Assembly (NCBI GenBank): GCA_951406725.2
Contig: OX597822.1
Span: forward strand, 111,538,001-111,602,000
Length of the DNA stretch: 64,000 nucleotides
Reading direction: 5' to 3'
From: Octopus vulgaris
Lineage: Eukaryota
The translations under genes and the position numbers were made by a program. The stretch's first letter is position 1; the number at the start of each line of letters is the position of its first letter. The notes under the pieces were generated by a model. It was given only the letters and a program-made list of their open reading frames with translations. It had not been told where the DNA came from and made no database searches. This document shows positions 1-64,000 of the stretch, one piece after another.

Positions 1-506
1 ACTGGCATGCTGATTTCACAGTCGATTGCATTTCATCGAGTATAAATTAGGTGACGTTTTGTATACTAATATATGCTTATGTTCTAAATACCAATTACCC
101 AAAAAGTGCTAAGAGGTGCATTTGGCTGCACTCAAACACAACTTGTGAAATGTTTAAATGGAAACATGCGTGGAGAACCATCATTAAAACTATGCAGTAG
201 TCCACCGTATATTATTACCTATCATCATATATCGGTTTAATTACTGCGTATGTTTTACTCTACAATTTTCAAAAACATTTTCATAGAAAGATTTGTCAAT
301 TACGTAAATAAGAATATGACATATATGTAAATGTATGTGTATAGATGTTCATATATGTGCATATACTTGCCGTCTATCTATCAATTTATATATAGATATG
401 TGTGTGCGTATTTTAATGTGCGTATGCATATATATATATATATATATATATAAACACACACATATATACATAAATATATGTATATATATATATATACATA
501 TATACG

Positions 507-554
<48 letters not shown>

Positions 555-604
555 CATACATATATACATACATACACAATGCATAAATATATAACTACAT
601 GGAA

Positions 605-722
<118 letters not shown>

Positions 723-1955
723 CTGATAACCATTATGGCTAATAGTATTACGCATTTTAGTAGCAGCGTGAGCGTTGGAAAACGATTTGTATTGAAGTGG
801 ATTATCCAGAAAATTTCTGAATTCCACGAAAAAAAAATTATTGATTTCTCTAACGTTCCAGAAGACAGTCATTCCATTAAATATGTCATATCATATGTAA
901 TGTTATCCGAAACTCTAGCCAAAAATATATCAACCAATACCTAGTTTTCGTAATCTGGTATACGTTACTGTCCAAACAGTTGGCATATTACTGATAAAAA
1001 TGCCAAGTTCCGTCATGAAAGCACCATCGAAGGACCTATCGTAGATTCAAAATCCCTTCGATAAATATTCTAATAGATGATATTTAAACTTAATCTCTCA
1101 ATCTCAGTTTATCCTTGGCTTGGCAAAGAATGTGAGCAAGTTCGACCGATTTCTAAATCAATATGAATATCTAGAGACATTACATCTACTTATAAAACAC
1201 GTCAAATCAATGGTTACACCAACTGGCTAAAAACTAGTGTTCTGATGCTAAGATCATTACTGCTCTCCGCGGTTAATTGATTCACGTTAATTGGATTGTG
1301 TGCTTAAGTAAATAGGTACAATAAAGAAATATGCATGTGCTGATGACGTATAAATGTACAGCTATATCACGATAAGTAATATTGATACGACTGATTGCTG
1401 AATTTACATGTACATGTTCTGATTTGAATGAATGATGTTCTCAATAATCCCTACTAAATCCAAAAGAAGCCAAGCAATAAGGCGAGTAGTGCAGGTAATA
1501 ACTTCACATGTGAGGAATATCGTTTAAATATTCCTCGAGTTACTACAATCATGAGAATTAATAGTTTGCGCAATATCGTTCAGGCTGTATTATATGCCCA
1601 CAATTGTGATAGTGAGTAAGTATTTTCATATGATGATAAACAAGTCATAAAGAAGAATATCATGCAAATAAATGCGACCGTTTTAGAAATACCATACATC
1701 ATTCGTTTGTCTTCTACGTATTGTGCCATGCATTAATATACAGTGTATTGTTTTGTGTATTCTTGTAGCAACCACCCTGAAGATCCTACTACATATTGAC
1801 AATTTGAAGTTCATTGTACCAGAAAGTAAGGAAGAAAATTGATATATTCTGGTTGGACAGGATGCAAATCATTTGTAGGTGAGTCTATAAGTATGAATGT
1901 AGTTATACATCCATCCGTCCGTTTGTCTGTCTGTCTGTCTCTCTCTGTATCTGTC

Positions 1956-2017
<62 letters not shown>

Positions 2018-2109
2018 TTAGAGACAAAACCCTATTATGCAAATCAAACAAAGAAAGACTTAACACAATACATAAAAAAATTTATATAAATTAAATAAAA
2101 TTAAGTTAT

Positions 2110-2155
2110 CCACTACAATTGTTTCTTGTCACTTCTAAGGACATTCATCAGGTGG
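2110..2155 (-). ncRNA. Minimal type I hammerhead ribozyme motif (mirror copy)
   Basis: Exact reverse complement of 2230-2275 in the left hairpin arm. Confidence 0.85.
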
Positions 2156-2229
2156 TTTTCAGACCTTCTATTCAATTTTAAATTATGAAATAATTTAAAT
2201 AATTTAAAATTGAATAGAAGGTCTGAAAA

Positions 2230-2275
2230 CCACCTGATGAATGTCCTTAGAAGTGACAAGAAACAATTGTAGTGG
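2230..2275 (+). ncRNA. Minimal type I hammerhead ribozyme motif, intact core
   Basis: CCAC-CTGATGA-a-TGTC(cttagaagt)GACA-a-GAAA-CAATTG-TA-GTGG: stem I CCAC/GTGG, stem II TGTC/GACA, palindromic stem III, GUA cleavage triplet. Confidence 0.85.
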
Positions 2276-2731
2276 ATAACTTAATTTTAATTAATTTATA
2301 TAAATTTTTTTATGTATTGGATTAAGTCTTTCTTTGTTTGATTTGCATAATAGTGGTTTTGTCTCTAATTAATATTATATAATATTTTACTATAAAATTG
2401 GATTCAGTCCTAAATCTGATTTTTCCCTGTAAATCTGGATTTATTCCCTAATATTTATTATTATTATATATATATATATATATATATATAAATATACATA
2501 CATACATATGCGCACATATACAAACATAAGCACAGTTATAAACAGGCACCATATGTGGTATCATCTTAGATTGTAGAGCATGGAATTTATAATTCAGAGA
2601 CTTCCTTTATCTACATTTTGCTATAAGAAATCCATTGATGTAACAAATCTACAATCATGTTTGAATTATAAATTCAATACTCTCTATGATACCACATATG
2701 TCACCTGCTAGTTCTTTCTAGAATATATTCG

Positions 2732-2815
<84 letters not shown>

Positions 2816-3829
2816 ATGTGTGCGTGCATGTGTGAATGTGTGTATGCGTGTGAATTTATATATAGAAATAAATTGAAAGACGCGAAATGGGTTTTACAGC
2901 GCCACTCCGGGAATAACTATCCTTCATAAGCCTTAGGAGGTCGACTAATCCATATTGTGTATCTCTACGGACATATTCAATGTTATTGGGCGTTGTTTCT
3001 CCTGTATTACGTTGTGGAGATCTCGAAAATATTACATTTGATTTGATCTGTTATTCATTACGAGTGAAGCGGCCAATAGAACCTGACCTACTTTCAGCAT
3101 CAGTAATAGAGATGCGTGGAATGCATCCATAAATCACCACCTTGGCTTTATGTTAATTTTCGAAGATGTTTAGAAAAACCACGAAAGTCATGTATAGACA
3201 CGAAAGGCCTTCTTGAAAGTATCGTAATAATCCAGATTCCGGCCATAGAAAACAACGTTCACTACGCGTAACCTGAAAAATACAACTTGTTCGCATAAAG
3301 ATAAATCCTTATTCTCGAAATATAGTTAAACCCTTCTTATTCTTTAAATATCGTTAATTCCTTCATTACAGGTTATTAACGGACCTCCTTGACATCTTAT
3401 TACCTCCCCTTGTTGTCCCATTTACCGAATAATATAGCTTCACTTCACATTTTAAACCCAAAACCCCGATTACCGAACTATATATTATAATCTACGTGTT
3501 AGAATACGGCTTTTATCCTATATTGAATTTCACTTGATAGCTAGGCTCCCGACTCACACTACGCATTATAATTTTCTGTTGAGTTTAATGATTCTTTAAC
3601 TTTTTTTTACTATTCCTTTACATAGCCAATATGTACACACTTTATCATACAATTTCTAATAGCAACCTTAGTTTAAACAAGGGCTTCCCCTGTAATTTCA
3701 GGAACTAACTTAGATGCCACAAATTTCCGTTACTTATTTCTAATAACAATACCGGATATCCCCACCACGCATAACTCATTCGGCCAACACCGCCGGTCAA
3801 ATAGTCATTGTCCCCACTTACTGTCACAC

Positions 3830-4032
3830 GCATCTGATGAAGGGATCTACTAACACGTGGAGATTTACAAGTCATTAAAATGTAAGCCTAGAGACTTTAA
3901 CGAACATTTTCCCTCTTCGTTTTCTTTTTCTTTGCCTTTCATTCCTTCTTTTCATTTAGAAGATATATATTACATGTAACGAGGTAAATGTAAATCTACT
4001 CCGATTTAATAAACAGAAACAGCTGTAAATGC
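3830..4032 (+). ncRNA. Possible hammerhead motif with very long stem II insert
   Basis: GCAT-CTGATGA (3830-3840) ... GAAAC-AGCT-GTA-a-ATGC (4016-4032). Stem I is offset by one nucleotide. Confidence 0.45.
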
Positions 4033-4384
4033 TTCCAAATTCTATTAAATAATGACTTTTAAACACTAATGATTCCCTTCTCATTGCTAATTATTGCTTC
4101 ATTTTTTAAATTTACACACACACTCACACACACACACACATACTCACACAGACACACACACACATACTCACACAGACACACACACACGCACACACACACA
4201 TACACATATATATATATATATATATATGAATATATATGTGTGTTTGTGTATGTGCCTGTACGTGTGCGTGTGAGTGCATGTGTGTGGTTTTATACGAACC
4301 CTTGTTTCAATTTATTAAAACAAAAGCATGGTTTGAACAAATATATGATTTTTCGATATAGTCTTCCTGCTTTTCGAGGCACTT

Positions 4385-5345
4385 TTAGCGGCGGCCCACC
4401 AGTTTGCTTATTCCAGTGGAGAGGATGGTTCTTGGTTGGTCGCATAACCATCTATGTATTGCTTCCTCCCCTTTTGTAATAAATCGATGGTCTTGTAAAT
4501 ATGTTTCCGCAGTGCAAAGAAATGACAATCGGAAGGGAACTGTATTTAGAGTATTCAAGCAACTCGAAAACCAGAATTTTTCAATTATTTTAAATGTGTG
4601 GGCGGCTGCATGTGGAAGGGAATTTTCGTGCAGCAATAGCACTTAGAGCCCTGCCTTTGGTCCGAATTGCTGGTTTCAGTTAGTTAATCAGAATTTCGTC
4701 GATGCCCACCCTGGCGACTATAGACCACGCTTTTTTCATATAATATTATAGTACAGACCTTTTTGTGCCTCAAATGTCGATTAACCATATTTTTTCTACC
4801 ATAGATTGTACTTTGAATTTCATTTTCGCTGGCGATTTCGGGTGTTACATTTCCATACACCGGCTGTTGGATGCTGACTCAAAGTGATTGAACCAGGCCT
4901 CACCTGTGGCTAATTTTCTCCAAAAACATAGCTTCCTATTCATCGTTGTAGATGTCTAGTAAGCGTCTACAGATCTCCAAACGATTGCATTTACGCGTTC
5001 CGGCAAGCTCTCTTGGCACACACCTCGCACAGACTTCACAGTAGCGAAACTTGTCATGGATGATTTGAAATGCAGATCCATGACTAATTTGCAGAGAACA
5101 CGCCACTCAAACGACGGTCAATTGTCGGTTCGTCAGAGCTGTCTGTTGAGGCTGTTGAACCTTTACGTCAGTGGTGGATGTTGCTGGACATCCTGCACAT
5201 TCTTCATGCTTCACGCTTGTCCGGCCATTCATAAACTTCTCAATCCATTCAAACACGTTTCTATGTGGCAAAGCACTGTCTCACTATTGTACTGAAAGTC
5301 TGCGATGAATTTCAGTCCCAGACTCACCTTAGACCAAAGAAGTTG
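4385..5345 (-). mobile_element. Decayed mariner transposase relic
   Basis: Frameshifted minus-strand peptides EIHRRLS, DSALPHRNVFEWIEKFMNGRTSV, VCARCVPREL (WVPxEL-like), TGEAWFNHFE, LLLHENSLPH (HDNARPH-like), AIHRWLCDQPRTILSTGISKLV. Confidence 0.8.
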
Positions 5346-5658
5346 GTCCCTAGTTCTCCAGTTAACACAGCCAGCAAAGTGGCCATGTTTACACTGTAGC
5401 ACAAGAAAGATAACTAGAACTAAGGCGATTAAGGTGAAGTCTCAGTGAAACCACAGTGTTACCACTTTTTAGCACACCCGAGCGCGCTGAAAGCCATCCA
5501 AAAGAGAGTTTTGGCGAATGTACAGGTAGTTTTTGGACTTTTCCTAGCATATACTAGGGGACGTTGAAAAGCGAAACCAGAAACTTAAGAGCCTATAACT
5601 ACGAGAATAAATATATACAAACAAACATTTGTTTTTATAAGCGTCGAAATGTATATTG

Positions 5659-5877
5659 AACGATACAAATTAAGTGATATTTTTTCGAACATAGATTTGC
5701 TGTGAGAACAGCAGAAATACAGGGTAAGATACCCTTACAAAGTGGAAAAATCTCTCAAAAACCAGCCGGCTGGTGGTTAATAAATTGTTCCGCTTTGTAA
5801 TAGCAATTTACTGAGTATTTCTGCTGTTCTTACGGCAATTCTGCGTTCGAAAAATAAAATCTAATTTGTATCGTTTA
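5659..5877. repeat. Diverged palindrome of about 220 bp
   Basis: aacgatacaaatta..tttttcgaac..agaacagcagaaatac mirrored by gtatttctgctgttct..gttcgaaaaa..taatttgtatcgtt; centre accagccggctggt. Confidence 0.75.
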
Positions 5878-6069
5878 AGAGCCTATAGTTTTATATCAAT
5901 TCAATGGCAGTGTTATTAATTTAATTTTATGTAGTCTGCTCACAACTCTGAAGACTTCAGTCACTCATGCTGGTTCTTGGATACAAATAAAGTAAAAAAA
6001 AAAACCCTTTTTATTATCGATACGTATTAATTTCCTTTATGCAACTTACCTGTCCTCCACAATGGTATA

Positions 6070-6275
6070 TAATACATACATACATACACACATACATACA
6101 TACATACATACATACATACATACATACATACATACATACATACATACATACATACATACATAATACATACATACATACATACACATACATAATACATACA
6201 TACATACATACACATACATAATACATACATACATACATACATACACATACATAATACATACATACATACACATAC

Positions 6276-6306
<31 letters not shown>

Positions 6307-7009
6307 CATACATACATACATACATACACACACATACATACATACATACACATACATAATACATACATACATACATACATACAAACACATACATAATACA
6401 TACATACATACATACATCCATACGTACATACATACACATGCATAAATACATTCATACATTCATACATAAATACATACATACATACGTACATACATACATA
6501 AATACATTCATACATAATACATACATACATACATACATACATACATACATACATACATACATACATACATACATACATACATACATACACATACATAATA
6601 CATACATACATACATACATACATGCATGCATGCATACATACATATATACATACATACATACATACATACATACATACATACATACATACATACATTGATC
6701 ATCATCATCATTGTTCGACCGTGGTCGAGACAATGGAAATTACCATGCTACGCCAGACTTCACGGTCCATCATGGCATTACGGACGTCCTGTTGCTGGAT
6801 GCCTGTATCCCTGTAGATTACATCAGGGTAGGAGAGTGTGCGCCCTCTGGTATTGCGAGTAGATGGCTTCCAGAGGAGAAGAGTAGAAATTACCTCTTTT
6901 TCAGCTCTACAACAATGTCCAGCAAACTGGACTCTCTTACCTTTCACATACATACACACACATAATACATACATACATACATACATACATACATACATAC
7001 ATACATACA

Positions 7010-7040
<31 letters not shown>
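6070..7040. repeat. (TACA)n microsatellite interrupted by a LINE fragment
   Basis: Direct reading. Confidence 0.95.
6697..6945 (-). mobile_element. RTE-type LINE 3' fragment
   Basis: RVQFAGHCCRAEKEVISTLLLWKP..RGRTLSYPDVI..AMMDREVWRSMV, then stop and (TGA)n tail. Same family as 57855-58105. Confidence 0.75.
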
Positions 7041-8756
7041 GCAAGTGAATATGTGTATATGCAAATGTTTCTACTTAAAACACGTGGTTTTAGACCTGCT
7101 AATCGAACGCATATCCTAAAAACACTCTATTTCCTCAATGAAGCTAAGCGTCATTGTATTGAATGAAGTAAGTTTAGTAAAATCTAAAGTACATATCACC
7201 TGTTATTAATCTGTAAAATTAGACATTTAAATTATAGAATCAGAAAGCAGGTGTTGCAAATACAACAGGAGAGAGCATGAGGTTTACCAAAATGTGAGTG
7301 GCTACGACTCCACTTTTAAGACCGATCAGATGCAATAATCTTTATTTCTTGATGATTGAAGGAAAAGCATGAATTTTACGTCGTCTCATACTCTACAGCA
7401 GTAAATCTTTGGGAATGTATGGAGTAAAAATTAATAGGTATCAAACATTATGATTTTGTAGCACATATATCATGTCATTTCGCATAAAGAATGCTGTTTA
7501 AAAGGCTGTCCATTGCTGGTGGTGCATTCTTATAATTTCAATTATTTACGAATACTTTTGGCATCTTCGTTATTCGTGCATGTGCGTTCTGCATATATAT
7601 CTTCGATGTCGTTCAGAAAAACAACCTTCGCAGCTTATAGCAAAGATCAATAAGCTCTTTCAAGTTGAAAGCAATAATAATGGATGTAGAACTTGTGACA
7701 GCGTATATATATACTCACATTCTTCATGAGACAAAGCGTATCATTTACTAAATGTATTACGTGATTGCACGAAGAGTTCAATAAATCAAAATGTGTAAGA
7801 TATGTTATAACATATATTCTTTCCAGTCTTGACAGCGCAGCATCAAATATTCTACAACAATCTTTATAATTTAAAAATCCCATTAATATTTCTTGTAGAA
7901 TTTGAGCATTAAAAATGTTGGAATCCTACGCTAAGACTACAGTGAACGCCTCTTGAAATTATAATATATGCTTGGCGAAATACCATTTCAAAAGTAAATC
8001 ATTATATGCTGTCACGTATTCATGTCAGTTTGACAGAACTTATATATCATGGAGCGATACTTTCACGCCAAATGAAAAAAAGAAAATTATGGCTTGTACA
8101 ATGTTCTATTTGCTCACAGTGATATGAGCGTTCGACATTTAGAAGAGAAAGGGTTGGTGCGTTTTAAAGTCATACATTTTTACCTCGGATTCAGCACAAT
8201 GTAAGTAGTGGTGTGGTGAACAATGAGGAAAAAAGTGTTCACTGTTTATTTTATTGTGGATGTTAGTACCATTTGATGTTCTGATCGATATCAAAGTGTA
8301 ATTGAATATGTATTCCAAAATCAATTTATATACCAAAATCAATCTACAAGAATCAATTATATACGACAACATATGTCACGAACTAGTAAAAATAATATTG
8401 TGTAAAATCTACTAATTTCACAAAAAGTATACTTAAAGGGGTACGTTTTAAATAAAAACGAGTAAATAAAAATGAAGAAATAAATAATAACGGGTGTTAA
8501 TTCAATATTTATAGCATAGAAATGATTGATGTGTTCTGTTATGTTTGGTGGAAGTTATGAGGATTAATATGAAATAAATAAATAATGCTACACCAAAATT
8601 TTACATTACTTGAATATTATGAAGCAAATATTTGATATGAGAGATTTGCTGGTCTTATGAAAATAACCATATATGATGTTTTGTATTGGAGTGTCGGTAC
8701 ATTTTTGAAGTTTAAGATCTAATAAAAAGAACTTTCTTTAAAACATGGACACCATT

Positions 8757-8924
8757 TACAGTTCTATATTTAAGGGATGAGGAATTGTGTACATTATTTA
8801 CATTATTTACATTTGACGGATATTTGTCCTCATCTTAACGTTTCGGTTGATATATCCTCCAGCTTTCTTCAGGTGTCTTGGGGAAATTTCGAACCTGGGT
8901 TCTCATTCCTAAGGTATTTTTCGA

Positions 8925-8982
<58 letters not shown>

Positions 8983-9031
8983 GCTATTGTTCAGGTCATT
9001 GCTTGGAATCGAACTCGGAATAATGATGATG

Positions 9032-9094
<63 letters not shown>

Positions 9095-9244
9095 TTGAAA
9101 AATACCTTAGGAATGAGAACCCAGGTTCGAAATTTCCCCAAGAAACCTGAAAAAGGCTGGGGTGTATGTCAGCCGAAACGTTGTGTTAACAACAAACAAG
9201 ATGAGTACAAATATCCGTCGAATGTAAATAATGAAAATAATGTA
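8757..9244. mobile_element. Inverted pair of hammerhead-bearing repeats around (TTA)n/(TAA)n
   Basis: Arms about 8790-8930 and 9090-9244 are reverse complements. Right: ac-CTGAAAA-aGGCTG..CAGCC-GAAACGTT-gtgt. Left (minus): acac-CTGAAGA..GAAACGTT with the stem I 3' strand deleted. Confidence 0.75.
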
Positions 9245-9727
9245 TGGCCGCTATTTACTGTCCTAAATATTTTAGAAACATTTCCTGTAATAGTATTGTT
9301 TTGTTCAAACTTAGCATAGGAATACATTGTTTATTTGATAGTCATGCAAAACTGTGAACAGATTGACACTCCTTCCAATTATGGATAATCGAGTCGCTTG
9401 GATACAATAAACTGCTGATTTTTAGAGAAATATAAAATTACATACATGAAATCATAGAAATATTTAGAATAAAAGACATTTAATACCAAATTATGACAGT
9501 TCTACCGAACTGTAGAGAATTAATTATTTATACACTGATTGATGAAGCATTTCTCCAAGTTCAAAGTTTGTAACTAATTAAATTGAGCATAATATCTAGG
9601 ACAGGCCGTATCAATATATACGTTGATTTTGATGAAACCATAGGATAAGATTATAAGAAACGTCTTTTGCAGAAGACAATTCACTGTTTTATGCACCAAA
9701 GTATCTGTAACATTTACAATTTACATA

Positions 9728-9890
9728 GGCGCAGGAGTGGCTTTGTGGAAAGTAGCTTGCTTACCAACCACATGGTTCTGGGTTCATTTTCACTGTGTGG
9801 CACCTTGGGCAACTGCCTTCTACTATAGCCTCGAGCCGACCAAAGCCTTGTGAGTGGATTTGGTAGACGGAAACTGAAAGAAGCCCGTCG
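9728..9890 (+). mobile_element. tRNA-derived SINE family A, 5' part
   Basis: Head ggcgcaggagtggct..tgg..ggttca matches 10768 and 42143. Confidence 0.85.
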
Positions 9891-9939
<49 letters not shown>

Positions 9940-9960
9940 ATGTGTATAAGCTCGAGTATA

Positions 9961-10267
9961 TCTTTATATATAAAACTGAAGTTGTGTGTGTGAGAGTCTG
10001 ACTCCGCCGATTTAGATTCCTAACTACTCCCACATTTTGCGGTGCAGTTTAACCAAAACCGGGTATCTTATAGTCGTGATTCATATCGAGCCCTTCTGGG
10101 TATTAGCGCGCGTCTACGATGAGTCTACGATGATAAAAAAATTTACCATCATTTTTTCGCAATTTTAATGCATTTTTGCTCGGTTTATATAAGGGAAGTA
10201 ACTCTCTAAAAATGCTTATATAGTTATTTCCCTTACAAACCCGAGCAACGCCGGGCGATACTGCTAG
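9961..10267 (+). mobile_element. Non-autonomous Helitron
   Basis: A|TC 5' end, subterminal hairpin CCCGagcaacgcCGGG, CTAG|T 3' end, no TSD; second copy at 63195. Confidence 0.85.
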
Positions 10268-10767
10268 TGTATATATAAACGACAACTGTGTGAGGCAAGC
10301 ATTACTCTACAACATTTCACTCAACTTATGCTGGTTAAACTTAAGTATAATAGGACACACTTGCACATCATGTGGTCACTCAATGGGACTGAATGTGCAA
10401 TCAAGGGGTCGGAGGTGTATTTGGCGGAAATATAAATCACACCTGTATCACAAGCACTAAAATAAATGATAACGCTTAGCAAGACAATGATTATTACTTC
10501 TAGAAGTTTGATTCTCTAGTAATGAGTTCTGCGGTTATTATATTGAGCGTATACTACAATTCCAGTTATAAGTACAAATATACACAAAATAAAACACGTT
10601 AAGCAATTGCAAATAAATTATTATATCAACCTGGTTGACTGGATTTCATCTTGAATTAAACAAATATTTTACTTCCATCGCACGAAAGACACTGGGTATA
10701 CATATTTAAACTTTCTACACAATTGTATATACATGTCATTAGAAATTAATAAAGTATTCCTTACTTT

Positions 10768-11176
10768 GGCGCAGGAGTGGCTGTGTGGTAAGAAGCTTGC
10801 TAATCAACCACATGGTTCCGGGTTCAGTCCCACTGCGTAGCATCTTGGGCAAGTGTCTTCTGCTATGGCCCCGGGCCGATCAATGCCTTGTGAGTGGATT
10901 TGGTAGACGGAAACTGAAAGAAGCCTGTCGTATATATGTATATATATATATATGTGTGTATGTGTTTGTGTGTCTGTGTTTGTCCCCCTAGCATTGCTTG
11001 ACAACCGATGCTGGTGTGTTTACGTCCCCGTCACTTAGCGGTTCGGCAAAAACGACCGATAGAATAAGTACTGGGCTTACAAAGAATAAGTCCCGGGGTC
11101 GATTTGCTCGACTAAAGGCGGTGCTCCAGCATGACCGCAGTCAAATGACTGAAACAAGTAAAAGAGTAAAGAGAGA
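10768..11176 (+). mobile_element. tRNA-derived SINE family A, full length
   Basis: Pol III A/B-box-like head, internal (TA)(TG) tract, AG-rich tail; nearly identical to 42143-42567. Confidence 0.9.
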
Positions 11177-13146
11177 GTTAGTTCAACGGATTCCGCTTTC
11201 TGGATATTGTGTGCGTGATATATTTATGAACACTGAATTAAAATTCGTCTCTTTATATGCTATTATATTTATCACATGCCTCTAATTTGTCTCATCCTAC
11301 ATTGTTATATAACGTGGCATGTGACAAATATTTTAATTACTCTCATCCTTCACATATCATCAGGACCTCAATTATTAGCAGAGAGCAACAAAACCCTGTA
11401 CCATCTGCTTAGAGTCATTTACGTAGAGTCATTACTGTCTCATGGCGTGAGAAACGATCGCTCTGAACATTTACTGAAATACAACGTAAATTTCTAACAG
11501 ACCAATTATTTACATCTAAGCCAAATTCAAGTAGTTTCTGAAGATTCTGGTTCAGTAAATCTACTTTCCCGCTGGAAATTGTTGACGTATAATGCAGTCC
11601 TATCTAATAACATCAAAAGTAATTTCATTCCTGCATATTCAAATTTCATTCAACAGAATTTAACTTTCACCTAAATTGTTGTCGAACTCAGAAATACAGA
11701 GGAACGGGCCATGGTGAAAATGAAGTGTCAAGGTCGTTTCTAGCATAATTCATGTAGAGAGATAAGAAATAAATTCAATATATATATATATTTAATCAAA
11801 AGACGTATAAGTGTGTCTACCTGCTGGAAATAGCAGTCAAAACTCTTATTTAAATCGCCAAAATATTTTGGCGATTTAAATACGTTTACATTTTTTATGC
11901 ATGTAAACCTATCGGTTGGAAACTGCCACGAAGAAGAACTCGACGGTATAACTTAATGGACCGTATATCTTTGGACAATTATTCCCCTAGAAACGGCTGT
12001 CGGACCTTAAGACCTTATAAATTTTTATATGGATTTATAACATTCTACACTTATACTCCAACCTTTCTAATTTAATATCGTTTTATTTGAAATCGGACTT
12101 CATATTTGTATAATTTTAATATCGCCGTAATCACCATGACCGACCAGGCTATCAGATGTTGCTACACATTGCTGGTCACAATGCGCTTCGCATTGTTTTA
12201 GCCTTGAAATGACGCCACCCCGCTGGCCAAGCGAGCAGGCCAATAAGTTTAATATATTCTTAGAATATTTGTATTGGGGTATTTTTAATGTATTTATTTA
12301 TTTATTTATATATCTATATATTTTTATAATATGGTTTTCTGCATATAATATTTTTATAACGGGGTATATTTTATTATATGCGTATTGGTAACCCAGCTTT
12401 TGCTTCTCATCATATTTTTTTCCTATTCTTCCTATGGCTCAAATCTCTAGCGCGCTTCGGTGTGTCCCCTATATATGGAGATAATTTATCTCTAAAGCAT
12501 AAATATATGTTTTCCACGCTTTTTCGATCGAATCTCCTGGGAGTCAACATGAGATAACATGACGACGATGTAAACGAATAGCTAGCCTGTTACTTCTCGT
12601 TTGAATCATTACCACTTCTGAGGTTCTGCTAACCACGAAACATATGTAGCCTGGATGTTATCTAAAGCATTCCCTAAGTTTTGGATTTCAGTTCGTATAT
12701 CCAATAACTCCTGCTGATAACCTAAAGCTATAAAACAATATATTTCAGCGAATCAGATTTCGATACGGGGAAAATTTACAGCCTTGTAAGTCAATAAAGC
12801 ACTATTATTCCTGAATATAGTTTTTATATCTTCTAAGGACTGTTCTAAGCTTACTATCTTCCCACACATTGATCCTTGGATCGTACCTTTGCATATCTAT
12901 CTATCTACCTATCTATCTATCTATATCTACATATCTATATATCTACATCTATATATATATATATATACGTAACAACACGTGGATCGTTGGCGATCTATTT
13001 CCCCCGTGTTCCTTTTCTTTCCCACTTTCCAGCGTTTCCTGCTTCTGACGATGAGCTTGTTTTTTTCCCTTGTTGTGCTTGTTCTTCGTTTTTATTGGAG
13101 GTATCAACTATATATATGTTTATATATATATTTATTATATAGAAGG

Positions 13147-13197
13147 AGCTTCTACAGGACTAGTACTGTTTCATTCAAGAGAAATCTTCAGGAAGCT
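13147..13197 (-). ncRNA. Type I hammerhead ribozyme motif, intact core
   Basis: Minus strand AGCTTC-CTGAAGA-t-TTC(tctt)GAA-t-GAAA-CAG(tactagtc)CTG-TA-GAAGCT: 6-bp stem I, near-palindromic stem III, GUA triplet. Confidence 0.8.
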
Positions 13198-13544
13198 ATT
13201 TAACAAGAATTGTATTAGCATTTATACATTTAGGCAGGTTTAAAGGAGTGGTGGTGGGGGACTTTTTGGGGGTAGGCATAGCGCAAAATATCATACTTGG
13301 GGGAGTGGTCAAGGAGTCAGTGGTAAGTTAGATGAAAGAATAGATAAATAAAAAAATAAAAAAATAAAAAATAAAAAAATAAAAATAAAATAATAAAAAA
13401 ATAAAATAAAAAAATAAAATAATAAAAAAATAAAAAATATAAAAAATATATATAAAAAAATATATATATAAAATATATATATAAAAAAATATATATATAA
13501 AAAAAGGGGGGATAGAGTTATAGGTAAATAAGGAGATTCTCACT

Positions 13545-13603
13545 TATACCTATACACACATGTATACGTATCTACACACACATACATACATACACATATA
13601 TAT

Positions 13604-13652
<49 letters not shown>

Positions 13653-13805
13653 CATATGTACACACATACATACATATCTACATACACACATACATACACC
13701 CGCCCACATATACAAATTTATACACATGCACATGCCTATACCTGTCTACACATACACACACGTATATATGCATACACTCACTCCCATGCATGCACGCGTA
13801 CACAC

Positions 13806-13836
<31 letters not shown>

Positions 13837-14538
13837 CCCACGACCACACATACATATATACACATAAAAATATATATTCATACGCACATACACTCATGCA
13901 CACACAACACACCTAGTTCCCTATATACACATATTTACACCTATATATACATACACCCACATACACCTATGTACACATATATATATATAAACATATACAC
14001 GCATACATATATATACATGTGTGCACATACATACATACACACATATATACATACACATACACATACACATGTGTACCTATACATACCTACACATACACAC
14101 ATACATACATACAAATATACATATACATATATATATATACAATCCAATACAGGCCCATTCCCTAATTTTAATTTTATTATCTTCATTTATTACTTTTGTT
14201 ATCTTTGATCGCTAGGGCTAAGAATCCTGGCAATGGCTGCATGTCCATTTGTCTGTCTACTAGAAGGCAAGTACTCATTCCCGCACGCACACTCATTAGC
14301 ACGTACATTCACCCATTCGTACACTCATACACATACACGTACGCACGCGTTATATTCATACATACAAACATCTACATACGTTCACGTATATACACATACG
14401 TACTCGTACCTACAGATTCGTGTCTACACTTTAGGAGGCTAGTCTATACATATACACCAATAAATATACATATACATATATATATACCTGCATATACATA
14501 CACACACACACATATATACTCCTACATACAGATACATA

Positions 14539-14600
<62 letters not shown>

Positions 14601-15092
14601 CATACACATACACACATACATATACACACACATACATACACATATATATACATACACAAACATATATACACACATATATATATATACATACACACATACA
14701 CACATACATACGTATACATACATACATACATCCATACATCCATACTTACATGCATTTATACGCATACACACACCCATCTATATATATGTATATATATATA
14801 TATATATATACACACTCACACATACATATACAAATCTACGCACACACATACATACATACACGTATACGCATACACGCACATACACATATACATGCGTACC
14901 CATACACGTGCACACACGCACGCGCATCCATATATATACACACACACACATATATATACACGTGTGCAAGCATACATACATACTCATACGCGCACACATA
15001 CTTACAAATACATATATGCACACACTTACACACATATATATACATACACATATACATGCATACATACATATATGCATACATACACACACGCA

Positions 15093-15132
<40 letters not shown>

Positions 15133-15189
15133 TATACATATATAGACATACATACACATACATACACATACACATACATACACACATAT

Positions 15190-15234
<45 letters not shown>

Positions 15235-15439
15235 TACATATATACACATATACATACATATACATACACACACACATACATATATACATATACACTGATA
15301 CACATACCCATACATACACATGCATATACTTATATCACTACATACTCACATATATAAACATATATACATATACACACATACATATATACATGTACATACA
15401 CATACGTATGCATATATATATATATACATATATATACAC

Positions 15440-15480
<41 letters not shown>

Positions 15481-15738
15481 TACATATACACATATACATG
15501 TATACGTACGCAAAAATGATACACATATATACACATACACACACACAGACAGATGCATATACATACATATATATATATAAACTACATATCTATATAAATA
15601 CATACATAATACACATATACACACACATATATATACATTCATGCATATACATATACAAGTATACATACACATACATACACACACACGCGCACACATACAT
15701 ATACACACACACATATACAAATACATACATACACACAT

Positions 15739-15781
<43 letters not shown>

Positions 15782-15812
15782 CATGTACACATATACATAT
15801 GTATATATATAT
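13545..15812. repeat. Long degenerate (AC/AT) simple-sequence block with short complex islands
   Basis: Direct reading; explains the 549-aa low-complexity ORF. Confidence 0.9.
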
Positions 15813-16146
15813 CAACAAGGGAGGGTAAAGTTAATTAGTTATTAATCAATTTCATCAAGTGTTCAGTATGTAAAGGGACCATTATTATTTTGAGTAAACA
15901 ATGTTAGAGGGAAAAAAATTCTCTAAGTAGTGGAAGAGGCTAAAAAACTTTATTGGCTGCTATTTCTAGAAAGTTTAGTATGTGGCAAAGTAATTTATTT
16001 TATTTTCCTAAGCCCTAATTATATAATATTTTATACATACATACACATACATAAGCACATACATTTACACATACATATGCATATACATATATACACATAT
16101 ACATACAAACACATATACACATATACACACACACACACATACAAGC

Positions 16147-16217
<71 letters not shown>

Positions 16218-16451
16218 CATACATGTAGTAATAATAATAATCCCTGGATGGGATGTATATTTTAATGCATCGGTACCCGCGTTTCTACAAATTACGTGTT
16301 TAATTTTTTAAGATCCGTATAACTGCATTATAACAATGTAGTCCGTAGTATACATGGGGTAGACCATGTTCATGCATTCATTTCTTCGGCGTCGTTAGTA
16401 TAGGAGCTTTTATATACATAGTCAAAACATTTCTCGGAAACGAAACTAAAG

Positions 16452-16497
<46 letters not shown>

Positions 16498-16915
16498 GCA
16501 TGTATATATTTGTGTGTATGTGCCTATTTTGTTCCCCCGCAATCTCTTTACAACAGCCGCTGGTGTGTTTATGTCTCCATAACTTAGCGATTCGCAAAGA
16601 GACCTATCAAATAAGTACTAGGCTTATAAAGAATGTCCTGGGTCGATTTCTTCTACTAACACCCTTTACGGCGGTGCTCCAGAATGGCCGCAATCAAATC
16701 ATTTTGTCCGCCATGGGTTTTGCAGTAAATCACTAAATCATCCATAACTTTTGTATTATCCTCTCAAATTACACCAAAATCTCAGACAATAACAATTCAT
16801 ATTGTATTTATTGTCTGTGAAAATTATAGAATATAAAACTACTTTGATAAAAAATTATTTCTACTTTTCTGACAAAAACAATGCCGTTCTGAACATTTTG
16901 GCCGCAACTGCATAT

Positions 16916-16959
<44 letters not shown>

Positions 16960-19469
16960 TAAAATTCATTTGCCAACAAAATATGGCAATTCTATACAAA
17001 ACGATATTACTACTATTTAGCCCCAGGAAAACATCTTTTCCAGCTGGCTACCGACACACAGTTTGTGTCCGCATAGTATGAGCAAGGAAGGTTTTCGCGA
17101 CAAGCTTGCTACCCTTTGCACCAACTTATATTTCATTAGCGAATATTTGTAATCACCCACATTCTCCATAACCTTTGCCTTTAACTCACTCGTTGAGCCA
17201 TAACCATAAATACATTGGCGTTGTGCATCTAAGTCTTCGAGCAAAGCTGTGGATTTATAATTTCATATCTCAATTCTTATACAGGAATGATTATTTCAAC
17301 TTCCTCTGTTTGTTTAAGTTACCCGGATATGTTCCAAGCATTCAGTAAAAACTTTCAAAATGTGTCTACTTCTGCCAGATTACAATGAATTTGTCTAGAC
17401 AAGCAGTATGTTTTTAATAATGAAACGAACAAATTATTATGCTGACGCTCATTGTTTTTTATCAAGTTTTCCAATGAACAATACGTGTTTGCACTTACTT
17501 TCCATAAGTAATATCAGTTCCATAGAGAGTGCATTTGGAAAAGTTTGCATACTATGGGGAATACAACATACTTACCTAGCAGCAAATGTAACACGATGAA
17601 TATTAATTAACTAGATATAATAATTCTTTCAAACACCTAAAATTATAGCTTAAGGTTACCAAACATATTGTATCATTCCTTCAGAACGCATGCACACATT
17701 GGTGTAAACCCAATCACATATACATAGTCACACACACAGAGAAACAAATTTTCACATCACACACACCTATACATACATACACATATACATATATATGTGT
17801 GTGTATATGTATACATACGCATACGCACTCACATACATTTACAGACATATAGGTATGTATATAGGTATGCCATATTCGATTGATATCAAGTAATTTGCAT
17901 GTTGCTGTTAAAACTGTTCACTCGTATACTATGTGAAGACCCAAACATTTTTACTTTAAAAGGACCAATTTACCTATTTAGATGTCTACTTTGTTATACA
18001 TACATACATATACATACATATACATGCACACATACATTAAGCCATATATATGTACATAATTTAGGCCATATATATAATTATACACGCGCACGCATACACA
18101 CACAGATGTATACTTATATACATATGCAAACACATAAACACATATATATTTATATTTGTGTGCATGTGTGAAATTTTAGTATAATAAATTCATATCCTAA
18201 AATTCTTTGTTTTTGGGGGATGGAGATTGTGACTCTGGAATTAAAGGTAAAAATAATACCGTGCATATATTAATTGAAAAGAAAAACACATTTGAATATT
18301 TAAATTAGACGTCTGCCTGTGAAACACGAAACCATATCTCCTGTAAAGAGGAAATGTTCCACGAGCAGCCTTCAACCATTTTTTTCCGAATATTACTTGC
18401 ACGCACTTCACTATAGCTTTATCTAATCCGAGATTCACATTCCACCCCCTAAAAATGAACTAATTCTCATTCACCAGAAGTTTATCACAATCGTTTTCTT
18501 AAAAATTTTTCTTGTGCTGTAAGGCGGCTAGCAGAATGGTTAGTACCGTGTTTAACGTTCTGAGTTCAAATTGCGAGGAAATGGACTTTTCCTTTATTCC
18601 TTTCGGGGTCGATAAAATAAATACTAATATGGAACTAGAGTCGATGCAATGGACTCTGCCCTCACCACTAAATTTCGTGCCTATAGATAACAGGATTTCG
18701 TTTGTTTCCATTTCTTCTTTCTTTTTATTCTGGAGTTTATCGTTCAATCATTTTAACTCGGTTGTCAGCATATTTTTTAAACTTGGACAAAATACTGGGA
18801 GTCGCTTCAATAACATTTTGAAGGACATACCCGAGGTTAAGGTCAAATATCTGACAAGCAAATCTGTAATATTGAGCAGAATATTTGCTCTAACCTTTTA
18901 CAAAAAGCAAGACAAAACAAATATTCGTGAGGCTTAATCTCGCCACTTTCTGTTTTGGGCTAAAATCTTGGGGTTTTGAAATGTAAGTCTTCTAAATTAC
19001 ATTTTTATGAGGAACGTGGTTTAGCCGAGAAGCTCCATAATTTACGTGATACTTTGAAAACGTTGTGTAACAATCTGCATGACGCTATGTTACCATAGTT
19101 GTCGTTATAGCGGAAAACGTCAAATAAAATTTAGTTTGTGTCAGAGACAGCACATAAATCAATATTTGCTATAAATGTTCATATTTTTATTTATAATATT
19201 GTGTTGTCTGTGAAAATATTTCTTTGTTGTTTATCAAGGGAGTGTTAAGATTTTATTTTAGTCTTGACAAAATATTAAGAAACGAGTGAACAAATCAAAA
19301 CAGTAGTGATAGAAAAGTATGCTTTTGCACTACAAGGGCAAACAGGAAACAATAATTAGGTATGGTTGCAATGTTCCTACTCACGTTTAAACGATTCTTA
19401 ATATCCAAATAAGCAAGATCTAAAAGGAACGTTTACCAGTAGCTAGAAAGGCTGATGATAATAATAAAA

Positions 19470-19805
19470 GCCCTGAGACAATAGCATGCACTGGCTCTCA
19501 GGGCTTCTGGTCTAAACTGACTGGAAGTGTTTTCATGTATATTTGTTTTATCTTGGTGTATATTCTTTTTGTCTTGCTTCTTGTAAAAGATAGGCTAGAG
19601 CAAATATTGTGTCTAATACTACAGATTTGCTTGTCAGTTATTAGACCATAACCAATTGAGCATGTCCCATGGTAGCTGACGATACGTTGTGCATCTCTGA
19701 TTATGAGCAGAAGTAGTGGGATAGCATCTTAGCCATGTGTTGAGAGGAATTTGGGGGGTTTCAATAATTCACCCCTGGAAAAGTGCTTGTTTCGTTCGAC
19801 ATCAT
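19470..19805 (+). mobile_element. Dispersed repeat, same family as 26950-27200 in opposite orientation
   Basis: cagatttgcttgtcagtt..gagcatgtccc..gtgcatctctga..agaagtagtggg..aataattcacc matches the reverse complement of 26950-27200. Confidence 0.6.
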
Positions 19806-19915
19806 AGACACTTGGTGAAAAATCCGTTCAGACGTTTTCCAGTAATTTTGCAAACACGCAGAAAAGCGGACAAAAATAAGGGATTATAAGACACTGCTTT
19901 CACTTAAGCGCAGGG

Positions 19916-19978
<63 letters not shown>

Positions 19979-19980
<2 letters not shown>

Positions 19981-20165
19981 TCTTATTTCGGCCAAAGTTC
20001 TTTCGTCACACTCCTGTGACCGCATCAGTGGTCCTTTGTTTTCTTCTTTCTTATTTGTGTCTCCCTTTACTAACCGTCAGCCATTTTGTATTTCTAAAGA
20101 GAGACACAAATAAGAAAGAAGAAAACAAAGGAGTGTGACGAAAGAACTTTGGCCGAAATAAGATT
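19979..20165. mobile_element. Fold-back element in (TAA)n with degenerate hammerhead
   Basis: Arms about 19979-20068 and 20096-20165. Minus strand gacca-CTGATGC-gGTCAC..GTGAC-GAAAgaaCTT-tggcc. Confidence 0.65.
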
Positions 20166-20206
20166 AAGATTAATGTGAAAAATAAATAATAATAATAATA
20201 ATAATA

Positions 20207-20243
<37 letters not shown>

Positions 20244-20298
20244 GGAGGAGGAGGAGGAGGAGGAAAATGATGATGATAATGATGTCGACGACGACGAC

Positions 20299-20382
<84 letters not shown>

Positions 20383-21753
20383 AAGAATTCGGGGAAGGAG
20401 GTATGCCGATTACATCGAGCCCAGTGCTCAACTAGTACTTATTTTATCGACCCCAAAAGGATGAAAAGCAATGTTGACTTAGGCGAAATTTGAACTCAGA
20501 ATGTAAAGACGGACGCAACAACAACAATAACAGGAAGAATAATTACAATAACATGCAAAGATAGAAAAAAAAATGAATGTGAAAACTCATCGATATCAGT
20601 TGAAGTATATGAATCAAAGAGTGACCTTTGCTCTCCTGCCTAACCCATTTAAACAGCATGCTCCACTAAAGGGTCAGGGATATGGAGCTATAGATGTACA
20701 CTAGTGTATAGGTAACATCGAGGTTTACACCGATGATGATGTACAGCTCGAAACACTGTGATATACAACATTCGGAAACACCAGACAAATTGATATAAAA
20801 TTTAGTTTAGAATATGTGCCTACGCATCTTTGCAAAAAATTGAGTTCAATAAAATGTCAATAATATATTTTTTTACACAGATAAGTAATGCAAGAACAGA
20901 TTTACTATTTGCTAAGAATGAACGAAGAATAAATGAAGGAGATATAAAACACGCAGAAATACAATAAATATTGAAGAGTCATAATACAAGAATGAAAAAG
21001 GAAAGAGAGCTAAATGCCAAAAATAAGGTAATAGTCTTCGACAAATATATTGTCATAGTTGAAGTTATACCATTATGAAAAAAGAATTGTAAGTGAATTA
21101 GAGTGACTAGACAGTAAGAAAACATACTTCTCAACAACCACAAATTGCCTCGGGCTTTCCACATCCAAAATATTATCATAACGTATTATTATGTAGCTAT
21201 TCTCAGCACAAGGGAAAATAATGTAGATATCTCTAGGAAAAACAAAAAGCGAGAATGAAGTCGACAAATATGAAAGAGAGATTCGGGTAAAAGACTGCTG
21301 AGTGGATGGTGCAACAACACTAAGAATATAAAGAAAATTCCCCCCGAACATAGGATTACAGGATTTCATTCTGAGTTTATACGGCTATCAAGAACAGCTT
21401 CCTCGTGGCCAATATAATTCATGAGAGTACAAAGCGGAAGATGAATGAAAAAGAAATAACACGTGATTGTCAAAGAAGAAACGCAAACGATCGAGAGCAC
21501 ATATTAGGAAAACGGGGATCTATAAATCTATTAATCAATTACCAAGTTATCTTTGGAAAAGACGAATGTAAGCAAGAAATTACAAACGCAAATCTCTCAT
21601 TCATATGCTAGATGCAATTAATCTGATGAGGTTAGGATGGCCATTATTAAAAAAAAATGAAGTAGCAGAGAATTCTTAACCAGAATATATGATGCAATGA
21701 AGACAAGATGAATGACAGCAGATCATGTCTTCAGTTGATTCTGTTTTTGTTTT

Positions 21754-22103
<350 letters not shown>

Positions 22104-22419
22104 GTGTGGGGGGATAGGTGTGCACGAGAGTGTGTATGTACGTGTGCCCTGTCTAACTGAATACAGTAAATGTACGCTGAGATAAAGAGAAAGTTACCTT
22201 CTTGAATTATATGGACTCATGAGGGCCGGATTCCCGGTTTCCCACCTGGATGGGAGGCCCGTGCGTCGCAGAATTACTCATTTTTGTCAGCTGAGTGGAC
22301 CGGAGCAACGTGATATAAAGTGTTCGTGAAGAATACAACACGTCGCACGGTCGAGGAATCGAAACCACAATCTTACGATCATGAGTTCAGCAACCTAACC
22401 ACTAAGCCCCCCGCCTCTA

Positions 22420-22970
22420 CTGAGATATAAGTGCTGAAATCTCAAACAGATCTGGGGCAGGATGGAAGGTATTTAACTCATTAAGACTTGTAGTCCAAAC
22501 AAAGCTAGGCGAAGCCATAGATGCTAGACACTTCAGTAGCACCGTCTTACCAGCGCTCTTATACGGAATTGAGACGTGGGCTTCAGAAAGAGAAGAGAAC
22601 GTCAATTGCCTTCGACACGAAGGGCAATAGAAAAATCCATGCTAGAAATATGATTCAGAGAACAAATTCGAAATGAGAGAGTTCGAGATCGGAACGGAGT
22701 GAATGATGTGATCGCAGAGTCAGAACAAGTTCCGAAAGAAAAGTTCGGTTGGGTCGCGCATGTTTGCAAGGTTCATAGAAAACAGTGGGATCCGTGTAGT
22801 CAACGCGTAGTAACCAAGTGATCGGAAGGGGCCACTTATAAGGCCTCCACGAGGAGAGGAAGGCGATTTGGTCAAGCAATTTGCGTCAAGATGGACAAGA
22901 ATGATGCAAATAAGACGCAATTGGAAGCGCATTGTGTCCAGCGGTGTATAATATCTGATGGCTTGATAGA
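22420..22970 (+). mobile_element. Decayed RTE-type LINE 3' region
   Basis: FSSTVLPALLYGIETW-like motif at about 22531; its 3' end matches the reverse complement of about 12150-12190. Confidence 0.65.
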
Positions 22971-24054
22971 TACTGAGATATTGTGATATATATCACACAC
23001 ACTCAAACAGACACGTATATGAAATCTCAGGTTGAATTATTCCTTGTATTTTAATTGTTGCTACATGTCACTTTATATGTATATGTGCACACACAAGACT
23101 TCTGTACAGTACGAAACATATGCATTATTCACCATTCTTGCTTCATGCATGATATAAATACCAATCTACGAATAATCTCCATTTTGTCAAGAACCTTGGT
23201 AATTTGCAGCAGCTTAGCAAATACCTTGAATATGCATTGAGGAGGAATTATGCAAAAAGAAAAAAGAACGGCAATAGAATATCAGATCGCTGATGTTCTT
23301 CAGAGCGCCTTTCAACAGGGATTTCACTCCTACTTTTTACAGAAGCATCGATGTTGATTCGAATACAAAAACCAAAAAGATCTCTGAGTGTGGAAAATAT
23401 ATGGTCGATAATCCAAGTACCGAATTAAAACTCCTCTGAAGCTAGCAACTATATCATTAACAAGCTTGCAGTGCTAATTACAGCGTTTGTTTCTTTAGTA
23501 TTTTATCAGAACTAATTTAAGCTGTGGACCGAAACGCTAGAAATCTTCTGAAAATGACATGCATTACGTGGAGAATATGACATCAAATGATTATATGTTC
23601 CATGTTCCAAAAATTAAGTAAAGGATTGTCGTGCGTGCGGAGGAAATATTTAAAAGCGTTTATCAATGCTCTTTACGACATTTTCAAATCCCAAATCCCG
23701 TCCGGTTGATTGTGATTTTTACTGAAGATGGCAAATCGATTATTCGCGCTATGTTCATACTCTACCTACACAATACAATTCTAAATATTTAAGGCACCTC
23801 TCACTTCAAAAATTACTGGACATACTTTAGAGGATATATAAATATATATTCTGTAAATAATAATTATAGGCGTCAGTTTATGAACATTCGCCTATAGAAA
23901 ATAGTTTAACATTGGGGAATATAAATAGTTGTGTAGTGAGTCGTATATGTGTACATATAGCCATTATGCAGCGAACATTCATAAGTTTACGCTTCTAATT
24001 ATTATATATGAGAGAGAGAGAGAGAGAGAGACAGACAGAGAGAAAGAGAGAGAA

Positions 24055-24091
<37 letters not shown>

Positions 24092-24189
24092 TAGGGGAGA
24101 AAGAGTACAGTATAAGGCTTATCCACATTTAGATTTCACCCAGTGATATCCAACAGTAGTATTATACTCACTGCCAGATTATACATATA

Positions 24190-24283
<94 letters not shown>

Positions 24284-27279
24284 TGTATACATGCAAATCT
24301 ATGTATGAATTTCTCTGCCTGTGTAGTCTACGAATTTAAAATCTAGCCACTCTAAGGTATCCGTATATACTGGCCTACAGAACACACTTTGTAGATACAA
24401 TATGGATGATCTGGTTTATTTGGTCCACTTCCAAACCTGTGGGTCTGAAAAACCTATCGGCACCCTGTAGTTGGATATGTTTGAGCAGGTTTTGAAGTCT
24501 GATACACACACTTCCCCTATCAGCTTGCCTATAAATCGCTGTGTACATCCACGAAGCCGTTTCAGTTATCCACTGGTACTAAAGAACCGGACGTTTCTAG
24601 GCAGACCATCAGATGCTTGAAGAAAGCTAGCCGTCCCGATCAAATCAGGGTATAGTAAGATACTTGTTTGAAAGCCTATGCTGCTGGCAATATCCAGCAC
24701 CAATGACTGGAAAGATGGTTCGTGTCGCAAGATCCAGCTTTCTCTGAAATGTTATAGCAGCCACCCCCCTCACGGTAAACTTGGAGATGCGCACAACTCG
24801 TAACAAGTGGGTCTGCTTTTAGGTGATCCTACGTCACGAGCATATACGCTTCCAGTTCTGAATATTGTTATTTTCGACAAGAAAGGGAAAAGGAAAGAGA
24901 AATATTTTAACTCTATTGTAGGAACATGTGTTGCGTCCTTCCGGCTATTTGTTGCCCTTTCCTCAAGTATTTCTTTAGAATTTGTTTTTTATTTGTAGAC
25001 ATCAATAATCTCATACTACTTTGGGGTGGTTTTATCCACAATATGTTGTATGTTTCTTGACCTGCTTTTGGAATTTCAATATAAGTTGGTATCTTATATC
25101 GTGACATCATGTCGTCATGGTGTGTTATGTTTGGATGCTAATACATAAATTCTATTAAAGATTTTTGTCGAGTGACTCTACAGCGTTGCGTTTGGGGATT
25201 ATATTGTTGATGTTACTGGTGTCGTGAAGTTGTTTACTTTAGATCCGGCTACTGATACTATTGCTTTTGTTGTGGTGTTGTTTTTGTTTGGAGCGTTTAC
25301 TGCTCTTTTCGTTACAGTGCTTCTGGGCTGCTGTGGATATATGTTTCAGCGATAAAAGAGTTGTGGACGGTGAATCTGTGTCATTGACAAAAACATTTTC
25401 GTGACGTTCGTGTCATGTTTCTTTTGCGGGTCGTAGGGAGAAGCAATGCAATAAGTGGATAACACCCCCACATACGTGGCATCTTGGTCTTCTCCCTCAT
25501 TGTCATAGACAAATGTGTGTCATCTGGATTTAGATTAATTCATATATGCCTTCGATGTTTTATTTGTATTGTTAGTTTCATACTTATACTCGACCATTTT
25601 CCTTTAGCATTTTCTTTAGTTATAGGATGGCTGCATCCAAGGGGATCGCCAAGAACAGCATGATGATTATTTCAGCCGATGTGTTTATGAGTTTTAATTT
25701 TCCGCCATCATTAAAGTTCAGTATGACTTTAATGCCACTCCAAATGATGGTCACTTCAGATGGTAAATTTTAATACAAGCTTCAATGAAATAAGATAAGC
25801 CCGCACCCTTTGGGCATAGTTATTTCTGGTAATAATAGATTATAATCGTTCTTTTTAATAACAATTCATCCTACTGTCTCTTAATTTATCTTAGATCCGG
25901 TTACTGATACTATTGCTTTTGCTGTAGTGTTGTTTTTGCTTGGAGTGTTTACTGATTCTGTTGGTACAGTGTCTCTGGGCTGCTGTGGCTGTATGTTTTA
26001 GCGATAAAAGAGCTGTGGACGGTCTCTTAAATATATCATCGGTTACTGCTTTTCAGTCGTCACACTGTTTTCGGTTCACATTGTTTCCTCTCCTTTGCTT
26101 TTGCCTTTTTCCCTCTTTCGTCATTCTACGAATGTTTGTTACTCTTTTCTGATATATCTTCGCTTCTGTCGCTGCAAATAATGGAGTGATGCTACCACTA
26201 GGGACACTGAAATGCTTTCATTGTGAATTTCTGTCACTGAGGTAAGGGATATTTCTATTACTTTTCCGTAGAAGTGTGACCAGAATTTGTAGATCACAGG
26301 ATCTTCTTCTGTTACTTTCTCTCGTGCTTTACGTATATACCGTCTGCTAAAATTTACTAGATCATAAGGAGAGCGGATAGTATTTGATGTTCTAGTCTTT
26401 CACCAATAGTCTAAGTAATGTACTTTCGACCTCTACAATTGCATGCATTTTTAAAATTGTTTGTTGAATATTATTGTCAGAAGACATTAATAAACAGACA
26501 CAACTCGACCAACTGTTACTCTTTCATACTAATACTCTCCCGACACTTACAATGTTCCAGTCTAACATCCTTATATATTCTTTCTACATATGTTTTAACC
26601 TTTCTACGTGTGAGTATTGTTATTAGGGTAACAAAACAGAAGTGGTGGAACGTAAAGCAAATTTTGGATTTCCTCTGAGGTTTTAGACACCGACTTGAAC
26701 ACCTGTCGAAGGTAATTAACCTTGTAGCTTTTGAGGGTCCAGTCAAGTGCTGGAGCCGCAGTTATTAAATAACCACACTCAGAAAATTTTAGGCTTTCTG
26801 ATTATAATCGAAAGGATTATTCTTCTTCTTCTTCTTCTTCTTCTTCTTCTTCTTCTTCTTCTTCTTCTTCACGTTATTATCATTAATATTATTGAGTGAG
26901 AGAGCAGTGCGTACCTTCAAAGTGACACCAGGATACAAATATACGAAGCCTCCAGAGGTGAATTATTCAAACTCCACAGAATTTCTTTCAATACGTGGAT
27001 ATGATACTCACCCACTACTTCTACTCGTGGTCAGAGATGCACATTTCACCAGCCATTAAGGGACATGCTCAACTTGATAGGGTCAAGCAACTGACAAAAA
27101 AATCTGTGGTACTGACGAGTACATCTGTGGTATTGAGCATAAAATTTGCTGTAGCGCATCTTTTATATCAAGACAAAACAATGTACATGATGCCACTTTT
27201 GATCAGGGTTTTTTCTAAGTATGTGGGTAGTAAGTGTCAGCACAATCTTTTGGATTTCTCTGAGACTTGGTTCTTATCT

Positions 27280-27600
27280 AGATGTTTCTGACATCCCTTT
27301 TTTTATCATACCTAGGGCACCCATAATAACAGGAAGTTCTCACTTTAAGATGCCACATCCTTTTTTTTTCAATTTCCAGGTCCTTATATTTAATTAATTT
27401 GTCAAATTCTTTTACAGATATATTTTTAACAGTGGGAACACTTACATCTATTAGTCTACAAGTATTTTCTTTCTTGTCTTTAATAATTATGTCTGGTCGA
27501 ATAATCTGGAACATTCTGTCTGTGTTGATTGGAAAATACCAGAAGATAGTGATCTCTTTACTTTCAACGACTGGCGCTGGATGTAAGTGTTCCCACTGAT
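27280..27600 (-). mobile_element. R4/Dong-like LINE fragment, restriction-like endonuclease domain
   Basis: RPDIIIKDKKENTCRLIDVSVP..KEFDKLIKYKDL (PD..D and K..KY motifs), next to (TAA)n-rich repeats. Confidence 0.8.
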
Positions 27601-27667
27601 AAAAATATCTCTGTAAAGGATTTTGACAAATTAAGTAATTAATATTCTCCGATGCTTAACACGATGC

Positions 27668-27702
27668 CAATAATAATAACAATAATAATAATAATAATAA
27701 TA

Positions 27703-27743
<41 letters not shown>

Positions 27744-27747
27744 AATT

Positions 27748-27822
<75 letters not shown>

Positions 27823-28045
27823 TAAATAATAATTATAATAATAATAATAATAATAACAATAATAATAACAATAACAATAACAATAACAATAACAACAACA
27901 ACAATAACAACAACAATAACAACAACAACAATAACAACAACAATAACAATAACAATAACGATAATAATAATAATAACAATAACAATAAAAATGACGACGA
28001 CGACGACGACGACGATGATGATGATGATGATGATGATGATGATAA
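27668..28045. repeat. Compound trinucleotide microsatellite (AAT/GAT/AAC/GAC)n
   Basis: Direct reading. Confidence 0.95.
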
Positions 28046-28665
28046 TATGGAACTAGTTATATTACAATAATATATCTGTTCACTCTATTGCAGTGCTAAT
28101 AACACTACTCTGAAATCCGGAATCCGTACTACTAGAGACTTAGTAATCGTTAAATAGAGTTTTCGCTAGAAACGACACAGTGGATCACCTTAAATTAGCC
28201 ACCAAACATTTCCTTCAACTCCTTGAATTTGAATAGCTATGAATAGTTAACCAATATTTCTCCATCCTTCATTCTGTCATGTTAACTTGGTGATTCAAAT
28301 ATTATTCACTTATCTGAGGTGATATCTTTGCGAGTAATGTTACTAGAGAAATTCTTAATGAATAAATGCTAATAACATCGAGAGGTCGGTAGCTGGATAG
28401 TATTGAAGAAACGAGAGGTTAGATATGGGACGTGTGATAATGCCATTACACTGTGTGTTTGCCTACCAATGTCCGTATTGTATATAATCAGTTTTAATTT
28501 AGTAAAGAAACGGCTGTACTGGATTTGAAGCAATAGGTAAAAAGCCAGAATGAATACCTAAAAAGAAAAGGACACTTGGTTTGAACCTCTAACGATTTAG
28601 TCGAATCCATTACCATCACAATCTCTGGCAAATATTCAGTGTTAAACGTGTAGAAAAGGTATTTT

Positions 28666-28874
28666 ATTTCTTTACTACCCACAAGGGGCTAAACACAGAG
28701 GGGACAAACAAGGACAGACAAACGGATTAAGAACTGGTACTTATTTAATCGATCCCGAAAGGATGACACGCAAAGTCGACCTCGGCGGAATTTGAACTCA
28801 GAACGTAACGGCAGACGAAATACGGCTACGCATTTCGCCCGGTGTGCTAACGTTTCTGCCAGCTCGCCGCCTTT
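28666..28874 (-). mobile_element. tRNA-derived SINE family B with 19-bp TSD
   Basis: cgtgtagaaaaggtatttt at 28647-28665 and 28875-28893; head ggcggcgagctggcaga..gagttcaaattcc. Confidence 0.92.
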
Positions 28875-30043
28875 CGTGTAGAAAAGGTATTTTGTTGACT
28901 AAATCGGCCTAGAAGAAAATAGGAAAAAGTTGTCTTTAGCGTGATTAGAATTCAGATGATAAAATGCTGAAACACATATTGTAAGAACATTTGACGGAGT
29001 TTCTAACAGTCAGCCAATTCTTGGATCTCCTTTTATCTATAATACAAACAAGCAGTGTATGAAATTACGTGGAAATATTTCCCTTGATATTTCCTCCTTA
29101 TCTCTGCGTACAAAATCATTACTTGGACTTACCTGATTCCAGGCGCTGTTCATATGCTTGATACGCTGAGAACATTTGATCTGTGAACTACATTATAACG
29201 ATGGGGGAAAAAAATCAAGCTAAACTACAGTTTTATAACTCAAAATTGAAAAGCAAGGAGAAGACTCGGAGAGAGAGCAGAGAAGGAAGTCAAAAGAGCT
29301 AACAGATCACAGTGTAAAATGAAGGGGAGAAAGAGGAGGAGAGAAAGAGAAGAAAAAGAACGTGACAGATAGCAGCATAGAAGGAAGGGGAGAAGGAGAG
29401 AAAGAGAGAGTGAGAGTGAGAAAGAGAGGACAGACAGATAGACAGAGAAAGTGTGTGTTAAAAGTGAGAGAGTAAGAGAAAGGAAGGAGAGAGGTCGAAC
29501 GAAAATATGGATTATCTTCGTGTTCTGTTTGGTCCTAAGGCCTTATTTTGTTCGTTTGTTTATAGCAGTTCATTCATATGTCCAAAGGTCTGCTTGTTTT
29601 CATCTCTCTGACCCTAACGTCCGCTAACTGTGTCCCTTTTTGTTTACATCTATTCCCCATGTGTTTCTTAACTTTTGCATTCATGTATGTTCATTTTCTG
29701 TCCTGTATCTTGGTTTGGGCAGCCAATTTCCGGCGGCGTTTGCTATTGGGCACCACCGGTAAAGGGTGCCATATTATCGGTTAGGGGCCAAAATTCGGTT
29801 GACCCTCTGACCGATAACGGATGAAGAGTTAGCGACCATCCGTGTATGTTGCTCTGTTGTTTGTGCATTCACTATTTGTTTTTAGTTGATAATACATACA
29901 TACACAGCCATGCACACACGCATATTTATACTTGTACATCTATATCTATATACTCATATATATACAATTACACAAGTATACATCAGCATACGTATAAATA
30001 TACCTGCACACATTTATATTTTGCTTGTGGATGTATATATATA

Positions 30044-30280
30044 TATATACCAATTAAGGACTGAACACGAAAAGTGGACAGTCAACATGCTAGATATAGA
30101 CGTCAAATCGCCATTCTCCACAAAAGATTTGACGTCTATATCTAGCATGTTGACTGTCCACTTTTCGTGTTCAGTCCTTAATTGGTATATATAAATATTT
30201 TAATCTTCGGATTCTTTTTTTAATATGCTAGACCACTGGTTTTAATTTATAAATATTGATTTCTACCCTTAATTAATTTT
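30044..30280 (+). mobile_element. Fold-back element in (TA)n
   Basis: Apparently perfect arms about 30044-30109 and 30126-30192, tail of about 90 nt; related reversed copy at 21873-22056. Confidence 0.75.
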
Positions 30281-30297
30281 ATATATATATATATATA

Positions 30298-30363
<66 letters not shown>

Positions 30364-30823
30364 TTGTGTGTGTACGTATGCGTGGGACACATTTATGTAT
30401 GTTTGAAAGTAGATATCGGTTTCAATGATTGTGAGTCTTGTGAGATTATAAAGATATCCTAAAGCAGGGAAGCTGGGTTTTTTTAGCTGTATTCCATTGT
30501 AAATTGGGTGTTGAGGATTATGTTATTAAGTTATCAAACTCCAAGAATTGATCAATAGATGTCAAAATAGTGTTTCCCATTGCGAATAGTATTACTGGAC
30601 AAATTTTGTGATTTTATAGCCACTTTTCCTTATACTCTTCCCGATGTGAAAATAAACATCCTTTCCCCACATGTATACAACACTTCCGGTCACTTCACCC
30701 ATGTAACTACACACTTACTTTTCTTGGATCTTTTCCCTCTCCGGACCTTCATTCTCTCCTCTTTTGGCGACCATCTGTGACTTCGGTTTATCGACTGTTT
30801 GTGTAATTAATTATGTTTTAACT

Positions 30824-30875
<52 letters not shown>

Positions 30876-30878
<3 letters not shown>

Positions 30879-31757
30879 CCTTAAATCCTTAAAATGTTTT
30901 AGCCCGAAGGCCGCGGCCATGCTGGGGCACCACCGCTGAATGAGCTACACTAATTTGTGAATCCACCTCTGATACGTGGCACTTGATCAACAAGGGAGTT
31001 TGATGCTGCTGCCCGCATCCGCGTCTCCTGTCGTGAGATAGGTTCATTTGGGACTCCCAACAAGAAGAGATCCAGTTTAGTTTTAAAGAAACCCACATCC
31101 ACACCATGTAAGTCTCTCAGGCATTTAGGGAGGATGTTAAAGAGCTGTGGTCCTCTGAAACCCAAGCTGCTGCAGTATCTGGACCTGTATTTTGATGGTG
31201 ATGTTGGAATCCTTGGCACCATGCAGTGGCGCCTCGTTCTGCGGTTGGGGTAACTTTGAATGCCAAAGTTTGGGACAAGACCCTCCAGGATTTTCCAGAT
31301 GTATATCACCGCATATCTCTCCCGCCTCCGCTCTAGGGAGAAGAGGTTTAATACCTTCAGTCTTTCCCAGTAGCTGATATTTTGCATTGAGACGATTTTC
31401 TTTGTGTAGCTTCTCTGAATTGCTTCGAGTTCTGCTGTTATTTTTATATTGTGTGGTGACCACAGTTGGGTGCAATGGTCCAAGCGGCTGAGGACGAATG
31501 TTTTCCATAGGACTATCAGTGTCTCCTTCTCTCTTGTTCTGAAAGTTCGGAGAATCCATCCAGCTAGCCGTCTGCATTTTATCACCAGATTAGCAGTATG
31601 CACTTGGAAAGATGCATCATTGCTCATGTGAATGCCCAGGTCACGCACTGATTTTGACTCAGGGATTGCAATTCTTCCTGGGCCAGTGTATCCAGTCTGC
31701 ACGTCGTTTACCTTTGTGTGCCAGTAGCGCAGGGCCTGGAACTTACCTGCATTAAAC

Positions 31758-31761
<4 letters not shown>
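30876..31761 (-). mobile_element. 5'-truncated CR1-group LINE (RT C-terminus) inserted in (TA)n
   Basis: Open frame of about 270 codons: MQFNAGKFQALRY..RDLGI..GWILRTF..LWSPH..LEAIQRSYTKKI..SYWERLKVLNLFSLERRRER; short repeated TTAAGGAT 3' tail. Confidence 0.9.
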
Positions 31762-31801
<40 letters not shown>

Positions 31802-31803
<2 letters not shown>

Positions 31804-32130
31804 AACAAAAAATTTTATAATTATGATTATAATTACAAATAGGGTTTATCAAAAAAAAATTGCTTCACCACATACCGAAATTTAGAAATAGCAGCCAAAA
31901 CTAGCTATTTCTCTACCATAAGAAAATCTCCCAGACATGGTAGAGAAATAGCTATTTTTGGCTGCTATTTCTAAATTTCGGTATGTGGTGAAGCAAATTT
32001 GTTTGATGAACCCTAATTATAATTATACTCATAATTATAAAAATTTTTGTTTAAGTTTACCGATAATGGTTCTTTTAACATGCCGAACTACTTGGTAAAA
32101 TTATTAATTATCAATTAATTAATGTTGCTT
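31802..32130 (+). mobile_element. Fold-back element in (TA)n
   Basis: Arms about 31802-31919 and 31937-32053, tail of about 75 nt; relatives at 15815-16030 and 34435-34480. Confidence 0.75.
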
Positions 32131-32747
32131 TATATATATATATATATATATATACACAAACATACTTGAATACATATTTTCCTTGTTGTGTTTATGTTCA
32201 GTAATGAGTAAAAAAATTGCGTTAATCTGATGGGTTACTCTATACTCCATACTTACATATACCTGCACATACCTACTCACTGTTATGTTTAAATTATATT
32301 GCATGGTACCATTGTGCCATTAGCAATATTCCATTTACTTAAATGTTATGTTTTGCTATTTTGTTAGATTATGAAATTGAATTAAAGACAAATTCCTATG
32401 AAATATGTTGTGTTTATAGACTTAGTAACTAATCTGGTGCATGATTAATAGAAATGGATAAACTGCCTCTGCTTTCAGCTTTCATATGTTTATAACCAAT
32501 TCCACAAATCAATCTTTTGGTGCGCTACAGAAAACATGTTTTTCGACCAGCCGATTGTTATTTAGAAATAAACTGTCTAGAGAAAGATATATTTACTGTA
32601 CAAAGATCTGAAGGAATACAACAATGTAATATTTATGTATAAACTGTAGAGTCATAAATATATATTACAGTTATCTAGAACAACGTAACGGTGAACATTA
32701 TACTATTAATGTAAAAGCAGTTTTAGTAATTTTATCGTTAACACACT

Positions 32748-32795
<48 letters not shown>

Positions 32796-32839
32796 TTTTT
32801 CTCTCCGTCTTCCCTTCCTTGGATCTTTCCATTTCCTGT

Positions 32840-32874
32840 GTTTCTGACGAAGAGCTCCGCTCGAAACGTTAAAA
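32840..32874 (+). ncRNA. Minimal hammerhead motif, intact core
   Basis: gTTT-CTGACGA-a-GAGC(tcc)GCTC-GAAAC-GTT-AAAa, inside a pyrimidine-rich repeat (32792-32980) flanked by (TA)n. Confidence 0.75.
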
Positions 32875-33131
32875 TCCTCCTTCTTTCTTTCCTTTCCCTG
32901 AGCGTCCAATAATACTATACTTGTTCCACGTCCTCGCGTTGTTGTGTTTTCTCTTTGTGTTTTCATGTTTGGATCTACTATATATATATTTTTTTTTATT
33001 TTATTTGAAAACCCCACTAGAATGGGAGAAAGCGCTAATGATCTAAGTGATATGATATATATGTAACAAATGTAATATATAAATAAATATCTATAAATAT
33101 AAACCATCCGATCTTCTGATTACCTTATTTC

Positions 33132-33180
<49 letters not shown>

Positions 33181-33378
33181 GTGACAGAACTTGTATACAT
33201 ATTTCATGTGTTATTTACATTGGTCAGAGCTTTTCATGATGAAGAGTTTTGTCACTCAGTGGGATTATGCGAGCGCCTACACGAACCTAGAGAGGTTTTA
33301 ATGTACATCGTAAAAGTTCAAGAGGTTGAAGACTCTATTTTATGTCACCTATTTTATACTTCCTCAAAGAGCAATGGG

Positions 33379-33440
33379 AATAGATGAGTGTATTTTTACC
33401 TTGTTAACAATTAACACCTGCGTTAACTCCATTTTTTATT

Positions 33441-33482
<42 letters not shown>

Positions 33483-33546
33483 AATCAATTCTTTTTTATT
33501 GGCCACAAGGGCTGACACGCATGTGGCCAATAAAAAAGAATTGATT

Positions 33547-33622
<76 letters not shown>

Positions 33623-34179
33623 AATAAGGCTAAATAATTTCTTCGATGGTTTTTCAGACAACCAACAATTATTTACCGGTAGATTTCGGTATGTAAGTAT
33701 GACCATTAGCAGCGGGAACTTCTGTGAAGTTCAGTATATATTGTATATAAGTAGAAATTCTTAGAACCCCCTTGGAGTCAATATTCTGTCCAGCAGACCA
33801 AAAAACTTCTTTCCTTCTTCTTCCCTCTCCCTTCCCCTCTTTCTCTTTAGCACTCACCTCAGATACAAACACACACACACACATACACATACACATATGT
33901 TCTCTCTCTCACTTTCTCTTCATCCACCTCATCCTCTTGTACTGTCTTACATTCCTCCCCACCACTACGAAACTATAAAATGATTAAAATTCCCGGCAAA
34001 GGAACTTATTTTTATTTGAAAACCCCACTAGAATGGGAGAAAGCGCTAATGATCTAAGTGATATGATATATATGTAAAAAATGTAATATATAAATAAATA
34101 TCTGTAAATATAAACCATCCGATCTTCTGATTACCTCATTTCTTCTAATATATAATACCTGTACATCAACTCCAAACCT

Positions 34180-34237
<58 letters not shown>

Positions 34238-34634
34238 GAAGTGGGCTCCACATACGACATAACCCTGCAATTCACATATGCAAAATAGGAGGAATAAATA
34301 ACGAAAACAATGCCTTACCGTTAATAGCGGTAAGGCATTGTTTTCATTATTTATTCCTCCTATTTTGCATATGTGAATTGCAGGGTTATGTCGTATGTGG
34401 AGCCCCACTTGTAGAAAATAGAAATAAACAGTCTCTGACTGCTATTTCTAATTCTTTCGGTATGCGGCAAAGCAACCTGTTGCCTGTCCTTCTACTTATA
34501 TACAATATATACTGAACTTCACAGAAGTTCCCGCTGCTAATGGTCATATTTACATACCAAAATCTACCGGTAAATAATTGTTGGTTGTCTGAAAAACTAT
34601 CGAAGAAATTATTTACCCTTATTATTATTATTAT

Positions 34635-34713
<79 letters not shown>

Positions 34714-34766
34714 TAAAAAATGGAGTTAACGCAGGTGTTAATTGTTAACAAGGTAAAAATACACTC

Positions 34767-34773
<7 letters not shown>
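33379..34773. repeat. Nested inverted-repeat complex
   Basis: Outer arms 33379-33756 and 34490-34773; inner hairpins 33481-33548 and 34235-34412; direct repeat about 32997-33142 and 34008-34153. Confidence 0.85.
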
Positions 34774-34843
<70 letters not shown>

Positions 34844-35804
34844 TACATATATATGAATATTTGTGTGAGTTTGCGTGTGTGGGTGGGTGTTTGTGTATGA
34901 GTCTGTGTCTATATGTATGTGTATGTGTGCGTGTGTGATTTTCTGTTTGTATGTCAATCTGTATATAAAAACCTAATATGAAAGTGAAAGATCATTCGAT
35001 AGTTGCGTGTTTGAGTATAGGAAAAATGTTACCAGAGATCATACTTTTGGTTTCAACATTGCGATGTAGTCCTGCAAGTGGGAAATTCGAAGTCTCAGTC
35101 TTAAAGTTCATCGACATTCTATTATCGTAAATAAAAATATAATTTGCAGATACTTTTTAAACTTTCTATTCCAAAAATTAAGGCAAGTCACTCAAAGACA
35201 AACCATTGTGCTAATCTATGCATCAAAACTCTTTTGGTAGACAGTAGGGCTGATCTTCACCACACTTCATTTAATTATGTTATTTATATTACGGAATGCC
35301 GAAGAATCTATGTTGTTTCTAAGTTCATTCAAAATGAATGCGTTCGCATCCTTGATGTTTAGTTATCTACGTTTACTTTCAGCACATTAAAGAGAATGAC
35401 ATTTCGTATTTATTATACTAATGGAATATAGTTATTCTTGGTAGAAAATAGAATAACCTTCAGTGAATCCTACACGAACAACGGAAATGTAATTGCCAAT
35501 TTCTATCAAACCGAACTTATGGAACTATTTAGAAGGAAGTTCATTTGTTAATAATTGGTTTTAATGCCGCCTTTAAAAAATAAATTGTATTTTTGTACTC
35601 TTAATGATTTAGTGATAATTCATTTATAGCATACTTTGATCTCATGATAGTCTCACTCATTTAATAGTGTTTCGTCTTCAAACGTATCTACGATTCGCTG
35701 CAATTCTTATTAAAATAGAGGCATATTTTAATATTTTCAATATACGTATATATTGAAATTCACCGGGTGATCACACTCTCATTTCACATATAAGTTCAAA
35801 AATA

Positions 35805-36248
35805 GGATCTTTTCCGTTTGAACGGCAGTTTTTAACATAATTTCTAAGTAACTAAAAAATTTTAAACTTCGTATACTGGTAGAATGTGTTTATAAAACAT
35901 CTTTTTCTCTTGGCTTTATTGAGAAAATTCTATAGTTTGTAAGATATTTATTGTTTTCGTTCTTCAATTCCTGCAATTTCAACCATTCAATGACGTGTAT
36001 TCAGGTTAAAAACATTATGTGCCGTATGAATATGTCCCTTGTTTAAGAAACAGATTGGGTTTATTTACATTTATGAAGAAAAAAAAGATACCCTTCCCCC
36101 CACCCCTAACCCTAACCCTTACTAACCCTAACTAACCCTAACCCTAAAACAGATTAAAATGCAATAGATCGATACTAGGGTCATAATTATGGGTGACAAT
36201 TTCATATGACACCGCTAGAAAAAACTGCCGTTCAAACCGAAAAGATCC
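35805..36248. mobile_element. Non-autonomous DNA transposon (MITE) with internal (CCCTAA)n
   Basis: TIRs ggatcttttccgtttgaacggcagttttt / aaaaactgccgttcaaaccgaaaagatcc; aaaata near both flanks; partial copy at about 41688-41900. Confidence 0.8.
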
Positions 36249-37754
36249 CAAAATATTACTCACTTTTAATTATATAGACTTCATCCTGCACCACTAAAAG
36301 TTATTCTAATCTTCCCTTAAAAATTTTCCAATCTTCTGTAAAATTTTAATAAATATTGGCATTGTTCTTATAGTGAAAATCGACACATGAATTCATAAAC
36401 GGACAATTAATATATGACACGTTTTCATAAATTGTATAATGCCTTATTTTAAAATAAAACCAGAATTTGTGAGAAACTTTATTTATGTAATAACTTATAA
36501 ATTGCCATAGGCATAACAATATTATTCTATATCCTACTCTGTGTTGAATCTCTGTCAGAACTCCAGCTGGGTCTCATCTTGCTGGCCAAGATTTCGTCGT
36601 CTCCATCACACCTGTACATGTTATATATTACAGCGTTTATAGTGTTCACAGAGTATTGAGTAACGCTAATGTTTTCAGTATATTGATACCCAGCGCGAAT
36701 CACCATGATGCAGTTAACTCTTTCCCAATATTCAGATAGCTTCCAGATAATTTCAGGTAACTTTTTCTTAGTTACAACTTTAATCTCTTTATTCTAGAAT
36801 GCCGCTGACTGTTTTCCCTAAACTACATTTTCCTGAAGAAAAGAAAAAGAGAAAAAGAAAAAGAATAATAATAATAATCAGTTGAATTTTCATTCGTGAT
36901 TGAAAATTAGATATATCGATAACAGTGTCGTTGCAAGAAACCTAATGAAACAGTTGCAGTTGTTTCGGACAGAATATATAAGATAATTGTACTTTTCTCT
37001 TCTCCACGCAGCCATTTTGTGAATAGGCATTCAATTCTATTCTTGAGTGTTGTGTGACGTTGAAGTGTAAATGATGTCCTCTTTCCATTATATTATTTAA
37101 TAAATCTTAAATGGCATTTGCGTTTTAAGTTTTGCTGTTTACTTATCAATTTATAGATATCTGTCAAAGAAACAAAATATTAAGGTTAATAGCCCTCATT
37201 CACTTTGAAATAAGATTCCTATAATCATCTTAATACATATACCTGTAGCAGTCAATTTATACTTGAGTATATGAAGACTTTCAAATACCTGTCTCCTTCA
37301 GAACTCTCTGTCAATGGCTGAGATGCATAATTTTCATAAATGTGTCACTTCGATTTAAAATGATATTATCAAAATGTAAAAAAAAGAACTGTATGGATAC
37401 GTATATGTATGTATGTATGTATGTATGTATTTATGTATGTATGTATGTATTTATGTATGTATGTATTTATGTATGTATGTATGTATGTATGTATGTATGT
37501 ATGTACGTCACTGTTCGGTTTTATTTCAAGATTTCTTACTAAAAGAGAAAGACCCGGTTTCTAACCTAGATCCAAGGCTCCTGCTTTGAAATTACAACAC
37601 AACAGGGTATTTTTGTATGTATGAATATGTGCAGGCATCTGTGTATATACGTATGTAATTATGTATGTATATATATATATTTATATATAAAGATATATAT
37701 AAAGATATATATATATATTTATATATAGAGAGTTATATATCTCTCTATCTATAC

Positions 37755-37786
<32 letters not shown>

Positions 37787-37790
37787 ATAT

Positions 37791-37874
<84 letters not shown>

Positions 37875-38538
37875 ATTAGAGATATATGCACATGATAATT
37901 ACATATATATATATATGTATGCATGTATGCATTCGTATATCTATCTCTCACGCAATACTACCTTCCAGCATGAGTTCCATTCGTTTTCACCATCTCTCTT
38001 ATACTTCACCTTCGCAGCTGTTAGTAAGTAATGTCCATATTAATAAGTAAGAGAACTCCTAAAAATACATAAACAAACACCAATAGTGAAGAGAACGAGG
38101 GAAAAATGTATGAGATTTAGCATTCTTAAGTAGCGTAATAAAGAATTGATTTTCTCTTACTGTCGGCATGTTAATTAACTAGCTTTTGGATTTAATTAGT
38201 TTACCTGAAACATATCGCATGTCTAATTATAAAATTTCACTTGCGATATGTATGTACTAAAATTTTAAGTATATCATTTCCATTTAAAAAAATATAATTT
38301 GCTTGATATTTAATTTAATATGACGCTAGTGGTAGAGCTGTAAATAAGCGGGAAAAAAATTAGAGAACTTGACGAGCTTTAAAATCTCGGTTGAATGTAT
38401 TTCGAAATATTTTGGGGGATGCAACCAAGTAGGTGATGGCATAAGTTGATGACAACTAGCCTGGCCAATTTTCAGCGATAGTTACAAGGTCACCGGAGAT
38501 TCCCCGGCGGAATGTATGTATATATATATATATATATA

Positions 38539-38768
38539 TTTCTTTACTACCCACAAGGGGCTAAACACAGAGGGGATAAACAAGGACAGACAAACAGATT
38601 AAGTCGATTATATCGACCCCAGTGCGTAACTGGTACTTAATTTATCGACCCCGAAAGGATGAAAAGCAAAGTCGACCTCGGCGGAATTTGAACTCAGAAC
38701 GTAACGGCAGACGAAATACGGCTACGCATTTCGCCCGGCGTGCTAACGCTTCTGCCAGCTCGCCGCCG
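38539..38768 (-). mobile_element. SINE family B
   Basis: Matches other family B copies. Confidence 0.9.
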
Positions 38769-38948
38769 TATATGTATATATATATAGATGTACCATACTT
38801 GAAGCTACAAATGATGTGCGCTGACATGAAACTACAAAGCATCAACAATTATACATCAAAGCTACTATACTCTCAGCTGTCCAAGCACATTTGCTGTTAG
38901 TAAATCACGTTAATGTCCCTCGAGTTTTTAGATTTGTTATATTCATTA

Positions 38949-39164
38949 GGCGACGAGCTGGCAGAAACGTTAGCGCGCCGGGCGTAATGCTTAGCGGTAT
39001 TTCGTCTGTCGTTACGTTCTGAGTTCAAATTCCGCCGAGGTCGACTTTGCCTTTCAACCTTTCGGGGTCGATAAATAAAGTACCAGTTTCGCACTGGGAT
39101 CGATGTAATCGACTTAATCCGTTTGTCCCCTCTATGTTTAGCCCCTTGTGGGCAGTAAAGAAAT
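38949..39164 (+). mobile_element. SINE family B
   Basis: Matches other family B copies. Confidence 0.9.
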
Positions 39165-39843
39165 ATATTTTCATTCTTGCAGTTGCCACCAGACCTTTTT
39201 ATTCTATTATAGACTTTGAAAAACGTGTTAAATTAGAATTGTCTAATACGTGTTTCTATACATTATCAGGTGATTTTTGATGAACAAAAAGAATATGTAA
39301 AAGAAAAATAGATGTTATTCGGGATGCGAAGTTGATGAAGAATTATGTTTCTGTGCAGTAGCTGTTTCGAATATATCGCAGCATTTGATGGAGATTTATT
39401 TTACTTATTCTATATACCGCATTTAATTAGAGGATGCTGTATTAAATGTAGTAAACAGTTCGATATGTTGTATTATATCGAAAGTGCAACTGGTGGCTTC
39501 CCTAGAGTGTTTGACAACATTGAAGGTGGAAATTTACATTTCAAATACTTTTAACATTGACTTTACCTTCAGTTTTCATAGGAGTCATCTCACGAACTGT
39601 TGCAAATTTAAGTATAGATCTTTTTGTTTATTACCGCAAGGTTCTGATTTTCCAGAGAAACTAGACAAAATGATTAAGTGTTATATTCTTAATATTCTGT
39701 CGTCCTGTGGCTGGTTTTACTGCACCAAATCTAGTCAACTAGGAAACGAATACCAGTAACTTTATTGAGCGGTCTGGAGAAAGAAGCACTGATAATGGTT
39801 TTCATATTTTGATCTTTGACTAAACTAGTATAATGGGACAATT

Positions 39844-40233
39844 GTGGAGGCGCAATGGCCCAGTGGTTAGGGCAGCGGACTCGCGGTCATAGGATCGCGG
39901 TTTCGATTCCCAGACCGGGCGTTGTGAGTGTTTATTGAGCGAAAACACCTAAAAGCTCCACGAGGCTCCGGCAGGGGATGGTGGTGATCCCTGCTGTACT
40001 CTTTCACCACAACTTTCTATCACTCTTACTTCCTGTTTCTGTTGTACCTGTATTTCAAGGGGGCCGGCCTTGTCACTCTCTGTGTCACGCTGAATATCCC
40101 CGAGAACTACGTTAAGGGTACACGTGTCTGTGGAGTGCTCAGCCACTTACACGTTAATTTCACGAGCGGGCTGTTCCGTTGATTCGGATCAACCGGAACC
40201 CTCATCGTTGTAACCGACTGAGTGCTTCCATCC
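39844..40233 (+). mobile_element. tRNA-derived SINE family C with 12-bp TSD
   Basis: tRNA-like head ggcgcaatggcccagtggttagggcagcggactcgcggtc..ggtttcgattccc; aatgggacaatt at 39832-39843 and 40234-40245. Confidence 0.92.
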
Positions 40234-42142
40234 AATGGGACAATTAACTACAATTTATATATGTACATGACATCAATTTGAAATAAATAGAAGATTTTAG
40301 ATATAAACAAAAGTATTTGCAAAAGAGCTCCTGAGCTTGAGGTAAATTATCAGATGAAAATGTGAGACTATGCCAGATAAAGAGATGTAAGAGAATTAAA
40401 CTGAATACATTTAAGAATCAAGTCACTAGACATATTTTAATACCCATACAATAGAAAATAGGAAGAGACTAGACAGGGATATTCAAGAATTAAATTAATA
40501 ACTAAAATATACCGAAATAAAGAAAATAATGTAATGTCCCTTAATTGTCTTGATTTAAAAGTAGTAAGACACAATATTTTAATAGCGAAATGAATTAGCC
40601 GAGACTAGATAGACAGGAACAATAATTTCTGTTTTTACAATACACCATAAAAATTATATTTGTTATTCATACAAGGAATGGATGCGATTTAGAAGAATAG
40701 ACATATATTACTGGAAAATATCCATTTTAGCACAAAATGACTATTAAAGAACAATGGAAGTGATTAAAGTAGCTGCAAAACACTGAAAAAATAAATGAAA
40801 TGGAAACTGTTTTCTAACTTCAAGTAGGTCACCGAATAAAAGACTGCTTTTTGAAAGACTGACTGCTGTAAGGAGAAAAGATAAACAACCTTAGACATTG
40901 TAAAAAGGCTAATAGGTAAGGAAAACGTAGAGCTACAGATTTGCATGTTTAAGGTGTGTTAAGAAAGTAGCCCTACGCCCAATAAAACACAAAAATTATT
41001 TGTGAGGAAATGTACAATATGAAATCGAAATTCTGTCTGAGAAATTGCAGGTCCACAAAACGTTAAAATTTATTTATAGCACAGAGATGGGCCATTTTCG
41101 TTTATAGCCCGAAAGGTATGTAAGGAGAAACTACACGATAATTAACTGTGGAATATGTGGAGGAATGAGAAAATGCAAATGGTAAGCGAAGGCAGACTAT
41201 AAACAGAGGTAAATTATCATTGGATCTTTGTCATAAATCGATATTGTGTAATGAGTGAAATACCAACAGAAATGTGAGGGAATAAACATGTATCTAATGT
41301 GTCTGCACACACACGAGTATCCGACGATGAAAAGAGATTGCAAGAGGAAGTTCAGTCACAGAGATTCTTAAAGTCGATGACCCTCAGGAGAATTTTATAG
41401 TCCACACACACCCACACATACACACACACCCACACACACACACACACACACACTCACACACATATCGAAGTTTCATTGCCATCGGACATAAATATGTCTA
41501 GACGAAATATAAATAACTAGAAATAGATATTACTAAATGATCGAAAATGAAAACAAAATGCCGTATCTTTACTAATACGAACATTATAAATAATTAATAA
41601 ATACAAGCATCGACAGAAAAATTCATAGGCTAGCAAAATCTTCTCATTGAATGTGAACAAATGATGTTCATTTCTCAGTCAAGTCTCGGATCTTTTCACT
41701 TTGACTGGCAGATTTTTAATAAACATTTTTGTAACTAAACACTTTTAAACTTCGTATACTGGTAGAATGTGTCACATAAAACATCTTTTTCTCTTAGCGT
41801 TCTTGAGAAAATTCTGTAGTTTGTAAGCTATTTGTTGTTAAATTTCTCGTATTTCGGCAATTTCAACCAATCAATGACGTCTATTCAGGTGAAAACAATT
41901 ACTGCTGTTGTTTGTCAACAAGAAGTCATCACTACTTATTTTTTGGTGTCTCCTTTAACAGTCAGATGTACGTTTAGCTGGAAAGGAACAATGCAGTTAT
42001 TACTAAGATTAGTTTAAATGAATGCATGCAAGATTTCACACCCCTAGCATCATTCCTTCAGAGTCAAGATTTGAAGATTACAGTATACGCTCCTGTGAAA
42101 ATATAGTTTTAGCCAACTAAATTTACAAATAGAGGCAGTATA

Positions 42143-42567
42143 GGCGCAGGAGTGGCTGTGTGGTAAGTAGCTTGCTAACCAACCACATGGTTCCGGGTTC
42201 AGTCCCACTGCGTGGCATCTTGGGCAAGTGTCTTCTGCTATAGCCCCGGGCCGACCAAAGCCTTGTGAGTGGATTTGGTAGACGGAAACTGAAAGAAGCC
42301 TGTCGTATATATGTATATATATATATGTGTGTGTGTATGTGTTTGTGTGTCTGTGTTTGTCTCCCTAGCATTGCTTGACAACCGGTGCTGGTGTGTTTAC
42401 GTCCCCGTCACTTAGCGGTTCGGCAAAAGAGACCGCTAGAATAAGTACTGGGCTTACAAAGAATAAATCCCGGGGTCGATTTGCTCGATTAAAGGCGGTG
42501 CTCCAGCATGGCCGCAGTCAAATGACTAAAACAAGTAAAAGAGAAAAGAGAAAGAAAGAGAAAAGAG
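42143..42567 (+). mobile_element. tRNA-derived SINE family A, full length
   Basis: Nearly identical to 10768-11176. Confidence 0.9.
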
Positions 42568-42763
42568 TATATTTTTTGCTTAAGGTATTTTCAATGATTT
42601 AGGCTATAAAAATATAATAATGGGATAAGCATGGCATACCCAAGGTACACTGGATTCCAGTAGTTAGTAGAGCAATTAGAGTAAGTGTTATACGTGGCCC
42701 TGCTCTAAAGTAAGTCGAACAATGTTTGACAGAATAACTGTTCACAATATATACATAAAATTA

Positions 42764-42997
42764 CGTATTTCTTTACTACCCACAAGGGGCTAAACATAGG
42801 GGGGACAAACAAGGACAGACAAAGGGATTAAGTCGATTACATTGACCCCAGTGTGAAACTGGTACTTTATTTATCGACCCCGAAAGGATGAAAGGCAAAG
42901 TCGACCTCGGCGGAATTTGAACTCAGAACGTAACGACAGACGAAATACTGCTAAGCATTTCGCCCGGCGCGCTAACGTTTCTGCCAGCTCGCCGCCC
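42764..42997 (-). mobile_element. SINE family B with TSD
   Basis: tatacataaaatta at 42750-42763 and 42998-43011. Confidence 0.9.
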
Positions 42998-43419
42998 TAT
43001 ACATAAAATTATGACATACGTATGTACACGCGCATGCGCATTTATCACCCTGGGCGTATATATATACAAATGGTAATTTCTGTCTGTCTGTTACCATCTT
43101 GCTGCCCAAACCAGGGAACCAATCTTCACCCAACTTTGTGTATATAGTGAACTAATATCCAGTTCAATTATAGACTAACTGGATATCAATAAATGTTGAT
43201 AATGGATCGACGACGGGAGTGGGGGGGGTATTACATAATGAAATGAGAGGGGCGCAAAAATGTTAGGTTCAGGAAAAATGTGGCATAATGAAGGTAACTG
43301 ATATCGGACTGGGAGGGGACTGGAAGAGATAGAATCACGGGGAATGCGAGACAGATAGAACGACAGACAAGGATACTTCCATGTGTATAAAAGAGAATTT
43401 GTATGTGTGTTTTTGAGTC

Positions 43420-43450
<31 letters not shown>

Positions 43451-43474
43451 ATGTGTGCGCACGCGTATCTTCCT

Positions 43475-44435
43475 AATGCATTCGAAAACTAAGTTGCCGA
43501 TTTTGACAAATGGGGTATCCAAGGATTCAGTCATCTTACCACTATCAAATAAACTTTATTTTCATTTACTTAATTGCATTACAAATATTTTACATTATAA
43601 TCCTTTCTGTAAATCAACTATCCTAAATATTATATACCACGACGGCATCAACGACGACGTCACATTTTCCATATGATTGTGTTCCTTAAAAGACATCTCA
43701 TTTCTCTATACGTTATAACGAAATACAGTCACTCATACTCTCATCACATGCACACGCACAAGCACATATATATACAAAAAAGATGTATGCATATGCATTT
43801 ATGTATGAGTATATGAAAAAATGTGCGTGAGAGAGAGAGAGAAGGAGAGAAACCGTGTGACTGCCACTTACACATACATGACAACACAAACCTTCACTCA
43901 TTCACTCTTTTTCGCCATCTCTCTCAGGCAAACGCACACACACGTGCGTGCATGCGGATTTAACAAATGCATTCGAAAACTGAGTTGCTGATTTTGATAT
44001 GAGATATCAAATGATTCAACAATCTTTCGGCTAACAAATATACTTTATATTCCTTTACATATTGGCATTACAAATGATTAACATATTCTTTCTAAAATTC
44101 AGCTATCCTAAACGACATTTTATATCACGACGACGGTGACATCATTTTTTTCTATATCAGTATCTTAAAAGACATCCATTTTTCTATATGTTATCAGGAA
44201 ATACAGTCTTTCACTTTCTCTCCGACATTCGCACGCACACATACATTTAAAAAAGCGGTATACATATCTATATATGTACGTGTATATGAAAGATGCGTGT
44301 GTGTGAGAAGGAGAGAGAGAGAGATCAAGGGAGTGCCACTTACGCATACCTGCATAAAAAGAATACATGACAACAAACCCCTTCACTCACTCACTCACTC
44401 ACTCACTCACTCTCTGTCTCTCTCTCTCTCTCTCA
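43475..44435. repeat. Diverged tandem duplication, unit about 490 bp
   Basis: aatgcattcgaaaact.., cttaaaagacatc.., gaaatacagtc.., tacatgacaaca..ccttcactca recur in the same order from 43475 and from 43966. Confidence 0.85.
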
Positions 44436-46081
44436 TACACGTACATGCATCTTTCACTTTCTGCTCTCTTTCAATTTATGCTCACATAAATGCTGAAAGA
44501 AACTTAAAAAATACGGAAATTAAGAAAACAACCATATGGTCCTACAAGATTGACCATATGATCGAGTTGATACCAGAAAACGAAAGGATACCAGAAAATA
44601 ACTTCCACTGATACACATACACGCGCGCGCACACACACACACATACACACACACACACACGCTCTCGCGTGCATTCACACTCACACTACATACTCTCACT
44701 CTTTTTCTCTCTCTCACGCTAAACGTTCTGTATGCATTATACTATTTCATGCTATGTGCACGCGCAAAATTACAACTCAAGTCCAATTGAAATCCCCTTT
44801 CTATCTTCTGTAATTCCCGTTTCTGATGAGTCTATTTAAAAAGATGATTTTCGATATAAAGTTAAAAGAAAGTTCTCTTAGAAATCCTGTCCTTTACCCG
44901 TTGCTTCTATCGTGTCTGAGGTGAAATTTGCGTCCCCCACCTGATTGTTTTCCTAAATTTCTTTCAATTCCTCTGTTTTCAATAGAAGAGATTAGGATTT
45001 TGCCCCCCACCCACCCACCCTTTTCAATATTTTAATTTTCTCCTCCCACCCAATTTCTTCATGCTTTATGTTTTTCGAATATTTTCTTGGTAATCCACGG
45101 AGAATAAAAAACAGAGAATACGTATCTTTAAGAAGTCTCTTCTTTCTTTTTTCTTAAAGAAACACTAAAATATCCTTCTTAAACATCCACGCATCAACTC
45201 ATTACTTTCAGAAAGTTTCAAACTCCCCAAGTTACACTTTAGCTTTTTGCAAAGCGGGGAAGTTTCTTCACAAATAATGTCGTATACCTGTTGTTTCTAG
45301 CATGTCGGGATTTCTGGCGGTGCTCTGATATTTAAGTCTGCTATTTCAGTACAATTCTAAGCATGCGTGAATCATCATGCGAAAGTGAAGCATTGGGTGT
45401 TTGTAGCTTTTTGAAAGCTACAAAGTAGGTGATAGGTGAGCGAGGTGGGGAAAGGGATATTCAGTGTTTCTTGAAGAAAAATTAAACTTTGAAAATAAAT
45501 ACATTTCCCAGATTCGTAATCTCTGTATTTTTCTATATGGACAGAAAAAAACAATTCGTAAAAAAGTTACAAAGAAATTGCGGTGGTGATGAGGGGAAAC
45601 TAAAATTTTCCAAACGATATTTCTGGGTGAAATCGAATCAACTTCCACTTATACGATGAAACAGTGCATAGTTTGTGATCTTTTTTTAGAACAGAAAGCG
45701 CTTTCATGCAAGTCAGTGCAAATTTTAGCCTCCCACTTCACTTTTAAACAAGCAATGACGTCCATTACGCCAGTAATCTAGTTCGCTATATATCGGCTGT
45801 GCTGATTCTGCCCATAAGAAAGCTACAATAATACAATATGGCTGTAGGTCATAACATCCGAGCAACACCATTGCTAGTGTGTATGTATGTGTATTCTTTC
45901 ATTCTTTTATTTGTTTCAGTCATTTGACTGCGGCCATGCTGGAGCACTGCCTTTAGTCGAACAAATCGACCCCAGGACTTATTCTTTGTAAGCCTATTTG
46001 TCTCTTTTGCTGAGAACACCTCAACATCGATTGTCAAATGATGGTGTGGGGACAAACACCTCCGTGTTTCTTTTCTGTGTA

Positions 46082-46119
46082 TCTTTCTGTTGAAGAGCGT
46101 AGGCTCGAAACGTAAAAGA
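46082..46119 (+). ncRNA. Minimal hammerhead motif, variant core
   Basis: TCTTT-CTGTTGA-a-GAGC(gtag)GCTC-GAAAC-GTA-AAAGA; core differs from CUGANGA at one position. Confidence 0.6.
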
Positions 46120-46209
46120 CGTGTTTTATTTATATTCCTGAGCGCCATACTAATACAATTGTTTGTTTGTATTCCACCTGCCTTCGTCTTTTGTTTATTT
46201 TCATATATA

Positions 46210-46250
<41 letters not shown>

Positions 46251-46494
46251 CTTTAATAAAAGTACGGGATGTTGTCAGCGAACAGGTCGCGGTCTCAAAG
46301 CGAAGAAAATATTTTGACAAATTAAATTTAATTGCTGAAATGTATCTAACAGTTTTGTGTGTTTCTTAAATGGCTTATAAACGCCTTCCACGCTGCAATT
46401 GTTTTCGTTCCAGCACACGATCTCAGATCAGGTCACTTGTTATGCAAGTACATCTCCGTAATAATGTATTATTACTATTATTAGAAATAACTAT

Positions 46495-47147
46495 AATAAT
46501 AAAGTGGCCAGCAAGTTTAACCTATATAGGTAAAATATACAAATAAATAAATGAGGCAACCGGAATACTACTTACTAGAAATAGAAGTTAACATTCCAAA
46601 TCCACAAATTTTTCACTATTAAGAAACACACTCGGTGAAGGTAACGAAGAATAATAAAAATAGGCCTTACCTTGTATAAATCACAGAGCAAGTACAAATA
46701 TACTGGTATTAATTGATTCCACCTTTTGTTAATTAGTGCTGAAGAATTATCAGCCAAGCTTACTGATTCATTTACTTTTCAAAATATTCATTCCTTTGCA
46801 CCGTGCGCGTCTGTTCATTTGAATGCCCTCATGAGATTAAAAAAACAACGAACATAAAGTGAGTCAGTATGATATAAAATTTAATAAAAATAACAATAAT
46901 AATAAAGTGGTCGGCAACTTTAACCTATATAGGTAAAATATACAAATAAGCAAATTAGGGACCGGAATACCACTTGCTAGAAATAGAAGTTAACACTCCA
47001 AATCCACAAATTTCTCACTATTAAGAAATGCACGGTGAATGTAACGAATATTATATAAATAGTAAAAAAATTGTAAATTTGGCGTGTTAACTACTATTTC
47101 TAGCAAGTGGTATTCTGGTACTCTGATTTATTTATCTGTATTTATAT
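46495..47147. repeat. Direct repeat of about 170 bp followed by a partial inverted copy
   Basis: 46495-46663 and 46898-47062 direct; 47070-47147 inverted. Confidence 0.8.
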
Positions 47148-47514
47148 GCGTATGTGTGTGTATGTGTGTGTGCGCGCCCATGTGCACGTGTATATACATG
47201 TGTGTCTTTATGCTTGTGTTTGTCCACAACCGCTTGGCAGCCGGTGCTGCTTTGTTTACGTCCCCGTTGCTCCGCAAAGAGATATCAGTAAAATAAGTAT
47301 CAAGCTTAAAAAATGTTAGTACTATAGTTGCCCCATACTGGCCGGAGTCCAATGACTATGCGTATCTGAAAATATCCTTTCAGTCTTGCATAGTTTTACA
47401 ATGATGCACTAATGCTATCAGAGTAGATAATATAAGTACGTCAATAATTGATTTTCGAATTGTAATCAGTTCTTAAATAGGTAACGCCGTTGTATTTTAA
47501 CAATACCATGAGTT

Positions 47515-47545
47515 AACTAATATTCTTTTCTTTATTCTTTTGCAG
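47515..47545 (+). promoter_or_regulatory. 3' splice acceptor of the receptor coding exon
   Basis: Branch-like ACTAAT, pyrimidine tract ttcttttctttattctttt and GCAG ending at 47545, 214 nt before the ATG. Confidence 0.7.
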
Positions 47546-47759
47546 GTAATTCTACAGTGACGCCTTAATTAGAACATATCCACATTATTTCGTAATATCC
47601 ATTAGATTGAGCGGACGTGACAAAGGATTTCTTTTAATGAACATCGAATGAGTTTTTTGGAATCTGAATGGAAGGAATATCACTTCTGAAGAATTGTTTC
47701 CGGAAATTTAAAACGATATTAGATACTCTGCTATGTATATGAACATACCATGAATAAAG

Positions 47760-49196
47760 ATGGAGAATGTTACTGACTATTTCGAAATTTTGGGTAATGT
47801 TACAACGGAGAATGGCATATCGACCGGTTACATTTCAATCAGTGTTGATCCTCTATTTACTCCCAGTGAGGAGATCTATTCACTTCCTATCAAAATTATC
47901 ATCTGTGTTGTTCTTTCAATTATAATCATGGTTACAATTGCTGGGAATGTGTTTGTCATTGCCGCAATCCTTTTGGAAAAGAGCCTACGTGGTGTTTCTA
48001 ATTATCTGATAATGTCTCTCGCTGTGACGGACTTGATGGTAGCTATATTGGTCATGCCCATAAGTGTTGTCCACGAAGTAACTCCGGATTGGAACTTTGG
48101 AGGTGCAATCTGCGACATGTGGATTAGTTTCGATGTTCTATGTTGCACTGCTTCTATTTTGCACTTAGTTGCAATAGCATTTGATCGTTACTGGGCTGTA
48201 TCAAATATCGATTATATCAGACGGAGATGTGCCAAACTAATAGGCTTTATGGTTGTTGCTGTATGGGTGGTTGCCGTTTCAATATCGATACCTCCATTAT
48301 TTGGCTGGAAAGATGACAACGATCCTAATATCACCAAACGTTGCTTGATCAGTCAAGACCTAGGTTACACAATATTCTCAACGTTGGGCGCATTTTATTT
48401 TCCTTTGATATTAATGCTAGTTCTAAATATCAAAATATATGTCGCTGCCCGAACACGGATTCGAAAGAAAGGTTTTTATGGCTACCGACGACCTGTACCT
48501 GTTTCAGCGATTACAGTTACAATGACAGAGGGTCAAAATCTCTCACCAAATTCCTCTGGAAGTGACATTAGTCATGAACGATATAGTGCCTACAATGGAT
48601 CTTGTATGAACATGAATGAACTAACACGGGTGAATAGCGTTATGGAATTGACTGATGAACGGGAATCTGCAATACAAACAAGCCCGACAACAGCCACAAC
48701 TATAGCCACACCCGCATCGTCCACGTTGACACTAAGTGCTCCAACTGGACGAACGAAATTAGCTGAAACATCAGTAAATCAATTGTCAGTTCCGTCGGGA
48801 CCAAAAGGCAGTAGTGGATGTAGGAATTTAATTTCTTCAAAGAATCAAAGACAGTCAGCTAATGGTCACGTTAAAAGATTACGTCAACGTGAACGAGAAC
48901 GGGTAAAGAAAGAAAAAATTGAAATGAAGCGAGAACGGAAGGCTGCCAGAGTGATTGCTATTATAACTGGTGGCTTTATGGCGTGCTGGTTGCCCTTCTT
49001 CATGGTTGCCTTGATCGGACCGTTTTGTAAAGAATATTGTTATTTCCCCCCTGTTCTGATGAGTCTCTTTTTGTGGCTTGGTTACTTAAACAGCCTTTTG
49101 AATCCAATAATATATACCATATTTAATCCAAGCTTCCGGACTGCCTTTAAAAAACTAATATACGGAAAATATAGAATGAGATCACAGTGTCGATAA
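47760..49196 (+). CDS. Serotonin receptor, 5-HT1-like class A GPCR (478 aa, intronless CDS)
   Basis: Seven hydrophobic segments with aminergic motifs: GNVFV (TM1), SLAVTDL..VMP (TM2), CDMWISFDVLCCTASILHLVAIAFDRYWAV (TM3 Asp and DRY), ISIPPLFGW, CLISQDLGYTIFSTLGAFYFP, long IL3, RERKAARVIAII..CWLPFF, WLGYLNSLLNPIIY. N-terminal NVT sequons. In-frame TGA 9 nt upstream of the ATG. Subtype assigned from recalled similarity to molluscan and insect 5-HT1 receptors. Confidence 0.93.
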   Translation: MENVTDYFEILGNVTTENGISTGYISISVDPLFTPSEEIYSLPIKIIICVVLSIIIMVTIAGNVFVIAAILLEKSLRGVSNYLIMSLAVTDLMVAILVMPISVVHEVTPDWNFGGAICDMWISFDVLCCTASILHLVAIAFDRYWAVSNIDYIRRRCAKLIGFMVVAVWVVAVSISIPPLFGWKDDNDPNITKRCLISQDLGYTIFSTLGAFYFPLILMLVLNIKIYVAARTRIRKKGFYGYRRPVPVSAITVTMTEGQNLSPNSSGSDISHERYSAYNGSCMNMNELTRVNSVMELTDERESAIQTSPTTATTIATPASSTLTLSAPTGRTKLAETSVNQLSVPSGPKGSSGCRNLISSKNQRQSANGHVKRLRQRERERVKKEKIEMKRERKAARVIAIITGGFMACWLPFFMVALIGPFCKEYCYFPPVLMSLFLWLGYLNSLLNPIIYTIFNPSFRTAFKKLIYGKYRMRSQCR

Positions 49197-49382
49197 TGAA
49201 AATGAAATTGTTTAAAAGTAGGTCGAAGTGCTATTTCTGAATGTCAATATGCATTTATATATTGGGATTTCTCGAAATGTCTTACTTTCTCTAATATATT
49301 AATGACTGCAAGAAAATATTTGCGAAATACATATTCAAAAGGTACACAAGAGTTTCGAAGATATCCTTCAACGGTTTCATAC

Positions 49383-49458
<76 letters not shown>

Positions 49459-49482
49459 GCATATACATACGTATATGTATAA

Positions 49483-49552
<70 letters not shown>

Positions 49553-49557
49553 ATATG

Positions 49558-49589
<32 letters not shown>

Positions 49590-49664
49590 ATATATATATA
49601 CACATTTGAATATTTGTATTTAAATAATGGTGTGTACATTATGTATATATGTATATACAGGACA

Positions 49665-49710
<46 letters not shown>

Positions 49711-49777
49711 TATATATAAAGTTATATATGCATTAATATATAATATATATGTACATTTATATGTATATATATACATA

Positions 49778-49819
<42 letters not shown>

Positions 49820-51711
49820 CATATGCATCTATATAATACATGCATACATACACAAACATATATCATGTATATTTTTATTATTATTTGTTATTCCAGACAA
49901 AGAAGTACGGCAGTCTATGGTTCTACAGCTGTCTCCTTGTGATTCAAATAACTTATCCTCTGGGATATTATTCAATTCAAATGTTATTTTTATTGTTACA
50001 TCGGCTAGAGATGCATTCATATGTTGGCCATATTTCATCGTGTTTTATCAATACTAGGAACTGTGATGATTCAAAGGAAAGTCCTTCGCTGAATATATTT
50101 CATTTTTTCTCTTATAATTCAAACAGTTATGCATTTTATTCATGATGATGATGGCGATGGAGACGATGATAATGGTGATAATAATAATAATAATAATGAT
50201 AATAATAGGAATGTTAAAATAATTATATTATCGTTACTTTGTGTTGTTGGTGATGGCCACGACAGTATTGCCCGGACTAGACGCTTTGAAATATCTAGTT
50301 CTGGCCTTACTATTCTGACAAGAAATCCCGCCTCGGACAAGATTGCCTTTCTCCTTCATGACTAAGATGATAATTTTAAGTACGGATACTACACTGGGGA
50401 TTATTTCAATTGACTTTATCCCTTTACCATATCTAAAAGATTGGCCTTTAGCCTCAGAGATATATACAAGAAGAAATCAATGATAATAATAATTGCTCTT
50501 TATAAATATTATCGTTATTATGTATTTTCTTATTTCATTACTGATTGTCTCCCTTTGTAATACGCCAATGTTATATAAAAAAAAATGTAATAAGGAGATT
50601 TCAATACATCCCACCTGCATATATTTTAACGAAATAAAAAAAGAAAATGTAAATTGAATTAATTTTATATTATCGCTTTCTACATATGACTGGAAAATTT
50701 GATTGAAGTTTCGAAGTATGTAAGTAACCCACCGATGTCGAAATTGAAAAATTACACATAGTTATAAAATACCAATGAGTAAGATTATTATATTTTCTCA
50801 TGCATGATCCCACACCCTACATTGTCCGGCTCTATGGTATAAGTATATTTTTTCTCTATGAGAAGGCTCTGGTAAATGATTTCTCTTTTCAGCAGGAGAT
50901 GATCCGTTCGAAATGAAGACCAAGAAACACAGCTCTCTTCAGGTTTCAACAATTAGAAGAGGTAATGCAAAAAAGGGACGCAACATACCAAATATAGTTG
51001 TTTACTTTAATGGGTATATTATTTCTATATCGAAATTCTTATGGAAATATAATCATGATTGCATAAAAGTTTTAAGGGCAAAACAAGTCTCTTAACGCTA
51101 TTAAAAATAAGAGCTTATTAAAAATGTTTAATATTAACACAAATTAATGTCGTTATATTTTCAATGTAATCCATCGATACCGATTCTTACATTATGTGCG
51201 AATATATCCTATTCTTCTACGGTTTATCGTCCATATTTTATAGTTATTTCTACATTGTGTTCTTTCTTCATTTACCAGTTGCCACCTCCAAACATTTTCA
51301 TCGTTTCATCGCAGTCAGATTCTATCCATGCCCTACCTTACGCACTCTATTTTCTCTCTCTCTTTTCCTAATGAATTCATCAAATGTTAATATCGCCGCG
51401 TTTTATTTCTATACAACTTCAATATTTTCCTAACACATTCTTCTCTATATTCCATTTTTAATAAATAATAGTTAGCTTTCTTTCTCGTGGTTATCTCTTT
51501 ACTTTTGCTAACCGACGGTAATCACTCTGTTAAATGAGAGGTTTTTTTTCAATAAGGAGGTAAATTTAATTAATTACAATTTGTTGGTTCTTGCCATTAA
51601 AATGTTTTCAAAAATATTGTCGTATTAATTGAGGGAATCCCCTTGTCCAGGTCAGGCGTTTCTATACACGATGATCCTCTGCATCTTCACCATTTATTTC
51701 TAATAATTTCC

Positions 51712-51743
<32 letters not shown>

Positions 51744-52051
51744 GAATGTGAATGTAAACACGTACGCGTGCGCCCACACATACGTGTTCCTCTATTTAAC
51801 ATAACTTATTGTCATTATTTCGGAAAAGCGCTAAATATACAGGGACCAGCTGAAAGGTAATTGTTGATACGAAGGTGCTTGTGCCATGTGTTCTACGTTT
51901 CTCGATTCATTATGGTAAACCTGGCACTAAAAAATCATAGGCAATTCTGAATGCATATGTTGAATCATATATCGGGGATAAACAATGTATTTGTGTATAT
52001 GTATATATATGTATATATATGTATATATATGTATATATATACATATATATA

Positions 52052-52093
<42 letters not shown>

Positions 52094-52108
52094 ATATATA
52101 TGTATGTA

Positions 52109-52191
<83 letters not shown>

Positions 52192-52242
52192 ATGTATATA
52201 TATATATGTATATATATATATGTATATATATGTATATATATG

Positions 52243-52328
<86 letters not shown>

Positions 52329-53253
52329 CACATAACTATACACTTATGCATGCAACACATAATATACAGCATACACATTCACACACACGCACAAATATAT
52401 ACATACATACACACACATATATATGTAAACTTTATAAATTATTCTAAGTATGCAGCTTATATTGTCAGTCAGATGCAAAAAACAAAGGGGGAGTAAAAAA
52501 TAAAATTAAGATAAATGAGCAAAATGAAAATGATAATATAAAAAACAAAAGAAAATAGTCATGGATGAAAACGTATAAGCGACGAATATACGAATGGGAA
52601 AAGAAATAGAAATGAATTAATTCAGAGAAAGATAGAGAAATGGAGTCGTGTATTTTATCTCCTGTGTATAGTGGTTGTCATAACAGGATTTATCTCAATC
52701 TGTCATTTGCTTAATTGAGTTATCTTCTCATACTTCATTTTCTTTTTTATTGACTGAAGACGCTTTGGAATGTGACACAGTATAGATATAGAAACTGGAA
52801 GCTGGAATGGAGGCGTGAATGATCCAGTGTTGTAACGGAAGAGGACTTCCATGCTTCAAAGGAATCTGTTGCTTTTATATCCATTGCCCTGTTATTTCCT
52901 TTATTATTTTCGTAGGTCATTCAACTACAAATATTCTACCGAAAGGGTTTGGAACGTTTAGTTTTACACAATGATCCCAGTAATTTCATGACACGAATTT
53001 ATTCACCATCTTACGGGATATAATGAGTTACATACATACACTGGGCTGGAGTGTAGAACTTACATTCACACACAAACACACACACACACACACACATTCA
53101 TACACATACACACACACGTTCACACACATGCAACACCAACAAACTAGACGAGCAGACCCACACATATGTTTACATGTCTATGTTTGGATGTGTATATGTA
53201 TTTACACACGTATAAGTTTAGAAGTTTATTTGCACATAGACAAGCGATAGACA

Positions 53254-53307
<54 letters not shown>

Positions 53308-53380
53308 CGTGTGCATTCGTGAGTGTGTATGACTTTGTGCATGTATCTGCGCTTGTCAATGTATATCTGTATATATCTTA

Positions 53381-53610
53381 GCGGCGAGCTGGCAGAAACG
53401 TTAGCGCGCCGGACGAAATGCGTAGCCGTATTTCGTCTGCCGTTACGTTCTGAGTTCAAATTCTGCCAAGGTCGACTTTGCCTTTCATCCTTTCGGGGTC
53501 GATTAAATAAGTACCAGTTACGCACTGGGGTCGATATAATCGACTTAATCCGTTTGTCTCTCCTTGTTTCTCCTCTCTGTGTTTAGCCCCTTGTGCGTAG
53601 TAAAGAAATA
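53381..53610 (+). mobile_element. SINE family B with TSD
   Basis: tgtatatatctta on both flanks. Confidence 0.9.
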
Positions 53611-53900
53611 TGTATATATCTTAGCGGCTGAAAATCGGTGTGACACAAAAGTTCAAAATTCAAGGTTCATATATGAAACCTATTTAGAGGACCACGAAGC
53701 ATATTTATGCCAATAAATCAAAATTTCAGCTGTGGAATACTTGACCACTTTCAGAGTGGAATACTTCACCACTTGCCCGCTAATTCATCGCGTAATAACC
53801 TATAATAACCAACTGAAGACTCATCTGTGACAAGACAAACACCCACATATATACGCAGTTGCATCTCCGCGTATGTACGTACATATGTGTACATATATAT

Positions 53901-54130
53901 ATTTCTTTATTACCCACAAGGAGCTAAACATAGAGGGGACAAACAAGGACAGACAAACGGGTTAAGTCGATTCTATCGATCCCAGTGCGTAACTGGTCCT
54001 TAATTTATCGACCCCGAAAGGATGAAAAGCAAAGTCGACCTTGGCGGAATTTGAACTCAGAACGTAACGGTAGACGAAATACCGCTTAGCATTTCGCCCA
54101 GCGTGCTAACGTTTCTGCCAGTTCGCCGCC
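53901..54130 (-). mobile_element. SINE family B with TSD
   Basis: atatgtgtacatatata on both flanks. Confidence 0.9.
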
Positions 54131-54642
54131 ATATGTGTACATATATACAAACATTCATATATGCATGCATAGCTCCCACGAGTAAGCATGTATGTATGTG
54201 TATGTATGTGTGTGTATGTGTGTGTATGAATGTATGTAAGTATTAATTTGTATATGAAGATGGGGCAGAAAGAAATACTTCTTTAGCCTTATTTGGTATG
54301 TTTGGCAAAAATAATATTTCTCCTCTCTGATAACATAATTCCAGTCTATATGGGAAGTTGTTTATGAAATAGGCATAAAATTCTTCCAGTTTCGAAGTAA
54401 ATAAGATTTCAGTATCATTTTTAACATATTTTAAATTTAATAAATTGATTTCTCGCGAAATAATATTGCAATGTAAAGTATAGAAGCCATCTTATCATGG
54501 CTAACCACATAGGGGAGGGGGTGTTACTGTAGCTTTATAGCCCCAAGAGATCGTCGTCTCTAGCTGGCTTTAGACACCATATCAGTGCCCTTGAAGTATT
54601 TGCAAAGGTAGGCCATCCCTTCCTCGCAAGCCTGAGTGATAC

Positions 54643-54683
54643 GCTCGGACTAGTTTCGGGATTTTTGTCCCTTGTCAACGAGC
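54643..54683 (-). ncRNA. Decayed minimal hammerhead motif
   Basis: Minus strand GCTCG-TTGACAA-GGGA(caaaaa)TCCC-GAAAC-TA-GTC-CGAGC. Stems are perfect; the core has two transitions from CTGACGA. Confidence 0.65.
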
Positions 54684-54734
54684 GGTAACCACCAGGATGC
54701 GACGAAAGTGAAGCCTTCCTTGCAAATATATAAG

Positions 54735-55480
54735 AGTTTTTCTTGTGATCTAAAAGTTTTTCAATGATCTAAAACAATCGTTGTCAGATGGAACAAGATC
54801 AGGAAGTAAGTACGATGAGGCAAAACTTCCATATTATTTTATTCCAGAGTGACTTACATTATCATGTAAAACTTACATAGCTTTACTACTGACCAATGAT
54901 GGGCGTTTTTCCAAGAATTTAATGCAATTTTTCCAATTAACAACAAAACTTCTGCGCATTATGTTTCGCTTTAATTAATCACTTCATGATAGACGGCAAC
55001 CTTCATACCCCACCAGACACAGAATACAATATTTGTCGAGTGTAGCCATCGTTTAGAGATGGACTCTCCATTGTCATTGGGTGCGATTGTCGTTTTAGTT
55101 GTATATGAGTGTCGAGATCCAACTTTTCAGTACTTGTGATGAATCTACCCAGATTTCATAATTCCATGCCAAGCAGATGGTAACTCTTCAATTAAACTGA
55201 GAAGTAGCTTAGACACATTACCTACATCAACAATACGTTTTATGATCGAAGCTTGACTTGAATGGAACTGTTTTACTTGTCTGCCTGAAATTTGCTTTGA
55301 CTTTTCATCAACTGCGTCTTTCATAAGCATAACATTGATAGAAATTGATCGCCCAAATCGAGCGGAAACTGCAAGAAGAGACAATCTCGCTCAAAACCGG
55401 TAGAACAATCGTTTGCAAGTCCAGAAATGACAGCTTAATTTCGATAGAGAGAGAGAGATGGAATATTTCTTGCCACCTCC
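54735..55480 (-). mobile_element. Decayed mariner transposase relic
   Basis: Minus-strand EVLPH..PDLVPSD (YSPDLAPSD-like, frameshifted) and FCVWWGMK motifs. Confidence 0.65.
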
Positions 55481-55837
55481 ATTGCTTCCATTTGACTTGA
55501 TAAAGTATGCATTTTGGGATATGGACCTGATCCAAACTCGTTTTAATAGGGTAAACTGGATACATATTCAACCACCATCAGATTAAGTAATTTGTAAAGA
55601 AAGAAGGTACAATATTAGAATGTAAAAATTATTGGTCAGTTTAAGTAAGTATTGAAAAAATAACCGCAAAATTATCAGGAAAAATATGCGACGCAACTTT
55701 CTTTAAAATAATCTCTAACAAAGAATAGGTAACAAAACCTAAAACAAATAAATAAAATACCAGATAATTTATAATATTACATACATATATACATATACAT
55801 CTATAAATATGTATATACACATAAATTTATATACCTG

Positions 55838-55869
<32 letters not shown>

Positions 55870-56016
55870 TACCATTCTGTCTTTGAAGCTCTCCTGTCTT
55901 TAAAAAACAATATTCTTCCAGCTTACAACTTCCGACCTTTCAATATGTGACCTCGTGAGTACCGCCAGCGATTTTTTTCTTCTGTCTTCCCTTCTCGGGA
56001 TCTTTCCGTCTCCTAT

Positions 56017-56051
56017 GTTTCCGACGAAGAGCTCCGCTCGAAACGTTAAAC
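56017..56051 (+). ncRNA. Minimal hammerhead motif, variant core
   Basis: GTTT-CCGACGA-a-GAGC(tcc)GCTC-GAAAC-GTT-AAAC, inside repeat 55865-56150 flanked by (TA)n. Confidence 0.65.
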
Positions 56052-56150
56052 CCTCCTTCTTCCTTTCTTTCCTGAGCGTCCAATAATACTTTATTTGTTC
56101 CACGTCCTCGCGTTGCTGTGTTTTTTGTGTGTTTTCTTGTTTGGATTAAC

Positions 56151-56183
<33 letters not shown>

Positions 56184-56221
56184 TTGTGTGTGTGTGCGTG
56201 CGTTTATAGATGTATATATAT

Positions 56222-56297
<76 letters not shown>

Positions 56298-56302
<5 letters not shown>

Positions 56303-56740
56303 AATGAGAAAAAGAAGAAACTGGAGAAATTGTCATTCAGACATCAGTTTATTTAAAGATATTCAAAACCATATAATGAAATTCCAGTCCTACAGCCGTT
56401 TCCATGTCCAATTAGTCCAATTAGAGAAATTAAATTAAATTTTAATTTATTTAATTTAATTTAATTAATTTAAATTATATTGAAACTGGTGAATTTGTTA
56501 TTTCATCAGTGAGGAATTTTCCAAATGAGAGTTACATTCATTTTAATTCGATTTAATTTCTGTAATTGAAATAATTGGATATGGAAACGGCTTTGGGCCT
56601 GGAATTTCGTTATATATGGATTTGAGTATCTTTAAACAAACTGATGCCTGCGTGCCAATTTCTCCATTTTCTTCTTTTTCTCATTTATAAATATTTTAAA
56701 TACCTATGTATATCATTGCAAAACTAATACATTTAATTGT
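56298..56740. mobile_element. Diverged fold-back element beside (TA)n
   Basis: Arms about 56298-56440 and 56545-56689. Minus strand carries CTGATGA (56503-56509) and GAAAC-ggct-GTA (56391-56402). Confidence 0.7.
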
Positions 56741-56934
56741 CACTAAACACTGGCATGAAGCGGAGAACTAGGATGCTAGCATCCCTTAAAGGATTATAGA
56801 CCTTGATGCAATATATACACACATGTATGTATAAAAACGCATGAGCAAGAATTGAAAATGCATTAAATCTTTTACACTTGAAATTTCGGGTGAATGTCTT
56901 GCGTTCTAGCTTCCCACGTAGAATATGTATATAT

Positions 56935-57155
56935 ATTCCTTTACTACCCACAAGGGGCTAAACACAGAGAGGAAAAACAAACGGATTAAGTCGATTATAT
57001 CGACCCCAGTGCGTAACTGGTACTTATTTAATCGACCCCGAAAGGATGAAAGGTAAAGTCGACCTCGGCGGAATTTGAACTCACAACGTAGCGGCAGACG
57101 AAATACGGCTACGCATTTCGCCCGGCGTGCTAACGTCTCTGCCAGCTCGCCGCCT
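56935..57155 (-). mobile_element. SINE family B
   Basis: Matches other family B copies. Confidence 0.9.
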
Positions 57156-57854
57156 TAAAATATGTATATACGTATACGTATTACATCTTATATTAATAAA
57201 TATATGCAATACAATGGATGAACAGTGACCTTCAGAAACCCTCGTGCCATGCTTGTATTCGGTAACAGCAAGCATCACGTTAAATAGCAACAAAATATAT
57301 TTTATCTAGTGTAATTCAATACAATGTGATAAAACTACAAGAGCAAAGCTTATTACGTATGTAGCATTTTCATTTAATTAAATATTGTTTGCTCGCCAAC
57401 AGAGCAACAAAACGTTCTGGTTGTTACAATACCATTTTTGCTACGTAGTGTATTTATTAAGAGATTATCTAAGATGTCTTGTTTTTAAGTAGTAGCGTAT
57501 TTACCTGCCAACTTAATCGGCTACTCAAAATCTCTGATATCGACTTGTCAGTTAGTCAAAACATTCTTGAGCAGGTACACGCTTACATTGAGGAGTCGGG
57601 TTTTCGATTTCTGTTTTTCATTATCGCATTTTATACGCAACGCATCCAGTTGCAAGCAGACTCATTGATGATATTCTAACGTCTTCAAAAATGAACACGG
57701 TATCTAATGACACCCTGCGTGTATTGAACATAGTTTAAAATAACGCGATGAGTGCGTTGGAAATATCATCGATTTTAGATTAAATCGATCAGGATTGATC
57801 TACAGTAAAAAAAAAAAAAAACCATCTACAACAACACAAACAACGTCAACAAAA

Positions 57855-58105
57855 TTGTGAACGGTAGAAGAGTCCAGTTTGCTGGACATTGTTGTAGAGC
57901 TGAAAACGAGGTAATTTCTACTCTTCTCCTCTGGAAGCCATCTGCTCCCGATACCAGAGAGCGCACACTCTCCTACCCTGATGTAATCTCCAGGGATACA
58001 GGCATCCAGCAACAGGACCTCCGTAATGCTATGATGGACCGTGAAGTCGGGCGTAACATAGTAAATTCCATTGTCTCGACCACGGTCGAACAATGATGAT
58101 GATGA
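57855..58105 (+). mobile_element. RTE-type LINE 3' fragment
   Basis: RRVQFAGHCCRAENEVISTLLLWKP..AMMDREV.., (TGA)n tail. Confidence 0.75.
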
Positions 58106-58614
58106 TTAAAATTCCTGTCCCTTATAGAAACGTAGCTCGTTTATCTTATGTAAGTGTCAATATAGTCGAACGAATGCTGTCACAAAGGCCACGACAAATG
58201 CTAACGTAATTTACATAGATTCCTGCAAGTTCACGACGTCATACAAACTGTAGTTTGTATGACGTGTTAGTCGTGTTACTTGCTAATTAAAAATCTTTAA
58301 ATTTGTGAAATCCGCGTGAGAAATGATTACATTAAATATTTCTTTACGAAACTAATCTATGCTCCAAAAGAAATTTATTACATTATATATAATATCCATG
58401 ATATGGGAATTTTACCGAATGCGATTTTATGCTTACACTCACGCATGAACAGATAGACACAAACTTGTTTGTAAGTTACATTTTACGGCCAGATTTAATA
58501 GTTTCTCTGAAGTAGTGTATTATAGGAAGAGGAATTATTTATTTGAAAAATTTAATACAATGAATTTCTCGCAAATTTTCAGATTTTCATGAATATATAA
58601 TTTATTTATCTGAA

Positions 58615-58845
58615 AGGCGGCGAGCTGGCAGAAACGTTAGCACGCCGGGCGAAATTCTTAGCGGTATTTCGTTTGCCGCTAAGTTCTGAGTTCAAATTCC
58701 ACCGCGGTCGACTTTGTCTTTCATCCTTTCGGGGTCGATTAAATAAGTTCCAGTTACGCACTGGGGTCGATGTAATCGACTTAATCCGTTTGTCTGTCCT
58801 TGTTTGTCCCCTGTATGTTTAGCCCCTTGTGGGTAGTAAAGAAAT
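58615..58845 (+). mobile_element. SINE family B
   Basis: Matches other family B copies. Confidence 0.9.
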
Positions 58846-59475
58846 ATATATATATATATATCTTATGTATATGACCTGTTGTATGAGTACTTTCGATATT
58901 TCTCAAAGACTATTACCTTGTTTCACATCTATAACAAAATTAATGGAATCGCGAACATTGTAAATGTAAATCCTGATTAATAGTCTTCATAGCAGAAACG
59001 GGACTCTCTTACTTTCCAAATTAAATGTGACTCTAATGTGATAACATATTTCGCCTGCTTTATAACATTTACCCTCCCGGTATGAGGTAAATGATTTACA
59101 TATAAACAGATGCAGTCTATTATATTATTGATTTTGTTCGATTTTATAGGAATATTGCTGAAAGAAGAAAAAAATATTGTCACCTGAATTGATAATATAT
59201 GCATATAATATATGCATATAAGATAATATATGCATATAAGATTAGGTTCGCGTAAATTGGCGAATATCTTAGATGCTTTCGGTTCAAAGGAGAATTTGGA
59301 CTTTCAGAGCTACGTACCCAATTATTTTTTATTTACAAAAAATCATCCAGTAATTTATTAACACCTACCGCTTACTTTGTGGTGTGTAGTCAAAGACTGA
59401 AAAACGTCAAAGAAAATAACATTCCCCCACTCCACCACCACCACAAAAAAAGAATAGCAATTTTAACAACAACAG

Positions 59476-59860
59476 TGGAAGCACTCCGTCGGTTACGACG
59501 ATCAGGGTTCCGGTTGATCCGAATCAACGGAACAGCCTGCTCGTGAAATTAACGTGTAAGTGGCTGAGCACTCCACAGACACGTGCACTCTTAACGTAGT
59601 TCTCGGGGATATTCAGCGTGACACAGAGAGTGACAAGGCCGGCCCCTTGAAATACAGGTACAACTGAAACAGGAAGTAAGAGTGAGAGAAAGTTGTGGTG
59701 AAAGAGTACAGCAGAGATCACCACCATCCCCTACCGGAGCCTCGTGGAGCTTTAGGTGTTTTCGCTCAATAAACACTCACAACACCCGGTCTGGGAATCG
59801 AAACCGCGATCCTATGACCGCGAGTCCGCTACCCTAACCGCTGGGCCATTGCGCCTCCAC
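59476..59860 (-). mobile_element. SINE family C
   Basis: Reverse complement of 39844-40233. Confidence 0.9.
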
Positions 59861-60181
59861 ACTGCCACAACTACAGCACGTATTAACCATATGTAAGATT
59901 CAAAAGTATCCCGCCCCTAGCAAATATTGTGCGGATATTGCTCTCCTTCCATTATTATTCTTCTGTGCAATACCACTGTGTAACGCGATTTTTGTCACTG
60001 GGTAGCAAATGTTATTTCCTATTTACTTATCCCTAGGAAGTATGAAAGTATGAATAATATCCAAGTCACAGAAGCTAGGTTTGAAGGGAATAGCTGTCAT
60101 TTCTTTTGATTGCTAGATAGAAGCACGTAGGAAGTAACACAAAGAATAAAGAAAGTAGCAATTACGTTACACACTAGTAAT

Positions 60182-60568
60182 GGATGGAAGCACTCCGTCG
60201 ATTACGACGACGAGGGTTCCGGTTGATCCGAATCAACGGAACAGCCTGCTCGTGAAATAAACGTGTACGTGGCTGAGCACTCCACAGACACGTGTACCCT
60301 TAACGTAGTTCTCGGGGATGTTCAGCGTGACACAGAGAGTGACAAGGCCGGCCCTTTGAAATACAGGTACAACAGAAACAGGAAGTAAGAGTGAGAGAAA
60401 GAGTGGTGAAGGAGTACAGCAGGGATGACCACCATCCCCTGCCGGAGCCTCGTGGAGCTTTAGGTGTATTCGCTCAATAAACACTCACAACGCCCGGTCT
60501 GGGAATCGAAACCGCGATCCTATGACCGCGAGTCCACTGCCCTAACCACTGGGCCATTGCGCCTCCAC
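60182..60568 (-). mobile_element. SINE family C with 11-bp TSD
   Basis: acactagtaat at 60171-60181 and 60569-60579. Confidence 0.92.
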
Positions 60569-60887
60569 ACACTAGTAATAGATACTGATATTCAAGAAAG
60601 GTTAGTTTCTCGTAATCTAAGAAGAGTCTGCTCCCCTCTCCATCAATTCTCGATATATTTCTTTTCCAGGTTGTATTCCACCCCAGTCAGTATCTCTCCC
60701 CACCACACACAAACCAATTCTTCCAATCCTTCCTTTATGGATATCATACTCTTTGAATTCTTACCTTCTAATCTTGCTGTTGACCAAAACAATGAATAAC
60801 CGTGTCATTAGACAATCGTGCGCATACAACGCTTTCTTCTAAATAAACTACAGCAAAATGAACACATAAGCACACACATAGGCACAC

Positions 60888-60980
<93 letters not shown>

Positions 60981-61159
60981 CAAACCATATGGAGAAAGTA
61001 TGGTTGCACGTTTGAAATTTTGGTTCTCAACCGCATGCTTCCAAGTACAGTCCTATGCTGGGCACCTTGCGCAAGTGTCTTCTGCTGTAGCTTCCGGCAA
61101 ATCAAATGTTTGTGAGTGAATTTGGTAAACGGAAACTGAAAAAGAAGCCCGTTGTATAT

Positions 61160-61890
61160 ATTCGAGAGGAAGTCAAGGATTATCCACACTTTCGCCATAA
61201 CATATCTTTATTATTGTCACATTGACTTCTGTGCGTGCGTACTTATTGCTGGTACTATTGTGGTCACGTGATCGAGATTTGAGTGTGATCGCGCCATTTT
61301 TGTTTCTGGCTTTACAGTGTAATCATGGCCGTTCGACTAGCAACGTGCCCCAAAGAAGAATAAAGAGCAGTGATCCGATTCCTATGGTCGGAAGGTGTCT
61401 CAGGTGTTGAAATTCATCGGAGGCTTTTAGCAAAATATGGGGACAGTGCCCTACCTCGTAGAAATGTGTATTTCTGGATGGAGAAATTTAAAAGTGGCCG
61501 GACAAGCGTGATGCACGATGAGAGAGCAGGATTCCCGTCAAACTTCGCTACTGATGAGAAGATTCAGTAAGCTCCAGAGATGGTAATAGTGAACCGGTTC
61601 ACCGTTATCATATCTCGGATCACTGCTTTTTGTTCTTTTTTGTTCTTTGTTCTTCATGGCTAGTGGAACGGCCATGCTTACACTGTGAAGCCAGAAAGAA
61701 AAATGGCGCAATCAGGCTCAAACTTCGATCATGTGTCCACAGTAGGACCAACTATAAGCATAGTAGGACCAACTATAGGCACAGTAGGACCAACTATAGG
61801 CACAGTAGGACCAACTATAGGCACGCAGTGTGACAAGAATAAAGAGATGGTATGGTGACATTGTGGATGATTTTCGACTTCACCTCTTAT
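61160..61890. mobile_element. Mariner-derived fold-back MITE inserted at TA in a family A SINE
   Basis: Long inverted ends about 61160-61378 and 61616-61890. Centre encodes a mariner N-terminal HTH (AVIRFLWSEGVSGVEIHRRLLAKYGDSALPRRNVYFWMEKFKSGRTSV) with stops. SINE halves lie at about 61020-61155 and 61900-62190. Confidence 0.85.
61738..61823 (+). repeat. 21-bp tandem repeat, four copies
   Basis: cacagtaggaccaactatagg repeated. Confidence 0.9.
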
Positions 61891-61897
61891 ATATATA

Positions 61898-61991
<94 letters not shown>

Positions 61992-62327
61992 TCCCCATCG
62001 CCGCTTGGCAACTGATGTTGGCGTTTTTACATTCACATAAGTTACCGTTCGGTAAAGCGACCAATATTATAAGTTCTAGGCTCGAAAGATAAATGTTCTG
62101 GGGTCGATTATTTGCAATTAAAATCCTTCAAAGCGGCACCCTAACATAGCCGCAGCCTAACGACTGAAAGAAGTTATAGAAAAAAGATAAAAGAAAGAAA
62201 AAGACACATACATAAATACATACATGCATACATGTGCGCACACACACACGAACACATACATATATGGATGCGTAAATGCATGACATGTATACGCCAAAAC
62301 ATCTAATATATGTGCATAATATTCAAG

Positions 62328-62368
<41 letters not shown>

Positions 62369-62379
62369 ATGTATGTATG

Positions 62380-62434
<55 letters not shown>

Positions 62435-62440
<6 letters not shown>

Positions 62441-62803
62441 GAAAGAATGGAGTCGAACGAAGATGTTAACAAAATTCCTTTACTCTCGACACATGTTTCG
62501 AAGACAGCATATTTTCATTCCGAAGGAATAAAGGGTGCATTATGCACCCTTTATTCCTTCGGAATGAAAATATGCTGTCTTCGAAACATGTGTCGAGAGT
62601 AAAGGAATTTTGTTAACATCTTCGTTCGACTCCATTCTTTCATTTATTCATATACAACACACAAATTTCTACACATGAACCCGGAGCTTCTACCCATGAC
62701 AGGTCGCTTCAACCGTGTTTTCTGACGTGAATTTGCTACCCAGGTTTCGGTTAAACGAATTTTCCATGCTGACGATAAACATAGGATAATTCATTCACCT
62801 ACT

Positions 62804-62806
<3 letters not shown>
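62435..62806 (+). mobile_element. Fold-back element in (TA)n with 106-bp arms and 1-nt loop
   Basis: Arms 62435-62540 and 62542-62647, tail of about 160 nt; contains hammerhead 3' half GAAAC-ATGT-GTC-gaga. Confidence 0.8.
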
Positions 62807-62879
<73 letters not shown>

Positions 62880-63194
62880 TATATTATAATATATTATAAT
62901 ATACACACATATATTACATATGTGTGTGTATTTGTCAATTTAATACATGCGTTTCGTTTATAGATGCCTATGTTAGTTCAGAGACACTGTAAATTTAAGG
63001 AAGCGAGCCCCATACTAGAAACCTAACTGAAGCAGAAATTATGATGTGGTTGGGGTTCTCGTTGAAATAACATTATTTACCAACCTCTGAAACACTCAAG
63101 TATTTTATGAGAAACAAGTAATCGAATTATGTTTTTGGAATCCGTTATCTTGTACGTAATACGATTGTATGAACAAAGTGGGAGGCTCTTTACA

Positions 63195-63588
63195 TCTTTA
63201 TATATAAAAGTGAAGTTGTGTGTCTGTCTCCTACGATTTCGATTCCTAACTACTCCCACATTTTTCGGTGCAGTGTAACCAAAAGCGGGTATCTTATAGT
63301 CGTGATTCATATCAAGCCCTTCTGGGTATTAGCGCGCGTCTACGATGAGTCTACGATTTTAAAAAGAATTTACCATCAATTTTTCCCATTTTTAATGCAT
63401 TTTTGGCATATATAAGGGAAGTAACTCTCTAAAAATGTATTATTAAGTCTCAGAACGTAAAAAGCTACAGTAACACCCCCCCCTTTGTGGTTAGCCATAT
63501 TGAGATGGCTATTATACTTTACATCTCTAAAAATGCTTATATAGTTATTTCCCTTATGAACCCGAGCAACGCCGGGCGATACTGCTAG
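63195..63588 (+). mobile_element. Non-autonomous Helitron (longer copy)
   Basis: Same A|TC...CTAG|T ends and body as 9961-10267 plus an internal block of about 100 bp. Confidence 0.85.
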
Positions 63589-64000
63589 TTAAGACATAAA
63601 ATAGTGAAATATTTGGAATATTTTTCGACGTAGTTGTTCAAGTCTCATATATTTCTCAGCAGGCTGTGTAAAAATTTAGTTTTTTCTAAGTGAATTTATC
63701 AATGTGAATGCAGCATAATGGAAAAGATTTTTCAAAAACGTTTGTAAATATAAAACTAGATAGATGATGGACTAACTAATAATATAAGGAATATTCAGGT
63801 CTCTCCAAAGAAAAATGAAATAAAATAACCGAAGTAGCAGTCGTACTTTGTAGAGAAAAATTAAATGAAATATCTAATTTGCCAACAGCCTGTTCAAGGT
63901 AATTAGCTGGAATTCAAATAAGTTTTACAGTCCATTTCTAATCGCCCCCAATTCATAATTCCAGCAGGAGTTAATGGTTTCAGCAAATTATGTCACCGAG

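Follow-up and report, generated by a model that had tools for sequence, protein, structure and literature searches.

The stretch of Octopus vulgaris DNA analysed here (64,000 nt, hereafter the window) carries near its left end a long hairpin inserted in a (TA)n microsatellite, of which the left portion lies at 1959..2014 and the right portion at 2466..2490; nearly all family copies shown likewise end in (TA)n. Within the hairpin, positions 2011-2186 pair with 2199-2375, giving arms of 176 and 177 bp that differ by three substitutions and one one-base gap and enclose a 12-nt loop. Each arm contains a 46-nt minimal type I hammerhead ribozyme, at 2230-2275 on the (+) strand and at 2110-2155 on the (-) strand respectively, with no mismatch between the arms and with both copies facing outward. 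A sequence-only reading of this locus had described a hairpin with two identical, outward-facing hammerheads, which the arm comparison confirms, and had placed it at 2011..2465; the arms pair as far as 2375, while 2376-2465 is unpaired and represents the tail of the inserted element, which that reading had included without naming it. No target-site duplication is discernible at the hairpin, where (TA)n makes such duplications unreadable.

Based on the arm pairing and on the other loci of the family, the hairpin consists of two unequal copies of one sequence. The short arm (2011..2189, - strand) is an intronless 5' UTR copy that runs from +3 to a proximal fixed 3' end, the putative RT start site 1. 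Next to it is a 9-nt junction (2190..2198, + strand), which duplicates the first bases of the long arm (2199-2207) and makes up most of the loop; both the junctions and the arm lengths vary from locus to locus. The long arm (2199..2465, + strand) is also an intronless 5' UTR copy, which begins at +6 with a remnant of exon 1 (2199..2220) and continues to a distal fixed 3' end, the putative RT start site 2, located ~55 nt before the ATG of the ORF in the parent element. The one-sided "tail" of ~87-90 bp (2376..2465, + strand), a concept taken from PMC8557442 and PMC11167929, lies between the two fixed 3' ends. At 2411-2449 it holds a two-copy repeat of 19-21 bp and predicted small stem-loops, a candidate protein-binding signal between the RT start sites. 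The window hairpin is young, with 97-98% identity to dispersed copies.

In the (+) hammerhead, stem I (2230-2233/2272-2275) has 4 bp and is followed by the core CUGAUGA (2234-2240), the opposed A2241.A2259, stem II (2242-2245/2255-2258), GAAA (2260-2263), and the 8-nt palindrome ACAAUUGU that forms stem III (2263-2270). All core nucleotides (CUGAUGA, GAAA, U16.1, and A17) are present in both arms, and cleavage is predicted after GUA, between 2271 and 2272 (after 2114 in the (-) copy). The core, the 4-bp stem I, and the palindromic stem III bear out the earlier view that these are minimal hammerheads of the dimer type. The G10.1-C11.1 closing pair is absent from stem II, the window copy having A.A over U-A, and the ribozyme fold of the monomer is weak by fold prediction (-2.0 kcal/mol, probability 0.0014). 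A search of Rfam gave no hammerhead match at the gathering score or at E<=10, only sub-threshold matches to miRNA hairpins and similar chance matches. The hammerheads are not fortuitous: the exact 31-nt core occurs 109 times in 2.8 Gb, compared with 0 times for the reversed control.

Two broader genome-wide searches returned 3,244 matches with a relaxed hammerhead pattern (reversed control 0) and 8,603 with an anchor located downstream (reversed control 1). By hand count, 38 of the 100 first-listed among the 3,244 matches lie in divergent pairs, 19 in all, whose members are spaced by less than 200 bp; extrapolated from these 19 pairs, there would be ~600 long hairpins genome-wide, which are candidate dsRNA substrates wherever they are read through. 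We read 83 loci with the exact core, 53 of which are head-to-head and 30 solo, so that all 83 hold solo or inverted copies and none a tandem hammerhead array; the copies lie mostly in (TA)n. This set required one exact core (102 matches were counted in L001-L088), included 30 loci first chosen for a full-length long arm, has an unclassifiable end in 5 of its 53 pairs, and contains one row (L074) that stands for a neighbouring pair of another subfamily. A second set, drawn from other subfamilies, comprises 57 loci, 29 of which lack a divergent anchor pair within 5 kb.

Among 207 tabulated copies, UA stands at the cleavage site in 201 and stem I is CCAC/GUGG in 186, neither of which was demanded by the search. 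Stem III reads CAAUUG in 155, CGAUCG in 22, and CGAUUG in 20; it shifts from CAAUUG through CGAUUG to CGAUCG, every form being self-complementary with at most G.U pairs. G-C at 10.1.11.1 occurs in none of the 207 copies, nor in the 100 first-listed of the 3,244 matches, which were found with a pattern that fixes the four stem-II pairs and which by hand count have U-A (44), U.U (18), A-U (13), A.C (9), A.G (8), A.A (7), U.G (1), and G-C (0) at this position. In a subfamily reached via the downstream anchor, stem II is long and unrelated and the core is unchanged. Eight loci (L179, L180, L182, L193, L195, L198, L200, and L074) belong to a subfamily with a long bulged stem II (~37 nt) that is closed by A-U, and with a weakened stem I. 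Mutated cores among the anchor-fetched loci give no decay rate, most of these loci having been chosen for mismatch to the 3,244-match pattern. The retention across subfamilies of UA, stem I, a self-complementary stem III, and the core indicates, as far as sequence comparison goes, that the ribozyme is under selection in the parent lineages and not at the window locus.

The parent was recognized through copies that run 5' of the ribozyme into different sequence closing with a pyrimidine tract and AG. In locus L126, a 1,315-nt GT-AG intron separates the first 22-24 bases of the window unit (exon 1, 100% identical) from the remainder, exon 2 (96.7% identical), and sister copies have introns of 1,130-1,581 nt in the same place. 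Relative to these intron-bearing relatives, the window arms are exactly intronless, with the exon-exon junction at 2220/2221 matching the GT-AG intron site. In the window subfamily, 97 copies have the spliced junction vs. 12 that retain the intron. At the other end, the tail of L121 runs on beyond the long end for ~55 nt into an ATG, and L161-L163 contain the intron end, the hammerhead, both fixed ends, and then an ORF of 838-852 aa. The unit in L163 is 82% identical to that in the window. L161 and L163 repeat exon 1 and the intron donor behind the ORF, and L163 also has a short end there, so that the ORF is flanked by a pLTR on either side. For the exact window subfamily itself, no copy with an intact ORF was found, and the link to the ORF runs through sisters that are 82-92% identical.

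Read against PMC8557442, the L161-L163 protein bears the marks of the Hydra clade: DKT is present, the linker is CxCX5C, CCHH is absent, and near the C-terminus CxxC and CxH stand around E and N. At the RWK position it has RIKWK (R-x-K-W-K). Among the neighbours of the parent protein in the atlas are clusters in which a minority of members carry RVT_1 and GIY-YIG; a Pfam search with the 841-aa parent protein returned neither RT nor GIY-YIG, and PDB gave no match. The family also shows the (TA)n insertion preference and the canonical-type hammerhead by which the Hydra clade is recognized. On these motifs, from which the clade is assigned, the family is a Hydra-clade EN+ Penelope-like element (PLE) with an RT and GIY-YIG ORF. 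Nematis was considered and rejected, as the CX2-5CxxC linker and CCHH are absent, a single Cys stands between VVY and YIG, and the linker is CxCX5C; the features of Neptune are likewise missing. Two further PLE ORFs, a Neptune-like one beside L075 and another in L087, were also considered as the parent and belong to other families. The former (1070-2740, +) is frameshifted and faces a short arm head-to-head, with one microsatellite between them; the latter (2528-4567, +) is a Hydra-like ORF of 679 aa that is 39% identical to the parent RT and has RWK at the corresponding position. Between RT and endonuclease, residues ~500-600 of the L161-L163 ORF form a linker that is rich in Asn and varies in length, as is also seen in rotifer Penelopes (PMC3846280).

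The short, intronless copies that consist of UTR only (referred to here as stumps) have well-defined ends. Measured from an initiator-like ACTTC, 94 of 95 spliced arms start within -1 to +15 and the remaining one at -6; none of the 95 goes more than 6 nt upstream of the start or contains promoter sequence. This common 5' limit is presumably the transcription start. At the 3' side, arms end at two fixed sites ~87 bp apart, and the two sites are combined in a strict manner: of the 53 pairs, 45 combine a long with a short arm, 3 have two short arms, none has two long arms, and 5 are other or unclassified, i.e., 45/48 mixed pairs vs. ~24/48 expected if the ends were independent (p = 6e-11). In the second set, all 28 divergent pairs are long + short. 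The two arms of a locus also share a history. A subfamily mark that divides the copies 50:50 is concordant between arms in 20/20 pairs (p = 1e-6), position 11.1 in 20/20, and stem III in 19/20; the distance is 2.0 within a locus vs. 3.9 between loci (25 loci), and several private changes are common to both arms. Either arm may be the more truncated one, namely the long arm in 14 and the short arm in 9 of the 45 long + short pairs, one case per group being an internal deletion. Of 136 arms, at most one starts at the cleavage site, and no enrichment of 5' ends was found there among the 136. At L052, exon 1 is joined near 1060 to sequence immediately past the predicted cleavage site; the join is at an AG, which may be a cryptic splice acceptor and not a cleavage product. 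Some junctions overlap by 1-11 nt at palindromic words.

Taken together, the window hairpin very probably consists of head-to-head intronless 5' UTR copies of a Hydra-clade Penelope-like element in (TA)n, likely dead, which likely arose when both nicked strands started reverse transcription on a single sense RNA, spliced but uncleaved, at two fixed sites within it, with start site and splicing being read from genomic copies. The GIY-YIG nuclease would nick both strands of the (TA)n target, and each 3'-OH would prime one cDNA towards the 5' end of the RNA at one of the two internal sites, such that the two fixed 3' ends would be RT start sites, one per target strand. The two cDNA ends would then be joined by microhomology or a short duplication (2190-2198 in the window) and filled in. 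Each cDNA could be primed from one flank because the sense 3' end of both arms sits at the target. The exact loss of the intron points to a spliced sense template, and the near absence of arm starts at the cleavage site to an uncleaved one. A single template is favored by the concordant subfamily marks and the smaller within-locus distance, although the same agreement could result if two RNAs from a single source locus had been copied, or if the arms had later undergone conversion, and two separate primings are favored by the fact that either arm may be the more truncated. The three short + short pairs stand against a strict use of both sites. In vitro, a Penelope-like protein nicks and extends both strands, two internal cDNA starts define the tail, and unprocessed RNA serves as template (PMC11167929).

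A second way to obtain two matching arms is fold-back self-priming, in which a cDNA or antisense RNA folds over close to its end and is extended on itself to give the second arm, and the endonuclease resolves the product at the proximal site. This was proposed for head-to-head palindromic junctions in PMC3846280, and would account both for the identical marks in the two arms and for the 1-11-nt junction overlaps at palindromic words. However, a copy cannot carry sequence that its template lacks, and in the 14 pairs with a more truncated long arm the short arm extends further 5', mostly to the start, while the tail cannot derive from the short arm. Fold-back is thus already excluded for these 14 loci, as judged from their arm ends and barring post-insertion deletions. 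Moreover, an antisense template would not precisely lose a sense GT-AG intron, and we regard fold-back as an unlikely origin of the family's hairpins.

Less probable still is a non-autonomous element, MITE-like or retrozyme-like, whose hairpin is mobilized as one unit. Its appeal lies in the many short copies, the terminal inverted layout, and the TA flanks, and retrozymes have been argued to derive from PLE pLTRs (bioRxiv 10.64898/2026.07.22.740005). Against such an element, the junctions and arm lengths are specific to each locus, solo arms are common, the ends are asymmetric, no tandem hammerhead array occurs in the loci read, and a full-length parent exists.

The sequence-only reading had gone further and interpreted the geometry as a self-masking switch, in which read-through RNA silences the ribozyme and RNA initiated at the loop cleaves. 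Its physical premise agrees with our fold predictions: read-through RNA from either strand would bury the ribozyme in a duplex of ~176 bp, the full hairpin being predicted at -268.6 kcal/mol for one strand and -266.8 kcal/mol for the other vs. -2.0 kcal/mol for the ribozyme fold. A selected switch would also fit with both ribozymes being unmutated relative to the family, and with the persistence of core, GUA, and stem I in subfamilies with unrelated stem II. However, this conservation belongs to the parent lineages, and in a copy as young as that in the window an intact ribozyme needs no selection. Junctions differ between loci, the 5' end of the ribozyme is kept in both arms in just 27 of 53 pairs, such that half of the pairs lose one ribozyme, and the 30 solo loci have no second arm. 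Nothing points to a transcript starting near the loop, where there is neither promoter nor initiator: the window arms begin at +3 and +6, 3' of the initiator-like start and without upstream promoter sequence. Minimal hammerheads of metazoan PLEs, moreover, failed to cleave as monomers (PMC4209133), and because each strand carries a single sense ribozyme, a dimer cannot form in cis. The head-to-head geometry is instead what insertion of a Penelope-like element routinely produces, any masking in read-through transcripts is predicted as a side effect of that geometry, and a selected switch is about as improbable as a mobile hairpin. The window locus is probably ordinary retroelement debris, not a gene switch.

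Palindromes are a known class of assembly artefact, and no contig of four sequencing runs spans the hairpin, as expected for a repeat, but a chimeric fold-back read is extremely unlikely here, with arms that differ at 4 positions and end at two biologically fixed sites, and with the same rule found at >70 loci that have differing junctions.

The ribozyme is likely a passenger in the stumps and probably functions in the RNA of the parent, assisted by dimer formation or by protein. Minimal hammerheads of metazoan PLEs show weak cleavage as dimers (PMC4209133), and hammerhead cleavage of the anole element is protein-assisted (PMC11167929). The window family resembles the former (PMC4209133) in its type I fold, 4-bp stem I, and palindromic stem III, and differs from them in lacking G10.1-C11.1 in the tabulated copies and first-listed matches given above. 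Pairs of minimal hammerheads that occupy opposite strands at a spacing of ~100-700 bp have already been reported (PMC4209133). In D. virilis the 3' intron end abuts the ribozyme (PMC4209133), whereas in the window element it lies 9 nt upstream.

The listed members of the Hydra clade (PMC8557442) share with the window family an ORF with RT and C-terminal GIY-YIG, DKT, CxCX5C, no CCHH, CxxC/CxH, and (TA)n targets, as well as a type I hammerhead in which an unpaired N.N precedes stem II, whose first pair is often U-A. In published Hydra-clade motifs, U.U often stands at 10.1.11.1 and G10.1-C11.1 is often missing, and Penelope-13_HM includes a 5'-truncated copy in inverted orientation and carries hammerheads on both strands (PMC8557442 supplement). 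Truncated copies in inverted orientation, tails on one side, and targets of (TA)n are also published (PMC8557442), and a 5' UTR intron near the start is known (PMC2377424). Since its hammerhead differs from that of the octopus Hydra-clade family listed there, Hydra-1_Obim (PMC8557442), the window family is another family. Unlike the listed members (PMC8557442), it has R-x-K-W-K in place of RWK, an Asn-rich linker, a 5' UTR intron of 1.1-1.6 kb, and a ~87-bp tail, and its window subfamily is dominated by intronless UTR-only stumps over intron-retaining copies (97 to 12).

The closest parallel for the two fixed ends is Poseidon of Anolis (PMC11167929), which likewise has two fixed 3' ends defining a tail, AT-rich targets, and an uncleaved RNA template. 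In contrast to Poseidon, both sites of the window family lie in the 5' UTR before the ATG and are ~87 nt apart, giving a tail of ~87 bp vs. the published 30-40 bp (PMC11167929), and they are AT-rich words that resemble the (TA)n target, as those of the anole element do not. The accessible text of the Poseidon paper (PMC11167929) describes neither two-site pairing in one insertion nor intronless copies. Insertions of inverted pLTR and tail in Adineta vaga (PMC3846280) are also head-to-head, with a one-sided tail, overlapping or palindromic junctions, and Asn-rich inserts in the ORF. That study favors an antisense template together with intron retention, whereas most short copies of the window family have lost the intron exactly, which disfavors an antisense template for them.

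In L1 twin priming, both target nicks prime on one RNA, resulting in an inversion. The window family differs from this in priming at fixed internal sites and in having two cDNAs that overlap and often both reach the 5' end. We lean, with some reserve, towards a more general reading, in which the stumps record twin priming by a Penelope-like RNP on a single uncleaved sense RNA, with one fixed internal site used per strand, and in which the same process explains intron retention with no need for an antisense template: the cap-proximal intron would be spliced, but priming there would give only dead UTR hairpins, and the intron in the downstream pLTR would stay in copies that contain promoter and ORF. 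Splicing of the latter intron was never seen, 0 of the 95 spliced arms extending beyond 6 nt upstream of the start, and every copy with promoter and ORF would thus keep its intron. From general rules of splicing, we infer that the downstream intron escapes because just a cap-proximal 28-nt exon is recognized.

Both PMC8557442 (section 15) and PMC3846280 (Discussion) treat as unsettled how Penelope-like elements form inverted ends and tails and why they retain introns. The literature searched, which lacked most subscription papers, contained no report of intronless pairs made of UTR only or of a strict pairing of the two ends. The stumps may serve as a fossil record of how Penelope-like elements insert, form inverted ends and tails, and keep introns, and the octopus family is informative in this respect, as it is young, pairs one long with one short arm almost without exception, loses the intron exactly, begins within a narrow 5' range, and includes intact ORFs, leading to precise in vitro predictions.

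Besides the hairpins, locus L051 contains at 1127-3961 (G000:C5:119297400 onwards) a tandem array of more than 30 units of 85 bp, made of the sequence from the tail end towards the ATG and joined to an inverted short arm, which possibly reflects repeated re-priming by RT or later satellite growth. Elsewhere in the window, a single open frame at 47754-49193 (+) encodes a rhodopsin-family GPCR of 480 aa (7tm_1, E 2e-65). Self-comparison of the window also revealed dispersed repeats of ~250 bp, 86-94% alike and in both orientations (6695-6948 / 57856-58109, 38522-38783, 42744-43018, 53381-53619, 53885-54130, and 58594-58868), which are probably SINE or LINE ends with no relation to the hairpin.
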